A stretch of 64,000 nucleotides of DNA from a virus, in the IMG/VR virus record IMGVR_UViG_3300030104_004631, positions 1 through 64,000 of that record; one strand, 5' to 3'. The notes under the pieces were generated by a model, which did not search any database, was not told the origin of the DNA, and was given only the letters and a program-made list of their open reading frames with translations. Below are positions 1-64,000 of this stretch, piece by piece. The first letter of the stretch is position 1; each line of letters opens with the position of its first letter. Made by a program: the position numbers and the translations under genes.

Positions 1-144
1 TTTTTAGACCCTAGGATGTATGCCTGTGCTGATTGTTATGCATCTACATTCGTCTCTCAGGTATTAGATGATCTATATACACTATGGATGGAGTGGAAAG
101 AGAAAAATCCCACAGACAATCCCCAAGTTAATAACCGCCTATAG
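1..144 (+). CDS. Hypothetical protein, 5'-truncated (FLDPRMYACADC...NNRL*)
   Basis: Frame 1 is open from base 1 to TAG at 142-144, 4 nt before the next ATG; not in the ORF track. Confidence 0.6.
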   Translation, partial: FLDPRMYACADCYASTFVSQVLDDLYTLWMEWKEKNPTDNPQVNNRL

Positions 145-148
145 AGAT

Positions 149-319
149 ATGTCCCATAGATTCACAACCAAACTCGAAGAAGATGATTTCGGTGATTTAA
201 TTGTCACGATACCGTATGAAATCTGTGAAGAACTGGGATGGAATCTACAACAAGAATTAGATTATGATATATCAGATGATGGTACTTCATTTACACTGAG
301 GAAAACGAAGGATGAGTGA
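149..319 (+). CDS. Small hypothetical protein, possibly an AbrB/MazE-like swapped-hairpin domain
   Basis: ATG at 149 follows the upstream stop (the track start at 68 overlaps the upstream CDS). Pattern GDLIVTIP..I.EELGW...ELD..I...F.LRK resembles AbrB-type domains. Confidence 0.55.
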   Translation: MSHRFTTKLEEDDFGDLIVTIPYEICEELGWNLQQELDYDISDDGTSFTLRKTKDE

Positions 320-554
320 ACAAACTGTTGAAATTACTGCTCAACAAATTGGAGAGTCGTTAACCAACATTAATCAGTGCCTAAGAGTGCTCGGAGAGCG
401 TCTTAAAGAGGTTGAAAAGCATATGAGTGAATTACCTACCCCCGACAAGACTTATTACAAACCAGAGGGGTATGAGGACTATATGAACTTAGCGGGTAAT
501 TTTACCGAAATCTACAAGAGGTTAGACAAGATAGAAAATGGGATGCAAAACTAA
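312..554 (+). CDS. Hypothetical coiled-coil protein (80 aa)
   Basis: ORF overlaps both neighbours in operon fashion; heptad-like pattern. Confidence 0.7.
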   Translation: MSEQTVEITAQQIGESLTNINQCLRVLGERLKEVEKHMSELPTPDKTYYKPEGYEDYMNLAGNFTEIYKRLDKIENGMQN

Positions 555-3483
555 TCAGTACACAGACATCTGTGGACGAGTACATTGCTATAACTATACG
601 GCACCGAATCCTCCTACCGTAGGATCTTCAGTGGGCGTGACGTTTGAATATACCGAGTACCCACATTCTTTTATACGTGATCCAGGGGCGATCCACAATT
701 ATAACATACCTGATAGAGATAACGATGCTATTATGCATCCGTTTTACCTAACTGAATACCAATCTCCAAACAAACCACCTGGAATTTGTGGGATGGCGAC
801 CAAAACTGACCCTTGTAGTGGAAGTCATAATTATGGTAGAGAAGAATTTGATGAAACTATAATTGGTTTAGACTTTACTCCGAGTATGTTGTCATTCGAC
901 TTCCAATATTCTGATACATGGTTTTCTTATATCTACGATACGTCTGATGATGCAGGACATATTGGTTTAGCAGCATATTGGTTAGAAGATGATGAAGGAG
1001 AAGTTATAACTACCGTACTTCCTTCTGGTACGCCAGGTACGCCTGGTTATGATCCAGGTAGCAGTTCAAGTACTTATTCTGGTAGTACTGCATGTATTCC
1101 TTGCACTAACTTCACGTGTACCCCCGCCAAAACCACATTAAAGTACGAGGGATGTGAAGATTTAACTGGCGACGCAGATTGCCCACACCCTACACTATTT
1201 GCTATTGATACTGACTCACTTAAGATTGCATTTAGTTATGATCAGTTTGCAAGTACAGTACCTAATGGAGTTTTAGACTTTGAACTTAGTTTTGATGGTG
1301 TAACCTATGCTGATGGATGGAATGCAACGACATTAGAAGGTATTGATTATAATTCAAGTCAAAACCCATGGGCAATTGCTGATGCTGGATTCTCTGACTT
1401 TGAAATCTTTGATATTAATGATGGGGCAAACGCAGCAGATTTTAGAGTAAAGTTTAGAATTGAGTCTAGATTCGATGATTCTGCAGCACCACCTACGTCA
1501 AATACAGTAATGCTTGGCACTAAATGGGTATGTACTGAGATATTAAACAATGGAACAGGGTTTACTGTAGGTCAGGTATTTCCATTATCAGCTCAAGTTC
1601 GTCTTGATAGTGGGTCATTGGTAAATATGACAATTAATTTAAAGATTACTGCTGTTGGTGCTACGTCTACTCTTTCTGGTGGTGATGTTACTGATATCAT
1701 GAGAAAGGGTGATAAAATCAATGGACATACAATTACTCGCACTTTTCACACTGAAGTAGGTGAATTTCCGTATCATATTGCATATGTTGACGGATCTGGT
1801 AGTAATTTTACTAAAGATACGCAATATACTTCTGATAGAAACCATGTTATTACCGCAAAAGCGGGTTTTGGTATTGCTGATCGTGCAATTATGGTGGGTT
1901 TATTTGAATTTTTGGATAAATCACTGCAATATGTTACGGGAGACGTTAATCAGAAGGCTCCAGATATCTTTAATACCGTTAGTCCACCAGTTGCATGGAT
2001 TTCTATTAACGAAAATGGCGGAGTTTCTGATATAAACATCTCTGGTGGCGTTTATGCATTCAATCTTTTGAATTTTGACGACTTAAATCCCACTTCACAG
2101 TTGTTGGGATACGCTACTGATGAAAATATTGCGACTACTGGAGGTACTGGAAGCGGATTAACAGTCGATATTGAGGTTGGAGCGATACTTGATGACTCAA
2201 GTAATACAATAGTTGACCGCATTTCTACTGTAAAGGTGAATAATCCTGGTACTGGGTACACTGAAGGTGATTTAATCACTATTTCTGGTGGTGCTGCAAA
2301 AGTTCAGGTCGCAGAAATCACTAATGGAGGAGCAAATTTGGATAAATTGCCAAGTTCTGCTATATTAGAGATTACTAGTCCCGCTGATAGCGGTAATGCT
2401 ATACCAAATACGTCTACAGATGACGGAGAACCAGAATTTATTCTTTCAATGACCCCAAGTAACCTTAAAATGGAAATTGTTACAAAGGATGGTGGTGCTG
2501 ATGTTGAAGTTATCTCGGAAACTGGTGGAAATAATCTTACAGCAGTTGTAAAAGGTACATTTAGTGGTGGATCACTAAGTTCTATAGAAGTTCTTAGACC
2601 AGGAAAGGGGTATACTGTAGCAGAGAGACCGCAATTGCTCATTACTAATCTTTATGAAGAGGAATTAGAGGTTGTTAATAATGATGCACAAAGAAATGAT
2701 TTAATTCCTGAGTTTCAGGGCATCGTAAAATCCTTACCAGAGGGTGATATAAGTGCATCTGCTGCTGATTTACAGGCAATTGACGACTCTTATAGTGAAG
2801 TTCCCTCAGAACGAGAGAATAGGTATAAAAATCCTCCTATGGAGATTAAATTAGACCCTCAAAGAGATCGTATTGAACAACGTAGTCAACGTAAATTGGT
2901 GAAATCACAAACAGATCCATTAAAAACTCTTATTGTGCCAGAATATGATTTGGATTTTCTAGCAGATACTCCAATCGATGAAGAAACGAAACAAGTTGTT
3001 AAAGATATTAAAACAACGGAACAAGAAACCGTATTAAAAAATATTGACGACATTACTCAAGACAGATATCCTGAGTATACTACTTTTAGTGAATCTAAGG
3101 TAGAAACTAATGCGGGAAGTTTTACAGAATTACCACATGCCTCAACCTATACTAAATACCTTATGCGGCAGTACCGCCCTGATCCTCAAAAAGTTCAACA
3201 ATTAACAGTGACTTTAGGTTGTACACCTGTTAATATTGGTAAATCGCATTTTGTATGCAATCAACCAACAGCAACACCAAATACAGATACTGGTGTAATT
3301 AATAATGGAGATGGTACAACTACTCAAGAAGTACATATATTCTCTTTTGGAAATCTTGTGAGAGGACCAGGTTGTCAACCTTGGGAGGCAAGTGGTACAA
3401 TGACTATCTGGCATGACCTTAGTAGGGATGCTAGAACAGTTACAAGAGCAGCAAGAGCATATGGAAACCCATATGATGAATAA
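538..3483 (+). CDS. Virion structural protein (981 aa), Cys-rich termini, probably baseplate hub/tip associated
   Basis: Long ORF directly upstream of PAAR; contains the GxGY beta modules seen in the other baseplate proteins of this window. Confidence 0.7.
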   Translation: MGCKTNQYTDICGRVHCYNYTAPNPPTVGSSVGVTFEYTEYPHSFIRDPGAIHNYNIPDRDNDAIMHPFYLTEYQSPNKPPGICGMATKTDPCSGSHNYGREEFDETIIGLDFTPSMLSFDFQYSDTWFSYIYDTSDDAGHIGLAAYWLEDDEGEVITTVLPSGTPGTPGYDPGSSSSTYSGSTACIPCTNFTCTPAKTTLKYEGCEDLTGDADCPHPTLFAIDTDSLKIAFSYDQFASTVPNGVLDFELSFDGVTYADGWNATTLEGIDYNSSQNPWAIADAGFSDFEIFDINDGANAADFRVKFRIESRFDDSAAPPTSNTVMLGTKWVCTEILNNGTGFTVGQVFPLSAQVRLDSGSLVNMTINLKITAVGATSTLSGGDVTDIMRKGDKINGHTITRTFHTEVGEFPYHIAYVDGSGSNFTKDTQYTSDRNHVITAKAGFGIADRAIMVGLFEFLDKSLQYVTGDVNQKAPDIFNTVSPPVAWISINENGGVSDINISGGVYAFNLLNFDDLNPTSQLLGYATDENIATTGGTGSGLTVDIEVGAILDDSSNTIVDRISTVKVNNPGTGYTEGDLITISGGAAKVQVAEITNGGANLDKLPSSAILEITSPADSGNAIPNTSTDDGEPEFILSMTPSNLKMEIVTKDGGADVEVISETGGNNLTAVVKGTFSGGSLSSIEVLRPGKGYTVAERPQLLITNLYEEELEVVNNDAQRNDLIPEFQGIVKSLPEGDISASAADLQAIDDSYSEVPSERENRYKNPPMEIKLDPQRDRIEQRSQRKLVKSQTDPLKTLIVPEYDLDFLADTPIDEETKQVVKDIKTTEQETVLKNIDDITQDRYPEYTTFSESKVETNAGSFTELPHASTYTKYLMRQYRPDPQKVQQLTVTLGCTPVNIGKSHFVCNQPTATPNTDTGVINNGDGTTTQEVHIFSFGNLVRGPGCQPWEASGTMTIWHDLSRDARTVTRAARAYGNPYDE

Positions 3484-3496
3484 ACAGGAGTAAACA

Positions 3497-4069
3497 ATGC
3501 CAATATCACTAAGTTCAGGATGTGCAGCACTATTCATGGGAAGTTGTAGTGGACACGGAACAGGATCTGGGTCTACTCACCATGCAGGACTAGGAGGAGG
3601 AATTCTTCCTGGTTGTGTAAAACCCCCAAAGGATCCAAAGGTGGTTCCAAAGTCTGTAAAACTTATGGATGCTGTTACAATGTGGCCACCATGCCCACAG
3701 ACTTCCCTAGAGAGTTTAACTAGAAATGTGAGAATCAATAAGATTGCTCCTATTATCGATCAAGATTTATTGATTACACATCCAACCCCAACGGTACATT
3801 CAGTATGCTATACTGGTATTCCTAAAGGGTGTTCACCAGGTTGTACAGGTAATCCTGCTTATTGGTGTACAATTGGTACTAGAGGCGGTCGTGAGTCTGC
3901 TTCAGGACATGCTCGTAAACTATTTGCTACTGTTAAGACAGTTTTTATTAATAGTAGACGTGCAGGTGTATTTGGAGATCCCTTTGGGGATAACAGTGTG
4001 GCATTTCCATGCAATTCAGTAGTAACTGGATGTAGTAAAAACGTTTTTATTGGAACAACAAGGGGTTAA
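3497..4069 (+). CDS. PAAR-like spike tip protein (T4 gp5.4-like) with Cys-rich extensions
   Basis: NVRINKIAP.IDQD..ITH, GH.R......TVFINSRRAGVFGD, C...V..CSKNVFIG match PAAR repeats; lies upstream of gp25; AGGAG RBS. Confidence 0.75.
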   Translation: MPISLSSGCAALFMGSCSGHGTGSGSTHHAGLGGGILPGCVKPPKDPKVVPKSVKLMDAVTMWPPCPQTSLESLTRNVRINKIAPIIDQDLLITHPTPTVHSVCYTGIPKGCSPGCTGNPAYWCTIGTRGGRESASGHARKLFATVKTVFINSRRAGVFGDPFGDNSVAFPCNSVVTGCSKNVFIGTTRG

Positions 4070-4650
4070 TGCAAAAAATTGAAATAAGTGATTGCATTTG
4101 TCAAAGTAGAATAAAAAATCATCATGAAATAAAAGATAAAATTTTATCTGAAATTGATAAATGCACTGATGATGCTTTAAATGTTGATGACTCATACTAT
4201 ACAGATAGTATTTCAAAATTAGATTGGAATAAATCTACTGATCGTGAAAGACCTTGGGTTAATATATTTTTTCCAGAGTTTCGTAACGATATAGAGGAAG
4301 TAATTAATAGTATGTGTTATAATAGAATCGATATGAAATCCATATGGTATCAACAATACTTAGAAGGTGATACACATGGATGGCATATTCATGGTCAACA
4401 CTACACAGGAGTTTATTATTTGGAATTTCCCAAAGGATGCTCTAAAACTGAAATTTGTTCTCCCTTTAATTTAAAGAAAACACAGATTGATGCTAATGAG
4501 GGGGATTTTATAGTATTTCCTGCTCATTACATCCATCGTGGATTACCAAATAAGAAAAATAGAAAAACTATTATTTCTTTTAATTTTGATATAATTACTA
4601 ATGGTGGAGATGCATTGAATTTAAACTTAGTAAACAATGAGGTATTTTAA
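4069..4650 (+). CDS. Putative 2OG-Fe(II) oxygenase
   Basis: HGWHIH..YTGVYYL, EGDFIVFP...IHR and RKTIISFN match the HxH...H...RxS jelly-roll motifs of cyanophage 2OG oxygenases. Confidence 0.8.
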   Translation: MQKIEISDCICQSRIKNHHEIKDKILSEIDKCTDDALNVDDSYYTDSISKLDWNKSTDRERPWVNIFFPEFRNDIEEVINSMCYNRIDMKSIWYQQYLEGDTHGWHIHGQHYTGVYYLEFPKGCSKTEICSPFNLKKTQIDANEGDFIVFPAHYIHRGLPNKKNRKTIISFNFDIITNGGDALNLNLVNNEVF

Positions 4651-4797
4651 ATGGCAATTTATAAACAGTCACTGACTGGCACCAGTATGATTGAGTCAAC
4701 TCCAAAGAAGACTCGACAAGGAAAAGGAAAACACTCAAAGTATTCTGCTAGTAGCAGAAATGGGGCAAAAAAGCGTTATCGTGGACAAGGGCGATAA
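4651..4797 (+). CDS. Small highly basic protein (48 aa, ...KKTRQGKGKHSKYSASSRNGAKKRYRGQGR)
   Basis: ATG immediately after the upstream stop, TAA at 4795-4797; below the ORF-track cut-off; a similar peptide precedes gp25 in T4-like cyanophages. Confidence 0.75.
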   Translation: MAIYKQSLTGTSMIESTPKKTRQGKGKHSKYSASSRNGAKKRYRGQGR

Positions 4798-4800
4798 ATA
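4793..4800 (+). promoter_or_regulatory. T4-type late promoter-like site (GATAAATA)
   Basis: 7/8 match to TATAAATA, 26 nt upstream of the gp25 start. Confidence 0.55.
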
Positions 4801-4826
4801 TAATTGTATAAAGTCCTGATAGGGAG

Positions 4827-5246
4827 ATGTCTTTAAAAAAAATAGGGGGTTCTGACTTAAAAAGATCGAAGAGTTTTAAAGACTTTGCGGTCAATTTTGC
4901 TCGGAATCCTTTTACTGACGATCTTTCTGTCGTAAATAATGATAACTCCATTAAACAAGCGGTCAAAAACATAATTTTGACCTCTCCTGGAGAAAAACCG
5001 TTTCAACCGTTAGTCGGTTCGTCCGTAAACAGACTTTTATTTGAACCGCTGGATGCATTTACTGCAGACACTATTGCGGAAGAAATAAGGACGACAATCA
5101 ATCAATATGAACCAAGAGTAAGACTTACTAATGTAAAAGTTACTCCAGTTTTTGAAGGAAATAAATTAAATGTATCACTTGAATATAAGATAGTTGGTTT
5201 ACCCATTGTTGAAACAATAGAATTTGTTTTACAGAGACCAGAGTAA
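4827..5246 (+). CDS. gp25: Baseplate wedge subunit gp25
   Basis: SIKQAVKNIILTSPGEKPFQP..GS....LFEP, I..YEPRV (GPW/gp25 family); followed by gp6. Confidence 0.95.
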   Translation: MSLKKIGGSDLKRSKSFKDFAVNFARNPFTDDLSVVNNDNSIKQAVKNIILTSPGEKPFQPLVGSSVNRLLFEPLDAFTADTIAEEIRTTINQYEPRVRLTNVKVTPVFEGNKLNVSLEYKIVGLPIVETIEFVLQRPE

Positions 5247-7297
5247 TGCAACCAAATAACCTAACAGCATTAGATTTCGAAGATGTAAAATCTTCAATAA
5301 AGTCGTATTTAAGAACTCGTAATGAGTTTACTGATTATGATTTTGATGGATCATCATTGTCGTATTTAATTGATCTATTAGCATATAACACATATTATAC
5401 TGCTTTTAATGCAAATATGGCATTAAATGAGGTATTTTTGCCTTCTGCTACAGTGCGTGATAATGTTGTTAATATCGCTAAGTTATTAAATTATGTTCCT
5501 AGATCTATTACTGCGTCTAAAGCGTGTATAAAACTGAGTTTAACAACAACTCAAGAAAATGGTTCATATCCAACGTCAGTTACCCTGAAAAAAGGTTCTA
5601 TAGCATCAGGTGGTGCATATCTTTGGAATATTCTAAATGATATGACAGTTAGTGTAAATCAAACTACAGGTGAGGCTATATTTAACAAAGTTACTGTCTA
5701 TGAGGGTTCTTTGGTTACTTTCTCATATATTGTTAATACATTTGGAAAGCAAATGTATAAAATTCCTTCAGAGGATGCTGATATTTCAACATTAGTTGTA
5801 AAAGTAAGACCAAATGAATCATCCACTCAGTATGACCTCTATAGTCGTGCAGAAACCGTTGCTACAGTAACACCTACAACTCGTTCTTATTTCTTGTCTG
5901 AGACCGAGGATATGCGGTATGAGATAAGATTTGGTGATGATAGTGTTGGTAGAGCAGTAAAAGACGGAGAGGTTGTTGATCTTGAGTATTTGGTTACATC
6001 AGGAACTGATGCTAATCAAGTTAGCACTTTTAGTTTTATTGGTCAAATTGTAGATAATAATGATAAAGTGTATCCTACTGCTGGTGTTACCATAGTTACT
6101 ACGCAAAAATCTCAGCAGGGAGATAAAGCAGAGAGTGTTGAATCGATTAAGTATAATGCACCAAGATATTATTCTGCTCAATATAGAGCAGTTACTGCTC
6201 AGGATTATGCAATCATTACTAAAAAGATTTATGATAATGCAGATTCTGTAGTTGCTTATGGTGGAGATGCATTAAATCCTCCTATTTACGGAAAAGTGTT
6301 TGTTGTTATTAAAACAAAAACAGGTTCACAACTTAATGATGCAACTAAGAAGCAAATTGCTGCTAATTTGAGACCATATGCAATGGCATCTATCGATCCT
6401 GTTGTAACTGATCCTGACGATGTATACATTAATACAAAAGTCTTTGCTTTGTATGATACTGGTTGTGGATCAAATCCTTCTGAAATTGAAACTGATATTA
6501 GTAAAGCAATTAGTGATTGGGGAATTCAGACACAAATTAATAATTTTAACTCAACTTTTAGATCACAACAACTTGAGAAGGCAATTACACTTTCCAATAA
6601 GTGTGTTACAGATACATCACTTCAAACAACTATCTTAAAGTATATAAAACCTGATTCAAATCAAACGAACACATATTGCGTCTCTACAGGAGGTAATTTG
6701 TATGATAGTGCTCCTAGTCAAGATGGAACTGGTGGAGCTGGCGGTACTGGAGAGATAATTTGTAAAAAAGAACCTGTAATTCTCTCTGGTACATTTAGAA
6801 CTGCTGATAGACCTGGTGTTGATCAACAGTTTGAGGATGATGGTTATGGAAACTTGAGAACGTTCTACAATACTGGTATTCGTAAAATTTATACCAGTGA
6901 TACTGCAGGAACAGTAAATTATGAAACTGGTCAAGTTTGTTTTGGTCCAGTCAATGTTATTAATGCAGGATCAGGAAATTTCATTGCTGGTGCTGTAACA
7001 ATCACTGATGTTACAACTGGAATTGGTGATGTTACTGACAGTACATTACTACCAACAGATATTCAAATTCCAGTAGTGTTTATTCCTGCCAACAATTCAA
7101 CTATTCCTGCAACAACTCCTGGAACTATTATCAATATAGTTAATCCATCAGTTACAGTTGCTCCTGTTGGAACAGTTGTACCTCCTACAGTCCCACTAAA
7201 TAGTTTGACACCAACCGATTTCAATGTAACACCTGCTGTTCTTGACATCCCAAGTATCACCAACGCTGGTACAATTAACGATTCTAGTTGCTTCTAA
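5246..7297 (+). CDS. gp6: Baseplate wedge subunit gp6
   Basis: LDFEDVK..IK.YL...EFTDYDFDGS.LS.LIDLLAYNTYY, and ESVESIKYNAPR.Y.AQYRAVTAQDY. Confidence 0.95.
   Translation: MQPNNLTALDFEDVKSSIKSYLRTRNEFTDYDFDGSSLSYLIDLLAYNTYYTAFNANMALNEVFLPSATVRDNVVNIAKLLNYVPRSITASKACIKLSLTTTQENGSYPTSVTLKKGSIASGGAYLWNILNDMTVSVNQTTGEAIFNKVTVYEGSLVTFSYIVNTFGKQMYKIPSEDADISTLVVKVRPNESSTQYDLYSRAETVATVTPTTRSYFLSETEDMRYEIRFGDDSVGRAVKDGEVVDLEYLVTSGTDANQVSTFSFIGQIVDNNDKVYPTAGVTIVTTQKSQQGDKAESVESIKYNAPRYYSAQYRAVTAQDYAIITKKIYDNADSVVAYGGDALNPPIYGKVFVVIKTKTGSQLNDATKKQIAANLRPYAMASIDPVVTDPDDVYINTKVFALYDTGCGSNPSEIETDISKAISDWGIQTQINNFNSTFRSQQLEKAITLSNKCVTDTSLQTTILKYIKPDSNQTNTYCVSTGGNLYDSAPSQDGTGGAGGTGEIICKKEPVILSGTFRTADRPGVDQQFEDDGYGNLRTFYNTGIRKIYTSDTAGTVNYETGQVCFGPVNVINAGSGNFIAGAVTITDVTTGIGDVTDSTLLPTDIQIPVVFIPANNSTIPATTPGTIINIVNPSVTVAPVGTVVPPTVPLNSLTPTDFNVTPAVLDIPSITNAGTINDSSCF
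7195..7202 (+). promoter_or_regulatory. Late promoter-like site (ACTAAATA) inside the gp6 3' end
   Basis: Core TAAATA about 100 nt upstream of the gp7 start. Confidence 0.35.
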
Positions 7298-7303
7298 AGT
7301 TAG

Positions 7304-10300
7304 ATGAATATTAATAAAGTTTCTCAGTCGATTGCTTCTCAGTCTCCTGAGTTTCTAAAGACAGACTACCCATTATTCAATAAGTTTATTGAGTACTATT
7401 ATAGGTCTCAAGAGAAAACTGGGATGGGTCAGAATATTATTAATAACTTTTTACAATATCTCGATATTGATAAACTGGATATTAATATTTTGGGTGGTAC
7501 TACAAAGGTAGTAGAAGCAATTACAGCAGAAAGTGATGAAATCGTTGTTGAGAGTGTTGATAGTTTTTTAGATACTAATGGTTCTATTTTAATTGGTGAT
7601 GAGGTAATTTATTATGAGAATACAACGTCCTCTCCAAATATTTCTTTAAGTCCTGGTATTTCTTATGATCAAGTAAAATTAAAGTGGGTTGGTCTTGCTC
7701 AAATCATTGATTCTTATGATGGAACTACGGTTAGATTCCCTCTTACTTCTCAATCTTCCCCAGTTTCACCACCAACAGCACAACATTTAATTGTTAGTTT
7801 ATATGGTGAAGTTTTAATTCCTGGTGTTGATTATACTGTTGATGAAGATAATATTGTCTTTACAACTGCTCCAAGAACAAGACAATTGGGTGATGATAAT
7901 AGTCAATCATACATTACATTTTTAAACGGTTTTATTGAAAATAGTATCATTGCTATTGATGATATTTCTCCAGATTTCGGAGATTCTAAAACTAATTTCT
8001 TTATTCGTAGAAATGGGGCAAAATACGAACCCGTTGCGGATGAATATATTTTAGCAGTTTATGATAATAAACTACTTGAACCAAAAAAAGACTTTTTTAT
8101 TGACTCGGATATCTTCATTTTCAATGAGGCACCGTTAAACGGAAGAACATTATCTCTTTATTCTATTGAAGCACCAATTCCTTCTTTTGGTAGTGGAGTA
8201 ATTGGTTATGCACGTGTTAATAATGATGGAAAATTAACATCGATTGAAATTAATAAAACAGGATCTGGATATGAATACAAATATCCACCTAAAGTTTCTA
8301 TTTCTAGTACAAATGGAGGAAGTGGAGCAGCTGCTTCCGCATTAGTGAATGGTGTTAAGAACTCCATTTTATTGGATGGTGGTAAAGGATATAGTGATAC
8401 TAATCCTCCAACTGTTGTTATTCAAGCACCAACTAGTTCTGGTTCTGTTCAGGCAGAATTAAAAGCAGTTGTTACAAATGGCGAAGTATCTAGTGTAAAC
8501 ATTGAAAATTCTGGAAGTGGGTATACATTTATCCCTAGAGTTTCCTTTAAGCAACCAGGTGGAGCAAAACTTGGTACTGTTACCCTTAGTAATACTAGTG
8601 TTGCAGGAACTATTTCTGTATTGGATGGTGGTCAGGGTTATACTACAGCACCAGAAGTTTATATTGATGAACCACTAGGAGATAATCCTGTAAAAGCACG
8701 ATTGACTGCAGTTTTGACTAATGGTGTAGTTACATCAATTAATATTGTTAGTGCTGGTCAAGGATATCTAACTACTCCTCGTATTGCAATTATTGATCCA
8801 ACGTCTGCTCAAGTTTTAGAGACTGTAGTTGATTCTAATGGTAGAATTACTTCTATTGAACTTTTGAGTGGTGGTTTGGGATATGATGATGTGCCATCGG
8901 TTTATATTGTAGACAGTAGAGAAGATGGTGGAACTGGAGCAGTTGCTACAGCTTCTGTATTTAATGGAAAAATCACCGATATTAATATTAGTAATTTTGG
9001 TACTGGTTACTCACAAACAGAACCACCTTCGGTTATTATTCAAAATCCACCAGAAGCAAAATGTTCTGTAGAAATTGGTTTGAATGAAGTTACAGGATTT
9101 TCTATATCAAAAAAAGGAAGTGGTTATGATAAAGATAAATTTATAGGTTGTGCTAGAGCTGCTAGTGGTATTGTTAATTATGATGAAACTGGAAATGCTG
9201 TATTCTCTAATAATACTACAGCAACTGCTGCAATTGTAGATGCAGAGGTTAAGTGTTTAGATGCACTCTTTGTTAAAAGACTTTTAGACAAATATACTGA
9301 ACAGTTCCTTCCAGACGTTCCTGAACTTGATTATACTAAAATTGATGTAAGAAATGCTATTAAATCTGTAAAAGATTTCTATTCTACAAAGGGAACTTCT
9401 TTTAGTATTGCATATCTCTTTAAACTTCTTTATGGTGAACAAGTAACTGTATCTTATCCTAAAGATCAGATTATTAAACCTTCTAATGCAACTTGGTCTA
9501 TTGATACAATCCTTCGTGCCACTTTAGTAAGTGGAGATCCTACGAATATTAAAGACGGATTATTAACTCAAGATTCGAGTATTGCTGACGCTAATATAGG
9601 AGCAGCTAGTGCTTTAATTGAAAATTACATTTCTATTAAAACATCAGATGTTGAACTGTTTGAACTTGTTCTTTCAGAAGAAACTATTCAAGGAACATTC
9701 GTAGTTCCTTACAAAACAAAACTTGCAGAACCTCTTAATACAACTGATAGTATTATTACTGTAGACTCAACTATTGGTTGGCCAGAAAGAAACGGTGAAT
9801 TTTTAATTGGAGATTCCGAATTAATTCAATATAAAGAAAAATCTCTTAATCAGTTTATCGAATGTACTCGTTCTGTTAATAATATTGTAGAAGATTGGGA
9901 TTCTGCAACTGAAGTTACATCCAATCTTCTTGTTTACATAAACAAGGGAACTACACAAGAAGTAGTTTTAAGTGTTGTTGGTATTGTTGATGCTCAACAA
10001 ACTACTTTAACAGATACTGGTTCATACTATCTAAAGGGCGATAAACTTACTGTATCCAAACTTGGTGGTACTTCTGTTACCCCAGAATTAACAACTTGGT
10101 TGTATAATGTTAAAAAACTCATTGAAGTAGAAAGTATTACTTACGGTGGTGTTGATGATAGGTTTGCTACAGTTACTTGTAAGAACAATCATGGACTTTT
10201 AGTTGGAGATCAGGTAACACTTTATGGTGCAAATCCAATTTTGTTCAATGGAACATTTTTAGTAAAATCTAGAGATACTGCTCTCATTTTCCAATATCAA

Positions 10301-13300
10301 CTTCCTCAACCAGCAGAAGTTGTTCCTCAAGGAAATATTTTGGTTTCAGTTGACCTTAACAAAGGTAAATCTGATAATGCTGCTGTTTTAAATTCTATTG
10401 GTCCATATACAACAAATATTCAGAACTCGTTCTTTAATACCAACCACGTTTATGTTGCATCTACTGGTATTCCTAATTATTCAATTGGTCCTTTTCCAGG
10501 ATCAGCACTTTTACCAGGAAATCAACGTAAACTTAATAGATTTCCATTAGATCCTCAGACTATTTCCGTTAAAAATGATATTAGTCCTGGTGCTATTGGT
10601 ACTTGGATTAATGGAACATCTGTTTGGTCATATAAGTCAGATGTCACAAAAACTTTTGGACCAGTTACCTCTATTGGTATCACAAATGCTGGTTCTGATT
10701 ATGATGCTTCAAACCCTCCAAATATTGAAATTACTGGTGGATCAGGAACTGGTGCTACTGCTGCTGTAACTGTTAATGGTTCTATTACAGAAATTGTTGT
10801 TACTGCTGGTGGTAGTGGTTATACCTCTTCACCTCTTGTTTCAATTGTTGGTGGTGGCGGATCTGGTGCTGCAGCAACTGCTATTGTTACTAAAGGTGTT
10901 GTCTCCAGTATTCTTATGAATACAAATGGAACTGGATATACTTCTCAACCATCTATTACAATTGTTGGTGGTGGTGGAACTGGTGCTACTGCTACTGCTT
11001 CAGTAAGAGGTCCAGTTAAATCTGTTTCTGTAACCAATGGTGGTGCTTCATATACATCCAATCCTACAGTTACTCTTAATTCTGGTTCTGGTGCTGTTGC
11101 ACAAGCTATTGTAAGTAATGGTAGAATTATTTCTATCGCTATTATTTCTGCAGGAAGTGGATATACGACTGCCCCATCAGTAACTATTCAGGGTGATGGT
11201 TTTGGTGCAGTTGCTCGTGCTGGTATCGATGTTGATGGAGAAAATGCTGGTAGAGTAACAAGTGTTGAAATTATTAATAGGGGTATTAACTATATTCAAG
11301 GAACAACAGTCATCAACCTTACTTCTGTTGGATCTAATGCAACTTTTACTCCTAATGTGTTTAAATGGACTTATAATCTTCAAGAAACTACAACAGTAGA
11401 TGCTGCTAAAGGTTCTGTATTTGCTGGATATAATAATCAATATGGGGGTGAATATGCACATATTTCAAATCCACAAAGATTGAGATATATTCTTGGTGAT
11501 AACCTTTTTGAGCAAGTTGGTACAGGAAATATTCTTGAGCAAGAGGATCAACTCACACACTCTCCTATTATTGGTTGGGCGTTTGATGGGAATCCTATTT
11601 TTGGTCCATATGGTTATTCAGATCCTACAGATCAGTCATCTGCAATTGCAAAATTAAATACTTCTTATAAACTTAAAACAAATTTAGTTTTAGATGCAAG
11701 TACTAATCCAGCACCAGTTAGAACTGCTGGTCCTTTACTTTCTATTGAACCTGCAGGAAGATTTATTGAAGATTATGAATATTCTTTTGGACTTGGAGAT
11801 CTAGATCAATATAATGGTCGTTTTTGTAAAACTCCAGATTTTCCAGATGGAAGATATTGTTATTTCATTACTATTGATAATAGTGACGCAGGAATCGCAG
11901 AATTTCCTTATGTCTTAGGACCAAACTTCAATTCCATTGTAGATTCTTGGAATTTGAATAAAGATGCCATTCAACAAAATATTCCTACTGGAGTTGTAAG
12001 ATATCGTGATCCATATGAAAACGTTGATATTGATGTTGAGAGAGCTCCTAATGTATCTACAAATGCATTAACAACGGAAGATGGTGATATTTTACTTTTT
12101 GATATTGAAGATGAAAATAAAGATGGTGTAATATCTCAAGAAGAAACTGATGATCCCGATCAATTGTTTGAAGAATCTCCTCTTCAATTATTTGATTATT
12201 TCCCGAAAGTTAAATTTGACTCGAAGGTTGATATTGAAGTTGAAACTACAACAAAATTTGAAGATGCTTCAGTAACTGGATTTACTGTTGAAGATGCTGG
12301 TAAGAGTTATCAGGTTGATGATATTCTTGTCTTTGATAATACTAATACTGATGGTAGTGGTGTATCTGCTAGAATTTCTAAAATTAATGGTGAAACTGTA
12401 AGTGCATATACTTTTGAAACTGTTGAAGATCAATTCTTTGGTGTATTAACAACATCTACTCCTCATAACATAGTTGTTGGAGATTCTGCTTTTATTGATT
12501 ACACTCCTGTGATGGATGAAACCAATAAAACATTCATTGTTAGACAATTTAAAGGTATTGAACAAATTACGATTGATCAAGCGGGATCTGGATATGATTC
12601 TGAAATTCCTCCTACTATTACTATCGATGGTGATGGGCAATCTGGTGAATTAAGAGCAAATGTAACTTCTACTGGTGCAATTAATGTTGTTGATATTGTA
12701 AACTCTGGTTCTGGGTATACTAAGAACCCTCGTGTTATCCTTTCTCATCCACAGGTGTTTAAGAGAGCAGATTACTATGTTTCTTTAATTCAGCATGAAA
12801 ATTATGTTAAAATTAATGATGTAGTTGCAAATGATCAAAAAGAAGTATTTTTCTGTGGAAAAACTCTTGATGCAGGTGGTCTTGAAGTTGCATTTGTTGC
12901 TAAGTTCTCTGAACTTGGTGTTAAAGAATGGGAAAAAACCATTGAAAGTACTGCTGGCGTTAATTATACAGAATTTTTAAAATTAGATGTTAGTGGTAAT
13001 AATATTTGGGTAGTTGGTCAAAATAAACCAAATATAATTTCACTCAGTGCCTATAACCCAGATATTATACTTGTTAAGTATGTTCAAGCAGCTGATGGAT
13101 TGAGTGCATCTCTTAGTTTCCAGAAGGGATATGCAGGTATTTCTGGTTCAACTAGATCTGATAATATTACTACAGTTAAGAAATATTCTGATACTCGTTA
13201 TATTATTGGTGGTTATACTAATACCAATTCTGCCAATCCTCAAGATGCATTTATAGCATCTATTGATTCTGCAGGAAGTTTTGCTGCAAAAAGAAAATTA

Positions 13301-16300
13301 GCATCTGCTTCTGGATCGGAAAAAATTACTGATTTGATTGTACTTAATGATGCAGTTTATTTCATCATGGAAACTTCTGCTACTGATGGTGCAGCAGATT
13401 CAAAACTTGCTTTTGGTAAGGCACTTGTTGGTACTTCTGAAATCACAATTGAGTGGATTAAAGAAATTAATAATGTCGCTTACTCCTTTAGAGATACTAG
13501 TTTAGTTGTTGATGAATTTGATGAGTTTTATATCACATCAACTCTTGCTTTAAAAACTGATAATACTGTTAAAGATGGTTTCTGGGTTGGTAAAATTGAT
13601 ACTACTGGTGATTTGATTTGGAATTATCGTTATGCAGTTGCTTCAGGTAATAGTATTGAACTTGCTTCTAGAAGCACCATTGATATTTTTGGTGAATTAA
13701 ATATTGCTTTTACTAAAACCAATACTACTACTAATTTAAAAACAGTTGATACTGTAAAAATTAGTTATAATGGTACACTTAAAAAACATACTAATACTGC
13801 TTTTGATCGAAATAATATTGAAGGTATTACTGCTAATGCTATTACTGTAGACAATTCTGGAGATCCATACGTATTTGGTCAAACACAATGGAACAGAAAT
13901 GAATTCCTGTTTGATTTTACTACAGGTGGTAGTCAAACTACAGATATTACTGGTCACTATACCCCAACTATTGTCCAAGCAGGTGATTCGGTAAGATTCC
14001 TTGGAAATTATGCATTTATTCAGGGATATCAAACTGCATCTCCTAGTACTTGGGAAAATGCTGCTATTAAAATTCCTGCAGCATCTCTAGGAACAAAATT
14101 AAATGATAGTTGGACTCTTGAGTTCATGCTTTATAAGAATGGATCTGAATATCAGTCGCATAGTCAAACTCAATATACTTTATTGAATATTGGTGATGCA
14201 ACAGATGCTACTGGTGGTCTTTGGTTGTATTATGATGATTCGAGTGGTAAATTAGAATTAGTAGTTACAAATAGTTCAACAGCAATTAATTCTGCTGGTG
14301 GTGCTCTTCAGTCTACAGCAACAACAATGTTTGCTAATAATTCTTGGCAGTTCATTGGAGTTAAAAAAGATGTTAATACATTTACTGTGTATGTAAATGG
14401 TATTTCTGTATTAACTGGTACTATTGCTTCTACAGCACTTGGTGGTAAAGATATTCATATTGGTAATATTCCTGGTAAAAATGGTACTGTAACTCAATTC
14501 CGTAAGAATGAGCAGTTCCAAGGATATATTGATAATCTTCGTTTAAGGAACCGTGCAGTAACTCCTACAGTTCCTTCTGATGTAACTACTCTTCCACCTA
14601 TAGCTTCTTATGCTTTAGCATATAATTGGACAGATGATGCTTGGTTTACCAATTATCTTGAAAGATATGATTATATTGATTATGTTGGTTTTGGATTAAA
14701 ATCTGATAAAGATTCTGATTCTGATAGACTTGGAGATAAAGGTTTACAAACTAATACTCAAATTGGATTTGTTAGAACTGCAATTACACCAGTTACAGGG
14801 TCTACTTTAACCGTAACTAATACAACATTTGCTCTTGGAAGTGTTGGTCTTCAAGGTCTTGATTTTGAAGATGCTACGATTAATATGACTGAGAATACTG
14901 AGTCTCTTGCGTATAGTAATGATGAATGGAGTTCTAGAACAGCAACAGTACCTTCTCCTGGATCTAAGAAACTCAAGATTTCAGCAGAGATTAATAATCG
15001 TTATTATATGAAAACGACGAATACTCTGAAAATTGATAATATCCAAGAAATTACACTCAACCAAAACTTTAATATTACTATTGGATCTAAACTTGTTCTG
15101 AATAATACTTCTGGTTCGTTTATTAATAGTGGTTATGTTTTAAGAAAAGATACTACTAATAATAAAGTATACTTAGCAGTAAATAACAACGCTTGGTCGG
15201 ATGATTTAAATACAGGTCGTTTGTCTACAGCACAATTTGATGAATCCAGTAGTTATGGAATTGTTGGATCTACTCCTAGTGATGTTAATGTTATTACTAA
15301 TTATAATTTCGTTGATAAAATTAATACAACACCTGGAACATTTGATTTCGATCTTGCTGATTATAATTTAGATAAAACTGCTGCTACTACTGGTAATGGA
15401 AACCTTGATGAATTTGCAACATTCAAACCATTTGCCATTGCTGATTATAAAGTAAAAATTGTTGAAATTTCTGGTTCTTCCTCGTTTATTCCTGGATCTG
15501 TAGTTGATATTACTGCTAGTGATATTTCTTTCAATACTGCTAAATCAACAGCACAAATTACTAATTTAACTGGTGTAACTAAGATAACTCTGATATCTAC
15601 ACTTGATAAAATTCTTCAAGCAACTGCAGTAGCAAATACAAATGAAGTTTATGTAATTACTGGAAATAGACATTATTTTTCTGTTGGTGATAATATTAAT
15701 ATTGATGGTAATCCTACTCAAGAAGTTGGTGGAACTGCATATGATGAATATGATGGATCTTTTATCATTGACAGTGTTGTAAGTAATAAGGAATTTACAT
15801 ATAAATTGAGTGCTGTAGCTCAAACAAGTCCAGCTACCACTGCTAGTAATGTTAATATCTTTGCTAAGTCTCCAGTTCTGAAGATGTATTATGGACATCA
15901 ATATCTGTTTGATGTTTCTCACTCTTCTATGTTAGGAACAAACTTATCTTTCGCTAAAGATAATCTGTATAAATTGGAATATTCATTCAACTCTATTGAA
16001 AGAGTTGGAACTCCTGGTCTTACTGGTCAAGGACAACCAACTCCAACTATTAAATTAAAGGTTGACAGAAGTATTGTTACGAATATATCATATTATTTTG
16101 ATCCATCTAGAACAGGAACTGATTCACCTATCGATAGTAATAGTTATTTGGATGTTGTTGATTCTCCATATTTGGGAACATTTACTGTTACAGAAATTGC
16201 TGGTGCTACTATTACTACTGGTGCAACATCATTCAAGTTCCTCTTAGCTAATGAACCTGAGGGTAATGCAAATATCACAACAACTACCTATACAACAAGT

Positions 16301-19300
16301 TCTAAGAAAGCTGTTGGTTCAATCGGTGATATTAGATTAATTAATTCTGGTGGATTCTATTCTAAATTACCTATTGTAACTGGAATTCAATCTTCTAGAA
16401 AAATTGAAAGAATTCAAATTACTGAACCTGGAACAGAATATGCAATAGGTGTATATAATTCTGTTCCTATTTCTGGAGATGGTGAAGGTGGATTTGTAAC
16501 TATTACTGTTGCAAATGGACAAGATGCTGAAGGTGCAACTATTCCTGGTCAAATTCAATCTGTAGACATTACATCTCCTGGTAAAGGATATACTACTGCA
16601 TCTATTGATATTGAATCCATTGAAGGTATTCTTGGATCTGGTTTAACTGGATCTGGAGCAGATATTTCTGTAATTATTCCTGCATTTGGTACTGGTGCTG
16701 TAATTTTCGCAAAAGGAACTAATGTTGGTAAAATTAAGAAGTTAAAAAATAATAACTTTGGTTATGATTATACGCATGATTATACACTTCGTCCTGAAAT
16801 CACATTCCCAATTAATGCTCAGTTAACTTCTACAAGTATTCTTGATAGTATTACTGTTACTGATCCTGGTTCTGGATATTCTCAATCACCTGCAGTTATT
16901 TTAACTGGGGGTGGTGGATCTGGTGCTATTGCTGAAGCATCTATTAGGAACGGAAGAATTGAGAGTATTATTATTAAAGATCCTGGTGCTGGATATTCAT
17001 CTTCACCTACAGTCGAACTTAGATCTTCCTTTAACTATGTTGTTAACCTTGACTTAGGTCTTCTTCAGTTTGCTTTCCCTCATGGAATTGCAAATGGTTC
17101 TGAAGTTACATTAAATGTAGTTGATACTGGAGATGGTGTAGAATTCCCATTATCTTCAGGTGCTACTGGTAGATTGAATGGAACTACAACATATTATGCT
17201 ATTACTGGTACTACCAATTCTCTAGAGAATGATCAAATGAAGTTGGCAATTACTCCAGCAAATGCTGAGTTAGGTGATGGTCTTGCTTTTGTAAACGCTG
17301 GTACTGGTAGACAGCAAGTATTAACCAAGGCTTTTGGTGCTGCTGCAGAAGCAAATGTTATTACATCTACTTTCTTAGAAGGTGAACTTGTATATCAAGG
17401 TAGTTCTTTGACTGCAGCAACTGCTACTGGATATGTGTCTACTAATGAAGGATGGCAGATTGGTCCTAGAATTCTTAAAATTGTAAATTATGATAATAAC
17501 TTTACTAAAGGTGAAAGAATAACTGGTGTTATATCTAAGTCTTCTGGTATTATTAGTGATATTAATATCGCTAAAGGTGTTCTTGAAATTGGTCCTATAA
17601 CTAAAACTACAGGACAATTTGTTGATGATGTTGGTAAACCTTCTGAGATCATTCAGAAGATCCAAGACTCTTACTATTATCAGGACTTCTCTTATGCTGT
17701 TAAGTCTTCTGTATCAATTGGTGATTGGAAAGATATTCTTATTAAGAATGTTCACCCTGCATCATTTAAGGTATTTGGTGAACTTAACTTAGAAGAATAT
17801 GGTTATATTGCAAATAAAGAAATTGATTTTGAACTTACCAAGTCAGTCGAACTTACTAGAGAGGCAGTCGTACCAAATATTCAAAATTTTGCCTTAGCAG
17901 AACCCATTTATTCTGAATTTAATAATACTGAAGTACTATTCCGTCAAAAGAGACTTACATCATCTGAGAATATTTTAACTTCTGTTGTTCAAAGATTAGA
18001 TGATATTTCCAATCAATTTGACGGTGTTAAGACTCAATTCCCACTCACTGTTAATAATGGAACTAATGTTATTGCTAGTGGAGATCAACTTCTAATTGTT
18101 CTTAATGGTGTAGCACAAACTCCAAATACTTCTTTTGAAGTTCAAGGTGATTCTATTGTATTTGCAGAACCACCTCAACCACCTGCAAGTGTGAAATATG
18201 TAAACATCACTATAAATTCACAGGCAACTAAGGATTTAGAATTTTCATTTACTAGTGGTATTTTCCCTAATATTGGTAATAGTCTTGTTGGTGTTGTTTC
18301 TACTGCTAGACTTACAGTAACTAATGTCAGTGGTAATGTAATCAGCGGATTTATTACTCAGGGCACCTTTATTTCTGGAGAGCAATGTCAAGTAGGTGCA
18401 ACAGGATTCTCTGGTACTCTTAGTTCGATTACAGACGTAACCAGCAATGGTTTATTCTTATTCAATGAGAAAGTTACTAATTTAACTGGAGATACAGCAA
18501 AAGTAGAAACATCAAACCTTGAAAGTGGACAGGAAACACCTCTAGGAAAACTTCGTTATAGTATCGGTGCTGCAACAACTGATATTGAGTTAGTAGCAAA
18601 TACAAATGCTGGTGGAGCACTTCCTGCTGGAACATTTACACTTAATGACGATTATCAGATTGGTTCTGAAATTATTACTGTTACTCAAGTTGTAAATGGT
18701 TCTGATTCAACAACTATTACTGTGACCAGAGGAGTTTCTGGTACTGCTGCAGTTTCTCAGCAAGAAAATATTCCGATTTATTCAACAGAAATTTCTATTA
18801 CCAATACTCTTACTTTAAGTAAGACCACAGGTACATACCAGTCAACTCCAGGATTATATGATATTCAATTGGATGATTATATTATTGGTGCTAAGTCTGG
18901 AGTAGTTGCTCAGATTACTGCAACTAGTGCATATCAAGATCCAATAACTAATGAATTTATTGAACAAGTTAATATCTCTGAAGGATCTTCCTTCTTTGGT
19001 CTATTATTCAACAGATTAACTTCTATTAGTTATCCTAACAAAGTTCTTGATAATATTTCCGAATCTCAAGTAAGTATTGTTGATTTTACTGATAATGCAA
19101 CTGCTTTTGATTCTTCATTCCCACCTAGTGAATCCATTAGTAATAATATTTTAATTTATGATAATGAAACTGGTGCATTTACTGATAACGAATATATTAG
19201 AAATTATAAAGTTGATTATGGTAGTGAATATGGTGGTACATTCGGAAATACTGATGAGATTAATATTAAAAAATTAACCTTTAAAAATTCTGTTGGAGAC

Positions 19301-22300
19301 GGATTCTTATCTCGTGGTCAAGTTATCAGAACAACTGACACTAAGGCAGAGATTATTGGATATAATTCAGCACAAAAAACTGCGTTTCTTGGTAAGATCG
19401 GTAGATCTTCATATGATGGAAATGATTATCACACAGCTACATTTGTTGAAGGTGCTCAACTTAATACTTCTAACAAAAAATTTGGTACTGCATGTCTAGC
19501 ACTATCTGCTGGCACATCAGCACACACTTTCGTAAGTGGTGTTACTAATGCAATTATTGCTAGTAATGGTGCTACAGGATCATTTACTGCTGCTACAGGA
19601 ACAACATATGACCCATTCACGGGTGATATGGTTATTGAGATTGGTACTCATACACTTACTACAGCAAATAAAGTAACTATTACTGATAGTGGTGTTGTAT
19701 TTACTTGTGCTCAAGATGGTAACACTGCTAATAAAGCATATCCTAGAGCAACTGATCCTGCATCTGGTTCTGCTCTTACTATTACTGCAGTTACATCAAC
19801 TACAATTACAGTCAATGTTACTGCCGTTGCCATCGATGAATATCTAACTATTCCAACTTCTAGTGAATTTGGATTTGGTACAGGAGCATTTACTATTGAA
19901 TGTTGGATTAAATTGAATACTATTGCTGCTGGTAGTAAGACTATCTTTGATATGAGATCTGGTGCAACTGAACTTGCTCCTTATTTGTATGTTGATGGTG
20001 CAAATATTAAGTATTTTAATAATGGTAGTGTTACTATTACTGGTGCGTCAAATCTTGTAGTGAATACTTGGTATCACATTGCTCTCAGTAGAACTGGTAC
20101 TAGCACCAAATTATTCTTAAATGGTACTCAAGAGGGTAGTACATACTCTGATAGTAGTAACTATGGTTCTACAAAACCAATTAGAATTGGTGGAGATTAT
20201 GCTGGTTCTGCAATTACTGCTGGATATGTTGATGATTTTAGAGTTTCTAATAATGCTCGTTATACTACAGCATTCACTGCTCCAACAGGAGTATTCCAAG
20301 GTGATTCAAATGCTAAACTACTTTTCCACTTTGATGGTGTTGATGGACAAACTTATACTGAAGATTGGTCTGGTGGTGAGTCACTGACTGTTACAGAAGA
20401 GTTTAATAATGATGCTATCTTAGCAACCAATCGTTCTATTGGTAAGCACACTTATAATGGTGGTACTTCATCTAATGCTATTACAATTACTGCTGGTAGT
20501 GTTAATAAAGATGTAACTAACGCAACTTATGATTATCAAACAGGTGTTTTAGTATTAACTATCGGATCTCATAGTTTTACAACAAGTGATACTCTTACTA
20601 TTGGTGCTAATAAGTTATCCTTTACTTGCACACTCGATAATAACGCTACATCACACACTTATCCAAGAACTACTGACCCTGCATATGGAACTGCTTTGGC
20701 AATTACTGCTGTAACTGGTACAACTGTAACTGTTAATGTTGGTGTTGCTTCTAAGGGATTTGCTGGTAGGACTCACAGATATTACGATGCTGCTGATCTA
20801 ATCCTCAAGAATAGTGACTTTATTAAGAAAGAAGTTGTTTATCAGATGAGACAGAGATATCCTGAGTTAGTAATATTAGGAACTCGTTATACACCAACTA
20901 ATGCAATTTACGATGCTGCAACTGGTTTATTGTCAATGACAGTGGATGGTAATACTTTATCAAATGGTGGAACATTAACTCCTGTAACTGCAACTTATAC
21001 TCCTACTACTGGAGTTATGGTGATTACTTCTTATAATCACGGTCTTTCAAATGGTAAGAGAATTAATATTAAAGTTGGTGGTATTACATTCCAGTGTAAT
21101 GAAGATAGTTATGGATCTAATCATCCATATCCTCGTTCAGGAGATCCTATAGCTGGTAAATGGATACCAGTTGCTAACGTTACTCAAAATACTTTCGAAG
21201 TTAATGTTGGAATATCTTCAAACACTACAACTCATCAATTTGAAAGTGCTTTAACTGATGCAATTACTGTTGAAAAAGATAGAATTAAGATTAATGATGG
21301 TGCATTATCATTCACTTGTGAAATGGATGGTAATACTTCCACCAAGACTTATCCTCGTGCTACTGACCCTGCATCTAAACAGGTTGCTTTACCAATTATT
21401 TCTTCTTCAAACACTAATCTAACTGTTAATGTCGGACCTTCTCCTTTAGTTAATTTCCAACCAACTGGTGCAACTTACGATCCTGCAACTGGTGCATTCG
21501 TAATGACGATTACTAACCATACAATTAACACTGGAACACAAATTAGATTGACTGCAGATTCATTTACGTTTACCTGTACTCAAGATGGTGGTAGTGCTCA
21601 GAAGACATATCCTCGTGCAACTGCTGGTGACGGATCTCCCGATCCTGCATACAATACTGCTCTTGATGTAACTGCTGTTGGAACAACTACACAAGATATT
21701 AGCACTGCATCATATGATCCTGCAACAGGTATCTTAACAGTTGATTCTGATGGTGCTCATGGATTATCTACTGGTAATAGAATTCAAATTGCAGATAATT
21801 CATTAACATTCACATGTGCTTATGATAGTAATGCTACAAACCATACATATCCAAGACAAACTGATCCTATTAGAGGTGAGTGGGTTGAGGTAACTGTTGT
21901 TGATAGTGATACATTTACAATTGATATTGGAAAATCTAGTGATACATCTACACACGCATTTGTATCTGCATCTGCTGGTGCCTTAATTAAACAAACTGGA
22001 ACAGTTACAGTTAACGTTGGTGTTTCTTCACAGTCAGATCAGTACGCTCATACATTTGTATCTGCTGCAGCAAACGCAGTTGTTACTGGTGGTAATTACA
22101 CACATAAATTTATATCTGCTGTTGCTAATTCTGTTATTGGTGATCAAGGTATTAACTGTGAAGATGATATTCGTGACACATTAAATGCAATCGTTCAGGA
22201 TCTTCGTAATGGTTCTAATACTCATATTTGGGATGCTTCATCTTACTATGTTGATAGAACAACTACTCCAGTTACAATTGCACAGATTGAACCTGCGGTC

Positions 22301-25300
22301 AAAGAAACATTATTTGCTTATGAAAAAGTTGATGAGATGCTTCAGTACATCATCACAAATACTCTTTGGACAATTCAAGGTGATCATGGATTAACACAGA
22401 AGACTGATACTACAATTACAGACTCTACTTATCCTGCAGGTGTTCATACATTTGTAAGTGGTGTCACTAATGCAATTACTGCTGGCGGTGGAGCATCTGG
22501 AACCTTTACTGCTGCTACAGGAACAACATATAATCCTGCAACAGGTGTTATGGTTATTGAGATTGGATCTCATAGTTTAATAACTTCTAATACAGTTACT
22601 ATCGCTAATGGTGGTGTAACATTCACTTGTGATGCTGATAATAATACATTAGAAACTGCTTATCCTCGTGCTACAGACCCTGCATCTGGAACTGCTCTTG
22701 CTATTACTGCAGTAACTGCTACTACAATTAGAGTTAATGTTGGTAAAGCAGTTCCAACATTTACTCCTACTGGTGCAACTTATAATGCTGCAACAGGTGA
22801 TATGGTTCTTACTATTGGATCCCATTCACTAACAACTTCATCTAGAGTTGCTATTGCAATCGGTGGTATTACATTTACTTGCACAATGGATGGAAATGTA
22901 TCTAATAAATCATATCCTAGAGCAACTGATCCTGCTGCGAATGCTGTTCTTGCAGTTACTGCTGCCGACGCAACAACAATTACAGTTAATGTTGGTGCTT
23001 CTTCTGCTAAAGATCAATATGCTCACACATGGGTTAGTTCTACAACTGATGCTGTAAAGGTTCTAACCTTCACAACAGGTGATTGTGCTGATGTTTATTC
23101 TACTATCGGTAACTTAATAGATATCCTTACAGATACAATAGAGGAAGCAACTGCGAGTCCTGCTATTGACCATCTTGCAACTATTACAAGACTTTTACCT
23201 GCAATAGAATTCCAAGGTGGAGAAGTTGATGCATTAAATGAGTTAGAGTTTAATCTTTCATATCATGATAGTGCAACTGATACTGCTTATACACATCGAC
23301 TTGATCCATCTTCACAAGATAGGTTCCGTGATGCTGCAAACTTAATACGTGAAAATACTTCTGTTATCGTTGATAAAGCAGCATTTGATATGATTGATAG
23401 ATATCCTGATTTGGCAAATGATATGCCAAGAAATGCTGATGGAAGTGGTAATGGTACCCTCAGATGTAAGACTGATTTAGGACTTATTGTTGAAGGGGTT
23501 GCTAAGGATATTGAACATGGTGGTAATAAAAATACTGTAAGAGCTGCTAAATTCTATGTTGATAGTAAAAATGAACTACAGCATATTAGACTTCAGGTTT
23601 GGCAATCTGTATTTGCTCATGACAGACTTGGTGTTTATCTGAAACAATGTGTTACTGGTGATCTCGATTATACTAATACTGATAATATTATTACTAGTGA
23701 CTGGGGAATTACTAATGATGCAATTCAACAGTTTACAGCAACAGGAGCAACTTACGATCCTGCAACTGGTCTTATTGTTGCAACTATTGGATCTCATAGT
23801 CTTCAAGTTGGAAGAGAGATTAATGTTGCAGATGGTTCTCTAACATTTAGTTGTGCTGGTGGTACAGGAACTCATATTTTTGTAAGTGGTGTTACGAATG
23901 CTATTACAGCAAACTCTGGTGGACCATTTACTGCTGCAGCAGGAACTACATATGATCCTTCAACTGGCAATTTAGTATTAGAAATTGGATCACATAGTTT
24001 AACTACAAGTAATACAATTAGTATTCAGGATCTTGGATTGGTATTTACTTGTGATGCTGATAATCATAGTTCTCTCCACCCATATCCACGTTCTACTGAC
24101 CTTGCATCTATTAATACAGTAGGTCTTAATAATGGTGTTCTAGCAATTAGTGCTGTAACTGGTACAACAATTACTGTTAATGTTGGTGCTGTTACTTCAT
24201 CTCAGGTTGGATATCCAAGATCAACTGATCCTGCGTCTGGTAGTAACTTAGAAATTGTTGCTGCTGATGCAACAACAATTACATTTAATGTTGGTAGTAC
24301 AACAAATGTTCAAGCACATACATTTGTAAGTGCAACTTCTAATGGAATTACTACTGTTGGTCAATGTGCAAATGTTAAGAGTGCCATTGACACTCTAATT
24401 ACAACCATTAACGACATTATTGCTCCTACTAGCAACGACTTTAATATTGGTGCTGATAGATTATACTTTAATAGAGAATACATTAGTCAGGAAATTTCTG
24501 GTAGAACTGGTGCTCTTGGATTGCTTGGAACAGAACTTAACTATTCCATCCCAAGTGGTACTTTCGCTGCTCTATCTTACGATATTACTAATTATAGAAC
24601 TTATATTGAAGAGTTTATAATTGCTGCAATTTCAGATCTTCAAACAGGTGGTAATAATAGTTCTATTGCTCAAATGGAAAAATTCTTGGATGCAACTAAG
24701 AAAATTACTCCTGTTGGTGATGAACTCTATGCATTCTTCTTTGCTCATGAATTAATAAAAACAGTAAGTGAAAAAGCAATTAAAAATTTACTCTATACAA
24801 ATGGTGATAGTATATCTGGTGATCAATATGCAGCATCTCATACAAACATCGCTGCATATAGAGATTCAGAATCTCCTACAGATATTAATGAAGTTTGGTA
24901 TAGAATGCGAGATCTTATTGACTTTGGTTTAGATACTCTATTCCCAGGAGATGTTGAAGCACGTAGTGTAGTTAAAAATATTCTTTATAATAAGAATTAC
25001 TATAAAGCAGAGATCGAATCTTTAGTCAATAGTCAATTTGGTGTTTCTTCTTGGGCATACAATTCATTCATTGATGATGTTGTTAACAACGTTCAATATG
25101 ATTACATCACTTCCAATACAGTTGACACACAGACAGCGTATTCTCTTGAATTTAGTTCATTGAGTGGTAGTTTTGTTGTTGGAGAAACTATTATTGGTGG
25201 AGCAACAACTGCTATTGTTTTATATGCTTCTGGATCTAGAATGGTTATTGGAACTGTTACTGGAACATTATATTCAGCAGGAGATAGTTTATCTGCTCCT

Positions 25301-28300
25301 GTTTCTGGTGCTACTGCTACAATTGCTACTGGTGGTATTACTTCAGTACATGAATGGTATAACAATTACAGTAATGTAAAAACTATTGAAAATGCTAAAA
25401 CTAGTATATCTTCTTTAATTCAAGGTTCTGTTAACAATACTAATCTTTGGGTCGCACCTGAACAGTTCGATCAAAATTGGACACCAACTCTGACCACAGT
25501 TACCGCTAATGCAGGTTACAGTCCAGACTCTACATTAACATCTGAAAAACTTGTAGTTACTGCAACTAATGGTGAACACAAGATTGAAAGAACTTATAAT
25601 TTAACATCATTTGATACATTTGATACTGATACAATTAAATGGGATAATGGTTCAGAAACATTTGATACTGGTGCTAATCTTGCAACACAAACATACACAT
25701 CTTCAATGTTTGTCAAAAAAGGAGAAGATGATAGAGTTAGATTTACAGTTCTTTTAGATACTGGTGCAGAATATGGACACTTTAGTGTCAATCTAACCAC
25801 AGGTGTTGTTGGTAGTATATTCTCTACTTCTGGCGTAAATGTCTCTGCACATGGATCTATCCCTCTTGGTGATGGATGGTATAGACTATTCATGACAATA
25901 GATATTGGATATGGATTTGGTTCTCTTAAAAATAGACTTAGTGTTCTTAGTAGTACTGGTTTATTGGATTATACTGGTGCTGGTGGAACTGGTGTATTTG
26001 TTTGGGGTGCCAAACTTACTACAAAATCACTTGGAACATATGTTTCTGTTCTTGGAACCGAATTCTATACAAATGCAGAGTATAATATTAAAACATTTGC
26101 ATTAGATCTGTTAAGAGGTTATGTAAAACAAGCACTTAATGATACTTTGGTAAGTCCATCACCAGCCGCAGGTTTCTATAAATTCTATGATAGTGCTAGT
26201 GCTGCATATTATAATACTGATACAGCGATGGCATTTGTTGGGACTAGTTTGGACATAGTTGCTGGACAACTAAAAGATACTGAACATTTCACTACAATTT
26301 CTGAAAATAATGGATTATCTACAATAACTAAAGTTTATGGTGACCGTGATATTCCTGTTGGAATTAGTGGTGAGATAGTTCAATCTGATTATGCGTACTC
26401 TGTTACATTGGATGTTTCTGCAGAAATTCAACAACTCACTTTAAATGAAGCAAAGGTTGCTAAAGTTTATAAGAGATTTAGAATTGATGGAGTTATTACT
26501 GATGGTCCATTCACAATGAATGAAGTTGTCCAGAAGCAAGGTGATTCTGGAATTACTGGTGTTGTATATGGTTTCCATGAAGATGCTAATTACAAGTATC
26601 TCGATGTTGCTGTAACTGCAGGAACATGGCAAGTTACAGACGTAATTCAAGGTGCAGCAAATACAACACTTGCTCAGATTAGTGCGATTGAAAGTAGACT
26701 GCATGTCATTGATGTTAAGGGTTCCTTTACTGAAAACATTTCATTCAAGGGATATACAAGCACACAATCTGCAGACCCCGTTTCTTATACTACTAATGTT
26801 GCAGCAGTTCTTGATAATACTGGAGGAAGACTACAGGTAGATACAGCATCTCTTCTTGGATCTCTTGAAACAACATCTGTTGTTTATCCTAATTCATCTA
26901 GAGAATACTTGGATGTTAAGAAATATAATGGTCTTGATGTTCAAGTAGGGGATAAAGTTGCTTCTATTGGTCATGTGAGATTGACTGTAAGTGTAGATGC
27001 TACTTTAAATACTTTCACTGTTGGTAACAGAATTTATCGCATTATTAATGGTGGTCAGGACACTAGTAATTATGGTATTATTACTGAATATGATTCAACC
27101 AATAATTACGTTTATTATGTTCCTGTTGAGGGAACAATAGGAAATGGTCACACCATTGGTGATTATTCATCTACTAATGACACTTTAGTTGGACAAGCAA
27201 CAGTTTCTGCTGCAACTACTATTGCTGGTGGAGGTTCTGCTCGTATTCAAGAAATTCGTGATGTTTCTCTTAACAAGAGATTATATCTCACAAATGTTAA
27301 TGGAACCTTTAGTGCTAGAGATGGTCTCAGAGGTGGAGATAACTATAGATCCGCAGTTATTACTAGAAAAGAACTTAAAGCAAGGACTAAGAGATTCTTT
27401 AAAGGATTTGATGGAACTCAAACCATATTTAATTTGACTACCAGTAACGGTACTCAATATCTCCCTGATCCTGATGGTCATATGATGATCTTTATAAATG
27501 GTATTTTACAACCTCCAGGAGCAGGAAATGCATATACAGCATTCTCTGATAAAATTCAATTTAGTGAAGCTCCTGAACTTGGTGCATCGTTTACAGGATT
27601 CTATCTTGGTAAATTAAGACAATTAGATGATATTGGATTTGAATTTGATTCCTTACGTCAATCATTTAACCTTAAGCGTAACGACATTTTCTACTCGCTT
27701 ACACTCACTGATGGTGTTCAATCATCCACTATTCGACCAGAAAATAATATTATTATTTCTGTTAATGGTGTTCTTCAGGAACCAGGTATTGGTTTTGAAC
27801 TTGTTGGTTCTAGAATTATATTCTCTGAAGTTCCTCGTTTTGGATCAACATTTGTAGGATTCTCTTATGTTGGTTCTGAGGCAGACGTTGATGCAGACGT
27901 AGTTGTACCACCAGTTGAAGCGGGTGACTTTATTGATATTGAAGGTGAGGTAAGTGACCGTGAGGTTGCAGTTATAGAATCTTCAAACTCATTAATTACA
28001 TTTGATTATCTTGGATCTGTCTTTGGACAAAATGCAAATGCTACTGCAGTCTTAACTAGTGGATTTATTGAAAGGGTTAGCGTAACATCTGGTGGATCTG
28101 GATATACCTCTAGACCTGTTGTAAGATTAGATTCTATTTCTGGATTTGAAGGTCAGGTGAAGGCACTTATTGGTATTGCTGGAGTCACGGTTACAAATGT
28201 TGGTTCTGGATATAAAAATCCTGAGGTTGATGTTGAAACTACGGTTCCTACAGATTGGACTCCACCAGATCTTTCACAGTATGGTGAAGAACTAATAGAT

Positions 28301-28315
28301 CCAGAGATCCTATAA
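7304..28315 (+). CDS. gp7: Giant baseplate wedge initiator, gp7-like (7003 aa), multi-domain mosaic
   Basis: N-terminal QSPEFL...YPLF.KFIEYYY, IK.VKDFYSTKGT..SI.YLFKLLYGE, and IQDSYYYQDFSY.VKS...W......VHPA.FKVFG; lies between gp6 and gp8; internal YHYH-like and LamG-like domains and repeats. Confidence 0.85.
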   Translation: MNINKVSQSIASQSPEFLKTDYPLFNKFIEYYYRSQEKTGMGQNIINNFLQYLDIDKLDINILGGTTKVVEAITAESDEIVVESVDSFLDTNGSILIGDEVIYYENTTSSPNISLSPGISYDQVKLKWVGLAQIIDSYDGTTVRFPLTSQSSPVSPPTAQHLIVSLYGEVLIPGVDYTVDEDNIVFTTAPRTRQLGDDNSQSYITFLNGFIENSIIAIDDISPDFGDSKTNFFIRRNGAKYEPVADEYILAVYDNKLLEPKKDFFIDSDIFIFNEAPLNGRTLSLYSIEAPIPSFGSGVIGYARVNNDGKLTSIEINKTGSGYEYKYPPKVSISSTNGGSGAAASALVNGVKNSILLDGGKGYSDTNPPTVVIQAPTSSGSVQAELKAVVTNGEVSSVNIENSGSGYTFIPRVSFKQPGGAKLGTVTLSNTSVAGTISVLDGGQGYTTAPEVYIDEPLGDNPVKARLTAVLTNGVVTSINIVSAGQGYLTTPRIAIIDPTSAQVLETVVDSNGRITSIELLSGGLGYDDVPSVYIVDSREDGGTGAVATASVFNGKITDINISNFGTGYSQTEPPSVIIQNPPEAKCSVEIGLNEVTGFSISKKGSGYDKDKFIGCARAASGIVNYDETGNAVFSNNTTATAAIVDAEVKCLDALFVKRLLDKYTEQFLPDVPELDYTKIDVRNAIKSVKDFYSTKGTSFSIAYLFKLLYGEQVTVSYPKDQIIKPSNATWSIDTILRATLVSGDPTNIKDGLLTQDSSIADANIGAASALIENYISIKTSDVELFELVLSEETIQGTFVVPYKTKLAEPLNTTDSIITVDSTIGWPERNGEFLIGDSELIQYKEKSLNQFIECTRSVNNIVEDWDSATEVTSNLLVYINKGTTQEVVLSVVGIVDAQQTTLTDTGSYYLKGDKLTVSKLGGTSVTPELTTWLYNVKKLIEVESITYGGVDDRFATVTCKNNHGLLVGDQVTLYGANPILFNGTFLVKSRDTALIFQYQLPQPAEVVPQGNILVSVDLNKGKSDNAAVLNSIGPYTTNIQNSFFNTNHVYVASTGIPNYSIGPFPGSALLPGNQRKLNRFPLDPQTISVKNDISPGAIGTWINGTSVWSYKSDVTKTFGPVTSIGITNAGSDYDASNPPNIEITGGSGTGATAAVTVNGSITEIVVTAGGSGYTSSPLVSIVGGGGSGAAATAIVTKGVVSSILMNTNGTGYTSQPSITIVGGGGTGATATASVRGPVKSVSVTNGGASYTSNPTVTLNSGSGAVAQAIVSNGRIISIAIISAGSGYTTAPSVTIQGDGFGAVARAGIDVDGENAGRVTSVEIINRGINYIQGTTVINLTSVGSNATFTPNVFKWTYNLQETTTVDAAKGSVFAGYNNQYGGEYAHISNPQRLRYILGDNLFEQVGTGNILEQEDQLTHSPIIGWAFDGNPIFGPYGYSDPTDQSSAIAKLNTSYKLKTNLVLDASTNPAPVRTAGPLLSIEPAGRFIEDYEYSFGLGDLDQYNGRFCKTPDFPDGRYCYFITIDNSDAGIAEFPYVLGPNFNSIVDSWNLNKDAIQQNIPTGVVRYRDPYENVDIDVERAPNVSTNALTTEDGDILLFDIEDENKDGVISQEETDDPDQLFEESPLQLFDYFPKVKFDSKVDIEVETTTKFEDASVTGFTVEDAGKSYQVDDILVFDNTNTDGSGVSARISKINGETVSAYTFETVEDQFFGVLTTSTPHNIVVGDSAFIDYTPVMDETNKTFIVRQFKGIEQITIDQAGSGYDSEIPPTITIDGDGQSGELRANVTSTGAINVVDIVNSGSGYTKNPRVILSHPQVFKRADYYVSLIQHENYVKINDVVANDQKEVFFCGKTLDAGGLEVAFVAKFSELGVKEWEKTIESTAGVNYTEFLKLDVSGNNIWVVGQNKPNIISLSAYNPDIILVKYVQAADGLSASLSFQKGYAGISGSTRSDNITTVKKYSDTRYIIGGYTNTNSANPQDAFIASIDSAGSFAAKRKLASASGSEKITDLIVLNDAVYFIMETSATDGAADSKLAFGKALVGTSEITIEWIKEINNVAYSFRDTSLVVDEFDEFYITSTLALKTDNTVKDGFWVGKIDTTGDLIWNYRYAVASGNSIELASRSTIDIFGELNIAFTKTNTTTNLKTVDTVKISYNGTLKKHTNTAFDRNNIEGITANAITVDNSGDPYVFGQTQWNRNEFLFDFTTGGSQTTDITGHYTPTIVQAGDSVRFLGNYAFIQGYQTASPSTWENAAIKIPAASLGTKLNDSWTLEFMLYKNGSEYQSHSQTQYTLLNIGDATDATGGLWLYYDDSSGKLELVVTNSSTAINSAGGALQSTATTMFANNSWQFIGVKKDVNTFTVYVNGISVLTGTIASTALGGKDIHIGNIPGKNGTVTQFRKNEQFQGYIDNLRLRNRAVTPTVPSDVTTLPPIASYALAYNWTDDAWFTNYLERYDYIDYVGFGLKSDKDSDSDRLGDKGLQTNTQIGFVRTAITPVTGSTLTVTNTTFALGSVGLQGLDFEDATINMTENTESLAYSNDEWSSRTATVPSPGSKKLKISAEINNRYYMKTTNTLKIDNIQEITLNQNFNITIGSKLVLNNTSGSFINSGYVLRKDTTNNKVYLAVNNNAWSDDLNTGRLSTAQFDESSSYGIVGSTPSDVNVITNYNFVDKINTTPGTFDFDLADYNLDKTAATTGNGNLDEFATFKPFAIADYKVKIVEISGSSSFIPGSVVDITASDISFNTAKSTAQITNLTGVTKITLISTLDKILQATAVANTNEVYVITGNRHYFSVGDNINIDGNPTQEVGGTAYDEYDGSFIIDSVVSNKEFTYKLSAVAQTSPATTASNVNIFAKSPVLKMYYGHQYLFDVSHSSMLGTNLSFAKDNLYKLEYSFNSIERVGTPGLTGQGQPTPTIKLKVDRSIVTNISYYFDPSRTGTDSPIDSNSYLDVVDSPYLGTFTVTEIAGATITTGATSFKFLLANEPEGNANITTTTYTTSSKKAVGSIGDIRLINSGGFYSKLPIVTGIQSSRKIERIQITEPGTEYAIGVYNSVPISGDGEGGFVTITVANGQDAEGATIPGQIQSVDITSPGKGYTTASIDIESIEGILGSGLTGSGADISVIIPAFGTGAVIFAKGTNVGKIKKLKNNNFGYDYTHDYTLRPEITFPINAQLTSTSILDSITVTDPGSGYSQSPAVILTGGGGSGAIAEASIRNGRIESIIIKDPGAGYSSSPTVELRSSFNYVVNLDLGLLQFAFPHGIANGSEVTLNVVDTGDGVEFPLSSGATGRLNGTTTYYAITGTTNSLENDQMKLAITPANAELGDGLAFVNAGTGRQQVLTKAFGAAAEANVITSTFLEGELVYQGSSLTAATATGYVSTNEGWQIGPRILKIVNYDNNFTKGERITGVISKSSGIISDINIAKGVLEIGPITKTTGQFVDDVGKPSEIIQKIQDSYYYQDFSYAVKSSVSIGDWKDILIKNVHPASFKVFGELNLEEYGYIANKEIDFELTKSVELTREAVVPNIQNFALAEPIYSEFNNTEVLFRQKRLTSSENILTSVVQRLDDISNQFDGVKTQFPLTVNNGTNVIASGDQLLIVLNGVAQTPNTSFEVQGDSIVFAEPPQPPASVKYVNITINSQATKDLEFSFTSGIFPNIGNSLVGVVSTARLTVTNVSGNVISGFITQGTFISGEQCQVGATGFSGTLSSITDVTSNGLFLFNEKVTNLTGDTAKVETSNLESGQETPLGKLRYSIGAATTDIELVANTNAGGALPAGTFTLNDDYQIGSEIITVTQVVNGSDSTTITVTRGVSGTAAVSQQENIPIYSTEISITNTLTLSKTTGTYQSTPGLYDIQLDDYIIGAKSGVVAQITATSAYQDPITNEFIEQVNISEGSSFFGLLFNRLTSISYPNKVLDNISESQVSIVDFTDNATAFDSSFPPSESISNNILIYDNETGAFTDNEYIRNYKVDYGSEYGGTFGNTDEINIKKLTFKNSVGDGFLSRGQVIRTTDTKAEIIGYNSAQKTAFLGKIGRSSYDGNDYHTATFVEGAQLNTSNKKFGTACLALSAGTSAHTFVSGVTNAIIASNGATGSFTAATGTTYDPFTGDMVIEIGTHTLTTANKVTITDSGVVFTCAQDGNTANKAYPRATDPASGSALTITAVTSTTITVNVTAVAIDEYLTIPTSSEFGFGTGAFTIECWIKLNTIAAGSKTIFDMRSGATELAPYLYVDGANIKYFNNGSVTITGASNLVVNTWYHIALSRTGTSTKLFLNGTQEGSTYSDSSNYGSTKPIRIGGDYAGSAITAGYVDDFRVSNNARYTTAFTAPTGVFQGDSNAKLLFHFDGVDGQTYTEDWSGGESLTVTEEFNNDAILATNRSIGKHTYNGGTSSNAITITAGSVNKDVTNATYDYQTGVLVLTIGSHSFTTSDTLTIGANKLSFTCTLDNNATSHTYPRTTDPAYGTALAITAVTGTTVTVNVGVASKGFAGRTHRYYDAADLILKNSDFIKKEVVYQMRQRYPELVILGTRYTPTNAIYDAATGLLSMTVDGNTLSNGGTLTPVTATYTPTTGVMVITSYNHGLSNGKRINIKVGGITFQCNEDSYGSNHPYPRSGDPIAGKWIPVANVTQNTFEVNVGISSNTTTHQFESALTDAITVEKDRIKINDGALSFTCEMDGNTSTKTYPRATDPASKQVALPIISSSNTNLTVNVGPSPLVNFQPTGATYDPATGAFVMTITNHTINTGTQIRLTADSFTFTCTQDGGSAQKTYPRATAGDGSPDPAYNTALDVTAVGTTTQDISTASYDPATGILTVDSDGAHGLSTGNRIQIADNSLTFTCAYDSNATNHTYPRQTDPIRGEWVEVTVVDSDTFTIDIGKSSDTSTHAFVSASAGALIKQTGTVTVNVGVSSQSDQYAHTFVSAAANAVVTGGNYTHKFISAVANSVIGDQGINCEDDIRDTLNAIVQDLRNGSNTHIWDASSYYVDRTTTPVTIAQIEPAVKETLFAYEKVDEMLQYIITNTLWTIQGDHGLTQKTDTTITDSTYPAGVHTFVSGVTNAITAGGGASGTFTAATGTTYNPATGVMVIEIGSHSLITSNTVTIANGGVTFTCDADNNTLETAYPRATDPASGTALAITAVTATTIRVNVGKAVPTFTPTGATYNAATGDMVLTIGSHSLTTSSRVAIAIGGITFTCTMDGNVSNKSYPRATDPAANAVLAVTAADATTITVNVGASSAKDQYAHTWVSSTTDAVKVLTFTTGDCADVYSTIGNLIDILTDTIEEATASPAIDHLATITRLLPAIEFQGGEVDALNELEFNLSYHDSATDTAYTHRLDPSSQDRFRDAANLIRENTSVIVDKAAFDMIDRYPDLANDMPRNADGSGNGTLRCKTDLGLIVEGVAKDIEHGGNKNTVRAAKFYVDSKNELQHIRLQVWQSVFAHDRLGVYLKQCVTGDLDYTNTDNIITSDWGITNDAIQQFTATGATYDPATGLIVATIGSHSLQVGREINVADGSLTFSCAGGTGTHIFVSGVTNAITANSGGPFTAAAGTTYDPSTGNLVLEIGSHSLTTSNTISIQDLGLVFTCDADNHSSLHPYPRSTDLASINTVGLNNGVLAISAVTGTTITVNVGAVTSSQVGYPRSTDPASGSNLEIVAADATTITFNVGSTTNVQAHTFVSATSNGITTVGQCANVKSAIDTLITTINDIIAPTSNDFNIGADRLYFNREYISQEISGRTGALGLLGTELNYSIPSGTFAALSYDITNYRTYIEEFIIAAISDLQTGGNNSSIAQMEKFLDATKKITPVGDELYAFFFAHELIKTVSEKAIKNLLYTNGDSISGDQYAASHTNIAAYRDSESPTDINEVWYRMRDLIDFGLDTLFPGDVEARSVVKNILYNKNYYKAEIESLVNSQFGVSSWAYNSFIDDVVNNVQYDYITSNTVDTQTAYSLEFSSLSGSFVVGETIIGGATTAIVLYASGSRMVIGTVTGTLYSAGDSLSAPVSGATATIATGGITSVHEWYNNYSNVKTIENAKTSISSLIQGSVNNTNLWVAPEQFDQNWTPTLTTVTANAGYSPDSTLTSEKLVVTATNGEHKIERTYNLTSFDTFDTDTIKWDNGSETFDTGANLATQTYTSSMFVKKGEDDRVRFTVLLDTGAEYGHFSVNLTTGVVGSIFSTSGVNVSAHGSIPLGDGWYRLFMTIDIGYGFGSLKNRLSVLSSTGLLDYTGAGGTGVFVWGAKLTTKSLGTYVSVLGTEFYTNAEYNIKTFALDLLRGYVKQALNDTLVSPSPAAGFYKFYDSASAAYYNTDTAMAFVGTSLDIVAGQLKDTEHFTTISENNGLSTITKVYGDRDIPVGISGEIVQSDYAYSVTLDVSAEIQQLTLNEAKVAKVYKRFRIDGVITDGPFTMNEVVQKQGDSGITGVVYGFHEDANYKYLDVAVTAGTWQVTDVIQGAANTTLAQISAIESRLHVIDVKGSFTENISFKGYTSTQSADPVSYTTNVAAVLDNTGGRLQVDTASLLGSLETTSVVYPNSSREYLDVKKYNGLDVQVGDKVASIGHVRLTVSVDATLNTFTVGNRIYRIINGGQDTSNYGIITEYDSTNNYVYYVPVEGTIGNGHTIGDYSSTNDTLVGQATVSAATTIAGGGSARIQEIRDVSLNKRLYLTNVNGTFSARDGLRGGDNYRSAVITRKELKARTKRFFKGFDGTQTIFNLTTSNGTQYLPDPDGHMMIFINGILQPPGAGNAYTAFSDKIQFSEAPELGASFTGFYLGKLRQLDDIGFEFDSLRQSFNLKRNDIFYSLTLTDGVQSSTIRPENNIIISVNGVLQEPGIGFELVGSRIIFSEVPRFGSTFVGFSYVGSEADVDADVVVPPVEAGDFIDIEGEVSDREVAVIESSNSLITFDYLGSVFGQNANATAVLTSGFIERVSVTSGGSGYTSRPVVRLDSISGFEGQVKALIGIAGVTVTNVGSGYKNPEVDVETTVPTDWTPPDLSQYGEELIDPEIL
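19511..24352 (+). repeat. Ten copies of a ~95-aa module (ATYDPATG...H.L...FTC..D...YPR.TDP...TITVNVG / HTFVS) within gp7
   Basis: Ten YPR motifs counted in the translation; exact 27-nt match tttactgctgctacaggaacaacatat near 19583 and 22505. Confidence 0.9.
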
Positions 28316-28318
28316 ATA
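28311..28318 (+). promoter_or_regulatory. T4-type late promoter TATAAATA
   Basis: Perfect consensus overlapping the gp7 stop, 19 nt before the next ATG. Confidence 0.85.
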
Positions 28319-28337
28319 ACTAAAAAAGTAGTGAGTA

Positions 28338-29561
28338 ATGGCTAAACAATCCCTAAACATTGGTACTACAGCTAATGATAATACAGGTGATACGCTAAGA
28401 AGTGGTGGCGATAAAATTAATGATAATTTTAACGAACTTTACACTGCTCTTGGAAACAATACTGCGTTAAGTATATCTCTTTCTAATCCGTCTACGGGTC
28501 AGGTACTGAAATATAATGGTAGTTCTTTTGTTCCTGCTAATTTTAATGCATTAACTTCTGCATTGGATGTTTCAGGAAATAGTATTATTTCTGCTTCAAA
28601 TGGAAATATTACACTTGCTCCTAATGGAACTGGAGATGTTCTTATCACTGCTGGAGGTGAAACTGCTACTTTTGACGGTGCTACTGGAGGTGTTAGTGTA
28701 GGATCAACTATTTCCTATAAAAACGAGTATACTGCTCTTGGTAATGCACCTGCAGCTACTAATACTGGTTATTTCTTTACGGTTGATGGTGATGATAATC
28801 CTTATGTAAATATTAATATCACTGCTGGTGGTGCTGGTGATGTAAGAGCAAAAATTATTACTGAATATTCTAGTGTTGGTCTACTAACAGATGTCGATAT
28901 TACAACTGCTGCACCTACAGATGGACAAATTTTAAAGTGGAATGCTAGTGGAAGTAAATTTGTTCCTGGAGATGATAATGCAGGAGCAAGTTTACAGAAT
29001 ATATTTGCAACTGTTGCTGGTGATACTGGAACTACAACTGCTAACTCTACTACAGATACACTAACTGTTGCAGGTGGTACTAACATTACTACTGCAGTTT
29101 CAGGAGATACAGTTACAGTTAATTTCAGTGGATCGTTAACTACAACTTTTGCTGCATTAACTGATACTGATGTACCTTCTATTACTCAGGGAGATTCTTT
29201 ATACTGGAATGGAACTGATTGGGTTGTAACTCGCAGTCCGATGACTTGGTGGGAACTGAGTGCTGTTGGTGGGTCTCACTTTACATTTGATGGTCCTGGA
29301 TTCTCTGCACCTACAGAAGATCCAACATTGTATGTTATGCGAGGCATGACATACGCATTTGATAACGGTGCAAATGGTACTAACCATCCATTTAGAATCC
29401 AAAGTACTCAGGGACTTTCTGGAACTCCATATACTACAGGTCAATCTGGTAGTGGAACAAGTATTCTTTATTGGACTGTTCCTATGGATTCTCCAAACAC
29501 TCTTTATTATCAATGCACTGTTCATTCTCTTATGAACGGCACTATCAATATATTAAACTAA
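28338..29561 (+). CDS. gp9: Baseplate wedge/tail-fibre connector, gp9-like, with a C-terminal cupredoxin-like domain
   Basis: MAKQ.LNIGT.ANDNTGDTLR.GG.KINDNF.ELY is the T4 gp9/gp10-type N-terminus; C-terminal HPF...YYQCTVHSLM. Confidence 0.7.
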   Translation: MAKQSLNIGTTANDNTGDTLRSGGDKINDNFNELYTALGNNTALSISLSNPSTGQVLKYNGSSFVPANFNALTSALDVSGNSIISASNGNITLAPNGTGDVLITAGGETATFDGATGGVSVGSTISYKNEYTALGNAPAATNTGYFFTVDGDDNPYVNINITAGGAGDVRAKIITEYSSVGLLTDVDITTAAPTDGQILKWNASGSKFVPGDDNAGASLQNIFATVAGDTGTTTANSTTDTLTVAGGTNITTAVSGDTVTVNFSGSLTTTFAALTDTDVPSITQGDSLYWNGTDWVVTRSPMTWWELSAVGGSHFTFDGPGFSAPTEDPTLYVMRGMTYAFDNGANGTNHPFRIQSTQGLSGTPYTTGQSGSGTSILYWTVPMDSPNTLYYQCTVHSLMNGTINILN

Positions 29562-29566
29562 TATAA

Positions 29567-32500
29567 ATGACTAGAACTGTTCCAGGTACAGGTGCTTCCA
29601 TCAAACCAATTTTTGATGAGAATTTTGGAGTACGTGCAATACGAGTATTAGAAGGTGGATCGGGATATGATGCATCAAATCCACCACGATTAACTGTAAC
29701 TGGTTGTGGAACACCAGATGCGGATGCATTATTGTATCCTATTATCGATTCTGATTCTGGACAAATTATTCATGTAAGAGTTCTTGAAAGAGGTCGTGGT
29801 TATGATCCTCTAAGATTACAGTTTTTTCCAGAACAAGAAACACCAAATGTTATAAATTCCTTTGATGTTAATAGAATTTGGCAAGATCATCCAAACTCTT
29901 TAACTTCAGGAACCTTTAGTACAGATACAGATAGACTTCGCATACAATCTGATAATCATCCTAAACCCACTTGGATCCAAGTAGAAGCAGCACCTAGTGG
30001 TGGTCCTTTAGTTGATAGATCATTTGATCAAACATTTATCTATCGTGGTGGTAAAGATGTACCTCATCCTACTATTAGAACAGAACAAGATAACAAAGTA
30101 CTTGGCATTCTTGCTAACGGTGGTCTTTTACATACACCAGAATGGGGAACAACAGGAAATGCACCAACTAACTTTGCTATTGATTCAGTAAAATATAATT
30201 ATGTTAAAGGTAATAGTGTTTATGATACTGTAACTGAAGGAAATGTAAGATATTATCATTCAAGTGAAACTCTTGATGAATTTAAACTTGAAAATGGTGT
30301 ATTGGAATGGGGGAAATTCAAACAATTTACGTGGAATGTAAAGGTTGAAACTGGTAATGTTGCTATAGATGTAACAAACGTTGATGAAACTCTTGGTACT
30401 GTTGCTGTAGGTAGAACTATTGATGAAATTGGTGGTAATGCCTCTGGAGAAATTTCTAAAGTAGTAAGAAATGGTAGTAATGTTGTAACTAGAATTTATT
30501 TGAGACAACTTACTGGGTCTTCTTTCTCTAAGAATGACTTATGTTTAGGTTCTACAGGATTTTCATTTAAAATTTCTGAGGATCCATATACTTTTAATGC
30601 ATATTATATTGATTTTGGTACAGATGCAGCAAAATTTGGTACTTTTACACCAGGAACATTTTATTTTGCTCCAGAAAATATTATAGTAAAACAAAATTAT
30701 CTGATTAAATTTAATCAATCAGATTCTACTAATAATAATCATCCAATCAGATTTAGTACAACTGCTGACGGTACACATAACGATACTCCTGGAACTCTTT
30801 ACTATACAAGTACTGGAGCATCTTCAGCACCAGCAACAGATTATGAAAGTGAATATGCTCCCATATTCATGATGAATTCTGATGAAACAAATAGAATTTA
30901 TTATTACTGTTTAAATCATCCAAATATGGCTGGTTCTTCTGGTGATGAAGGATATATGATTATCAGTACAGATACTACTGCTGAGACATTAACCAATAAT
31001 TATTATGTTGAAAATTATTATGGATCTGGTGGAACTTTAGATTATAGTCGTCACACTGATGGACATTCTAAGATTATTGGTATGTCTTACGATGGATATC
31101 CCATCTATGGACCTTATGGATATAATTCTAGTGGTAATGCTGCAAGAGAAGTATCTTCACATCGATTAAGAACTACTGCAGAACTTCCTGGTGCAAGACC
31201 TGTTGTAAATACGGTTGCTACAACTACCTATACTGTAACAGTTTCCAATGGTCAATTTTTATTTGATGGTTCTAGACCTAATTTCTTATCTTTAGGTAGA
31301 GGAAAGACTTTCATTTTTAATCAAGATAACGCTTCTAATGATGGTGAATTTTTACTCTTTTCAGAAACTGATGGTGGATGGCATCCTGCTAATAGCATTG
31401 GAACCACTTCATATTTGTATGAATTAGGTGTCACATATACATTAGATGGTTCTACAGTAACTTATGCTGCATATATCGCTGGATTTAACGCAGCAACTCA
31501 AAGAAGAATTCAAATTGTTGTTCCAGCAACAGCACCTGATGCTTTATACATTTTTGGATATCAAACTAGTGGTTTGGGATTAAGAACTGTTCAAAGTGGT
31601 TATATTTTAGGTGATTTAGTACAAGATTATATTTACGATTCTAGTGTTGGAACTCTTGATGAATTTAATGGAAAGTTTGCGGTAACTCCAGACTATCCAA
31701 ATGGTACATATGCATATTTTATGACAGAGGATGGCAGTGGAAATCCTGTTTATCCATATGTCATTGGACGTAAATTTTACGGTACACCCTTATTTGAGGG
31801 AGATGCTGTTCCAGAAATCGTACAAGATTTCCCTGATGGTGCTGCTGGAGACGTTGTACTTACAGATAGTGGTGCAGTATCTTATATCAAGATGAATAAG
31901 AATGGTGATAATTATTATAATACTACAAAAGCAAGAATTTTAGGCGGTGAAGGAACTGGTGCTACTGGAACATCTACAGTACAGACAATTACAGGTTTAA
32001 CTTTATTAAATGCTGGTAGAAGTTATAGTAGTGCTCCTACAGTAGTTTTTGAAGGAGGAGGAGGTCAGGATGCTCAAGGATCTGCGAAAGTTGATACTAC
32101 TGGAAAAGTTACTTCAATTAGTATTGCAGATCCTGGAGAATTCTATCAGGAACCTCCCTTTGTTCTTTTGACTGGTGGAAATGGTATCGGAGCAAAAGCA
32201 GTTGCTACAATTGATCAGGGAGTGATTACAGGCATCACAGTAACTGATCAGGGTGAGGGTTATACTTCCCCACCAACTGTAATATTTACGAGATTGGTAA
32301 ATCTCAAACGTAAGACTAGAGCTCGTCAGGCAAATAATGCTAAAAATATTTACTTGACTGGTCTTACTAAAGATGTAACTACATCTGCTAGTGAAATTTA
32401 TGTAAAAAATACTGGTGCTTTTCCTGGATCAGGTGAATTTATTTTAGACTATGAAACTATTTCATATACTAGTAAAACCGATGAAAAATTTGCTGGTATT

Positions 32501-33691
32501 ACTAGAGGTGTAAACTTTAATTATGATCAAAGAGTTATTCTTGATGATGGTCAAAATGACGACAGTGGTGTTTCTACATACAAATTCAATATTGGTGATC
32601 GAGTAATTCGTAGAGTTGAAAGTGCTAGTAATAAAATTGCTAAAGTTTATGATTGGAATGCTAGTACTAGAGAACTGTTGTTAACATTTGAAATTGATGA
32701 ATTAGCATTTATTGATGGTGGTATTCCATCTAGTGAAGAAGCTACAGTTCAATTTGATGCTGGCGTTGCTGCTAGTGCAGGATCCACTGACTCTCCACAT
32801 GTTATTCTTACCGTGGCGGGATCTTCAATTACAACCCTTACAGTCCCAATTTCAACTCTTCAAGATAAAGCATTCCAAGATATTGCGGAAAACGCTGGAG
32901 CAGGAGATGGTATACCTGATCTAGTCAATACAGCAACTGAGTATGAGAACCAAATTAGTTTGGATGGTGGTATTTACAATTCTCTTTATGGTATTGAAGA
33001 AACGCAAGGTGGAACAAATACTACATTATTACAAGTTGGTGATAGCGTTAAAGATGCTAATGTACCATTTAGATATGCAAATATTTCTATAGCAGGTGGT
33101 CTTAGTGAAGGAAGAGAGCACGTTGCTCTTGTTAATATAACATTGGATGCTAATGATGGTAATGGTCAAAACTTCAGTGTTAACGAAGTTCTTACTGGAG
33201 ATATATCTGGTGTCAGAGGAACAGTAGTTTCTTGGGATTCATCAACTAAAGTTCTTCAAGTAAAAGATGTTATTCCATTCAATACTGGTGATGTTAATGT
33301 TGGAGAATCTGGATTGTTATATAAATTTGCTGAAAATAGTACAATTGTTGATGTTGTCGTACAAAATGCAGGAACAAACTATTCTGCAACACCGACAATG
33401 ACATTTGAAGATGTTGGTGATATTAGAGCAACTGGAACGGTCACTATGACAATTGCTGGCGACCAAGTTGAAGGAGTTACTATCACAAATGGTGGATATG
33501 GTTATGTGCAGAGTGTAGACAACTCATATAATCTACACCCATCACTCACCTTCACTAATGCTGGTGGAGATACAACTGGTTCTGGTGTTTTTGCATATGC
33601 AATTATGGGTGGTGAAAAGGTCTCTGGAAATAACGGAGCACAGTATAGAATTAAGAGCATTGAGTATTTATCAACCGTTCGTTCCAAATAG
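29567..33691 (+). CDS. Virion structural protein (1374 aa) with YHYH-like and cupredoxin-like domains
   Basis: HSKIIG.SYDGYPIYGPYG...LDEFNGKF..TPDYPNGTYAYF...YPYVIG; GxGY..P repeats; lies in the baseplate cluster. Confidence 0.8.
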   Translation: MTRTVPGTGASIKPIFDENFGVRAIRVLEGGSGYDASNPPRLTVTGCGTPDADALLYPIIDSDSGQIIHVRVLERGRGYDPLRLQFFPEQETPNVINSFDVNRIWQDHPNSLTSGTFSTDTDRLRIQSDNHPKPTWIQVEAAPSGGPLVDRSFDQTFIYRGGKDVPHPTIRTEQDNKVLGILANGGLLHTPEWGTTGNAPTNFAIDSVKYNYVKGNSVYDTVTEGNVRYYHSSETLDEFKLENGVLEWGKFKQFTWNVKVETGNVAIDVTNVDETLGTVAVGRTIDEIGGNASGEISKVVRNGSNVVTRIYLRQLTGSSFSKNDLCLGSTGFSFKISEDPYTFNAYYIDFGTDAAKFGTFTPGTFYFAPENIIVKQNYLIKFNQSDSTNNNHPIRFSTTADGTHNDTPGTLYYTSTGASSAPATDYESEYAPIFMMNSDETNRIYYYCLNHPNMAGSSGDEGYMIISTDTTAETLTNNYYVENYYGSGGTLDYSRHTDGHSKIIGMSYDGYPIYGPYGYNSSGNAAREVSSHRLRTTAELPGARPVVNTVATTTYTVTVSNGQFLFDGSRPNFLSLGRGKTFIFNQDNASNDGEFLLFSETDGGWHPANSIGTTSYLYELGVTYTLDGSTVTYAAYIAGFNAATQRRIQIVVPATAPDALYIFGYQTSGLGLRTVQSGYILGDLVQDYIYDSSVGTLDEFNGKFAVTPDYPNGTYAYFMTEDGSGNPVYPYVIGRKFYGTPLFEGDAVPEIVQDFPDGAAGDVVLTDSGAVSYIKMNKNGDNYYNTTKARILGGEGTGATGTSTVQTITGLTLLNAGRSYSSAPTVVFEGGGGQDAQGSAKVDTTGKVTSISIADPGEFYQEPPFVLLTGGNGIGAKAVATIDQGVITGITVTDQGEGYTSPPTVIFTRLVNLKRKTRARQANNAKNIYLTGLTKDVTTSASEIYVKNTGAFPGSGEFILDYETISYTSKTDEKFAGITRGVNFNYDQRVILDDGQNDDSGVSTYKFNIGDRVIRRVESASNKIAKVYDWNASTRELLLTFEIDELAFIDGGIPSSEEATVQFDAGVAASAGSTDSPHVILTVAGSSITTLTVPISTLQDKAFQDIAENAGAGDGIPDLVNTATEYENQISLDGGIYNSLYGIEETQGGTNTTLLQVGDSVKDANVPFRYANISIAGGLSEGREHVALVNITLDANDGNGQNFSVNEVLTGDISGVRGTVVSWDSSTKVLQVKDVIPFNTGDVNVGESGLLYKFAENSTIVDVVVQNAGTNYSATPTMTFEDVGDIRATGTVTMTIAGDQVEGVTITNGGYGYVQSVDNSYNLHPSLTFTNAGGDTTGSGVFAYAIMGGEKVSGNNGAQYRIKSIEYLSTVRSK

Positions 33692-33692
33692 A

Positions 33693-33700
33693 CATAAATA
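33693..33700 (+). promoter_or_regulatory. Late promoter-like site (CATAAATA)
   Basis: Intergenic, 26 nt upstream of the gp8 ATG. Confidence 0.65.
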
Positions 33701-33726
33701 AACAAGAGGACAATAGTACCTAGGAC

Positions 33727-35259
33727 ATGGCAGCCCTATTAACTGATCAATTTAGAATTTTCTCAGCGAGAAAATTCATCAAAGCACTTGAAGGACCAGA
33801 TGCAACTCAAAGCGATTCTGCAGCAGGTTCTAATCGAGATAGACTTTATGTTTTTATTGGAAGATCCCAACCTTGGGACAATGAGAACGCACCCCCACAG
33901 GCAGTGGACTCATTTTCGGAGTTTTCTAACTCGTATGATGATATGATCTCTCTTAAGAGAGTTCTTGCTGCTGATACGGTTCAGGTTGTTCGTAGAATTG
34001 ACTGGGTTTCTCCTGAAGAAACTACAGGTGGTTTGGGTTTTACTTATGACATGTATCGTCATAACTATTCTCCAAGTAAAACTGCTGCTTCTGGTGCTAC
34101 TAAATTATATGATGCAGACTTTTTTGTTGTGAATTCACAATATCAAGTATATAAATGCATTTATAACGGTACCTCACCCTCTGATCCTAATGGTAAACCT
34201 TCTACAGTTGAGCCTACTGGCACCAGTACCTCTATTATTACTACTGGCGATGGATATCGTTGGAAGTATATGTACACCATCCCTGTTGCTTCAGTCCTTA
34301 AATTCTTCTCTAATGACTACATGCCAGTCTTTACCAATACTGCGGTAAAGACTAATGCTGTTACTGGAGAAATCGATACTGTTGTTATAAACGCTGCTGG
34401 TTCTGGATATAATAACGGAACTTATGATAACGTTGCTATTAATGGTGATGGTACTGGAGGACGTGTTTCTATCGTTGTTGACGGTGGTAAGATTACTTCT
34501 GCCACAGTGACATCTGGTGGTACAGGATACACGTTTGGTCAAATCAGTATCAATGCTATCACTGGTATTGGAACTGGAACTAGTGGAGAAGTTGATGTTA
34601 TTATTCCTCCTCCAGATGGACATGGATACGATTCAAGTATTGAACTTGGTGGTTTCCGTGTAATGATTAACGCTAAACTCTCATATGATGAGGGTGCAGG
34701 TGATTTCCCTATTGATAATGATTATCGTCGTATTGGATTAGTAACAAATCCACTCAAGTTTGGTACATCAGAACTTCTTGCAGATTTGACAGTTTCTGCT
34801 ACAAAAGCAGTTATTTTCTCTCCGACATTTCAAGGAAATTATGTTCCTGATGAAATTATTACTCAGACTAGAGTTGTTGGAGGTACTAACATTACTGCAA
34901 GAGCAAGAGTTATTTCTTGGAATGCAACAACTAAAGTTTTGAAATATTATCAGAACTCAGTTGATGGTATTTTCCCTGAAGTTACTGGTACACAAAATGA
35001 GTTTGATGGATCTAACGTTATAAGTGGAGCAACTTCAGGTGCATCTGGTCAACCAGACGTAAACTTCCCTGCTGTTCCAAATTCCTCTTCTAGAACTATT
35101 AACAACACTGAATATGATTTGGGTATGAGATTTACTAGTGGATATGCAAAAGCAGAAATTGAACCAAACAGCGGTCAGGTTGTTTATATAGATAATAGGA
35201 GATCAATCAGTCGTGCAAACGACCAAGTAGAAGACATTAAAATCGTAATCGAGTTCTAA
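33727..35259 (+). CDS. gp8: Baseplate wedge subunit gp8
   Basis: LYVFIGR..PW.....PP, VVRRIDW, YDMYR, VYKCIYNG, DGYRWKYMYTI, SG.V.YIDNR..I.RA.DQ.EDIKIVIEF. Confidence 0.93.
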   Translation: MAALLTDQFRIFSARKFIKALEGPDATQSDSAAGSNRDRLYVFIGRSQPWDNENAPPQAVDSFSEFSNSYDDMISLKRVLAADTVQVVRRIDWVSPEETTGGLGFTYDMYRHNYSPSKTAASGATKLYDADFFVVNSQYQVYKCIYNGTSPSDPNGKPSTVEPTGTSTSIITTGDGYRWKYMYTIPVASVLKFFSNDYMPVFTNTAVKTNAVTGEIDTVVINAAGSGYNNGTYDNVAINGDGTGGRVSIVVDGGKITSATVTSGGTGYTFGQISINAITGIGTGTSGEVDVIIPPPDGHGYDSSIELGGFRVMINAKLSYDEGAGDFPIDNDYRRIGLVTNPLKFGTSELLADLTVSATKAVIFSPTFQGNYVPDEIITQTRVVGGTNITARARVISWNATTKVLKYYQNSVDGIFPEVTGTQNEFDGSNVISGATSGASGQPDVNFPAVPNSSSRTINNTEYDLGMRFTSGYAKAEIEPNSGQVVYIDNRRSISRANDQVEDIKIVIEF

Positions 35260-35264
35260 CCCGA

Positions 35265-38200
35265 ATGGCACAAAATACTAACCTAAACGTAACACCGTAT
35301 TACGACGACTTCGATAAAGATAAGAATTTTTATCGAGTGCTGTTCCGTCCTGGATTTCCTATTCAGGCAAGAGAACTCAGTACAATGCAGAGTGTTCTGC
35401 AGAACCAAGTAGAATCTGTTGGAACGCACCTATTCAAAGATGGTGCAATGGTAATTCCAGGTCAAGTTGGTTATGACTTGGATGTTCAGGCAGTTCTTGT
35501 TCAAGAATCTTTCTTGGGTAGTGATGTTGAAACTTATAGAACTCAAATAACTGGAACTATTGTTGAGGGTCTAACTACAGGCGTTAAGGCAAAGGTTTTA
35601 TATAGTATTTCTGCCTCGGAATCAGAAAAAGGTTATATCACATTATATGTTAAGTATATAGATTCTGGTGATACTACTTCTGCCACTGGTCTGAAAACAT
35701 TCCAGATTAATGAACAGTTAATTACAGATAAGGAAATTACTTTTGGATCAACTCTAATTGAGATCGGTACTCCTTTTGCTCAGTTGCTTCCTGTTGCTGC
35801 TACTGCTGTAGGTTCTACTGCATATATTAGTGAAGGTGTTTATTATATTAGAGGTCATTTTGTAAATGTCCCAACTAACTATCTAATTCTTGATCAGTAT
35901 AGTAGCAATCCTTCTTACAGAGTAGGTCTTGAGATTTTAGAATCTATTGTCACTCCTGAAGATGATGAATCTCTAAATGATAATGCTGCAGGAACTTCAA
36001 ATTATTCTGCACCAGGTGCTCATAGATTTAAAATTCAAACACAGTTTGTAAAACGATTAATTACTGATGAAGCAGATAAAGACTTCATTGAACTTTTAAG
36101 AATTAACAATAGTAGGGTAGAAAATTTTGTAGAGAGAACTGAATATAGTGAGTTAGAAAAATCATTGGCTCGTAGAACTTTTGAAGAGTCTGGTGACTAT
36201 GTAATTGATACATTTAACGTTAATATGCGAGAGCATCTTAATGATGGATTTAATAATGGTGTTTATAATAAAGGTCAAAACTCAGATCAAGGTAATCTCG
36301 CTGATGATAATAAATTAGCAATTGAGGTTTCTCCTGGTAAAGCATATATTAGAGGATATAGAACTAACTTTATTAGTCCACGATATGTTGATGTAGATAA
36401 ACCAAGAGATTTTGAAACTCGTCAAAATGGTATTATTAACTTCAATCTTGGTAATTTTGTAAAGGTTTATGATGTTCATGGTTGGCCAGAAATATCTGGA
36501 GATGGTGTTAGTGATGCATATCAAACTCTAAATCTTTATGATGATTGGGCAGCAAATGCAACATCTTCTGTAAAGTCAGGTGCTAATAGAATTGGTAGAT
36601 GTAGGGTAGTTCAGTTACAAAAATCTAGTAGTGCTTTAGCTGCAACATCACCATTTGGAATCGAACCAACTATTGTTGGTGGTGTTTACGATCTCTGGTT
36701 CTTTGATGTTCAGATGTTTACCGTTCTGAATATCACGAATGCAGTAACTTATACTGCAGGTACTAAAATTGTTGGTAAAACTTCTGGGGCGACAGGTTAT
36801 GTTGCAGATACTGGAAACAATACACATTACATCTATCTTGAGCATGTGAGTGGTGAATTTACCAATGGTGAAATTCTGTCTGTTAATAATAGAGATTCAG
36901 GAACCTTAGAGGCAGCACATACTTATCAATTAAGTGATGTTAGATCTTCTTTCGGTCTTGATGGTTCCAGTGCTGTTAGATTTGGTGCAAACTGGATTCT
37001 TAATGATTCTCGTCCTATTGAATCTTCTACAGTAAATATCGATGAGACAACTGGTGATGTTTTAACTGTTGATACTATTGGTGCTGCTGTTGGTGCCAGA
37101 ACTGCAGGAACATATAATATTGCTAGTACTGGTGTATCCACTGATGGATCTGGAACTGGTGCTACCTTTACTATTGTTGTTGATGGTACTGGTGCTGCTA
37201 CTATTACTGTCACTGGCGGTGGTAGTGGATATGTTATTAATGAAACTATTACTGTTGCTGATGCTCAACTAGGAAGTGGTGGTGCTGCAGCGTTACAATT
37301 TGATGTTGCTAGTGTTGGTCGTGAAGATATTACTGGTTTCCGTACAAGATTTGAAAAGGATTTGAGACCAGGTGATGTAGTCACCCCAACACTTTCTGAT
37401 TTGGAAGGTACAAATACTCTTCGTGTTAAGAGAGTTGATCCTACTGCTATTGCAACAACTTCTGGAAATAGAAAGTCTACAGTATTGGCAGGAGATGCTA
37501 TATTTGATTACACTGATCAAACTACTAGACTTGACAATACTTTAAAGGTTGGTACAGTTGCTGCTGGTCAGTATAGTGAATTAGTTAGATTGCGTCCGTT
37601 CATTTTCCAGAAAGATTATCAGAACGGAGAACTTTCTTTTGACCTACCAGAAGATACGATGAAGTCTTTGAGCGATGAATCGTTCTTTGTCTTTAGAAAC
37701 TTTGCATCCAAGACGGTAACTTCAGGTTCTATTACATTTACTCTTCCTGAGACTGAAGCATTTGGTGCATTATCTGGTGATAATTATATTCTTACAATTA
37801 TTGATAAAGGAACTTCTTCAGTGTTTACTGATGGAGAGAACGTAGATATTGATGCACAGGTAGATGCTGGTGTATTATCAACATCTTTTGGTTCTGATAA
37901 TCAGTCTTTCTCAATCAGTGGTCTTACTAATATTGCTACAGTAACTCTTACAGCATTAGTTTCTAAGAATACTGTTTCTAAAAAGATTAAGACTGCTGCT
38001 AAGATGAAGGCATTGAAAGTCATTAAAACTGATATAGATGTTGATACTCAACCAACAGGTCTTACTTATAGTACTCTTTATGGAACTAGAGTTGAAGATT
38101 TAGATGTTTCGTTTGGTGTTAATGACGTTTATAACGTTCATGCAATATATGAATCATATGATGATAATGATGCATCTTCACCATATGTTGTTCTTACTGA

Positions 38201-41200
38201 ATCAGTATTCTTTGCTGCAAGCACATTAATTGTTGGTAAAACTTCTGGTGCTAGAGGTCGAGTTATTTCATTCTCTAACGCAGATTTAAAATTATATTAT
38301 GTTGGTCTTAATGAAATTCCATTCATTACAGGAGAATCTATTACTGGTGAAAATACTGCTGGAGATGCTATCACAGGTATTATTGATGATACTGAGGGTT
38401 CTATTTTTGCAGGAAGTAAAGTTATTACAGATCAGTTTGAACTTGAATCAGGACAGAGAACTAATTTCTATGATGTATCAAAACTAATTCGTCTTCCTTC
38501 TACTGTAGCACCTACAAGACGATTGCTTGTAATTTTTGACTTCTTCTCCCATGAAGCATCTGGTGATTATTTCTCAGCAGAATCTTATAGTGGAATTAGT
38601 TATAAAGAGATTCCTAATTACAAGATGGATGGTTCTATTAAGTATATTAGAGATCAAATTGATTTCCGTCCTGCTATTAAAGAACTTAGAAATGGTTCTG
38701 GAACTGTTAGTGCTCCTTACTATGTCAATTGTAGTACTTTTGACTTTGTTTCTAGGGTATTCAGTACAGCTGGTGGTGCTGGCGGGGCAACTATCTTTGA
38801 TATTATGCAGGTCAACTCTTCCTTTAGAGCAGACTATTCATGGTATCTTCCTAGAATTGATAAATTATATCTCTCTCATGATGGAAAACTAATTGTAAGT
38901 AAGGGTGTTTCTGGATATTACTTGATTCCACCCCCAAAAGTTGAAAATGCGATGCTCTTAGCATCAATTGAATATAAACCATATGTGTTTGATCCAGAAA
39001 GAGATGTTCTGATTTCTACAGAAGTAATCAGAAGGTATACGATGAAAGATATTGGTGATCTTGAGCAAAGACTCACCCACGTTGAATATTATACTTCATT
39101 ATCATTACTCGAATCTCAAGCAGAAAACACCAAGACTTATGACGAGAATGGATTTGATCGTTTGAAGAATGGTTATGTTGTAGATGATTTTACTGATCAC
39201 ACAACTGGTGATGTTCTGAATCCAGATTACAAGTGTTCTCTTGACTTTAAAGAGGGACAACTACGTCCACAACATTACACAACAAACGTAGGACTTGTAT
39301 ATAATGCAGCAGACTCTACGAATATTGTTAAGACTGCTGGTAATGTCTTGATGTTACCTTACGAAGATGTTGCACTTATCACCCAACCTTATGCATCTAG
39401 AACTGAGAATGTTAACCCATTCAACGTATTTACATTCATTGGTCGTATTGACTTAACACCTGCATCTGATGATTGGATTGATATTGAGCGTGTGCCAGCT
39501 CGTGTTGAGAACATTGAAGGAGACTTCTCATCCGTATCTAATGATTTGCAGGTTGATCAGAATGGTTTTGCACCTGTTCAATGGGGATCATGGCAGACTA
39601 ACTGGACTGGTGAATCAGTTACATCAACATCACGAAACAGATCTGCATCTGGTACGTTTGGTGTTGGTCGTCAGTTAGGTTCTCTTGGTCATGGTCAGCG
39701 TCGTCAAGGTCTATTCTATCTACATGAACGTCGTACATTTCGTGTTGTAAACAATCAAGCACGTCAAGGTGTTCGTACAAGGGTTGTTCCTAAGATCGAA
39801 CGTAGATCTTTAGGAGATAGTGTTCTTTCCAGAAGTGCTATTCCTTGGATTAGATCTCGTAATATTGGTTTTAATGTCGATAGAATGAAACCACGTACTA
39901 GAATGTATGCATTCTTTGATGGTGTTGATGTAACTACTTACCTTACTCCTAAAGTAATTGAACTTATTAAGAACTCTACAACAGATTCTAGAACAAATGA
40001 AACTCCTTTTGTTGTTGGTGAAACTGTACTTGGAGAAACTTCAGGTTGTCAATTAAAAGTTGTTGCTCCTGATGATGGATATAAGACTAATCCTTATGGT
40101 AAAGGCACAGAAGTTCTTCCTACATCATATGCTTCTCAAACAGCACTTCTAAATCATGATATAACTGCTATATCTGAAACTGTATCACCAGATTACTTTG
40201 GTAATATGCAAGTTGGAGAAATTTTAGTTGGTCAAACTTCTGGTGCTAGAGCAGTTGTTCAGGATCGTCGTCTTCTAACTGATAATGTTGGTAACTTACA
40301 AGGTACATTCTTTGTTCCTTCTCCCAAGAACGATGCTAATCCACGTTGGGCAACAGGTACTCGCTCATTTAGATTTACAACATCCGATTCAAATAGTAAA
40401 GCAATTGGTGCAGTAGATTCTTCTGCTGACACAACTTACGCAGCAACAGGAACTTTACAAACTGTTCAGGAAAATGTTTTGGCAATTCGTAATGCTGAAC
40501 TTGTTAGAGATACTGTTTCTGAAGATAGAGTTGTAGAAACAACTAGAACTGAAACACGTCAGATTGGTTGGTATGACCCTCTTGCTCAATCATTTATTGT
40601 TGAGGAAGAAGGTGGTGTATTCCTTTCAACTGTTGAAATCTTCTTCAACTCTAAAGATGCTAATATTCCAATCTCGATGCAAATCAGAACAATGGAAAAT
40701 GGTTATCCTACAAAGACAATTCTTCCTTTCTCTGATGTTACTATAACACCTGATCAGGTAGAAATTTCAGAAAGTGCTGCTGTTGCTACTAAGTTTACAT
40801 TCAAAGCACCTGTATACATTAAGTCTTCTGTTGAATATTGTTTTGTTCTTCTGTCAGACTCTAATGAATATAAGGTTTGGATCTCTAGAATGGGTGATGT
40901 TGATATCAGTGGTAATAGAACAATCTCTGAACAACCTTATGCTGGTGTTCTGTTTAAATCACAGAACGCATCTACATGGACTGCTGACCAATATGAAGAC
41001 TTGAAATTTACTGTGTATCGTGCAAACTTTACTCAGACAACTGGAACAGTCGCTCTTAACAATACACCACAAGGTAAAGGTAATGGTGGTATTCACAGGT
41101 TAATTGATAATCCAATTCAGACTATCAAACCAAAACTTGTCCTTACTGCTGGTCCTACTGCTACTCAGTATACCTTTAGTATTGGTGCTCGCTTATTGCA

Positions 41201-42869
41201 ACTTACTACAGGTGCTGGAGCAACCGTAGTTTCTTCTACAACGTCTGGATCTGCTGCAGATACTATTACTGTTAATGATGTATCTGGTAATTGGTTAGCA
41301 GGAACATCTACTACTTTCCTTTTGAGATCTTCTGAAGCACTTGCAACTCAGGTTGTTGGTAGTGCATCTGGAACTTTGGAGGTTGGTGATATTGTTACTG
41401 GTGCAACTTCTGGATCTGTTGGTATTGTTAAGTCTTGGAATGGATCTACTGCATTGGTACTTCATTATATTACTGGAGCATTTACTAATTCCGAAACTAT
41501 AAATGAGACTGGTGGTTGGTCTGCAACTGTAACTTCTTCTACTGAAAGTGGTGATTCCTTCGGTGCTTATCTTTCTTCTGCACCTACTTATGCAAATGAT
41601 GAGAAAGAAATTCTTATATATCATAGAAATCATGGTATGCATCAACGCACAAATAATGTTAAAGTTGAAGGTGCAGTTTCTGAAATTGGTAATACATCCT
41701 TAACTAGTGCATTAGCAGCAGCGGCAACAACAATAACTGTTGAAAATGCAAGTACATTCCATGAAGTTGTAAATGGTGCTGCTATTAGTAATGCAAATCC
41801 AGGATACGTTAAGATTGAAGATGAAATTATCACATACAATGCTATTTCCTCTGATGGTAAAACCATTACTGTTGCTACCTCTGGTAGGGGTACTAACGGA
41901 ACTACTGATGTAACACATGCATCTGGAGCAGTTGTTGAATGCTATAACCTTGACGGTATTCCTCTAGTCGATATTAATAAGACTCATACAAGTATATCTT
42001 GTCCTTGGTTAGATACTTACATGCTTCATCTTAATGGTGTGGCAAATAATGGTATTCGTGCAGGTGGAAATCAAATTTTCGCTTCTCAAAATACACAGTT
42101 TGAAACTCTAACACCTACTGTTTCTGTAATGAATTTACCTGAAACAGATATTACTGCTAAAATTAATACAACTACAGCAACATCTATTGGTAATGGAAGT
42201 GCTGTTGTTGATCAATCATCCTTTGTTAATGATGGTACTTATGAGTTTATAACATTGAATGATTATAACTTCTTCCCCAATCCTAAGATGGTTTGTTCTG
42301 AAGTTAATGAGAATGCTAAACTAGATGGACAAAAATCATTGACTATGCTTATTGATTTATCCACCACAAAATCATCACTTTCTCCTGTTGTTGACTTAGA
42401 TAGATGTTCGTTGATTACAACATCTAATAGAATCAATGCTTGGCCAGGTGGTTCTTCTCCATACGGTCAGCAAAGTGCAATTGATACATCACAAGATGTT
42501 TCTCTTCTACCATTAGGCGATCAGAATGATGCCATTTATATTACAAGACTTGCTCGTTTGATTAGAGAGTCTAGATCAATTAGAGTTGATTTCCAAATGT
42601 CTCGTCCACCAGAGGCAGATGTTAGAATTTACTACAGAGCATTTAGCACTGGAAGTGGTGATGATATCGATTCTATCGGTTGGACACAAATGGATAAACC
42701 TCTTCAGTATGATGATTCTCCTAGTGAAGAAATTCTATGGAAGGATTATTACTACGAGGTAAGTGGTTTGAACTTTAATGCATTCCAACTTAAGATTGTT
42801 CTAAGATCTTCTAACCAAGCGAGAGTTCCTTTACTTGCTGATTTACGTGCAATCGCTCTTGCAACATAA
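35265..42869 (+). CDS. Large virion structural protein, DUF4815/VrlC-like (2534 aa)
   Basis: NLNVTPYYDDFD..KNFYRVLFRPG.P.QAREL, APGAHR, RRYTMKDIG.LE.R...EYYT.LSLLE, DPLAQSF, GVLFKSQNASTW. Confidence 0.85.
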   Translation: MAQNTNLNVTPYYDDFDKDKNFYRVLFRPGFPIQARELSTMQSVLQNQVESVGTHLFKDGAMVIPGQVGYDLDVQAVLVQESFLGSDVETYRTQITGTIVEGLTTGVKAKVLYSISASESEKGYITLYVKYIDSGDTTSATGLKTFQINEQLITDKEITFGSTLIEIGTPFAQLLPVAATAVGSTAYISEGVYYIRGHFVNVPTNYLILDQYSSNPSYRVGLEILESIVTPEDDESLNDNAAGTSNYSAPGAHRFKIQTQFVKRLITDEADKDFIELLRINNSRVENFVERTEYSELEKSLARRTFEESGDYVIDTFNVNMREHLNDGFNNGVYNKGQNSDQGNLADDNKLAIEVSPGKAYIRGYRTNFISPRYVDVDKPRDFETRQNGIINFNLGNFVKVYDVHGWPEISGDGVSDAYQTLNLYDDWAANATSSVKSGANRIGRCRVVQLQKSSSALAATSPFGIEPTIVGGVYDLWFFDVQMFTVLNITNAVTYTAGTKIVGKTSGATGYVADTGNNTHYIYLEHVSGEFTNGEILSVNNRDSGTLEAAHTYQLSDVRSSFGLDGSSAVRFGANWILNDSRPIESSTVNIDETTGDVLTVDTIGAAVGARTAGTYNIASTGVSTDGSGTGATFTIVVDGTGAATITVTGGGSGYVINETITVADAQLGSGGAAALQFDVASVGREDITGFRTRFEKDLRPGDVVTPTLSDLEGTNTLRVKRVDPTAIATTSGNRKSTVLAGDAIFDYTDQTTRLDNTLKVGTVAAGQYSELVRLRPFIFQKDYQNGELSFDLPEDTMKSLSDESFFVFRNFASKTVTSGSITFTLPETEAFGALSGDNYILTIIDKGTSSVFTDGENVDIDAQVDAGVLSTSFGSDNQSFSISGLTNIATVTLTALVSKNTVSKKIKTAAKMKALKVIKTDIDVDTQPTGLTYSTLYGTRVEDLDVSFGVNDVYNVHAIYESYDDNDASSPYVVLTESVFFAASTLIVGKTSGARGRVISFSNADLKLYYVGLNEIPFITGESITGENTAGDAITGIIDDTEGSIFAGSKVITDQFELESGQRTNFYDVSKLIRLPSTVAPTRRLLVIFDFFSHEASGDYFSAESYSGISYKEIPNYKMDGSIKYIRDQIDFRPAIKELRNGSGTVSAPYYVNCSTFDFVSRVFSTAGGAGGATIFDIMQVNSSFRADYSWYLPRIDKLYLSHDGKLIVSKGVSGYYLIPPPKVENAMLLASIEYKPYVFDPERDVLISTEVIRRYTMKDIGDLEQRLTHVEYYTSLSLLESQAENTKTYDENGFDRLKNGYVVDDFTDHTTGDVLNPDYKCSLDFKEGQLRPQHYTTNVGLVYNAADSTNIVKTAGNVLMLPYEDVALITQPYASRTENVNPFNVFTFIGRIDLTPASDDWIDIERVPARVENIEGDFSSVSNDLQVDQNGFAPVQWGSWQTNWTGESVTSTSRNRSASGTFGVGRQLGSLGHGQRRQGLFYLHERRTFRVVNNQARQGVRTRVVPKIERRSLGDSVLSRSAIPWIRSRNIGFNVDRMKPRTRMYAFFDGVDVTTYLTPKVIELIKNSTTDSRTNETPFVVGETVLGETSGCQLKVVAPDDGYKTNPYGKGTEVLPTSYASQTALLNHDITAISETVSPDYFGNMQVGEILVGQTSGARAVVQDRRLLTDNVGNLQGTFFVPSPKNDANPRWATGTRSFRFTTSDSNSKAIGAVDSSADTTYAATGTLQTVQENVLAIRNAELVRDTVSEDRVVETTRTETRQIGWYDPLAQSFIVEEEGGVFLSTVEIFFNSKDANIPISMQIRTMENGYPTKTILPFSDVTITPDQVEISESAAVATKFTFKAPVYIKSSVEYCFVLLSDSNEYKVWISRMGDVDISGNRTISEQPYAGVLFKSQNASTWTADQYEDLKFTVYRANFTQTTGTVALNNTPQGKGNGGIHRLIDNPIQTIKPKLVLTAGPTATQYTFSIGARLLQLTTGAGATVVSSTTSGSAADTITVNDVSGNWLAGTSTTFLLRSSEALATQVVGSASGTLEVGDIVTGATSGSVGIVKSWNGSTALVLHYITGAFTNSETINETGGWSATVTSSTESGDSFGAYLSSAPTYANDEKEILIYHRNHGMHQRTNNVKVEGAVSEIGNTSLTSALAAAATTITVENASTFHEVVNGAAISNANPGYVKIEDEIITYNAISSDGKTITVATSGRGTNGTTDVTHASGAVVECYNLDGIPLVDINKTHTSISCPWLDTYMLHLNGVANNGIRAGGNQIFASQNTQFETLTPTVSVMNLPETDITAKINTTTATSIGNGSAVVDQSSFVNDGTYEFITLNDYNFFPNPKMVCSEVNENAKLDGQKSLTMLIDLSTTKSSLSPVVDLDRCSLITTSNRINAWPGGSSPYGQQSAIDTSQDVSLLPLGDQNDAIYITRLARLIRESRSIRVDFQMSRPPEADVRIYYRAFSTGSGDDIDSIGWTQMDKPLQYDDSPSEEILWKDYYYEVSGLNFNAFQLKIVLRSSNQARVPLLADLRAIALAT

Positions 42870-43165
42870 TGATAGAGGATAATAAACCACACCCCCATGA
42901 TTCTATGCCAATAGCAAATGGCACCAATAGATACGCACCCCCTGAAAAAATGATTGAATTAGAAGAAAACCCAAGACCTGAAGAAGAAATAGCAGATGAC
43001 TGGTTTGAGAATGATACTTATGCTTCACGACATGAATCAACACCTGACTTTGAGAAGGATGCTGAAGAGGTCGTGACTATACATGAGAAGATGTATAGAA
43101 TGGCAAGATCAAAGTACAATCCATTTTCTGTAGGTGGATCGGAGAATATTCATGACTTCGATTAA
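42869..43165 (+). CDS. Hypothetical acidic protein (98 aa)
   Basis: TAATG overlap with the upstream stop. Confidence 0.7.
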   Translation: MIEDNKPHPHDSMPIANGTNRYAPPEKMIELEENPRPEEEIADDWFENDTYASRHESTPDFEKDAEEVVTIHEKMYRMARSKYNPFSVGGSENIHDFD

Positions 43166-43403
43166 AGATGATTTGCCAGAGTTGATTCCTGTTGAGGGAT
43201 CTGAGGGTTCTTATAGAGATGTATCTTCTACTGCTATAGTAAAAGATAATCAAGATGAATATGATAAATATATGGCATCTTACAATAAGAGGCAAAAAGA
43301 AGCAGCAGATAAGCGAGCTTTACAAAATGAGGTTTCTGAGTTAAAATCAGAGATGAGTGAAATAAAAACACTTTTACTAACGTTAGTCCAAGACAAAAAA
43401 TGA
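43152..43403 (+). CDS. Conserved cyanophage hypothetical protein with a C-terminal coiled coil
   Basis: GGAG at 43141 supports ATG 43152; PVEG....RD.SS.AI......Y..Y...EVSELKSEMSEIK.LL. Confidence 0.75.
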   Translation: MTSIKDDLPELIPVEGSEGSYRDVSSTAIVKDNQDEYDKYMASYNKRQKEAADKRALQNEVSELKSEMSEIKTLLLTLVQDKK

Positions 43404-43669
43404 CAGATGATGCAACAGCACCTGTAGAAAAGGTGTCCCAAGAAACAATGCTCCAACAGTTTAGAGAGCGTTTTAATGCGGCAATTGAGGAGAATAAGCA
43501 ATTGTCAGAAAAAATTAAAGCGAATGAAGTGATTGCACTAAAACTCCAAGGTGCTATTGAAGCGTTAGAGTATTATAATGAAAATCCTCCAACTGGAGTT
43601 CCTTCTCCAGATATTCCTGCTGATGATGTAGCAAGTGAATCCACAGAGATTGATAACCTCACAACATAA
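43400..43669 (+). CDS. Hypothetical coiled-coil protein (LKLQGAIEALE)
   Basis: ATGA overlap; followed by a terminator. Confidence 0.75.
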   Translation: MTDDATAPVEKVSQETMLQQFRERFNAAIEENKQLSEKIKANEVIALKLQGAIEALEYYNENPPTGVPSPDIPADDVASESTEIDNLTT

Positions 43670-43675
43670 AAAGAG

Positions 43676-43698
43676 AGGAGACACCAGTCTCCTTTTTT
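43676..43698 (+). terminator. Rho-independent terminator
   Basis: AGGAGAC-acca-GTCTCCT hairpin followed by a T run; an A-rich stretch upstream. Confidence 0.85.
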
Positions 43699-43703
43699 AA
43701 TGG

Positions 43704-43711
43704 CATAAATA
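43704..43711 (+). promoter_or_regulatory. Late promoter-like site (CATAAATA)
   Basis: Immediately after the terminator and 36 nt upstream of the fibre gene. Confidence 0.7.
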
Positions 43712-43747
43712 ACTTGGAAGCATGTTCTCATAGAGTTGTCGTAAAAA

Positions 43748-46700
43748 ATGGCAAATAGAATTCAATTAAGACGTGGTAATGGGCAAGAATGGCAAAACTC
43801 TAACCCTATCCTCGCCCAAGGCGAACTTGGTATCGAACTTGATACAGGTCGTTTTAAGATAGGTGATGGTGTTACATCATGGAATACCCTTAGGTATGAA
43901 CGACCGATTGAGTCGACCTCAAACACGGCAAATACGTTAGTTCAGAGAGATACTGATGGTAATTTTTCTGCTGCAACCATTACTGCCACAGTCATTGGTA
44001 ATGCTTCAACCGCATCTAGATTAGCAAGTTCTAGACAGATTCAAATAATTGGTGACGTTAGTGGTTCTCAAATTTTTGATGGATCCGAAAATATTTCTAT
44101 TACATCAACTTTAGATCTATTATCTAGTTTACCTCACCATGATAATACGGAAACTAGTAGTGGAACATATACAAAAGTTACTGTTGACGCTAAAGGTAGA
44201 GTTACTAATGCTTCAAACCCAACAACTCTTGCTGATTATAATTTAAATGGAACTGTAGAAGGTTCATCTGCACAAGCATATGATTTAGATTTAGTTGCTG
44301 TAGCAGGTCTTACTACTACAGGTTTTATTTCTAGAACTGCTACAAATACAATGGCAACCCGTACTATTACGGGAACTGCAGGTAAAATTAATGTAAACAA
44401 TGGTGGTGGTCTTGCTGGTAATCCCACTTTAGATCTTGCAACTACTACAGTAGTTGATGGTGATTACAACACTGAATCACTAACATCAGTATCTGGTGTT
44501 GGTAGTAATAGCGAACCTTTTGGAACTGAAACTGTAAACGCAGTTAAGTTTTCAGTTGATGATAGAGGTCGTTTAACATCTGCAACAAATGTACCTATCG
44601 CTACTGCTACACAAGGTACAACAGCACTTGCTTATAACGCAGGAACTACTTATGTTCGTGGTAATCAAATCACTAACGCATCGAAACTATATCAAGCAAT
44701 AGCAGGTATTGCTGCTGGTGCTGGTGCTCCAACTCATTCAGATACAAGTGATGCTGGATCGTGGAGACATCTTGGTGCTGCAACATCACCACAAAAAGGA
44801 CTTGCTTCATTTGATCAAGAAGATTTTGCTGTAACTGCAGCAGGTCATGTTACAATGGCTCTTGGTTCTATTGATAATGATCAATTACAGAACAGTAGAA
44901 TATCCTTTGCTGATGGAAATGCTGTAGAGCATTTTGATCTAGATCAAGAACTAACTGCGACTACGGGATATAGAGGTTTAAATAAATTAAATTATATAAA
45001 GGTTAATGACACTTCAGGTAATCTTCTGTTTGGTGCTAATAACACTGGCGATAGTAGTGCTGGTGAGATCGATGTCAATGTAAGATCATACTTTAGTGAT
45101 CCAGATATTACTTTGGATGGTGCTGTTGCACAAACTTTAGACAAGACTGGAGATGGTAATTTAACATTCCAGACTACACAGGACTCAACATCTGCTAGAA
45201 CATTAAGTATTTTAGCAACTAATGCTGGTACTGGTACTAGTGGTGTTGTTGTAACTGCAGAAAATGCTGTTACAATCACTGCATCAGATGCTGCTGGTAA
45301 AGTACAAGTAGAAGACACATATTTCCAAGGAGATTATATTGCTTCTTCTGCTGCTACTATGATCCTAGATCCTGGTGATGATAGGGCAGTAAGTGGTAAA
45401 GTTCAGATAATGGGGGATTTACAGGTAGATGGAACGACTACAACAATTAATTCAACAATCACTACGTTGGATGATCCTATTATCACTCTTGGTGGTGATA
45501 CTGCTCCAGGTTCAGATGACAACAAGGACAGAGGAGTTGAATTCAGATATTATGACGCTTCGGCAAAGGTTGGATTCTTTGGTTACGACGATTCAGCCGC
45601 AGATCTTGGAGGGCATACAGGAGCGTTTACATTCCTCTACGATGCCACAAATACCTCCGAAGTATTCGCTGGAACAGATGCAGGGATCATCGCTGGTAAT
45701 TTAAAACTTACAACCAATACTAACTCAACATCTAATACTACTGGAGACTTGGTAGTTGCTGGTGGTGTTGGAATTGGTGATGATGTTAATATTGGTGGAC
45801 TATTAGATGTAGACGGTACATTCCGTGCTAATAGTACATCTAGATTTGATGATAATATTGTATTCCAAGGTGCTTCTAAGACACTTGAATTGAAGAATGG
45901 TAGTGGTACAACTAAGACTACACTTCATACAACTACAGGTAATGCAGAATTTGGTGGTATTGTAACTACTACTGGTGCTATTGATGCTAATTCTACTTTG
46001 AACGTAGCAAACGAAGTTTATCTAGAAAGTACAAATGAACCTGATATTCTATCTGGTGCTCCTCACTCAATTCAGAATGCCGACTACGGTGCTTTCAGAT
46101 GTGATGGTGGTGGATACTTTGATAAGGCGGTATTGTTTAACGGTGACATCTTCCTGAATGGTGACTTTAACCAGCAAGAAGACGCAACTGAGAATTACGG
46201 TTTAAGGAACTATCTATCTGTACGATATAAAATGCGTGCAGGTTCTGTTGGTGTATATACTCCAAGTTATTCAAACCATAACACTTCTAACTTAAGAGTC
46301 TTTGGTGGTGCTGGTGTTAACACAACACTACACGTTGGTGCTACTGGAGTAGGACAAGGTTTATTTGTTGGTAAGAAAAACTCTGGAGACACAGTTAAGT
46401 TTAGTGTTGATGGTCCTTCTGGTAACGTTGATACTTCAGGTACTTTAGTTGTTGCAGGTCAGACAACTATTAATGATACACTCATTATCAATGCTGCTAA
46501 TGAAGAGTTTGCTATTCAAAATGGTTCTGGTACTGATAAGTTTACAGTTGATACGGATAATGGTAATACAGTAATTCAAGGTACCGTTAATATTGAAGGT
46601 GTTACCGATATTGATAATGACTTTGCAGTTAGATCAGGAACTACTGATAAGTTCTTCGTTGCTTCAGCATCAGGTAATACTAATATTGAAGGAACTTTAA

Positions 46701-49700
46701 CTGCTGATGGTCACACTGAATTAAACTCAACACTTAATGTTGATAATAATACAACTCTTGGTGGTACACTTGTAGTCACAAACAACTCTGAGTTCAATGG
46801 AACTGTAGATGTTGATGCAGACTTTGCAGTTAGATCTGGTACAACAGATAAAGCAACAATCGCATCTTCCTCAGGTAATATAGCAACTGACGGAACTCTA
46901 GTTGTTGCGGGTCAAACAACTATTAATGATTCTCTAATCGTTCAAAGTGATAATGAAGTAGTTAATATTAATAATGGTTCTGGTACAACTAAGTTTAGTA
47001 TCGATACTGATAACGGTAATACAAACATCATTGGTACTGTTACTATTGGTGATGCAACACAGATTAATGATACCTTAGGTGTTTCAGGTGTTACCACAAT
47101 TACTAGAAATACTCAACAAACTCTATCTGGTTCTTATGCTGCTGATGGTGCATTCCAACTAACTGGTGGTGCTGCTATTGGTAAGAACGTTGCTATTGGT
47201 GAAGGATTAAGAGTTTATGGTGGAACTGAATTAACTGGTGCTTTAGATCTTAATAGTAGTGCAGATATATCTGGTGCTTTGGTATGTAATGATAATGTGA
47301 ACATCAAAGCAGACAATAAGATGTTTACTATTGAAACTGCTGGTGGTGATGATAAATTTACAGTTGATACCGATAATGGTAATACTGATATTCGTGGAAC
47401 ATTAGATGTTGGTGGTGATGTAACTGCTGAATCTAACCTCACAATTACGGGGAATCTTACTGTCAATGGAACAACAACTACTGTCAATTCTACGGTTACA
47501 ACTCTCGATGACCCTATCATTACTGTGGGTGGTGACACAGCACCAGCGTCTAACGACGGTAAGGATCGTGGTGTTGAGTTCCGTTATTATGACGGCTCTG
47601 CGAAAATTGGGTTCTTCGGATATGACAGATCCTCCTCACAATTCGCATTCCTAACAAGTGCAACTAATACTGCAGAGGTTCTTGCTGGTACAGATGGTGC
47701 TCTTCGTGCTGGCAGTTTAAATCTTACTGCTGCTGGTACTGCACTTGATGTAGATAATGATGCCAACATCGATGGTGCTTTAACTGTTGATGGTCAAATT
47801 GTTTCTAATAAATCAAGTGGTGCTCCATTCTCTATCGCTTCAACTACTAAGGTTGCTAACCTGAACGTTGACTTGTTGGATGGTATGACAACTGCAAGTG
47901 CTAATACAGCATCTACAGTTGTTAATCGTGATGGATCTGGAGACTTTGCTGCTAATCAAATCACTGCTGCTAGTGCTGCTGGTGCTGGTGCTGGATTCTT
48001 AGGTAACGCAACCACTGCTGACGCATGGAAGACTGCTAGAACATTCACTATTGACGGTGTTGTATCTGGTTCTGTATCTGTAGATGGTAGTGCTGCTCCA
48101 ACAATTACAACAACATATGTTGATGCTGACATTACTGCTTTAGCAGCGATGAGTGGTACAGGATACGTTGTAAGAACTGCTGCAAATACTTACGCACAAA
48201 GAACACTTGCTGTAACAGCATCATCTGGTATTACACTTACTAACCCTGATGGTGTTTCTGGTAATACAACAATTAACGTTGCATCTTCAGATACAAACGC
48301 TGCAAACAACTTAGTATTACGTGACGGATCTGGTGACTTTGCTGCTAATGAGATTACTTCAGACTTAGTTGGTAATCTTACAGGTGCTACTTCTACTGCT
48401 AAGGATCTTAATCCTGCTGCAGATAGTACATACGATCTTGGTACATCTTCTGTTAGATGGCAAGGAATCTTTGCAGATGCTGCAAATATAACTGCTATTA
48501 CAGGAACCTTAACTGGTACAGTATCTAGTCTTGCTAACCATGACACTGCTGACCTTGCTGAAGGCACTAATCTTTATTATACAGATGAGCGTGTTGATGA
48601 TAGAGTTAATGCTCTTATAGTTGCTGGTACAGGTATTACTAAGGTTTATGACGATGCTGCAGGAACTTATACACTTACAGTCACACAGGCAGATGTTAAT
48701 ACAGATAACATAACAGAAGGTTCAACTAATCTCTTTACAACTGCTGCAAGAACTAGAACACACTTTACTTATGGAACTGGTATTACTCACTCTAGTGGCA
48801 CTCTTTCTGTTACTCAGTCTGATATCGATACTGATAACGTTACTGAAGGTTCTACTAACCTCTTTACTACTGCTGCTAGGACACGTACTCACTTCACCTA
48901 TGGTACAGGTATTACTCATAGTTCTGGTACTCTATCTGTTACTCAAGCGGATATAAACACTGATAATGTAACAGAGGGATCAACTAATCTCTTTACAACT
49001 GCTGCTAGAACTAGAACTCACTTTACATATGGTACTGGTATTACACACAGTTCTGGAACTCTATCTGTAACACAGGCAGATATTGACACTGACAATGTAA
49101 CTGAAGGATCAACAAATCTATTCACTACTGCTGCTAGAACTAGAGGTCACATCTCTGTTACTGGAGACCTAGCATACAACAGTGGCACAGGTGTTATCTC
49201 CTTTACTGAGAGGACTGATGCTGAGGTGAATACTCTTGCAGACGCAAGAGTTGCTGCTGCAACTGGTGCAAACCTTGATCTATCCAGTAAGTCTACAACT
49301 AACCTTTCTGAGGGAACTAATCAATATTATACAGAAGCAAGAGTACAAGCAAAACTTGATAATGCATTTGAGCAATTGAGTGCTATGCTTAATAACCTTG
49401 CAACTTCAACTACACTTACACTAGCACTTAGTGGAGACCCAACACCAGGTGCAGTTGTCACAACAGGAGTTAGTGTTGGTGGTGGCGGTGGATTTACTGC
49501 TGGAACTGGTGTAGCAACCAGTGGTGGTACAGGTTCTTCCTTGACAGTTGATACTACTGTTGTTGGTGGTGCTATTACTGCTGCTACAGTAAACGCAGGT
49601 GGTTCTGGATATCTAATTTCAGATACTGTCACAGTAACCAACCCCAATGCAGGTAAGGTTCTTACATTAAACTTAGCAACATTATCTGGTGGAACAGGTT

Positions 49701-50365
49701 ACTCATCTGCAACTGGAGTCGCAGTTACTGGAGGATCTGGTTCTTCTATGACTGCTGACATTACAGCATCTGCAGGTGCTATCACTAACGTAACAGTAAA
49801 TGCTGGTGGAACTGGTTTCGCTGCAGGTGAGACCATAACTATTACCAATGCTAACGCATCTGGTATTAAGACTACAGGAAACGTTAGTGCTGCTGATGCA
49901 TCAAGGACTGCTGGTACATATACAATCGGTGCTTCTGATTATGGTACAGGTGGATCTGGTAATTCTGCAACATTTAGTATTGTAGTTGATGGTAGCGGTG
50001 CTGCAACAATCACTGTTACTGATGACGGTACAGGATTTGTTGTTGATGAAACAATCACAGTTGCTGATGCACAACTTGGTGGTGGTGGCGGTGCTGCTCT
50101 CACCTTTGATGCTACAGCAATTCATGGTAATGGAGCAACAGTTAATATCGCTACTGTTGCAACAAACGCAACATTAACTCTTACTGACATCACAACGATG
50201 GAAGTTGGAGCAACTGTTACAGGTGCTACTTCTGGCACCACAGGTGTTGTTACTGCTCTCGGCACTAACGCAATCACCGTTGATAATGTAGATGGATTCT
50301 TTAAGAAAGGAGAAGTCGTCAGTGCAAATGATGTTACTACATTAACTATATCTTCATTCTCTTGA
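43748..50365 (+). CDS. Tail/collar fibre protein (2205 aa) with an Mtd_N/hyaluronidase-like N-terminus
   Basis: RIQLRRG...W...NP.LA.GE.GIE.DTG.FKIGDG...W..L.Y N-terminus; VTVDAKGRVT, LV.RDG.G.F.A and T..L.EG.NLY fibre repeats. Confidence 0.85.
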   Translation: MANRIQLRRGNGQEWQNSNPILAQGELGIELDTGRFKIGDGVTSWNTLRYERPIESTSNTANTLVQRDTDGNFSAATITATVIGNASTASRLASSRQIQIIGDVSGSQIFDGSENISITSTLDLLSSLPHHDNTETSSGTYTKVTVDAKGRVTNASNPTTLADYNLNGTVEGSSAQAYDLDLVAVAGLTTTGFISRTATNTMATRTITGTAGKINVNNGGGLAGNPTLDLATTTVVDGDYNTESLTSVSGVGSNSEPFGTETVNAVKFSVDDRGRLTSATNVPIATATQGTTALAYNAGTTYVRGNQITNASKLYQAIAGIAAGAGAPTHSDTSDAGSWRHLGAATSPQKGLASFDQEDFAVTAAGHVTMALGSIDNDQLQNSRISFADGNAVEHFDLDQELTATTGYRGLNKLNYIKVNDTSGNLLFGANNTGDSSAGEIDVNVRSYFSDPDITLDGAVAQTLDKTGDGNLTFQTTQDSTSARTLSILATNAGTGTSGVVVTAENAVTITASDAAGKVQVEDTYFQGDYIASSAATMILDPGDDRAVSGKVQIMGDLQVDGTTTTINSTITTLDDPIITLGGDTAPGSDDNKDRGVEFRYYDASAKVGFFGYDDSAADLGGHTGAFTFLYDATNTSEVFAGTDAGIIAGNLKLTTNTNSTSNTTGDLVVAGGVGIGDDVNIGGLLDVDGTFRANSTSRFDDNIVFQGASKTLELKNGSGTTKTTLHTTTGNAEFGGIVTTTGAIDANSTLNVANEVYLESTNEPDILSGAPHSIQNADYGAFRCDGGGYFDKAVLFNGDIFLNGDFNQQEDATENYGLRNYLSVRYKMRAGSVGVYTPSYSNHNTSNLRVFGGAGVNTTLHVGATGVGQGLFVGKKNSGDTVKFSVDGPSGNVDTSGTLVVAGQTTINDTLIINAANEEFAIQNGSGTDKFTVDTDNGNTVIQGTVNIEGVTDIDNDFAVRSGTTDKFFVASASGNTNIEGTLTADGHTELNSTLNVDNNTTLGGTLVVTNNSEFNGTVDVDADFAVRSGTTDKATIASSSGNIATDGTLVVAGQTTINDSLIVQSDNEVVNINNGSGTTKFSIDTDNGNTNIIGTVTIGDATQINDTLGVSGVTTITRNTQQTLSGSYAADGAFQLTGGAAIGKNVAIGEGLRVYGGTELTGALDLNSSADISGALVCNDNVNIKADNKMFTIETAGGDDKFTVDTDNGNTDIRGTLDVGGDVTAESNLTITGNLTVNGTTTTVNSTVTTLDDPIITVGGDTAPASNDGKDRGVEFRYYDGSAKIGFFGYDRSSSQFAFLTSATNTAEVLAGTDGALRAGSLNLTAAGTALDVDNDANIDGALTVDGQIVSNKSSGAPFSIASTTKVANLNVDLLDGMTTASANTASTVVNRDGSGDFAANQITAASAAGAGAGFLGNATTADAWKTARTFTIDGVVSGSVSVDGSAAPTITTTYVDADITALAAMSGTGYVVRTAANTYAQRTLAVTASSGITLTNPDGVSGNTTINVASSDTNAANNLVLRDGSGDFAANEITSDLVGNLTGATSTAKDLNPAADSTYDLGTSSVRWQGIFADAANITAITGTLTGTVSSLANHDTADLAEGTNLYYTDERVDDRVNALIVAGTGITKVYDDAAGTYTLTVTQADVNTDNITEGSTNLFTTAARTRTHFTYGTGITHSSGTLSVTQSDIDTDNVTEGSTNLFTTAARTRTHFTYGTGITHSSGTLSVTQADINTDNVTEGSTNLFTTAARTRTHFTYGTGITHSSGTLSVTQADIDTDNVTEGSTNLFTTAARTRGHISVTGDLAYNSGTGVISFTERTDAEVNTLADARVAAATGANLDLSSKSTTNLSEGTNQYYTEARVQAKLDNAFEQLSAMLNNLATSTTLTLALSGDPTPGAVVTTGVSVGGGGGFTAGTGVATSGGTGSSLTVDTTVVGGAITAATVNAGGSGYLISDTVTVTNPNAGKVLTLNLATLSGGTGYSSATGVAVTGGSGSSMTADITASAGAITNVTVNAGGTGFAAGETITITNANASGIKTTGNVSAADASRTAGTYTIGASDYGTGGSGNSATFSIVVDGSGAATITVTDDGTGFVVDETITVADAQLGGGGGAALTFDATAIHGNGATVNIATVATNATLTLTDITTMEVGATVTGATSGTTGVVTALGTNAITVDNVDGFFKKGEVVSANDVTTLTISSFS
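48680..49150 (+). repeat. Tandem 129-nt (43-aa) coding repeat, ~3.6 copies
   Basis: Units start at 48680, 48809, 48938 and 49067; VTQ.D..TDN.TEGSTNLFTTAARTRTHFTYGTGITHSSGTLS. Confidence 0.95.
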
Positions 50366-50371
50366 TAACCC

Positions 50372-51178
50372 ATGTCAGCAACTAGACCCGCAACTAAAAC
50401 CGAACTAAGAGATTATGCTCTTCGTCGTTTGGGATATCCAACGATTGACATCAACGTTGCTACAACGCAACTCGATGATCTAATTGAAGAAGCAATTGAC
50501 TACTACCAAGAGTATCATTATAATGGTAGTTACAAAACTTTTATTAAAATAGAAGTTACTGATGCTATTAAGACCGCTGCACAAGCATCTGCTCAAATTG
50601 GTTCTACTGCTTGGTATGAAGGAACTGAGTATGTTGATCTACCTCCTGGTGTATTGAGTGTTAATAAGGTTTATAGTCAAATTGGTGCTTCTAGTATTGT
50701 TCCTGGAAATATTTTTAATATTAAATATCAAATTTTCTTGAATGATATTTACTCAATGACTCATGGTCAAATCCTTCATTATTATATGACTTCTCAATAT
50801 CTTGAGACTTTGGATTGGATTACCAATAGTAGTAATAGTCGTAGGACTAGATTCAATGAACTGCAAGGAAGATTGTATCTTGATTTTGATTGGGAAGAAC
50901 TACAAGCTGGTGATTTTATTTTAGTTGAAACAATGATGCGTCAAGATCCTGAAACTTACACTGCGATGTATAATGACAACTGGTTGAAAGATTATGTTGA
51001 GTCATTATTCCAACAACAGTGGGGTCGTAATTTAAGTAAGTATGATGGTATTCAAATGTTAGGTGGTGTTACACTTAATGGTCGTCAAATACTTGAGGAT
51101 GCGAGTACCTTTAAGAAAGATCTTGAAACTACTCTTCGTGAGACATATGAACTTCCACCTTTGGATTTGGTAGGTTAA
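50372..51178 (+). CDS. gp13: Neck protein gp13
   Basis: L.DYALRRLG.P.IDINV...Q..D.I.EA..YY.EYHY.G; ND.WLKDY....F.QQWG.NLSKY.GIQ.LGGVTLNG. Confidence 0.95.
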   Translation: MSATRPATKTELRDYALRRLGYPTIDINVATTQLDDLIEEAIDYYQEYHYNGSYKTFIKIEVTDAIKTAAQASAQIGSTAWYEGTEYVDLPPGVLSVNKVYSQIGASSIVPGNIFNIKYQIFLNDIYSMTHGQILHYYMTSQYLETLDWITNSSNSRRTRFNELQGRLYLDFDWEELQAGDFILVETMMRQDPETYTAMYNDNWLKDYVESLFQQQWGRNLSKYDGIQMLGGVTLNGRQILEDASTFKKDLETTLRETYELPPLDLVG

Positions 51179-51179
51179 T

Positions 51180-52106
51180 ATGGCATTTTCCAATTCTCCA
51201 GCGTCAGATTTTGTTTTTAGAGATCATACAAATCTTCTAAAAGCAAATGGTTCTGCTCAAGAACAAACTTTTATAGAAAATTTAATTGTAGAGAGTATTG
51301 AAATCTACGGTCAAGATATCTACTACATGCCTAGAACCTATGTCAACAGAGACACTATTTTAGGTGAAGTTGAAAATAGTAGATTTACACAAGCATTACA
51401 AGTTAGAGCGTATGTTAATAACGTAGAGGGATGGGAAGGACAAGGAGAATTGTTAAGTAAGTTTGGTGTTCGTATTGAAGACAAAACAACTTTTGTTTTT
51501 TCTAGAGAAAAGTTTACATCTGCTGTAGATGATAATGCAGTATTGAATGTTGAGGGTCGTCCTAATGAAGGAGATTTAATTTGGTTTCCTGCTACTAAAC
51601 ATTTATTTGAGATTCAGTTTGTTGAGGCAGAAAGACCATTCTACCAGTTAGGAAAAGGTTTTGTTTGGGAATGTCAGTGTGAACTCTTCCAGTATGCAGA
51701 CGAGGCACTCGATACTGGAGTTGCAGAGATTGATGGTATTGAAGCAGCATTTGCTAATGCTATTACAGTCAACTTTGCTGCTGGTGGTTCTGGTACGTTT
51801 ACAGTTGGTGAGGTAGTTGCTGGTGGTACATCTAATGTAACTGCTGAAGTTAAAGCATGGAATGCTACTGACAGACAACTACAAGTGTACAATAGGTCTG
51901 GTATCTTTACTATTCCAGAAACTGTAACTGGACAAACTTCTGGTGCTGCTTGGACATCTGCATCCTATAATACACTAAATAACGTTAATACCGCTGACAG
52001 CATTGATACCAACTTTGGTTTTGAGACTGCTGATGACGATATCATAGATTTTACAGAAGGTAATCCCTTCGGTTCAATTGGTTCCACTACTGACACTACA
52101 ATCTGA
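51180..52106 (+). CDS. gp14: Neck protein gp14
   Basis: EQ..IENL..ESI.IYG.D.YY.PR, LSKFG, RPNEGDLI.FP....LFEI.FVE...PFYQLGK, DF.EGNPFG. Confidence 0.95.
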   Translation: MAFSNSPASDFVFRDHTNLLKANGSAQEQTFIENLIVESIEIYGQDIYYMPRTYVNRDTILGEVENSRFTQALQVRAYVNNVEGWEGQGELLSKFGVRIEDKTTFVFSREKFTSAVDDNAVLNVEGRPNEGDLIWFPATKHLFEIQFVEAERPFYQLGKGFVWECQCELFQYADEALDTGVAEIDGIEAAFANAITVNFAAGGSGTFTVGEVVAGGTSNVTAEVKAWNATDRQLQVYNRSGIFTIPETVTGQTSGAAWTSASYNTLNNVNTADSIDTNFGFETADDDIIDFTEGNPFGSIGSTTDTTI

Positions 52107-52894
52107 TGTTAGGTACATATTCATATCACGAAATTTTTAGACGAACTGTTGTAGCGTTTGGTACGTTGTTTAACAACATTGAACTTCGTCGTTCAACCGA
52201 GGTACAGAAAGTTCCTTTGGCTTATGGTCCAAAGCAAAAATTCTTAGCACGATTAGATCAAGTTCCTGATCCTACTAACAAAAGAGTTCAAATTACATTA
52301 CCTAGAATCTCTTTCGAGATTAATGGTATTCAATATGATTCTTCAAGAAAGGTATCACCCACTCAAAAAATTAAATTTCCTAAAGATGGTGACGAGAATA
52401 AGACAGCATATATGCCTGTTCCTTATAATCTCTCATTTGAATTAGCAATCATTTCTAAGAATCAGGAAGATGGTCTTCAGATTCTTGAACAAATTCTTCC
52501 ATTTTTTCAACCACATTTTAATCTGGCAGTTAAGTTAGTTCCTGATGTAAATGAAACAAAGGATGTTCCTGTTGTTTTAAACAGTGTTGACTATGAAGAT
52601 GATTATGAAAACAACTTTCAGACTCGTAGAGCAATCATTTACACTTTACAATTTACTGTAAAAACTTATCTATACGGTCCTGTTACTGATACCAAGACTA
52701 TCAAAAAAGTTATTACAGATTACTATACCGATACAAATACAACTTCTGCACCAAGAGAAGTTCGGTATACAATTCAACCAAATCCTATTACAGCAGATGC
52801 TGATGATGATTTTGGATTCGGTATTGTTGACGAAGACTTTACCGATATGAAGAAACGTAATCCTACAAGTGGATCTGACGAGACAATAACATGA
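52106..52894 (+). CDS. gp15: Tail sheath stabiliser / tail completion protein gp15
   Basis: YHEI.RR.VVAFGTLFN, VPL.YGPKQKFL.RL, LPRISFE, PVPYN, QILEQILPFFQP. Confidence 0.95.
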   Translation: MLGTYSYHEIFRRTVVAFGTLFNNIELRRSTEVQKVPLAYGPKQKFLARLDQVPDPTNKRVQITLPRISFEINGIQYDSSRKVSPTQKIKFPKDGDENKTAYMPVPYNLSFELAIISKNQEDGLQILEQILPFFQPHFNLAVKLVPDVNETKDVPVVLNSVDYEDDYENNFQTRRAIIYTLQFTVKTYLYGPVTDTKTIKKVITDYYTDTNTTSAPREVRYTIQPNPITADADDDFGFGIVDEDFTDMKKRNPTSGSDETIT

Positions 52895-53322
52895 CGAATC
52901 CTTTTGATGGTCTCGATACTGCCTTTGGAGCAGAACCTTCTGAACTTCAGAAGCATGTTGAGAAGGTGAAACCCCAATTAAAAAAATCTGAAGAAGGTGA
53001 TGTCAAGCAAGATTATGAGACTTCTCGTGCTGCATTACATATGTTAGTGATGAAAGGACAGGAGGCAGTAGATGGAATTCTTGACGTTGCGAGAGCAAGC
53101 GATCATCCTAGAGCTTATGAGGTTGCTGCGACAACGATTAAAAGTGTAGCAGATACTGCTGACAAACTCATTGACTTACAAAAGAAAATGAAGGAGTTAG
53201 ATGCTGAAGATAAAAAATCAGGACCATCGACTGTTAATAACACAATGTTCGTTGGTAGCACTGCTGATCTCCAAAAAATGTTAAAGAAACAAAAGGAGAT
53301 AAATAATACTGACACGAAATAA
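52891..53322 (+). CDS. gp16: Terminase small subunit gp16
   Basis: DYE.SR..L..L..KGQEA..GIL.VA..SDHPRAYEV, VNN.MFVGSTADLQKML. Confidence 0.95.
   Translation: MTNPFDGLDTAFGAEPSELQKHVEKVKPQLKKSEEGDVKQDYETSRAALHMLVMKGQEAVDGILDVARASDHPRAYEVAATTIKSVADTADKLIDLQKKMKELDAEDKKSGPSTVNNTMFVGSTADLQKMLKKQKEINNTDTK
53298..53305 (+). promoter_or_regulatory. Late promoter-like site (GATAAATA)
   Basis: Inside the gp16 3' end, 23 nt upstream of ATG 53329. Confidence 0.55.
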
Positions 53323-53328
53323 CAAGAC

Positions 53329-53865
53329 ATGACAGTTCTTAATGTATTAAGTACCAATTCAGTAGCCGCTGGTGCGACTGAATATCAAACAGTACAAACA
53401 GGATATTATAGAGTTGGTTCTACAGCAGGTGCTGCTACTGTTTCTTTTAACGGTGGTGCGGCAATAACTCTAGTACAAAATGAATTCATTCTTATCAAGG
53501 GTGGCAAACCTGGTCAAGCAAAAATAGTTAAAGCAGTTGATGATTCTACTGCTGATTACTTTGTTGGTGAGCATCTTCAAGATACATCTGCAAATCATCC
53601 ATTCTCTGTGGGAGATTTTATTGCGATTGTAGATGACTCTACTGATCCAGGAATTGATAGTAACTTCCTTTCTGCTGGCACTGCTGGTAAAAAAATTACT
53701 GCAATTTCAACTAGTAACTTATTAACTACTGACGTAGATTCTTCTTCAGCAAGTGCTGATTACACTTGGTCATCTGGTCCTAAGGCAAGAATTTTACGTG
53801 CTGTTAAGATAACAGCTGCCACTAGTGCAGTTATTGTTGAAGAAGTACAAGTAGTAGGCGGTTAA
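53329..53865 (+). CDS. Hypothetical, probably virion structural, beta-rich protein (178 aa)
   Basis: T/A/G/S/V-rich composition; HPFSVGDFI module similar to those in gp7. Confidence 0.7.
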   Translation: MTVLNVLSTNSVAAGATEYQTVQTGYYRVGSTAGAATVSFNGGAAITLVQNEFILIKGGKPGQAKIVKAVDDSTADYFVGEHLQDTSANHPFSVGDFIAIVDDSTDPGIDSNFLSAGTAGKKITAISTSNLLTTDVDSSSASADYTWSSGPKARILRAVKITAATSAVIVEEVQVVGG

Positions 53866-54552
53866 ATGGCTGAAGGTTTTAAGTCTGATATTCCACCCGC
53901 AATTAATCAAACCGCTAAGAAATACATTAGAGGTATGATGAAGGGTAAAAAACGTTGGTCTAAGTTATATGGCACACGTGATAAGGAAGTCATGCATAAG
54001 ACTGCGAATAAAATGGCACTTAAAGATAATCTGAAAGTTATGTATTACAAAGATTTCATCAACTTGGTTGAAGGCAATCCTACTACAAGGTTGCTTTCAA
54101 AAGCAAAATCTAAAACTACTGGAAATATTTCTGCAGATCGGGGAACCGATGAGAAGAAAAATAGATCGAGTAGAAAAAACCTTGAGAAAGATCTCAAGAA
54201 AAAAGGTATTGGTTACAAGAAAGGAGTCGGAGAATATAAATATTCATCAGGTGAAGGCACTGGACGTGAAGTCTCATACCAAACCTCTCCAGGTAAGGGA
54301 ATGAGTAAGCGTCGCTTTGGTAAAGTTATGCGACGATTGGGTCGCAAACATGGACAGGAATCAGTAATCACAAAGAAAGCAGGTAAATCTGCTAAACTGC
54401 ATGATACTGAATCAAAGAAACCCTCTAAGTCTATAAGTTTAGGAAAGGCAAAACCAGGAAAAAATCCTTCTGGACAGGGAGAAACTTCTGGAACAAAAGT
54501 TAGAAAAGGAAAACTAGGTAAAACCAACAAACCATCATACCATTATGGATAA
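53866..54552 (+). CDS. Basic protein with a SAM-lyase-like (SAMase/DUF3293-like) domain; candidate internal head protein
   Basis: ISADR...N.....L..DL...G..GEY...REVS...LGRKHGQESVI; internal MYYKDFINLVE motif. The CDS is solid; the function is inferred. Confidence 0.55.
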   Translation: MAEGFKSDIPPAINQTAKKYIRGMMKGKKRWSKLYGTRDKEVMHKTANKMALKDNLKVMYYKDFINLVEGNPTTRLLSKAKSKTTGNISADRGTDEKKNRSSRKNLEKDLKKKGIGYKKGVGEYKYSSGEGTGREVSYQTSPGKGMSKRRFGKVMRRLGRKHGQESVITKKAGKSAKLHDTESKKPSKSISLGKAKPGKNPSGQGETSGTKVRKGKLGKTNKPSYHYG

Positions 54553-56437
54553 CATGAAAGCAACTATCAATGAAAGGGGTGACCATTGGCATCCCGATCC
54601 TGAGAAGGATAAGAAGTTGGGTGGTCCTGGTGCTAATCAGCGTGCTCGTGAAGATCGTGCTGATGCTGCTAAACCAAAGTCTGATCCTAAGAAGTTGAGG
54701 AAGGGTGAATCATATATGGATTATGCTAAACGTCATGGACACAAGTCACCTACTAAGAAAAAATCTCTCTTGGGTCGTTTAGGTTTGAGGAAAGAAGCGT
54801 ATAGAGTGCTTGCTAAGGACAAAGGTGAAGAAGGTAAACCATCTCAGTTCTCATATAAGGATGAGAAGGATGCTAAGAAATTTGCTGATGGTATTAATAA
54901 GAAAGGTGGTAAGGCAACTGTGACTAAAGAACATCATACAAAAGATAAAGATGGTAAAGTAATAGAGCATGAGGATGGAACACCTAGTTCAGTAGAAGAA
55001 GAAATTAAGATGACTAGGAAAGCATATTCAAAAATCCATAAAGACTTTAGAAGTGACATGAAAAATCCTAGAACTACAAAGTATGTGCCAGGTAAAGGTA
55101 CAGTATCAATGCCTGTTAAGTTTGTGGAAGAAGGAAAAGGTTATCAACCAGAAATCGAACATAGTAAAATGGGTGATGCTAAAAAGAAAGCAGAGAAGAA
55201 AAGGAAAGAAGCAGAAAAGAGTTTACCACCACATCTAAAATTGGATACCATGAGAAAAGCATTTGCACACACTAACGAAAGTATTGATCTAACTGAAGAG
55301 TGGGTTGATGCTAGTATAGAAGTATCAGCAGATTACTTTTTTGCAGAAGGAATCAATGAAGATGGTCTTGATCAGATCATTGATGAAGTTGGACTAGAAG
55401 ATTTTGTAGATTTTGTTATTGATCCTATTGAAGAACTTAATGAAGAAAGGGCAGCAAGAAAGGCATCTGCTAAAGCACCTTCATATGAAAAGGTAAAGGC
55501 AAAGGTTGATGCTGGTGATGCAGCAAGAAAGAAAGCAGGTAAAGGTGAGTATGCTGATACTGCTGCTGCTAAACGTAACTATGGTGATGAAGAAGCACCA
55601 GAAGGTAAAACTGCTAAGAAAAAAGCAGTTGCCAAGGTTACTGTAAGGAAACCTAAAGCAGCACCTAAGAAGAAAGCAGCAACTAAAGCAAAGGTAGAGA
55701 AGGCAGTTAAGACTGCTAAGAAAACTCAACCAGCAAAACCAACATCAAAGAAAGGTTTGTTTGGTAAGGTGGGTGATGCTGTTAAGAAAGGTATGGAAAG
55801 ACATAACAAAGCAAGAGCAGCAGGTAAAGAACCAGAGAAGCGTGTAAAGGAATTCGCAAAAGGATTTAAGAAAGGTGTTAAGGATACAGTTAAGTTTGCT
55901 GGTAAGGTTAAGAAAGCAGTAACTACTGAGGAAAGAGTAGCTGAAGGACTAAAGAAAGCAAGAAAGAATGTGGGAGCATCTACTTGTTGGGATGGTTACA
56001 AAGCTCAAGGAACTAAAAAGAAAGGTGGTAAGGAAGTTCCTAACTGCGTGAAGGAAGAAGAACAAGAACTCAAAGAGTACTCACCAAATGTAAGCTACCA
56101 AGCAAAAGGTGGTAAGAAGTCTGGTAAATTAGGCAAGTCTTCTGTTTACAGTCTTAGGGGAGATGATGAAAGTAAAAAAGATTTTAGGAAGTCTCACGTT
56201 AAAGATGTGAAAGATGGTTATGTTGGTAAAGGACACAAACCTACACCAGGTAAGTTTAAGAAAGAAGAAGCATTAGTTGTTGATGAAGGTATCGGTGATA
56301 TGGCAATTAAAGCAATTGAAAAAACTAATCCTCCACATATCAGTAAGCGTTCTGACATGATGCGTAAAATTAAGTTGAATCAACTTAAGAGTTACTTGAA
56401 GAAACAGGACGAGAAAAAGAAAAAAGCAGCATCATAG
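54545..56437 (+). CDS. Lys-rich modular protein (630 aa); candidate internal-head polyprotein
   Basis: Short basic blocks separated by x-x-E/EE linkers; includes CWDGYKAQGTKKKGGKEVPNCV. Confidence 0.7.
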   Translation: MDNMKATINERGDHWHPDPEKDKKLGGPGANQRAREDRADAAKPKSDPKKLRKGESYMDYAKRHGHKSPTKKKSLLGRLGLRKEAYRVLAKDKGEEGKPSQFSYKDEKDAKKFADGINKKGGKATVTKEHHTKDKDGKVIEHEDGTPSSVEEEIKMTRKAYSKIHKDFRSDMKNPRTTKYVPGKGTVSMPVKFVEEGKGYQPEIEHSKMGDAKKKAEKKRKEAEKSLPPHLKLDTMRKAFAHTNESIDLTEEWVDASIEVSADYFFAEGINEDGLDQIIDEVGLEDFVDFVIDPIEELNEERAARKASAKAPSYEKVKAKVDAGDAARKKAGKGEYADTAAAKRNYGDEEAPEGKTAKKKAVAKVTVRKPKAAPKKKAATKAKVEKAVKTAKKTQPAKPTSKKGLFGKVGDAVKKGMERHNKARAAGKEPEKRVKEFAKGFKKGVKDTVKFAGKVKKAVTTEERVAEGLKKARKNVGASTCWDGYKAQGTKKKGGKEVPNCVKEEEQELKEYSPNVSYQAKGGKKSGKLGKSSVYSLRGDDESKKDFRKSHVKDVKDGYVGKGHKPTPGKFKKEEALVVDEGIGDMAIKAIEKTNPPHISKRSDMMRKIKLNQLKSYLKKQDEKKKKAAS

Positions 56438-56448
56438 ATCGATAAACG

Positions 56449-56456
56449 TATAAATA
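56449..56456 (+). promoter_or_regulatory. T4-type late promoter TATAAATA
   Basis: Perfect consensus in the intergenic region. Confidence 0.8.
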
Positions 56457-56526
56457 CTTCTACTCAAATCAACAACTTGCTGTGATATTAGGCAGGGAGG
56501 TTTGGGAGAAGCATTTTAAAACTTAA

Positions 56527-56688
56527 ATGACAGACGGATCTATAGAGTCTGATCTCAAGAAAGTCCAACAGAAGTTGAAAGATATTGAAAAGAAACAAGA
56601 GATAATGAATAAATTATATCAGTTGGATATTGAGAGAAAGAAGCAGATGGGAGAACGCCCATCTACACATCTCCATGAGATGACTTGA
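56527..56688 (+). CDS. Small coiled-coil hypothetical protein (53 aa, MTDGSIESDLKKVQQKL...)
   Basis: ORF below the track cut-off; fills the gap downstream of the late promoter. Confidence 0.65.
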   Translation: MTDGSIESDLKKVQQKLKDIEKKQEIMNKLYQLDIERKKQMGERPSTHLHEMT

Positions 56689-56712
56689 CAAGGTTGATAT
56701 AATAGATATAGA
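56675..56712 (+). promoter_or_regulatory. Sigma70-type (host RNAP) promoter
   Basis: Extended -10 TGaTATAAT at 56695-56703; TTGACA at 56685-56690 with TATAGA 16 nt downstream gives a second register; GAGAGG RBS before 56728. Confidence 0.55.
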
Positions 56713-56727
56713 AACAGACTGAGAGGT

Positions 56728-57045
56728 ATGACAGAAGAAGCGATTAAAAAACTCTGCTATACCAAAGCAGAAATAGATGCAATGATTGCTGAAGCCGTTG
56801 AAGAGGCACGGAGAATTGATGAAGCATCTATGGCAAAGCATAACCGAGAAGCAACTATCATTAGTATGATACTTGGTTTTACTGCACTTGCATTGTTTGT
56901 TGATGGTCTTCTTAGGATACTAGGAATCATTCCACCGTTCATGCACCTTGATGTCAACATCATTGATAAGATTACAGACAGAGTTGAGACTGATGTTATA
57001 GATAAGATTAGACAAGTTCCAATCAAGAAATTACTTAATCGATGA
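56728..57045 (+). CDS. Membrane protein (105 aa), picocyanobacterial-type hypothetical
   Basis: Hydrophobic segment IISMILGFTALALFVDGLLRILGIIPPF; GAGAGG RBS. Confidence 0.75.
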   Translation: MTEEAIKKLCYTKAEIDAMIAEAVEEARRIDEASMAKHNREATIISMILGFTALALFVDGLLRILGIIPPFMHLDVNIIDKITDRVETDVIDKIRQVPIKKLLNR

Positions 57046-57248
57046 AAAAACTATTGCTCCTTACACCCCTTCTCTTAATGGGGTGTGGACTAGGAATGAA
57101 TAATGGAGGTGGAGGCAGTGGATATGGTCTAGATGCATACTCCTTCATGAATACAGGTAGTGCAGACTCATACACTTGCGAAGAAGCAGGTGAAAATGCA
57201 GCAGCATACTATGCTACTGGTGAACATCCTAACTTAGCAGATTGTTAA
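57042..57248 (+). CDS. Putative small lipoprotein (68 aa)
   Basis: Signal peptide MKKLLLLTPLLLMGC with lipobox-like LMG-C; ATGA overlap. Confidence 0.65.
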   Translation: MKKLLLLTPLLLMGCGLGMNNGGGGSGYGLDAYSFMNTGSADSYTCEEAGENAAAYYATGEHPNLADC

Positions 57249-58147
57249 TGAAATATAATGTAGATATTGATGCAGGTAATGCTTTCGTTGAAAGATTAAA
57301 AACAAAAGCCCCTTACATTGGTGGATTTAATGGTATGATAAAGGTTCCTGTAGGATATGAGGAACCTCTTTTAGTATCTGGTGCTGATGGTGTTGGCACT
57401 AAAATTAATATTTGTAAGATATCAAGAGACTGGAAAACTATAGGTATTGACCTTGTTGCCATGTGTGTCAACGATGTTATTACATGTGGTGCTAGACCAT
57501 TATACTTTCTAGATTATATTTCTACTGGTAAGTTAACTCCTATTGTGGATGATATAATAGAAGGTATTCTTAAGGGATGTAATATAGCAGCTATAGATCT
57601 TTTAGGTGGAGAGACTGCTGAACATCCTAGACATGCACCTCCAAAAGCATATGGTGATGATATCGATCTTGCTGGTTTTTGTACTGGTATTATTGATAAG
57701 GGTGAAGTTATAGATGGTAAACTTATTAAAAAAGGAGATAAAATTATTGGTTTACCTAGTAGTGGTATTCATAGTAATGGATATAGTTTAATTAATGAAA
57801 TGTTATGGAGACATAAGATATCATGGGCAGATACTCCTGAGTTACTTACTCCCACTACAATCTATGCAAGACAAGTAGAAATATTATTACAAGAGTATCC
57901 TATAGTAGGTATGGCACATATCACTGGTGGTGGACTAGAAGAAAATGTATCTAGGGTTATTCCTAAAGGATTAAAAGCACATATAGATTGGACTTCTTGG
58001 GAAAGACCAGAGATCTTTAATAAGATAAAACAAGCAGGTGAAATAGAAGAGGAAGAAATGAGAAGAGTATTCAATTGTGGTATTGGTTATGCTATAATAG
58101 TTCCACCTGATATTGATTATGGTCTTCAAATAGGAGAGATAGTGTGA
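57248..58147 (+). CDS. purM: Phosphoribosylformylglycinamidine cyclo-ligase (AIR synthetase)
   Basis: VDIDAGN, GGF.G, DGVGTK, IGIDLVAMCVND....GA.PL.FLDY, GGETAE.P, SSG.HSNGYSL, AHITGGG, EM.RVFN.GIG; TAATG overlap supports the 57248 start. Confidence 0.97.
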   Translation: MKYNVDIDAGNAFVERLKTKAPYIGGFNGMIKVPVGYEEPLLVSGADGVGTKINICKISRDWKTIGIDLVAMCVNDVITCGARPLYFLDYISTGKLTPIVDDIIEGILKGCNIAAIDLLGGETAEHPRHAPPKAYGDDIDLAGFCTGIIDKGEVIDGKLIKKGDKIIGLPSSGIHSNGYSLINEMLWRHKISWADTPELLTPTTIYARQVEILLQEYPIVGMAHITGGGLEENVSRVIPKGLKAHIDWTSWERPEIFNKIKQAGEIEEEEMRRVFNCGIGYAIIVPPDIDYGLQIGEIV

Positions 58148-58178
58148 ACAAATATATAAAGTATGGAAAGTATTTAAA

Positions 58179-59309
58179 ATGAAAAAACTAGCAATTGTTG
58201 GAGCTGGTAATGCTGGATGTATATCAGCATTACATTTTAAACAACATGAACCAGATTTAGAAATTGATTTATATCATGACTCTGATCATCATCCTATTGA
58301 AAGAGTAGGACAAGGGACGACTATCCCTGTAGCAAAATTATTATCTCAGTCTTTAGACTGTACTTGGTATGATAATCCTATTGAAGCCACGTTGAAGGCA
58401 GGAATTTTATATAGGAATTGGGGAAAAATACATGATTGCCCTACCGAGCGTAGGCATGATGCATTCTTTCATGATTTCTACACTATGGATCAAGTAAGTA
58501 TGCATTACACACCAAAAAAATTAAGTGATGCTGTTTTATCTAGTAAGAAATTTAATGTTATAGAAAAAGAAATAAACGATCCCGAAGCAGAAATTGATTC
58601 TGATTTTATTATTGATTGTAGAGGTAAAAAATCTAGGGACAAAGAGAATCAAACCTATTTGTATAATCCCATCGATTCTGTTTTACTTGGAAGTGTTACA
58701 GATGATTGTAATGTTAATATTCTTAACTACACTGATAAGATCCAAATGCAATTTACTGAGGCATGTGCAACGCCTAACGGTTGGACTTTTATCGTTCCCA
58801 CTCAGAATAAAATAAGCCTTGGTTATCTTTATAATTCAACTATAACTACTAAAGAAGAAGCAACAAGAGACTTTAAAGATCGTTTTGGTGTAGAAGAAGT
58901 AGAACATGCAATGAAGTTTGATAACTACTGTTCTCTTAAACCATTTGTCGGTGAACGTACATTATTGAATGGTAATCAATGTGCATTTATTGAACCTTTA
59001 GAAGCTACTGCAACAGGGTTATATCTTTGGATTGCAAGGGTTGGTTATGATCGCTTTATTAATAAGAGACCTACTGATGAGTGTATAGAACTTATTCATA
59101 GAGAAGTTGATTCAATTGCCAATTTTGTTCTCTGGCATTATAAAACAGGTTCACCATTTGATAGTCGATTCTGGGATTACTGTACTACTATTCCTTTTAC
59201 ACCAATTCAAGAACCTATTGGTGATGAAAGGTATGGGCAATGGGGTAGAAAATCTTTTGATAATTGGAGATATAACACTGGTGGAGAGATAATAGAAAAT
59301 GCATCCTAA
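58179..59309 (+). CDS. Flavin-dependent halogenase-like protein (tryptophan halogenase/PrnA family)
   Basis: IVGAGNAG FAD motif, ATLKAGI.Y.NW, DFIIDCRG, NGWTFIVP, GYLYN, FIEPLEAT. Confidence 0.85.
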   Translation: MKKLAIVGAGNAGCISALHFKQHEPDLEIDLYHDSDHHPIERVGQGTTIPVAKLLSQSLDCTWYDNPIEATLKAGILYRNWGKIHDCPTERRHDAFFHDFYTMDQVSMHYTPKKLSDAVLSSKKFNVIEKEINDPEAEIDSDFIIDCRGKKSRDKENQTYLYNPIDSVLLGSVTDDCNVNILNYTDKIQMQFTEACATPNGWTFIVPTQNKISLGYLYNSTITTKEEATRDFKDRFGVEEVEHAMKFDNYCSLKPFVGERTLLNGNQCAFIEPLEATATGLYLWIARVGYDRFINKRPTDECIELIHREVDSIANFVLWHYKTGSPFDSRFWDYCTTIPFTPIQEPIGDERYGQWGRKSFDNWRYNTGGEIIENAS

Positions 59310-59595
59310 AGGTTACACTCAGGAGATGATCAAGGAAATGCTAGGCACTGCTTGGTTGGATAAAGATAATATACCTGAGTCTGGTAATCAGATTAGAAGA
59401 AGAAAGGGTAATGAGATGAGAGCAGGGTTGAGACCTTATCCCAAGTACCCATCAAAGGAGTCAAGGATAGCAGACACTTCAGGTAAGTTTGATGAGAATG
59501 GACAATATGTTTACCCTGAAGGTAGTGGATTTAATTGGATGGAAAAGATCGATCCTAATTCTCCTTGGAATTGTACAGGTGGTAAAGTGTCGTAG
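59299..59595 (+). CDS. Hypothetical protein (98 aa)
   Basis: ORF overlaps the upstream gene end by 11 nt. Confidence 0.65.
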   Translation: MHPKGYTQEMIKEMLGTAWLDKDNIPESGNQIRRRKGNEMRAGLRPYPKYPSKESRIADTSGKFDENGQYVYPEGSGFNWMEKIDPNSPWNCTGGKVS

Positions 59596-59608
59596 AATAC
59601 ACACACAA

Positions 59609-59641
59609 TTGCGTAATAATACTTACGTGCTATAATAAATA
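59609..59641 (+). promoter_or_regulatory. Sigma70-type promoter with an overlapping NtcA-like site and a late-like AATAAATA
   Basis: TTGCGT (59609-14), 16 nt, TATAAT (59631-36) preceded by TGc; GTA-N8-TAC at 59613-59626. Confidence 0.6.
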
Positions 59642-59664
59642 CTAATAGTTGGGATTGAAAAATC

Positions 59665-59868
59665 ATGCCCCTTTCACACTATACCATAGGGTATCACGAT
59701 GCAGAACAGCATCATCACGAAATATGCGAGTACGCTACACACTCGTATGAAGCAATTAAAGACGCAATAGAGGATGTTCCGTTTCTACGGGAGCATCCTT
59801 CTTTTGTTGATAGATGTACTAATGAATCAGGATTAGACTGGTTACGTTCACAAGGATCAATGGTATGA
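59665..59868 (+). CDS. Small His-rich hypothetical protein (67 aa), picocyanobacterial-type
   Basis: First ORF after the promoter; YTIGYHD...HHEICEYA..SYEAI..A.EDVP.L.EHP. Confidence 0.7.
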   Translation: MPLSHYTIGYHDAEQHHHEICEYATHSYEAIKDAIEDVPFLREHPSFVDRCTNESGLDWLRSQGSMV

Positions 59869-59978
59869 CTTCTATTACTAAAAATAAGCATGAGATCATG
59901 TGGTGGATGAGTAGACTCACCATCATGGGTGTCTCTTTATCACTGGCAATAACACTCGCTTCAACTGCTTGGGTCTAA
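59865..59978 (+). CDS. Small membrane peptide (37 aa, MTSITKNKHEIMWWMSRLTIMGVSLSLAITLASTAWV)
   Basis: ATGA overlap with the upstream stop; one hydrophobic helix; not in the track. Confidence 0.6.
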   Translation: MTSITKNKHEIMWWMSRLTIMGVSLSLAITLASTAWV

Positions 59979-59979
59979 A

Positions 59980-60153
59980 ATGGTTGTTTGGGGTGTGATC
60001 TGGATGGTTGCAATCCTTCTCATAATAGTAAGTTGGTATATTTACTATATACTTCGTATGTCTTATGCGGAGATGAATGATGGGCAGGATGACACCCCCA
60101 AGTCGGAAGAGTTGTTACAACTTCCGAGTGATAAAGATAGTCAAGGTGCTTGA
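59980..60153 (+). CDS. Small single-pass membrane protein (57 aa, MVVWGVIWMVAILLIIVSWYIYYILR...)
   Basis: ATG 1 nt after the upstream stop; strong N-terminal TM helix and acidic tail; not in the track. Confidence 0.6.
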   Translation: MVVWGVIWMVAILLIIVSWYIYYILRMSYAEMNDGQDDTPKSEELLQLPSDKDSQGA

Positions 60154-60544
60154 TGGTGACACTATTGATGTTACTATCGATCTCGGTTTTGATCTATACA
60201 AGAAAGAAAGAGTTAGAATTGCAGGAGTTGATACGCCAGAGAAGAGAACAAGAGATCTTGAAGAGAAAGCATTGGGAATAGATGCTACTAACTGGTTGAA
60301 AGAAAAACTTACTGAGACTATTAAAGGTGATGAGGAACTCACTATTAGAACTGAACTTAAGGGTGGCGTTGGGAAGTATGGTAGGCTTCTTGGTTGGCTC
60401 TACGTTGGCGAATCTAATATTTCACTAAATGAACTTATGATTGAGGAAGGTTATGCTTGGGAATATGATGGCGGCACTAAACAGAAGAATTTTGAGGAGC
60501 TACGTGAAATTAGGAGACACTTTGGGACTCTGGTCGAGTCTTGA
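60077..60544 (+). CDS. Staphylococcal nuclease (thermonuclease)-like protein
   Basis: KVLDGDTID, RVRIAGVDTPE, GKYGRLLG, N..MIEEGYA..Y.GG. Confidence 0.9.
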   Translation: MMGRMTPPSRKSCYNFRVIKIVKVLDGDTIDVTIDLGFDLYKKERVRIAGVDTPEKRTRDLEEKALGIDATNWLKEKLTETIKGDEELTIRTELKGGVGKYGRLLGWLYVGESNISLNELMIEEGYAWEYDGGTKQKNFEELREIRRHFGTLVES

Positions 60545-60554
60545 TCAAGTAACC

Positions 60555-60561
60555 CTAAATA
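60555..60561 (+). promoter_or_regulatory. Late promoter-like site (CTAAATA)
   Basis: In the gap after the nuclease, upstream of the genes leading into gp17. Confidence 0.4.
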
Positions 60562-60624
60562 CAAAAGGAGTGACCACCAGACGTTTATATGCTGAGTGGA
60601 CTATCCCAATTGAAGAATATGAAA

Positions 60625-60897
60625 ATGAATAAAATGCGAGAACAACTTATTAGAGCACTACTAGCACATGCACAAGGAGATATCCAAAAGCATGTAGCAA
60701 ATGTAGAAGTCTACCTCACTAACCCTGCAGGTATTGGAGAACATTCTGATATCACAGAAGCAATTGAAACTGAATTAAATATCATTGCTAAGTATCAGGA
60801 TCAAGTAGATGTGATAAACAAATATTTCAAACAAAAGAATTCTCCTGCTACACCAGATTACTCTCAATACAAATCTCAAGAATACAGACCAGAATAA
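60625..60897 (+). CDS. Conserved phage hypothetical protein
   Basis: AL..HA.G.I.KH.ANVEVYL.NP.GIGEH.DI.EAIE.EL; start ambiguous (60619, 60625 or 60634). Confidence 0.75.
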   Translation: MNKMREQLIRALLAHAQGDIQKHVANVEVYLTNPAGIGEHSDITEAIETELNIIAKYQDQVDVINKYFKQKNSPATPDYSQYKSQEYRPE

Positions 60898-61563
60898 ATG
60901 AGGACGACAATTCATTATGTTAACGCTCAACATAAGAGATTTGATGATTCGTTAGTGCGACAAAGTGATTTAGATGATGATCGTTTTGTCTATAGTCAAT
61001 GTCCAGTTTATAATCATAAATCTAATAGAGTTTTTATAGGAACTTCTCCTATTGATTTTGAACTTGAAATAGATAGAACTCAGAATATTATTAGATGTTC
61101 TGATGATACTTTGATAGAGGGTGATGATGAACACTTCAACTCACCACGACCAGTTGTTCAATTAACGTTTCCAAGATTTTTATTTTGGACACACGATGAT
61201 GATGTTTGGTTGGAATTTAATGATCATCCAATGACATCATTAAGGAATAATTTTATTGCTCTAGGTGGGTGGTTTAATTTATCTAATTGGTCAAGAAATT
61301 CGAGTCTGGCTATTACTCTTGTTGATGAGAGAAAACCTGTTATAATAAAGAAAGGGGATCCTCTTTTTAGAGTGTCGTTTTATCCTTCTGATTTAAATAA
61401 GCAAATTAATTTATCACAAGAAAAAGATCCAACTAAAATAGATTATGCTTGGGATGAATATATAAAGAAACAACATATAGGTCAACAAGATAAAACTTGG
61501 AAACCTAAATTATTTTCAGAAACTGGTGAAAGTAAATGTCCTTTTAGTTTTTTATTTAAATGA
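60898..61563 (+). CDS. Hypothetical protein (221 aa), cyanophage accessory type
   Basis: ORF abuts both neighbours; QCP...SP.DF...G.FNL..W.R...IKKGDPL pattern. Confidence 0.75.
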   Translation: MRTTIHYVNAQHKRFDDSLVRQSDLDDDRFVYSQCPVYNHKSNRVFIGTSPIDFELEIDRTQNIIRCSDDTLIEGDDEHFNSPRPVVQLTFPRFLFWTHDDDVWLEFNDHPMTSLRNNFIALGGWFNLSNWSRNSSLAITLVDERKPVIIKKGDPLFRVSFYPSDLNKQINLSQEKDPTKIDYAWDEYIKKQHIGQQDKTWKPKLFSETGESKCPFSFLFK

Positions 61564-63212
61564 GCACAAATCAGGAACAGTATCTTGGTAATCCTAATTT
61601 AAAGAAAGCGAACGTTGCCACAAATTTTACTCCTGATGAAGTTCAAGAGTATATTAAATGTTCTGAGGATCCAGTATATTTTATTCAAACTTATATCAAG
61701 ATTGTTTCTCTTGATAGGGGTTTGATTCCATTTGCCATGTATGATTTTCAATCAGAAATGGTTGAGAAATTTCATGACAATAGATTCAACATAGCAAAGT
61801 TGCCTCGTCAGACTGGTAAATCGACTATCGTTACTTCATATCTGCTTTGGTATGTTCTTTTTAAAGCGAATGTCAATGTCGCAATTCTAGCAAACAAAGC
61901 AGCAACTTCTCGTGAGATGCTGCAACGACTACAATTATCTTATGAAAACCTCCCAAAGTGGCTCCAGCAAGGAATCCTCCAATGGAACCGAGGCAGTCTG
62001 GAATTGGAGAATGGAAGTAAAATCATGGCTGCTTCTACTTCGTCTAGTGCTGTGCGGGGTATGTCGTTTAATGTTATATTTCTGGACGAATTCGCTTTCG
62101 TTCCGAATCATATCGCTGATCAGTTCTTTAGTTCTGTATATCCTACTATCTCATCTGGTAAATCTACCAAGGTTATCATCATTAGTACACCTCATGGGAT
62201 GAACATGTTCTACAAACTCTGGCATGATGCGGAGAGAGGTAAGAACGAATACATCCCAACTGAGGTTCATTGGTCTGCTGTTCCTGGTAGAGATGCAGCA
62301 TGGAAAGATCAAACTATTGCTAACACGTCAGAGCAACAGTTTAAAGTTGAGTTTGAGTGTGAGTTTCTAGGATCTGTTGACACATTGATCAGTCCTAGTA
62401 AGTTGAGGACTATGCCTTATGAAGATCCTATCATACAAAATAGAGGTCTTGCGGTATATAAACAAGTAGAAGAAGATCATAATTATATTGTAACTGTTGA
62501 CGTTGCTCGTGGTGTAAGTCAAGATTACTCAGCGTTCTGTGTTATTGATACTACAACAGTACCATATGAACTCGTTGCTAAGTATAGAAATAATGATATC
62601 AAACCTATTATCTTCCCTAATGTTATTGTAGATGTAGCGAAAAACTATAATAATGCTTACGTATTATGTGAGGTAAATGATATTGGTGGTCAGGTTGCAG
62701 ATATTATTCAATTTGATCTTGAGTATGAAAATTTACTACAAGTTGCTATGAGAGGAAGGGCAGGACAGCAATTAGGACAGGGATTCTCAGGTAAGAAAAC
62801 TCAACTTGGTGTAAAGATGAGTACTGCTGTCAAAGCAGTTGGTTGTTCTAATCTTAAAGCATTATTAGAAGAAGATAAATTAATAATCAAAGATTATGAT
62901 ACGATTGCAGAACTAACTACATTTATTGTAAAGGGACAATCCTTTGCCGCAGAAGACGGATGTAATGATGACCTAGCAATGTGTCTAGTTATTTTTTCGT
63001 GGATGGCAATGCAAGAATTTTTTAAAGAGTTGCATGACAATGATGTAAGGCAACGTATTTACGATGATCAAAGAGAAAATATTGAACAAGACATGGCTCC
63101 CTTTGGTTTTATATCAGATGGATTAGAGGATGATCATATCATCGATGCTCAAGGAGAAAGATGGGAGATTGCGGAATACGGGGATAAGTCCTACATGTGG
63201 GAGTTTAGGTAA
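61560..63212 (+). CDS. gp17: Terminase large subunit gp17
   Basis: YLGNPNLK, Walker A LPRQTGKST, Walker B IFLDEFAF, IISTPHG, TVDVARG...DYSA, DDL.MC. Confidence 0.98.
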   Translation: MSTNQEQYLGNPNLKKANVATNFTPDEVQEYIKCSEDPVYFIQTYIKIVSLDRGLIPFAMYDFQSEMVEKFHDNRFNIAKLPRQTGKSTIVTSYLLWYVLFKANVNVAILANKAATSREMLQRLQLSYENLPKWLQQGILQWNRGSLELENGSKIMAASTSSSAVRGMSFNVIFLDEFAFVPNHIADQFFSSVYPTISSGKSTKVIIISTPHGMNMFYKLWHDAERGKNEYIPTEVHWSAVPGRDAAWKDQTIANTSEQQFKVEFECEFLGSVDTLISPSKLRTMPYEDPIIQNRGLAVYKQVEEDHNYIVTVDVARGVSQDYSAFCVIDTTTVPYELVAKYRNNDIKPIIFPNVIVDVAKNYNNAYVLCEVNDIGGQVADIIQFDLEYENLLQVAMRGRAGQQLGQGFSGKKTQLGVKMSTAVKAVGCSNLKALLEEDKLIIKDYDTIAELTTFIVKGQSFAAEDGCNDDLAMCLVIFSWMAMQEFFKELHDNDVRQRIYDDQRENIEQDMAPFGFISDGLEDDHIIDAQGERWEIAEYGDKSYMWEFR

Positions 63213-63223
63213 CGTTTCAAAAA

Positions 63224-63231
63224 TATAAATA
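63224..63231 (+). promoter_or_regulatory. T4-type late promoter TATAAATA
   Basis: Perfect consensus between gp17 and gp18; AGGAG RBS follows. Confidence 0.85.
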
Positions 63232-63277
63232 ATCTTAGACAACCGATGTTGACATCATTTCCTAGGAGTATATAAAC

Positions 63278-64000
63278 ATGGCAGCAAATCAATCATCGCC
63301 AGGTGTAGTGATACAGGAGAGAGACCTGACTACTATTACCACGCTCTCTACCGCAAACATTGGCGTAATTGCGGCACCATTTGAGCAAGGTCCAGTTGAA
63401 GAAATAGTAAATATTTCTAATGAGAGAAATCTTACAGACGTATTTGGGAAACCAAATGACAATAACTATGAGTACTGGTATACTGCTGCTCAGTTTCTTT
63501 CATATGGTGGTGTCCTTAAGACAGTTCGTGTAACTTCAACTTCATTGAAGAATGGTGTTGACACTGGAACTGCACCTCTAATCAAGAATTTTCAAGACTA
63601 CGAAACAAACTACGAGACTGCAAACAATAACTGGACTTGGGCATCAAAAACTCCTGGTACTAAAGGTAATTCAATCGGTATATTTGTAACAGACGCTGGT
63701 GCTGATCAGATCGCTGTTCTCCCTGCTCCTGGTTCAGGTAACGAACATGAATTTGTTGCTGATGCTGCATTAACTGCTGCTTCTGGTGCTGCTGGTAAAG
63801 TCTTCAAGTATAGCATCGTTCTTACTGTAGACACTGTTGTTGGTGATTTTACTCCTGGTACTGCTACTACAATTAGTATTGGTGGTTCTGATGAGTCAGT
63901 AAATGTTCTCGCATGGGATCCTGCTAATAAGAAATTAGAAATTGGTCTTCCTTCTGGTGGTGTTACTGGTATTCTTTCAGATAACCAAGTAATTACTCAG
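63278..64000 (+). CDS. gp18: Tail sheath protein gp18, 3'-truncated by the window
   Basis: MAANQSSPGVVIQERDLT...F..GPVEE....E..L...FGKP...NYEYW.TAAQFLSYGG.L..VR; open to the window end. Confidence 0.95.
   Translation, partial: MAANQSSPGVVIQERDLTTITTLSTANIGVIAAPFEQGPVEEIVNISNERNLTDVFGKPNDNNYEYWYTAAQFLSYGGVLKTVRVTSTSLKNGVDTGTAPLIKNFQDYETNYETANNNWTWASKTPGTKGNSIGIFVTDAGADQIAVLPAPGSGNEHEFVADAALTAASGAAGKVFKYSIVLTVDTVVGDFTPGTATTISIGGSDESVNVLAWDPANKKLEIGLPSGGVTGILSDNQVITQ

Follow-up and report, generated by a model that had tools for sequence, protein, structure and literature searches.

ORF228 of a P-SSM7-like cyanomyovirus: a SAM-lyase family protein and putative precursor of a head-internal enzyme

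Organisation of the locus

The window analysed here, which is the whole stretch of 64,000 nt, belongs to a P-SSM7-like, T4-like cyanomyovirus. The gene under study, ORF228, lies in it between gp16 and gp17 (Table 1). Its counterpart in P-SSM7, PSSM7_105, is annotated as 'hypothetical protein' and is 98 % identical to ORF228, which also matched phrog_12788 with an E value of 2.7e-117. The product is very basic, as a preliminary description of this DNA had claimed (pI 10.37, K+R 25.9 %, net charge +40). Upstream, the stop of the DUF7243 gene overlaps the start of ORF228 (TAAATG). The gene order gp13-gp14-gp15-gp16-DUF7243-(modular gene) is identical in P-SSM7, S-RIM8 and S-8S29, and the DUF7243 gene marks a conserved position after gp16. 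Contigs of 4 RNA libraries, from 4 studies, span ORF228 and bridge both of its junctions; such contigs tell nothing of strand, expression level or timing, and they may stem from carried-over DNA.

Table 1. Coordinates of the features discussed (positions in the window unless another reference is given)
Feature	Position	Strand	Remarks
Late-promoter-like motif GATAAATA	53298..53305	+	31 nt before the DUF7243 start; weak candidate
DUF7243 gene	53329..53865	+	Pfam PF23891, E 1.5e-67; directly upstream of ORF228
ORF228	53866..54552	+	228 aa, open, ATG start, stop codon 54550-54552
ORF228 layout	53866..54552	+	N-module, CTS-like leader, SAM-lyase domain, basic tail; from the ORF list
N-module, aa 1-58	53866..54039	+	basic helical hairpin; BLASTP, phrog_727, tblastn, model helices
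CTS-like leader MYYKDFINLVE, aa 59-69	54040..54072	+	ends in L67-V68-E69, a prohead-protease-type site
SAM-lyase core, aa 70-196	54073..54453	+	Pfam, AF2 domain model, VIA-align, Foldseek
S89-A90-D91-R92	54130..54141	+	strand beta1; aligned to S-A-F-R of T3 SAM lyase
G122-E123-Y124	54229..54237	+	aligned to Svi3-3 G56-V57-Y58
E135-V136-S137	54268..54276	+	aligned to Svi3-3 E69-N70-S71
Q164-E165-S166-V167-I168	54355..54369	+	aligned to Svi3-3 Q104-E105-S106-V-I
Lys-rich C-terminal tail, aa 170-228	54373..54549	+	pI 10.4, K+R 27 %
ORF630	54545..56437	+	rest of the split modular basic gene; BLASTP to the S-8S29 590-aa protein
gp21-type prohead protease	G000:C1:68322-68966		same contig; Peptidase_S77 homologue, E 3.1e-35

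ORF228 had also been placed in a late-promoter unit, a claim that stood in part. The motif GATAAATA lies upstream of the DUF7243 gene and ORF228 directly adjoins same-strand virion genes, its start overlapping the preceding stop, but no TATAAATA was found directly upstream of ORF228. The cyanophage late-promoter consensus is NATAAATA. Matches to TATAAATA were located inside ORF228 (54235) and behind ORF630 (56449), and the window holds 4 of them, versus 7.5 expected by chance. Late expression of ORF228 is what we infer from gene position only.

The first 58 residues of ORF228 come from another gene. In other cyanomyoviruses, this N-module natively begins a ~590-aa basic protein of modular build: it aligned with aa 1-60 of the 590-aa protein of S-8S29 (BLASTP, E 1e-30) and with positions 33-99 of phrog_727, and in most of 217 cyanophage records the tblastn match consisted of aa 1-52, 1-65 or 1-90 of ORF228 alone. 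Its helices, residues 11-25 and 28-58, were predicted with pLDDT 64-75. On the other side of ORF228, ORF630 (pI 9.7, K+R 24.8 %) and the same S-8S29 protein aligned by BLASTP over aa 283-347 (E 6e-22), 351-406 (E 2e-13) and 482-508. In the long forms P0132, P0142, P0199 and P0204, ORF630 modules are found immediately 5' of the SAM-lyase domain. As read from these alignments, ORF228 and ORF630 are the two parts of a modular, Lys-rich basic gene that is interrupted by a SAM-lyase cassette. The start of ORF630 overlaps the stop of ORF228 (ATGGATAA); a frameshift or read-through uniting the two was considered and discarded, as this is an ordinary stop/start overlap, the same in P-SSM7. In the 288 records reached by tblastn with ORF630, all annotations read 'hypothetical protein', and none pointed to proteomic data on the modular gene.

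The SAM-lyase domain

A SAM-lyase-like domain had been recognised in ORF228 by the preliminary description, and it is now backed by the Pfam match, a search of the PDB with a family profile, the fold of the model and the conservation of binding residues. Pfam PF23780 matched aa 88-196 with an E value of 3.2e-6 and 27.6 bits, slightly below the gathering cut-off of 28; its relatives P0235 (32.6 bits), P0194 (54.3 bits) and S-CREM2 ORF6 (70.1 bits) all scored over this cut-off, and a precomputed PF23780.2 match was present in 105 of 120 homologues, among the matches listed. PDB searches by single-sequence phmmer, or with a profile of 30 close homologues of ORF228 (A1), reached no SAM lyase and gave chance matches only (E 0.08-0.65), so that a more diverse profile was needed. 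Profile A2, made from 42 diverse relatives and searched against the PDB with E values up to 10, returned only 2 distinct sequences, T3 SAM lyase (E 2.7e-5) and Svi3-3 (E 0.018). The family DUF3293, which had been named as another possible match, gave sub-threshold matches only: E was 0.015 for ORF228 and ranged from 2e-4 to 6e-4 in three relatives, with every score below the 25-bit cut-off. An NCBIfam search with 4 proteins gave 0 relevant matches.

Phage SAM lyases are oligomers whose active sites lie at the subunit interfaces; both AF2 predictions were made on monomers. The full-length model was poor (pLDDT 55, the C-terminal tail being a low-confidence region), and its top Foldseek match was already Svi3-3 (E 2e-3). 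The domain model (pLDDT 83, pTM 0.73) has a helix at residues 72-82, then a ferredoxin-like fold of the beta-alpha-beta-beta-alpha-beta type. With this model, the Foldseek comparison to SAM lyase structures, proposed beforehand as a check, placed SAM lyases at all of ranks 1-4 (E 9e-4 to 3e-3). VIA-align gave Z scores of 11.3 to 7ock_L (rmsd 3.2, 120 aligned residues), 10.8 to 8bb1_E and 8.4 to 6znb, whereas ferredoxin-like folds without relationship to SAM lyases did not exceed about 8. The assignment of aa ~85-196 of ORF228 to the T3/Svi3-3 SAM-lyase family is well supported. The C-terminal tail ends in a family-wide motif, G-x-T-x-x-K-V-R...[FY]-H-Y, which is kept in distant relatives. Because the Pfam match in S-CREM2 ORF6 extends to profile position 123, the end of this tail probably belongs to the SAM-lyase domain as well, which would then continue to residue 228.

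The motifs point to the same family. The string announced for residues 87-168, NISADR...GEY...REVS...RLGRKHGQESVI, is present in the translation, and the order of motifs given there for SAM lyases was recovered on the chains of T3 SAM lyase (S-A-F-R, G-x-Y, E-x-T, Q-D-C-V-L) and of Svi3-3 (G56-V-Y58, E69-N-S71, Q104-E105-S106-V-I). Between the Tyr and the Glu, the spacing is 11 residues in ORF228, identical in Svi3-3. We aligned 82 diverse relatives, with a mean column identity of 17 %. E135 and Q164 are kept in all of them, G122 in 81, and Y124 in 75, the others having F (4) or W (3). S137 is found in 77 and S166 in 73, position 165 is either E (47) or D (33), and in the SADR motif 68 relatives have the S, 73 the A and 74 the R. 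According to the accessible part of PMC7877911, G56-V57-Y58 of Svi3-3 ensures ribose packing and a cation-pi contact to the SAM sulfonium, E69 contacts the ribose as well as the amino group of SAM (with E69Q/A, hardly any activity is left), the Q104-E105-S106 motif binds the homoserine moiety, and Gly56, Glu69 and Gln104 are the strictly conserved residues of SAM lyases. In our alignment G56, E69, Q104, Y58 and E105 correspond to G122, E135, Q164, Y124 and E165 respectively. By this alignment, ORF228 retains all the residues that bind SAM in Svi3-3.

The leader and its other bearers

Nucleotides 54040-54075, just ahead of the SAM-lyase core, encode MYYKDFINLVEG (aa 59-70), with a predicted cleavage before G70 (54073). 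The T4 capsid-targeting tag is MKTYQEFIAE (PMC8442874) and the cleavage specificity of gp21 is L/I-x-E (PMC9026906); the preliminary description had named the same tag and a gp21-type L-x-E site. Compared to the T4 tag, the leader of ORF228 is a weaker copy, with 5 identities when one gap is allowed. L67-V68-E69 is the sole [LI]-x-E of ORF228, a count that means little, since about one is expected by chance. Among close homologues E69 is invariant (30/30), I65 and V68 are nearly so, and the rows displayed have L or I at position -3; among the 82 diverse relatives the leader-site column reads [LI]-x-E in 68, [LIVM]-x-E in 72 and E in 73. The leader lies outside the fold, as its pLDDT is below 50 in both AF2 models. 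In the VIA-align superposition, residue 6 of the T3 SAM lyase chain pairs with residue 20 of the model, and the leader is absent from the aligned part.

In 41 of the 82 relatives the domain is N-terminal, and 23 of these proteins begin with M-x(1-2)-aromatic-x-x-aromatic; stand-alone relatives start for instance with MKTYQEFMLE (P0148) or MKTFQEFIVE (P0216). Internal forms account for 41 of the 82, with the aromatic pair kept in 25 of them, as in TYKEFIAEG and TYREFIAEG. In the accessible part of the literature, the T4 tag, some 10-19 residues long, is described only as an N-terminal propeptide. The leader of ORF228 is internal because the cassette was fused behind the 58-aa module of another gene, and M59 looks like a former start codon. 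Present-day initiation at M59 was considered and set aside: it is unnecessary, a Leu stands there in two close homologues (LSYKDF), and no Shine-Dalgarno motif was seen.

Leaders of this type are also carried by unrelated proteins. P-SSM7, P-RSM1 and S-SSM5 have the fused form of the SAM lyase, P-SSM2 the stand-alone form PSSM2_114 (MRTFQEF..., predicted mature start GGLARQ). The gene after PSSM2_114 encodes PSSM2_115 (MKSFKQFLEE), a protein unrelated to it, and in P-SSM7 a cytidylyltransferase-like protein begins with MKKFSAFLTE and a DUF6321 protein with MKTYSQFIEE. Judged by these N-termini, the leader is independent of the SAM-lyase domain. On the 88-kb contig, a narrow leader regex detected no further leader-bearing ORF, and a broader one gave two unconvincing matches, a 57-aa ORF starting with TTG and an internal Met, 457 aa into a larger ORF. 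This contig does not extend to the genome region in which P-SSM7 has its other leader-bearing genes.

Two virion proteomes bear on the function of the leader. S-CREM2 ORF6 is a member of the family (PF23780, E 2.3e-19; BLASTP to ORF228, E 9e-15), and 19 of its peptides were reported from purified virions in the accessible part of PMC10665884 (2023), where the authors caution that abundant non-structural proteins can co-purify with virions. In this phage, virion proteins make up 5 of the 8 leader-bearing gene starts, versus 52/221 overall (P 0.019), and all 4 of those with the strict leader (P 0.003), P values that are post hoc since the regex was picked after viewing the S-CREM2 N-termini. The remaining 3 of the 8 leader-like gene starts were undetected in virions, and ORF228 itself does not match the regex. 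In S-SM1, the cytidylyltransferase T4-GC190 begins with MKKFSAFLNE and was detected in virions in the published proteome.

The claim that ORF228 carries a capsid-targeting sequence with a gp21 site is supported by the frequency of [LI]-x-E in relatives, by the T4-like leaders of stand-alone forms and by the bearers detected in virions, but the leader being internal, ORF228 has no classical N-terminal tag. Capsid targeting of ORF228 by its leader is a reading supported by comparison with these proteins. In the literature outside subscription journals, we found no paper connecting a targeting leader with a SAM lyase or with cyanophages, and the strings MKTFQEF, MKTYQEF and MKTFKEF led to a T4 vaccine paper only.

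Proposed role and comparison with known systems

We propose that ORF228 is the precursor of a putative head-internal ('ejection') SAM lyase, an explanation that we consider probable, with a fair margin left for others. ORF228 would be synthesised together with the late virion genes, and its leader, perhaps also the basic N-module, would draw it into the prohead core. Cleavage after E69 by the prohead protease would then yield a 17-kDa basic enzyme beginning with GNPTTR. The mature enzyme would remain with the DNA in the head, enter the next host along with the genome, and split SAM into MTA and homoserine lactone ahead of all phage gene expression. The loss of SAM would weaken SAM-dependent defences, e.g. 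type I/III restriction and BREX. As to its origin, a stand-alone cassette would have become fused into the modular Lys-rich gene in the P-SSM7-like phage type. Three genes for SAM-dependent DNA methyltransferases are carried by P-SSM7, the closest isolate, so that a SAM lyase locked away late would make sense. An injected SAM lyase would starve the methyltransferases of the phage too, which counts against the proposal.

That ORF228 is instead a cytoplasmic SAM lyase, co-transcribed with virion genes and never packaged, appears unlikely to us. The leader would then serve as a linker or form an N-terminal helix, and no function would attach to its resemblance to the T4 tag. Its internal location in ORF228 and in half of the relatives fits such a role, and so does the contamination by abundant proteins that the S-CREM2 authors concede in the accessible part of their paper. 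However, unrelated proteins with the same leader were detected in two independent virion proteomes, the leader is placed outside the fold and has no counterpart in the aligned part of T3 SAM lyase, and a SAM lyase set free late would clash with the three methyltransferases of P-SSM7.

Two further explanations concern the activity of the domain. The protein could be a head-internal, DNA-associated structural or condensing protein, in which the SAM-lyase fold was kept and cleavage lost, or SAM binding only was retained; it would serve charge neutralisation or DNA ejection, like T4 IPII and IPIII. The high content in K+R and the net charge speak for this, the core domain alone having a pI of 10.4, as does the fact that ORF228 is fused to and adjoins other Lys-rich modules. 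Yet the Glu and Gln ligands are invariant and the Gly is lost only once among relatives as divergent as those aligned here, a pattern expected from selection on catalysis, and we regard a purely structural role as improbable. Slightly more remote still is an enzyme directed at SAM-AMP (CorA-type type III CRISPR), or acting mainly as an inhibitor that binds the host SAM synthetase, in the manner of T3 SAM lyase, rather than by depletion of free SAM. It is suggested by the best structural matches, 7ock and 8bb1, which are T3 SAM lyase chains from SAM synthetase complexes, and by the presence of the SAM-AMP lyases 9gab and 9gad in the Foldseek list. These two matches are weak (E about 0.1, ranks 23 and 27), and SAM-AMP lyases are absent among the 50 VIA-align rows listed; none of the present results points to a MetK-binding surface.

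ORF228 may belong to a wider system, which we put forward more tentatively, as somewhat short of an even chance. MK-x-F-x-x-F-[LI]-x-E would be a general and portable address for loading the heads of T4-like cyanophages, and probably of further T4-like phages, the Campylobacter CP220 group among them; in many cyanophages the cargo would be a polyprotein built of basic modules and cut by the prohead protease at internal leaders or [LI]-x-E sites, and ORF228/ORF630 would be such an array being split by a cassette. The cargo would then comprise SAM lyase, cytidylyltransferase, protein kinase and DUF6321 proteins, in changing sets. This would mean that the internal-protein system of T4 is not peculiar to coliphages, and that abundant ocean viruses have a widespread route for injecting ready-made enzymes. 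A pre-loaded SAM lyase would be active before phage genes are read: with the turnover of Svi3-3, about 9.5 per second (accessible part of PMC7877911), and an assumed pool size, a few dozen molecules might drain the SAM pool of Prochlorococcus within a minute. With the leader, virion cargo of uncultured T4-like phages could also be predicted by a simple rule from sequence, and in laboratory strains the leader could be a tag to load foreign proteins into cyanophage heads.

With T3 gp0.3 SAM lyase (7OCK, 8BB1) and Svi3-3 (6ZM9, 6ZNB), ORF228 has in common the fold, the order and spacing of the motifs (S-A-x-R, G-x-Y, 10 residues, E-x-S/T, Q-E/D-S/C-V-I/L), and the conserved residues Gly, Glu, Gln and Tyr, at a sequence identity of just 13-16 %. 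ORF228 differs from both in its strong basicity, its fused N-module, its leader ending in a protease-type site, and the Lys-rich stretches that form an insertion and the tail. T3 SAM lyase is the product of the first early gene, whereas ORF228 is located among late virion genes.

That a T4-like cyanophage may carry a SAM hydrolase in its virion was already published in 2023. S-CREM2 ORF6 (OR473000), also from a T4-like cyanophage and 39 % identical to ORF228 over 117 aa including the leader junction, is annotated as 'S-adenosyl-L-methionine hydrolase (virion protein)', and its authors proposed that it enters the host against restriction-modification (Front Microbiol 2023, PMC10665884, accessible part). 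That same part was found to mention neither a targeting leader nor processing by a protease. ORF6 has its leader at the true N-terminus (MKDFDSFLEE...LEE|SSLSR) and a C-terminal extension of 240 aa, whereas the leader of ORF228 is internal; ORF6 is encoded in an early-region cluster with other virion-associated enzymes, and ORF228 between gp16 and gp17.

The T4 proteins IPI, IPII, IPIII and Alt, which bear the T4 tag and are cut by gp21, resemble the family of ORF228 by a short leader of the M-K-T-Y/F-x-E-F-hydrophobic-x-E type, followed by a cleavage-type [LI]-x-E. In both cases the cargoes are basic, non-essential-looking and highly variable, with the leader alone in common, and a gp21 homologue is encoded on the contig of ORF228. 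IPI* is an anti-restriction factor (PMC3012670). Past the leader, there is no sequence similarity between the T4 internal proteins and ORF228, whose cargo belongs to an enzyme family known for anti-defence action. Unlike the T4 tag, as far as the accessible sources describe it, the leader of ORF228 and of half of its relatives stands internally, at the module junction of a polyprotein-like precursor.

A split modular gene in the virion-gene run

The window comes from a T4-like cyanomyovirus near Prochlorococcus phage P-SSM7 (94 % nucleotide identity across 53329-56437), in which the counterpart of ORF228, PSSM7_105, is 98 % identical and annotated as 'hypothetical protein'. ORF228 follows gp13, gp14, gp15, gp16 and the DUF7243 gene and precedes ORF630, among virion genes that all share one strand; its start codon overlaps the stop of the upstream gene (TAAATG), and its stop overlaps the ORF630 start (ATGGATAA). 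The residues quoted in the preliminary description were all found at their positions, and the protein is indeed very basic (pI 10.37, K+R 25.9 %). The DUF7243 gene keeps its position between gp16 and the modular gene in P-SSM7, S-RIM8 and S-8S29. The P-SSM7 record tags this gene, gp13, gp14 and gp15 'similar to S-SM1 protein', but not gp16; the tag may mark virion-detected orthologues.

Features discussed and their coordinates
Feature	Location	Strand	Remark
DUF7243 gene	window 53329-53865	+	
ORF228	window 53866-54552	+	228 aa
ORF630	window 54545-56437	+	rest of split modular basic gene; pI 9.7, K+R 24.8 %
Perfect TATAAATA	window 56449-56456		12 nt after ORF630 stop codon
gp21-type prohead protease (Peptidase_S77)	G000:C1 68322-68966, past window end		E 3.1e-35
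gp23 homologue	G000:C1 70078-71466		5 [LI]-x-E sites within first 51 residues
P-SSM7 cytidylyltransferase-like gene	GU071103 154722-155882		N-terminus MKKFSAFLTE
P-SSM7 DUF6321 gene	GU071103 156946-157464		N-terminus MKTYSQFIEE
P-SSM7 DNA methyltransferase genes	GU071103 38068-39626 and 135387-136091		2 PF01555, 1 PF02086
CP220 gp189, gp188, gp187	NC_027997 116257-117815		
S-CREM2 ORF6-ORF17 cluster	OR473000 3837-13934		

In S-RIM8 (gp114, 592 aa) and S-8S29 (590 aa), the DUF7243 gene is followed by a gene for a single modular Lys-rich protein. Residues 1-58 of ORF228 match the first 60 residues of this protein (E 1e-30), and the matches of ORF630 fall at residues 283-347, 351-406 and 482-508 of the protein. 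Because the two ORFs match separate parts of one protein, we conclude from the alignments that a SAM-lyase cassette, made up of leader, domain, tail and stop codon, interrupts the modular gene and splits it in two, and M59 looks like the former start codon of this cassette. The cassette is free-standing in P-SSM2, upstream of gp13, and elsewhere forms the C-terminal module of basic proteins of 400-760 aa that have modules in common with ORF630. Several ORF630 modules are fused directly 5' of the SAM-lyase domain in proteins of other phages (P0132, P0142, P0199, P0204). ORF630 also contains 7 [LI]-x-E sites, grouped in one acidic block at about aa 249-300.

The late-promoter unit proposed earlier stands only in part: a weak candidate, the late-promoter-like motif GATAAATA, is present ahead of the DUF7243 gene and the virion genes run on the same strand, but no canonical late promoter was found directly upstream of ORF228. 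A second such motif, TATAAATA, past ORF630, is a candidate late promoter of the next transcription unit. ORF228 is covered by contigs from 4 RNA libraries of 4 studies, and RNA-library records bridge the DUF7243/ORF228 junction (4 records) and the ORF228/ORF630 junction (2 records). These contigs are compatible with co-transcription of the three genes; they say nothing about timing and may reflect carried-over DNA.

The SAM-lyase domain

Pfam PF23780 (S-AdoMet_lyase) matched ORF228 aa 88-196 with E 3.2e-6 and 27.6 bits, just below the 28-bit cut-off; scanned relatives scored above it (32.6, 43, 54.3, 51.6 and 70.1 bits), and a precomputed PF23780.2 match was present in 105 of 120 homologues among those listed. 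The PDB searches with close homologues of ORF228 reached no SAM lyase. With A2, a profile of 42 diverse relatives (mean column identity 17 %), only two distinct PDB sequences were matched at E up to 10, both SAM lyases: the T3 enzyme (7ock_L, E 2.7e-5) and Svi3-3 (6zm9_A, E 0.018). When aa 59-200 were modelled with AF2 from A2 (pLDDT 83, pTM 0.73), Foldseek, the comparison proposed in the preliminary description, placed SAM lyases at ranks 1-4. In VIA-align, T3 SAM lyase scored Z 11.3 (rmsd 3.2, 120 residues) and 10.8, and Svi3-3 scored 8.4, versus about 8 or less for generic ferredoxin-like folds.

As far as the available text of Guo et al. (PMC7877911) goes, only Gly56, Glu69 and Gln104 are strictly conserved in active SAM lyases, the lining of the site further includes Tyr58, Glu105, Ser50 and Ser71, and E69Q/A almost abolishes activity. 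In the A2-based alignment, the Svi3-3 site residues map to G122-x-Y124, E135-x-S137 and Q164-E165-S166 of ORF228, with identical G-x-Y-(10)-E-x-S spacing. Conservation was counted in 82 relatives with a complete core, out of a total of 117 representatives and named relatives (35 fragments excluded): G122 is kept in 81, E135 and Q164 in all 82, Y124 in 75 (F in 4 others, W in 3), S137 in 77, S166 in 73, and E165 in 47 (plus 33 D). Since these SAM-site residues are kept, ORF228 is probably an active SAM lyase, and the earlier assignment of the domain is well supported by profile, fold and binding residues. Other members of the PF23780-type family are found in T4-like phages of Campylobacter, one Alishewanella and one Paraglaciecola myovirus, a Microcystis phage and Lak megaphages.

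The leader, its predicted protease site and other proteins that carry it

The leader MYYKDFINLVE (aa 59-69) lies outside the fold, with pLDDT <50 in both ORF228 models. In T4, the capsid-targeting tag is MKTYQEFIAE (PMC8442874), gp21 cleaves after L/I-x-E (PMC9026906), and the propeptide is the sole common feature of the internal proteins (PMC9026906, PMC3012670). At the L67-x-E69 column, [LI]-x-E occurs in 68 of the 82 relatives; the count rises to 72 for [LIVM]-x-E and to 73 for E alone. In 70 relatives, G, S, A or T comes next. The site falls within the first 30 residues in 41 relatives, 23 of which start with M-x(1-2)-aromatic-x-x-aromatic and 15 with a strict T4-like pattern, e.g. MKTYQEFMLEC (P0148), MKTFQEFIVEC (P0216) and MRTFQEFLQLCEG (PSSM2_114 of P-SSM2). 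It is internal in the other 41, where the aromatic pair is kept in 25, some reading TYKEFIAEG or TYREFIAEG. The gp21 homologue, encoded on the contig to which the window belongs, begins MRLIAEE (full start MRLIAEELTDVQFLTEE) and thus has N-terminal I-A-E and L-T-E sites of its own, which resemble the LIE site of T4 gp21 given in PMC9026906.

Judged from N-termini, the leader is not tied to the SAM-lyase domain. An unrelated gene just after the P-SSM2 SAM lyase begins MKSFKQFLEE, and P-SSM7 carries leaders on a cytidylyltransferase-like protein and a DUF6321 protein, the latter being identical to the T4 tag at 7 of 10 positions. These two P-SSM7 genes are outside the genome part covered by the window's contig. 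The SAM-lyase homologue of Campylobacter phage CP220, gp189, begins MKFKDYIK..., and the products of the two small, unrelated genes after it begin MKFIDYLK... (gp188) and MTFKGYLYEQ (gp187); because these N-termini are similar, T4-like Campylobacter phages may also use the leader.

Virion proteomes, proposed role and known systems

The available portion of the S-CREM2 study (PMC10665884) lists 52 virion proteins, including ORF6, a 'SAM hydrolase' with 19 peptides; its authors note that abundant proteins may co-purify with virions. ORF6 belongs to PF23780 (E 2.3e-19), starts MKDFDSFLEEFDRDQESLEE|SSLSR, and aligns with ORF228 across the leader junction (E 9e-15). Among the listed 'non-structural' virion proteins, ORF13 (MKDLHSFLTE), the kinase ORF14 (MKRFDAFLTE) and the cytidylyltransferase ORF154 (MKNFSSFLTE) also carry the leader, and ORF15 and ORF136 looser versions of it; none of the 24 listed canonical structural proteins does. 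A leader scan of the whole S-CREM2 genome gave 10 matches, reduced to 8 by dropping two deep within larger ORFs. Listed virion proteins make up 5 of these 8, compared with 52 among the 221 annotated features (hypergeometric P 0.019), and 4 of 4 strict leaders (P 0.003), both P-values being post hoc, as the pattern was set after the virion N-termini had been seen. In an independent study, the cytidylyltransferase T4-GC190 was detected in S-SM1 virions (Sullivan et al., PMC3037559); this protein, SSM1_190, begins MKKFSAFLNE. S-CREM2 ORF6, ORF12, ORF13, ORF14, ORF15 and ORF17 form one cluster that looks like an internal-protein locus. All six were detected in virions, most with an MK-x-F-x-x-F-L-x-E leader; nearby ORF8 is a DNA adenine methylase.

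We propose that ORF228 would be made late and its precursor loaded into the prohead core, where cleavage after E69 would yield a 17-kDa enzyme beginning GNPTTR. This enzyme would be kept with the DNA in the head and then ejected, and early SAM depletion would weaken SAM-dependent defences. The findings behind this scheme are the family, fold and binding residues, the conservation of leader and site, the gene for the protease, and the published detection in virions of a homologue and of other leader-bearing proteins. If one phage needs SAM and also destroys it, the two activities have to be separated in time or space. P-SSM7, the closest isolate, has three SAM-dependent DNA methyltransferase genes, so that a SAM lyase would be best kept out of the replicating cell, and an injected one would compete with methylation by the phage itself.

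In the literature searched, outside subscription journals, we found neither the leader and protease logic in a SAM lyase or in cyanophages, nor the leader across several cargo enzymes, nor the internal polyprotein arrangement. Already known are the SAM-lyase enzyme family and, from a 2023 report, a 'SAM hydrolase' carried in the virions of a T4-like cyanophage.
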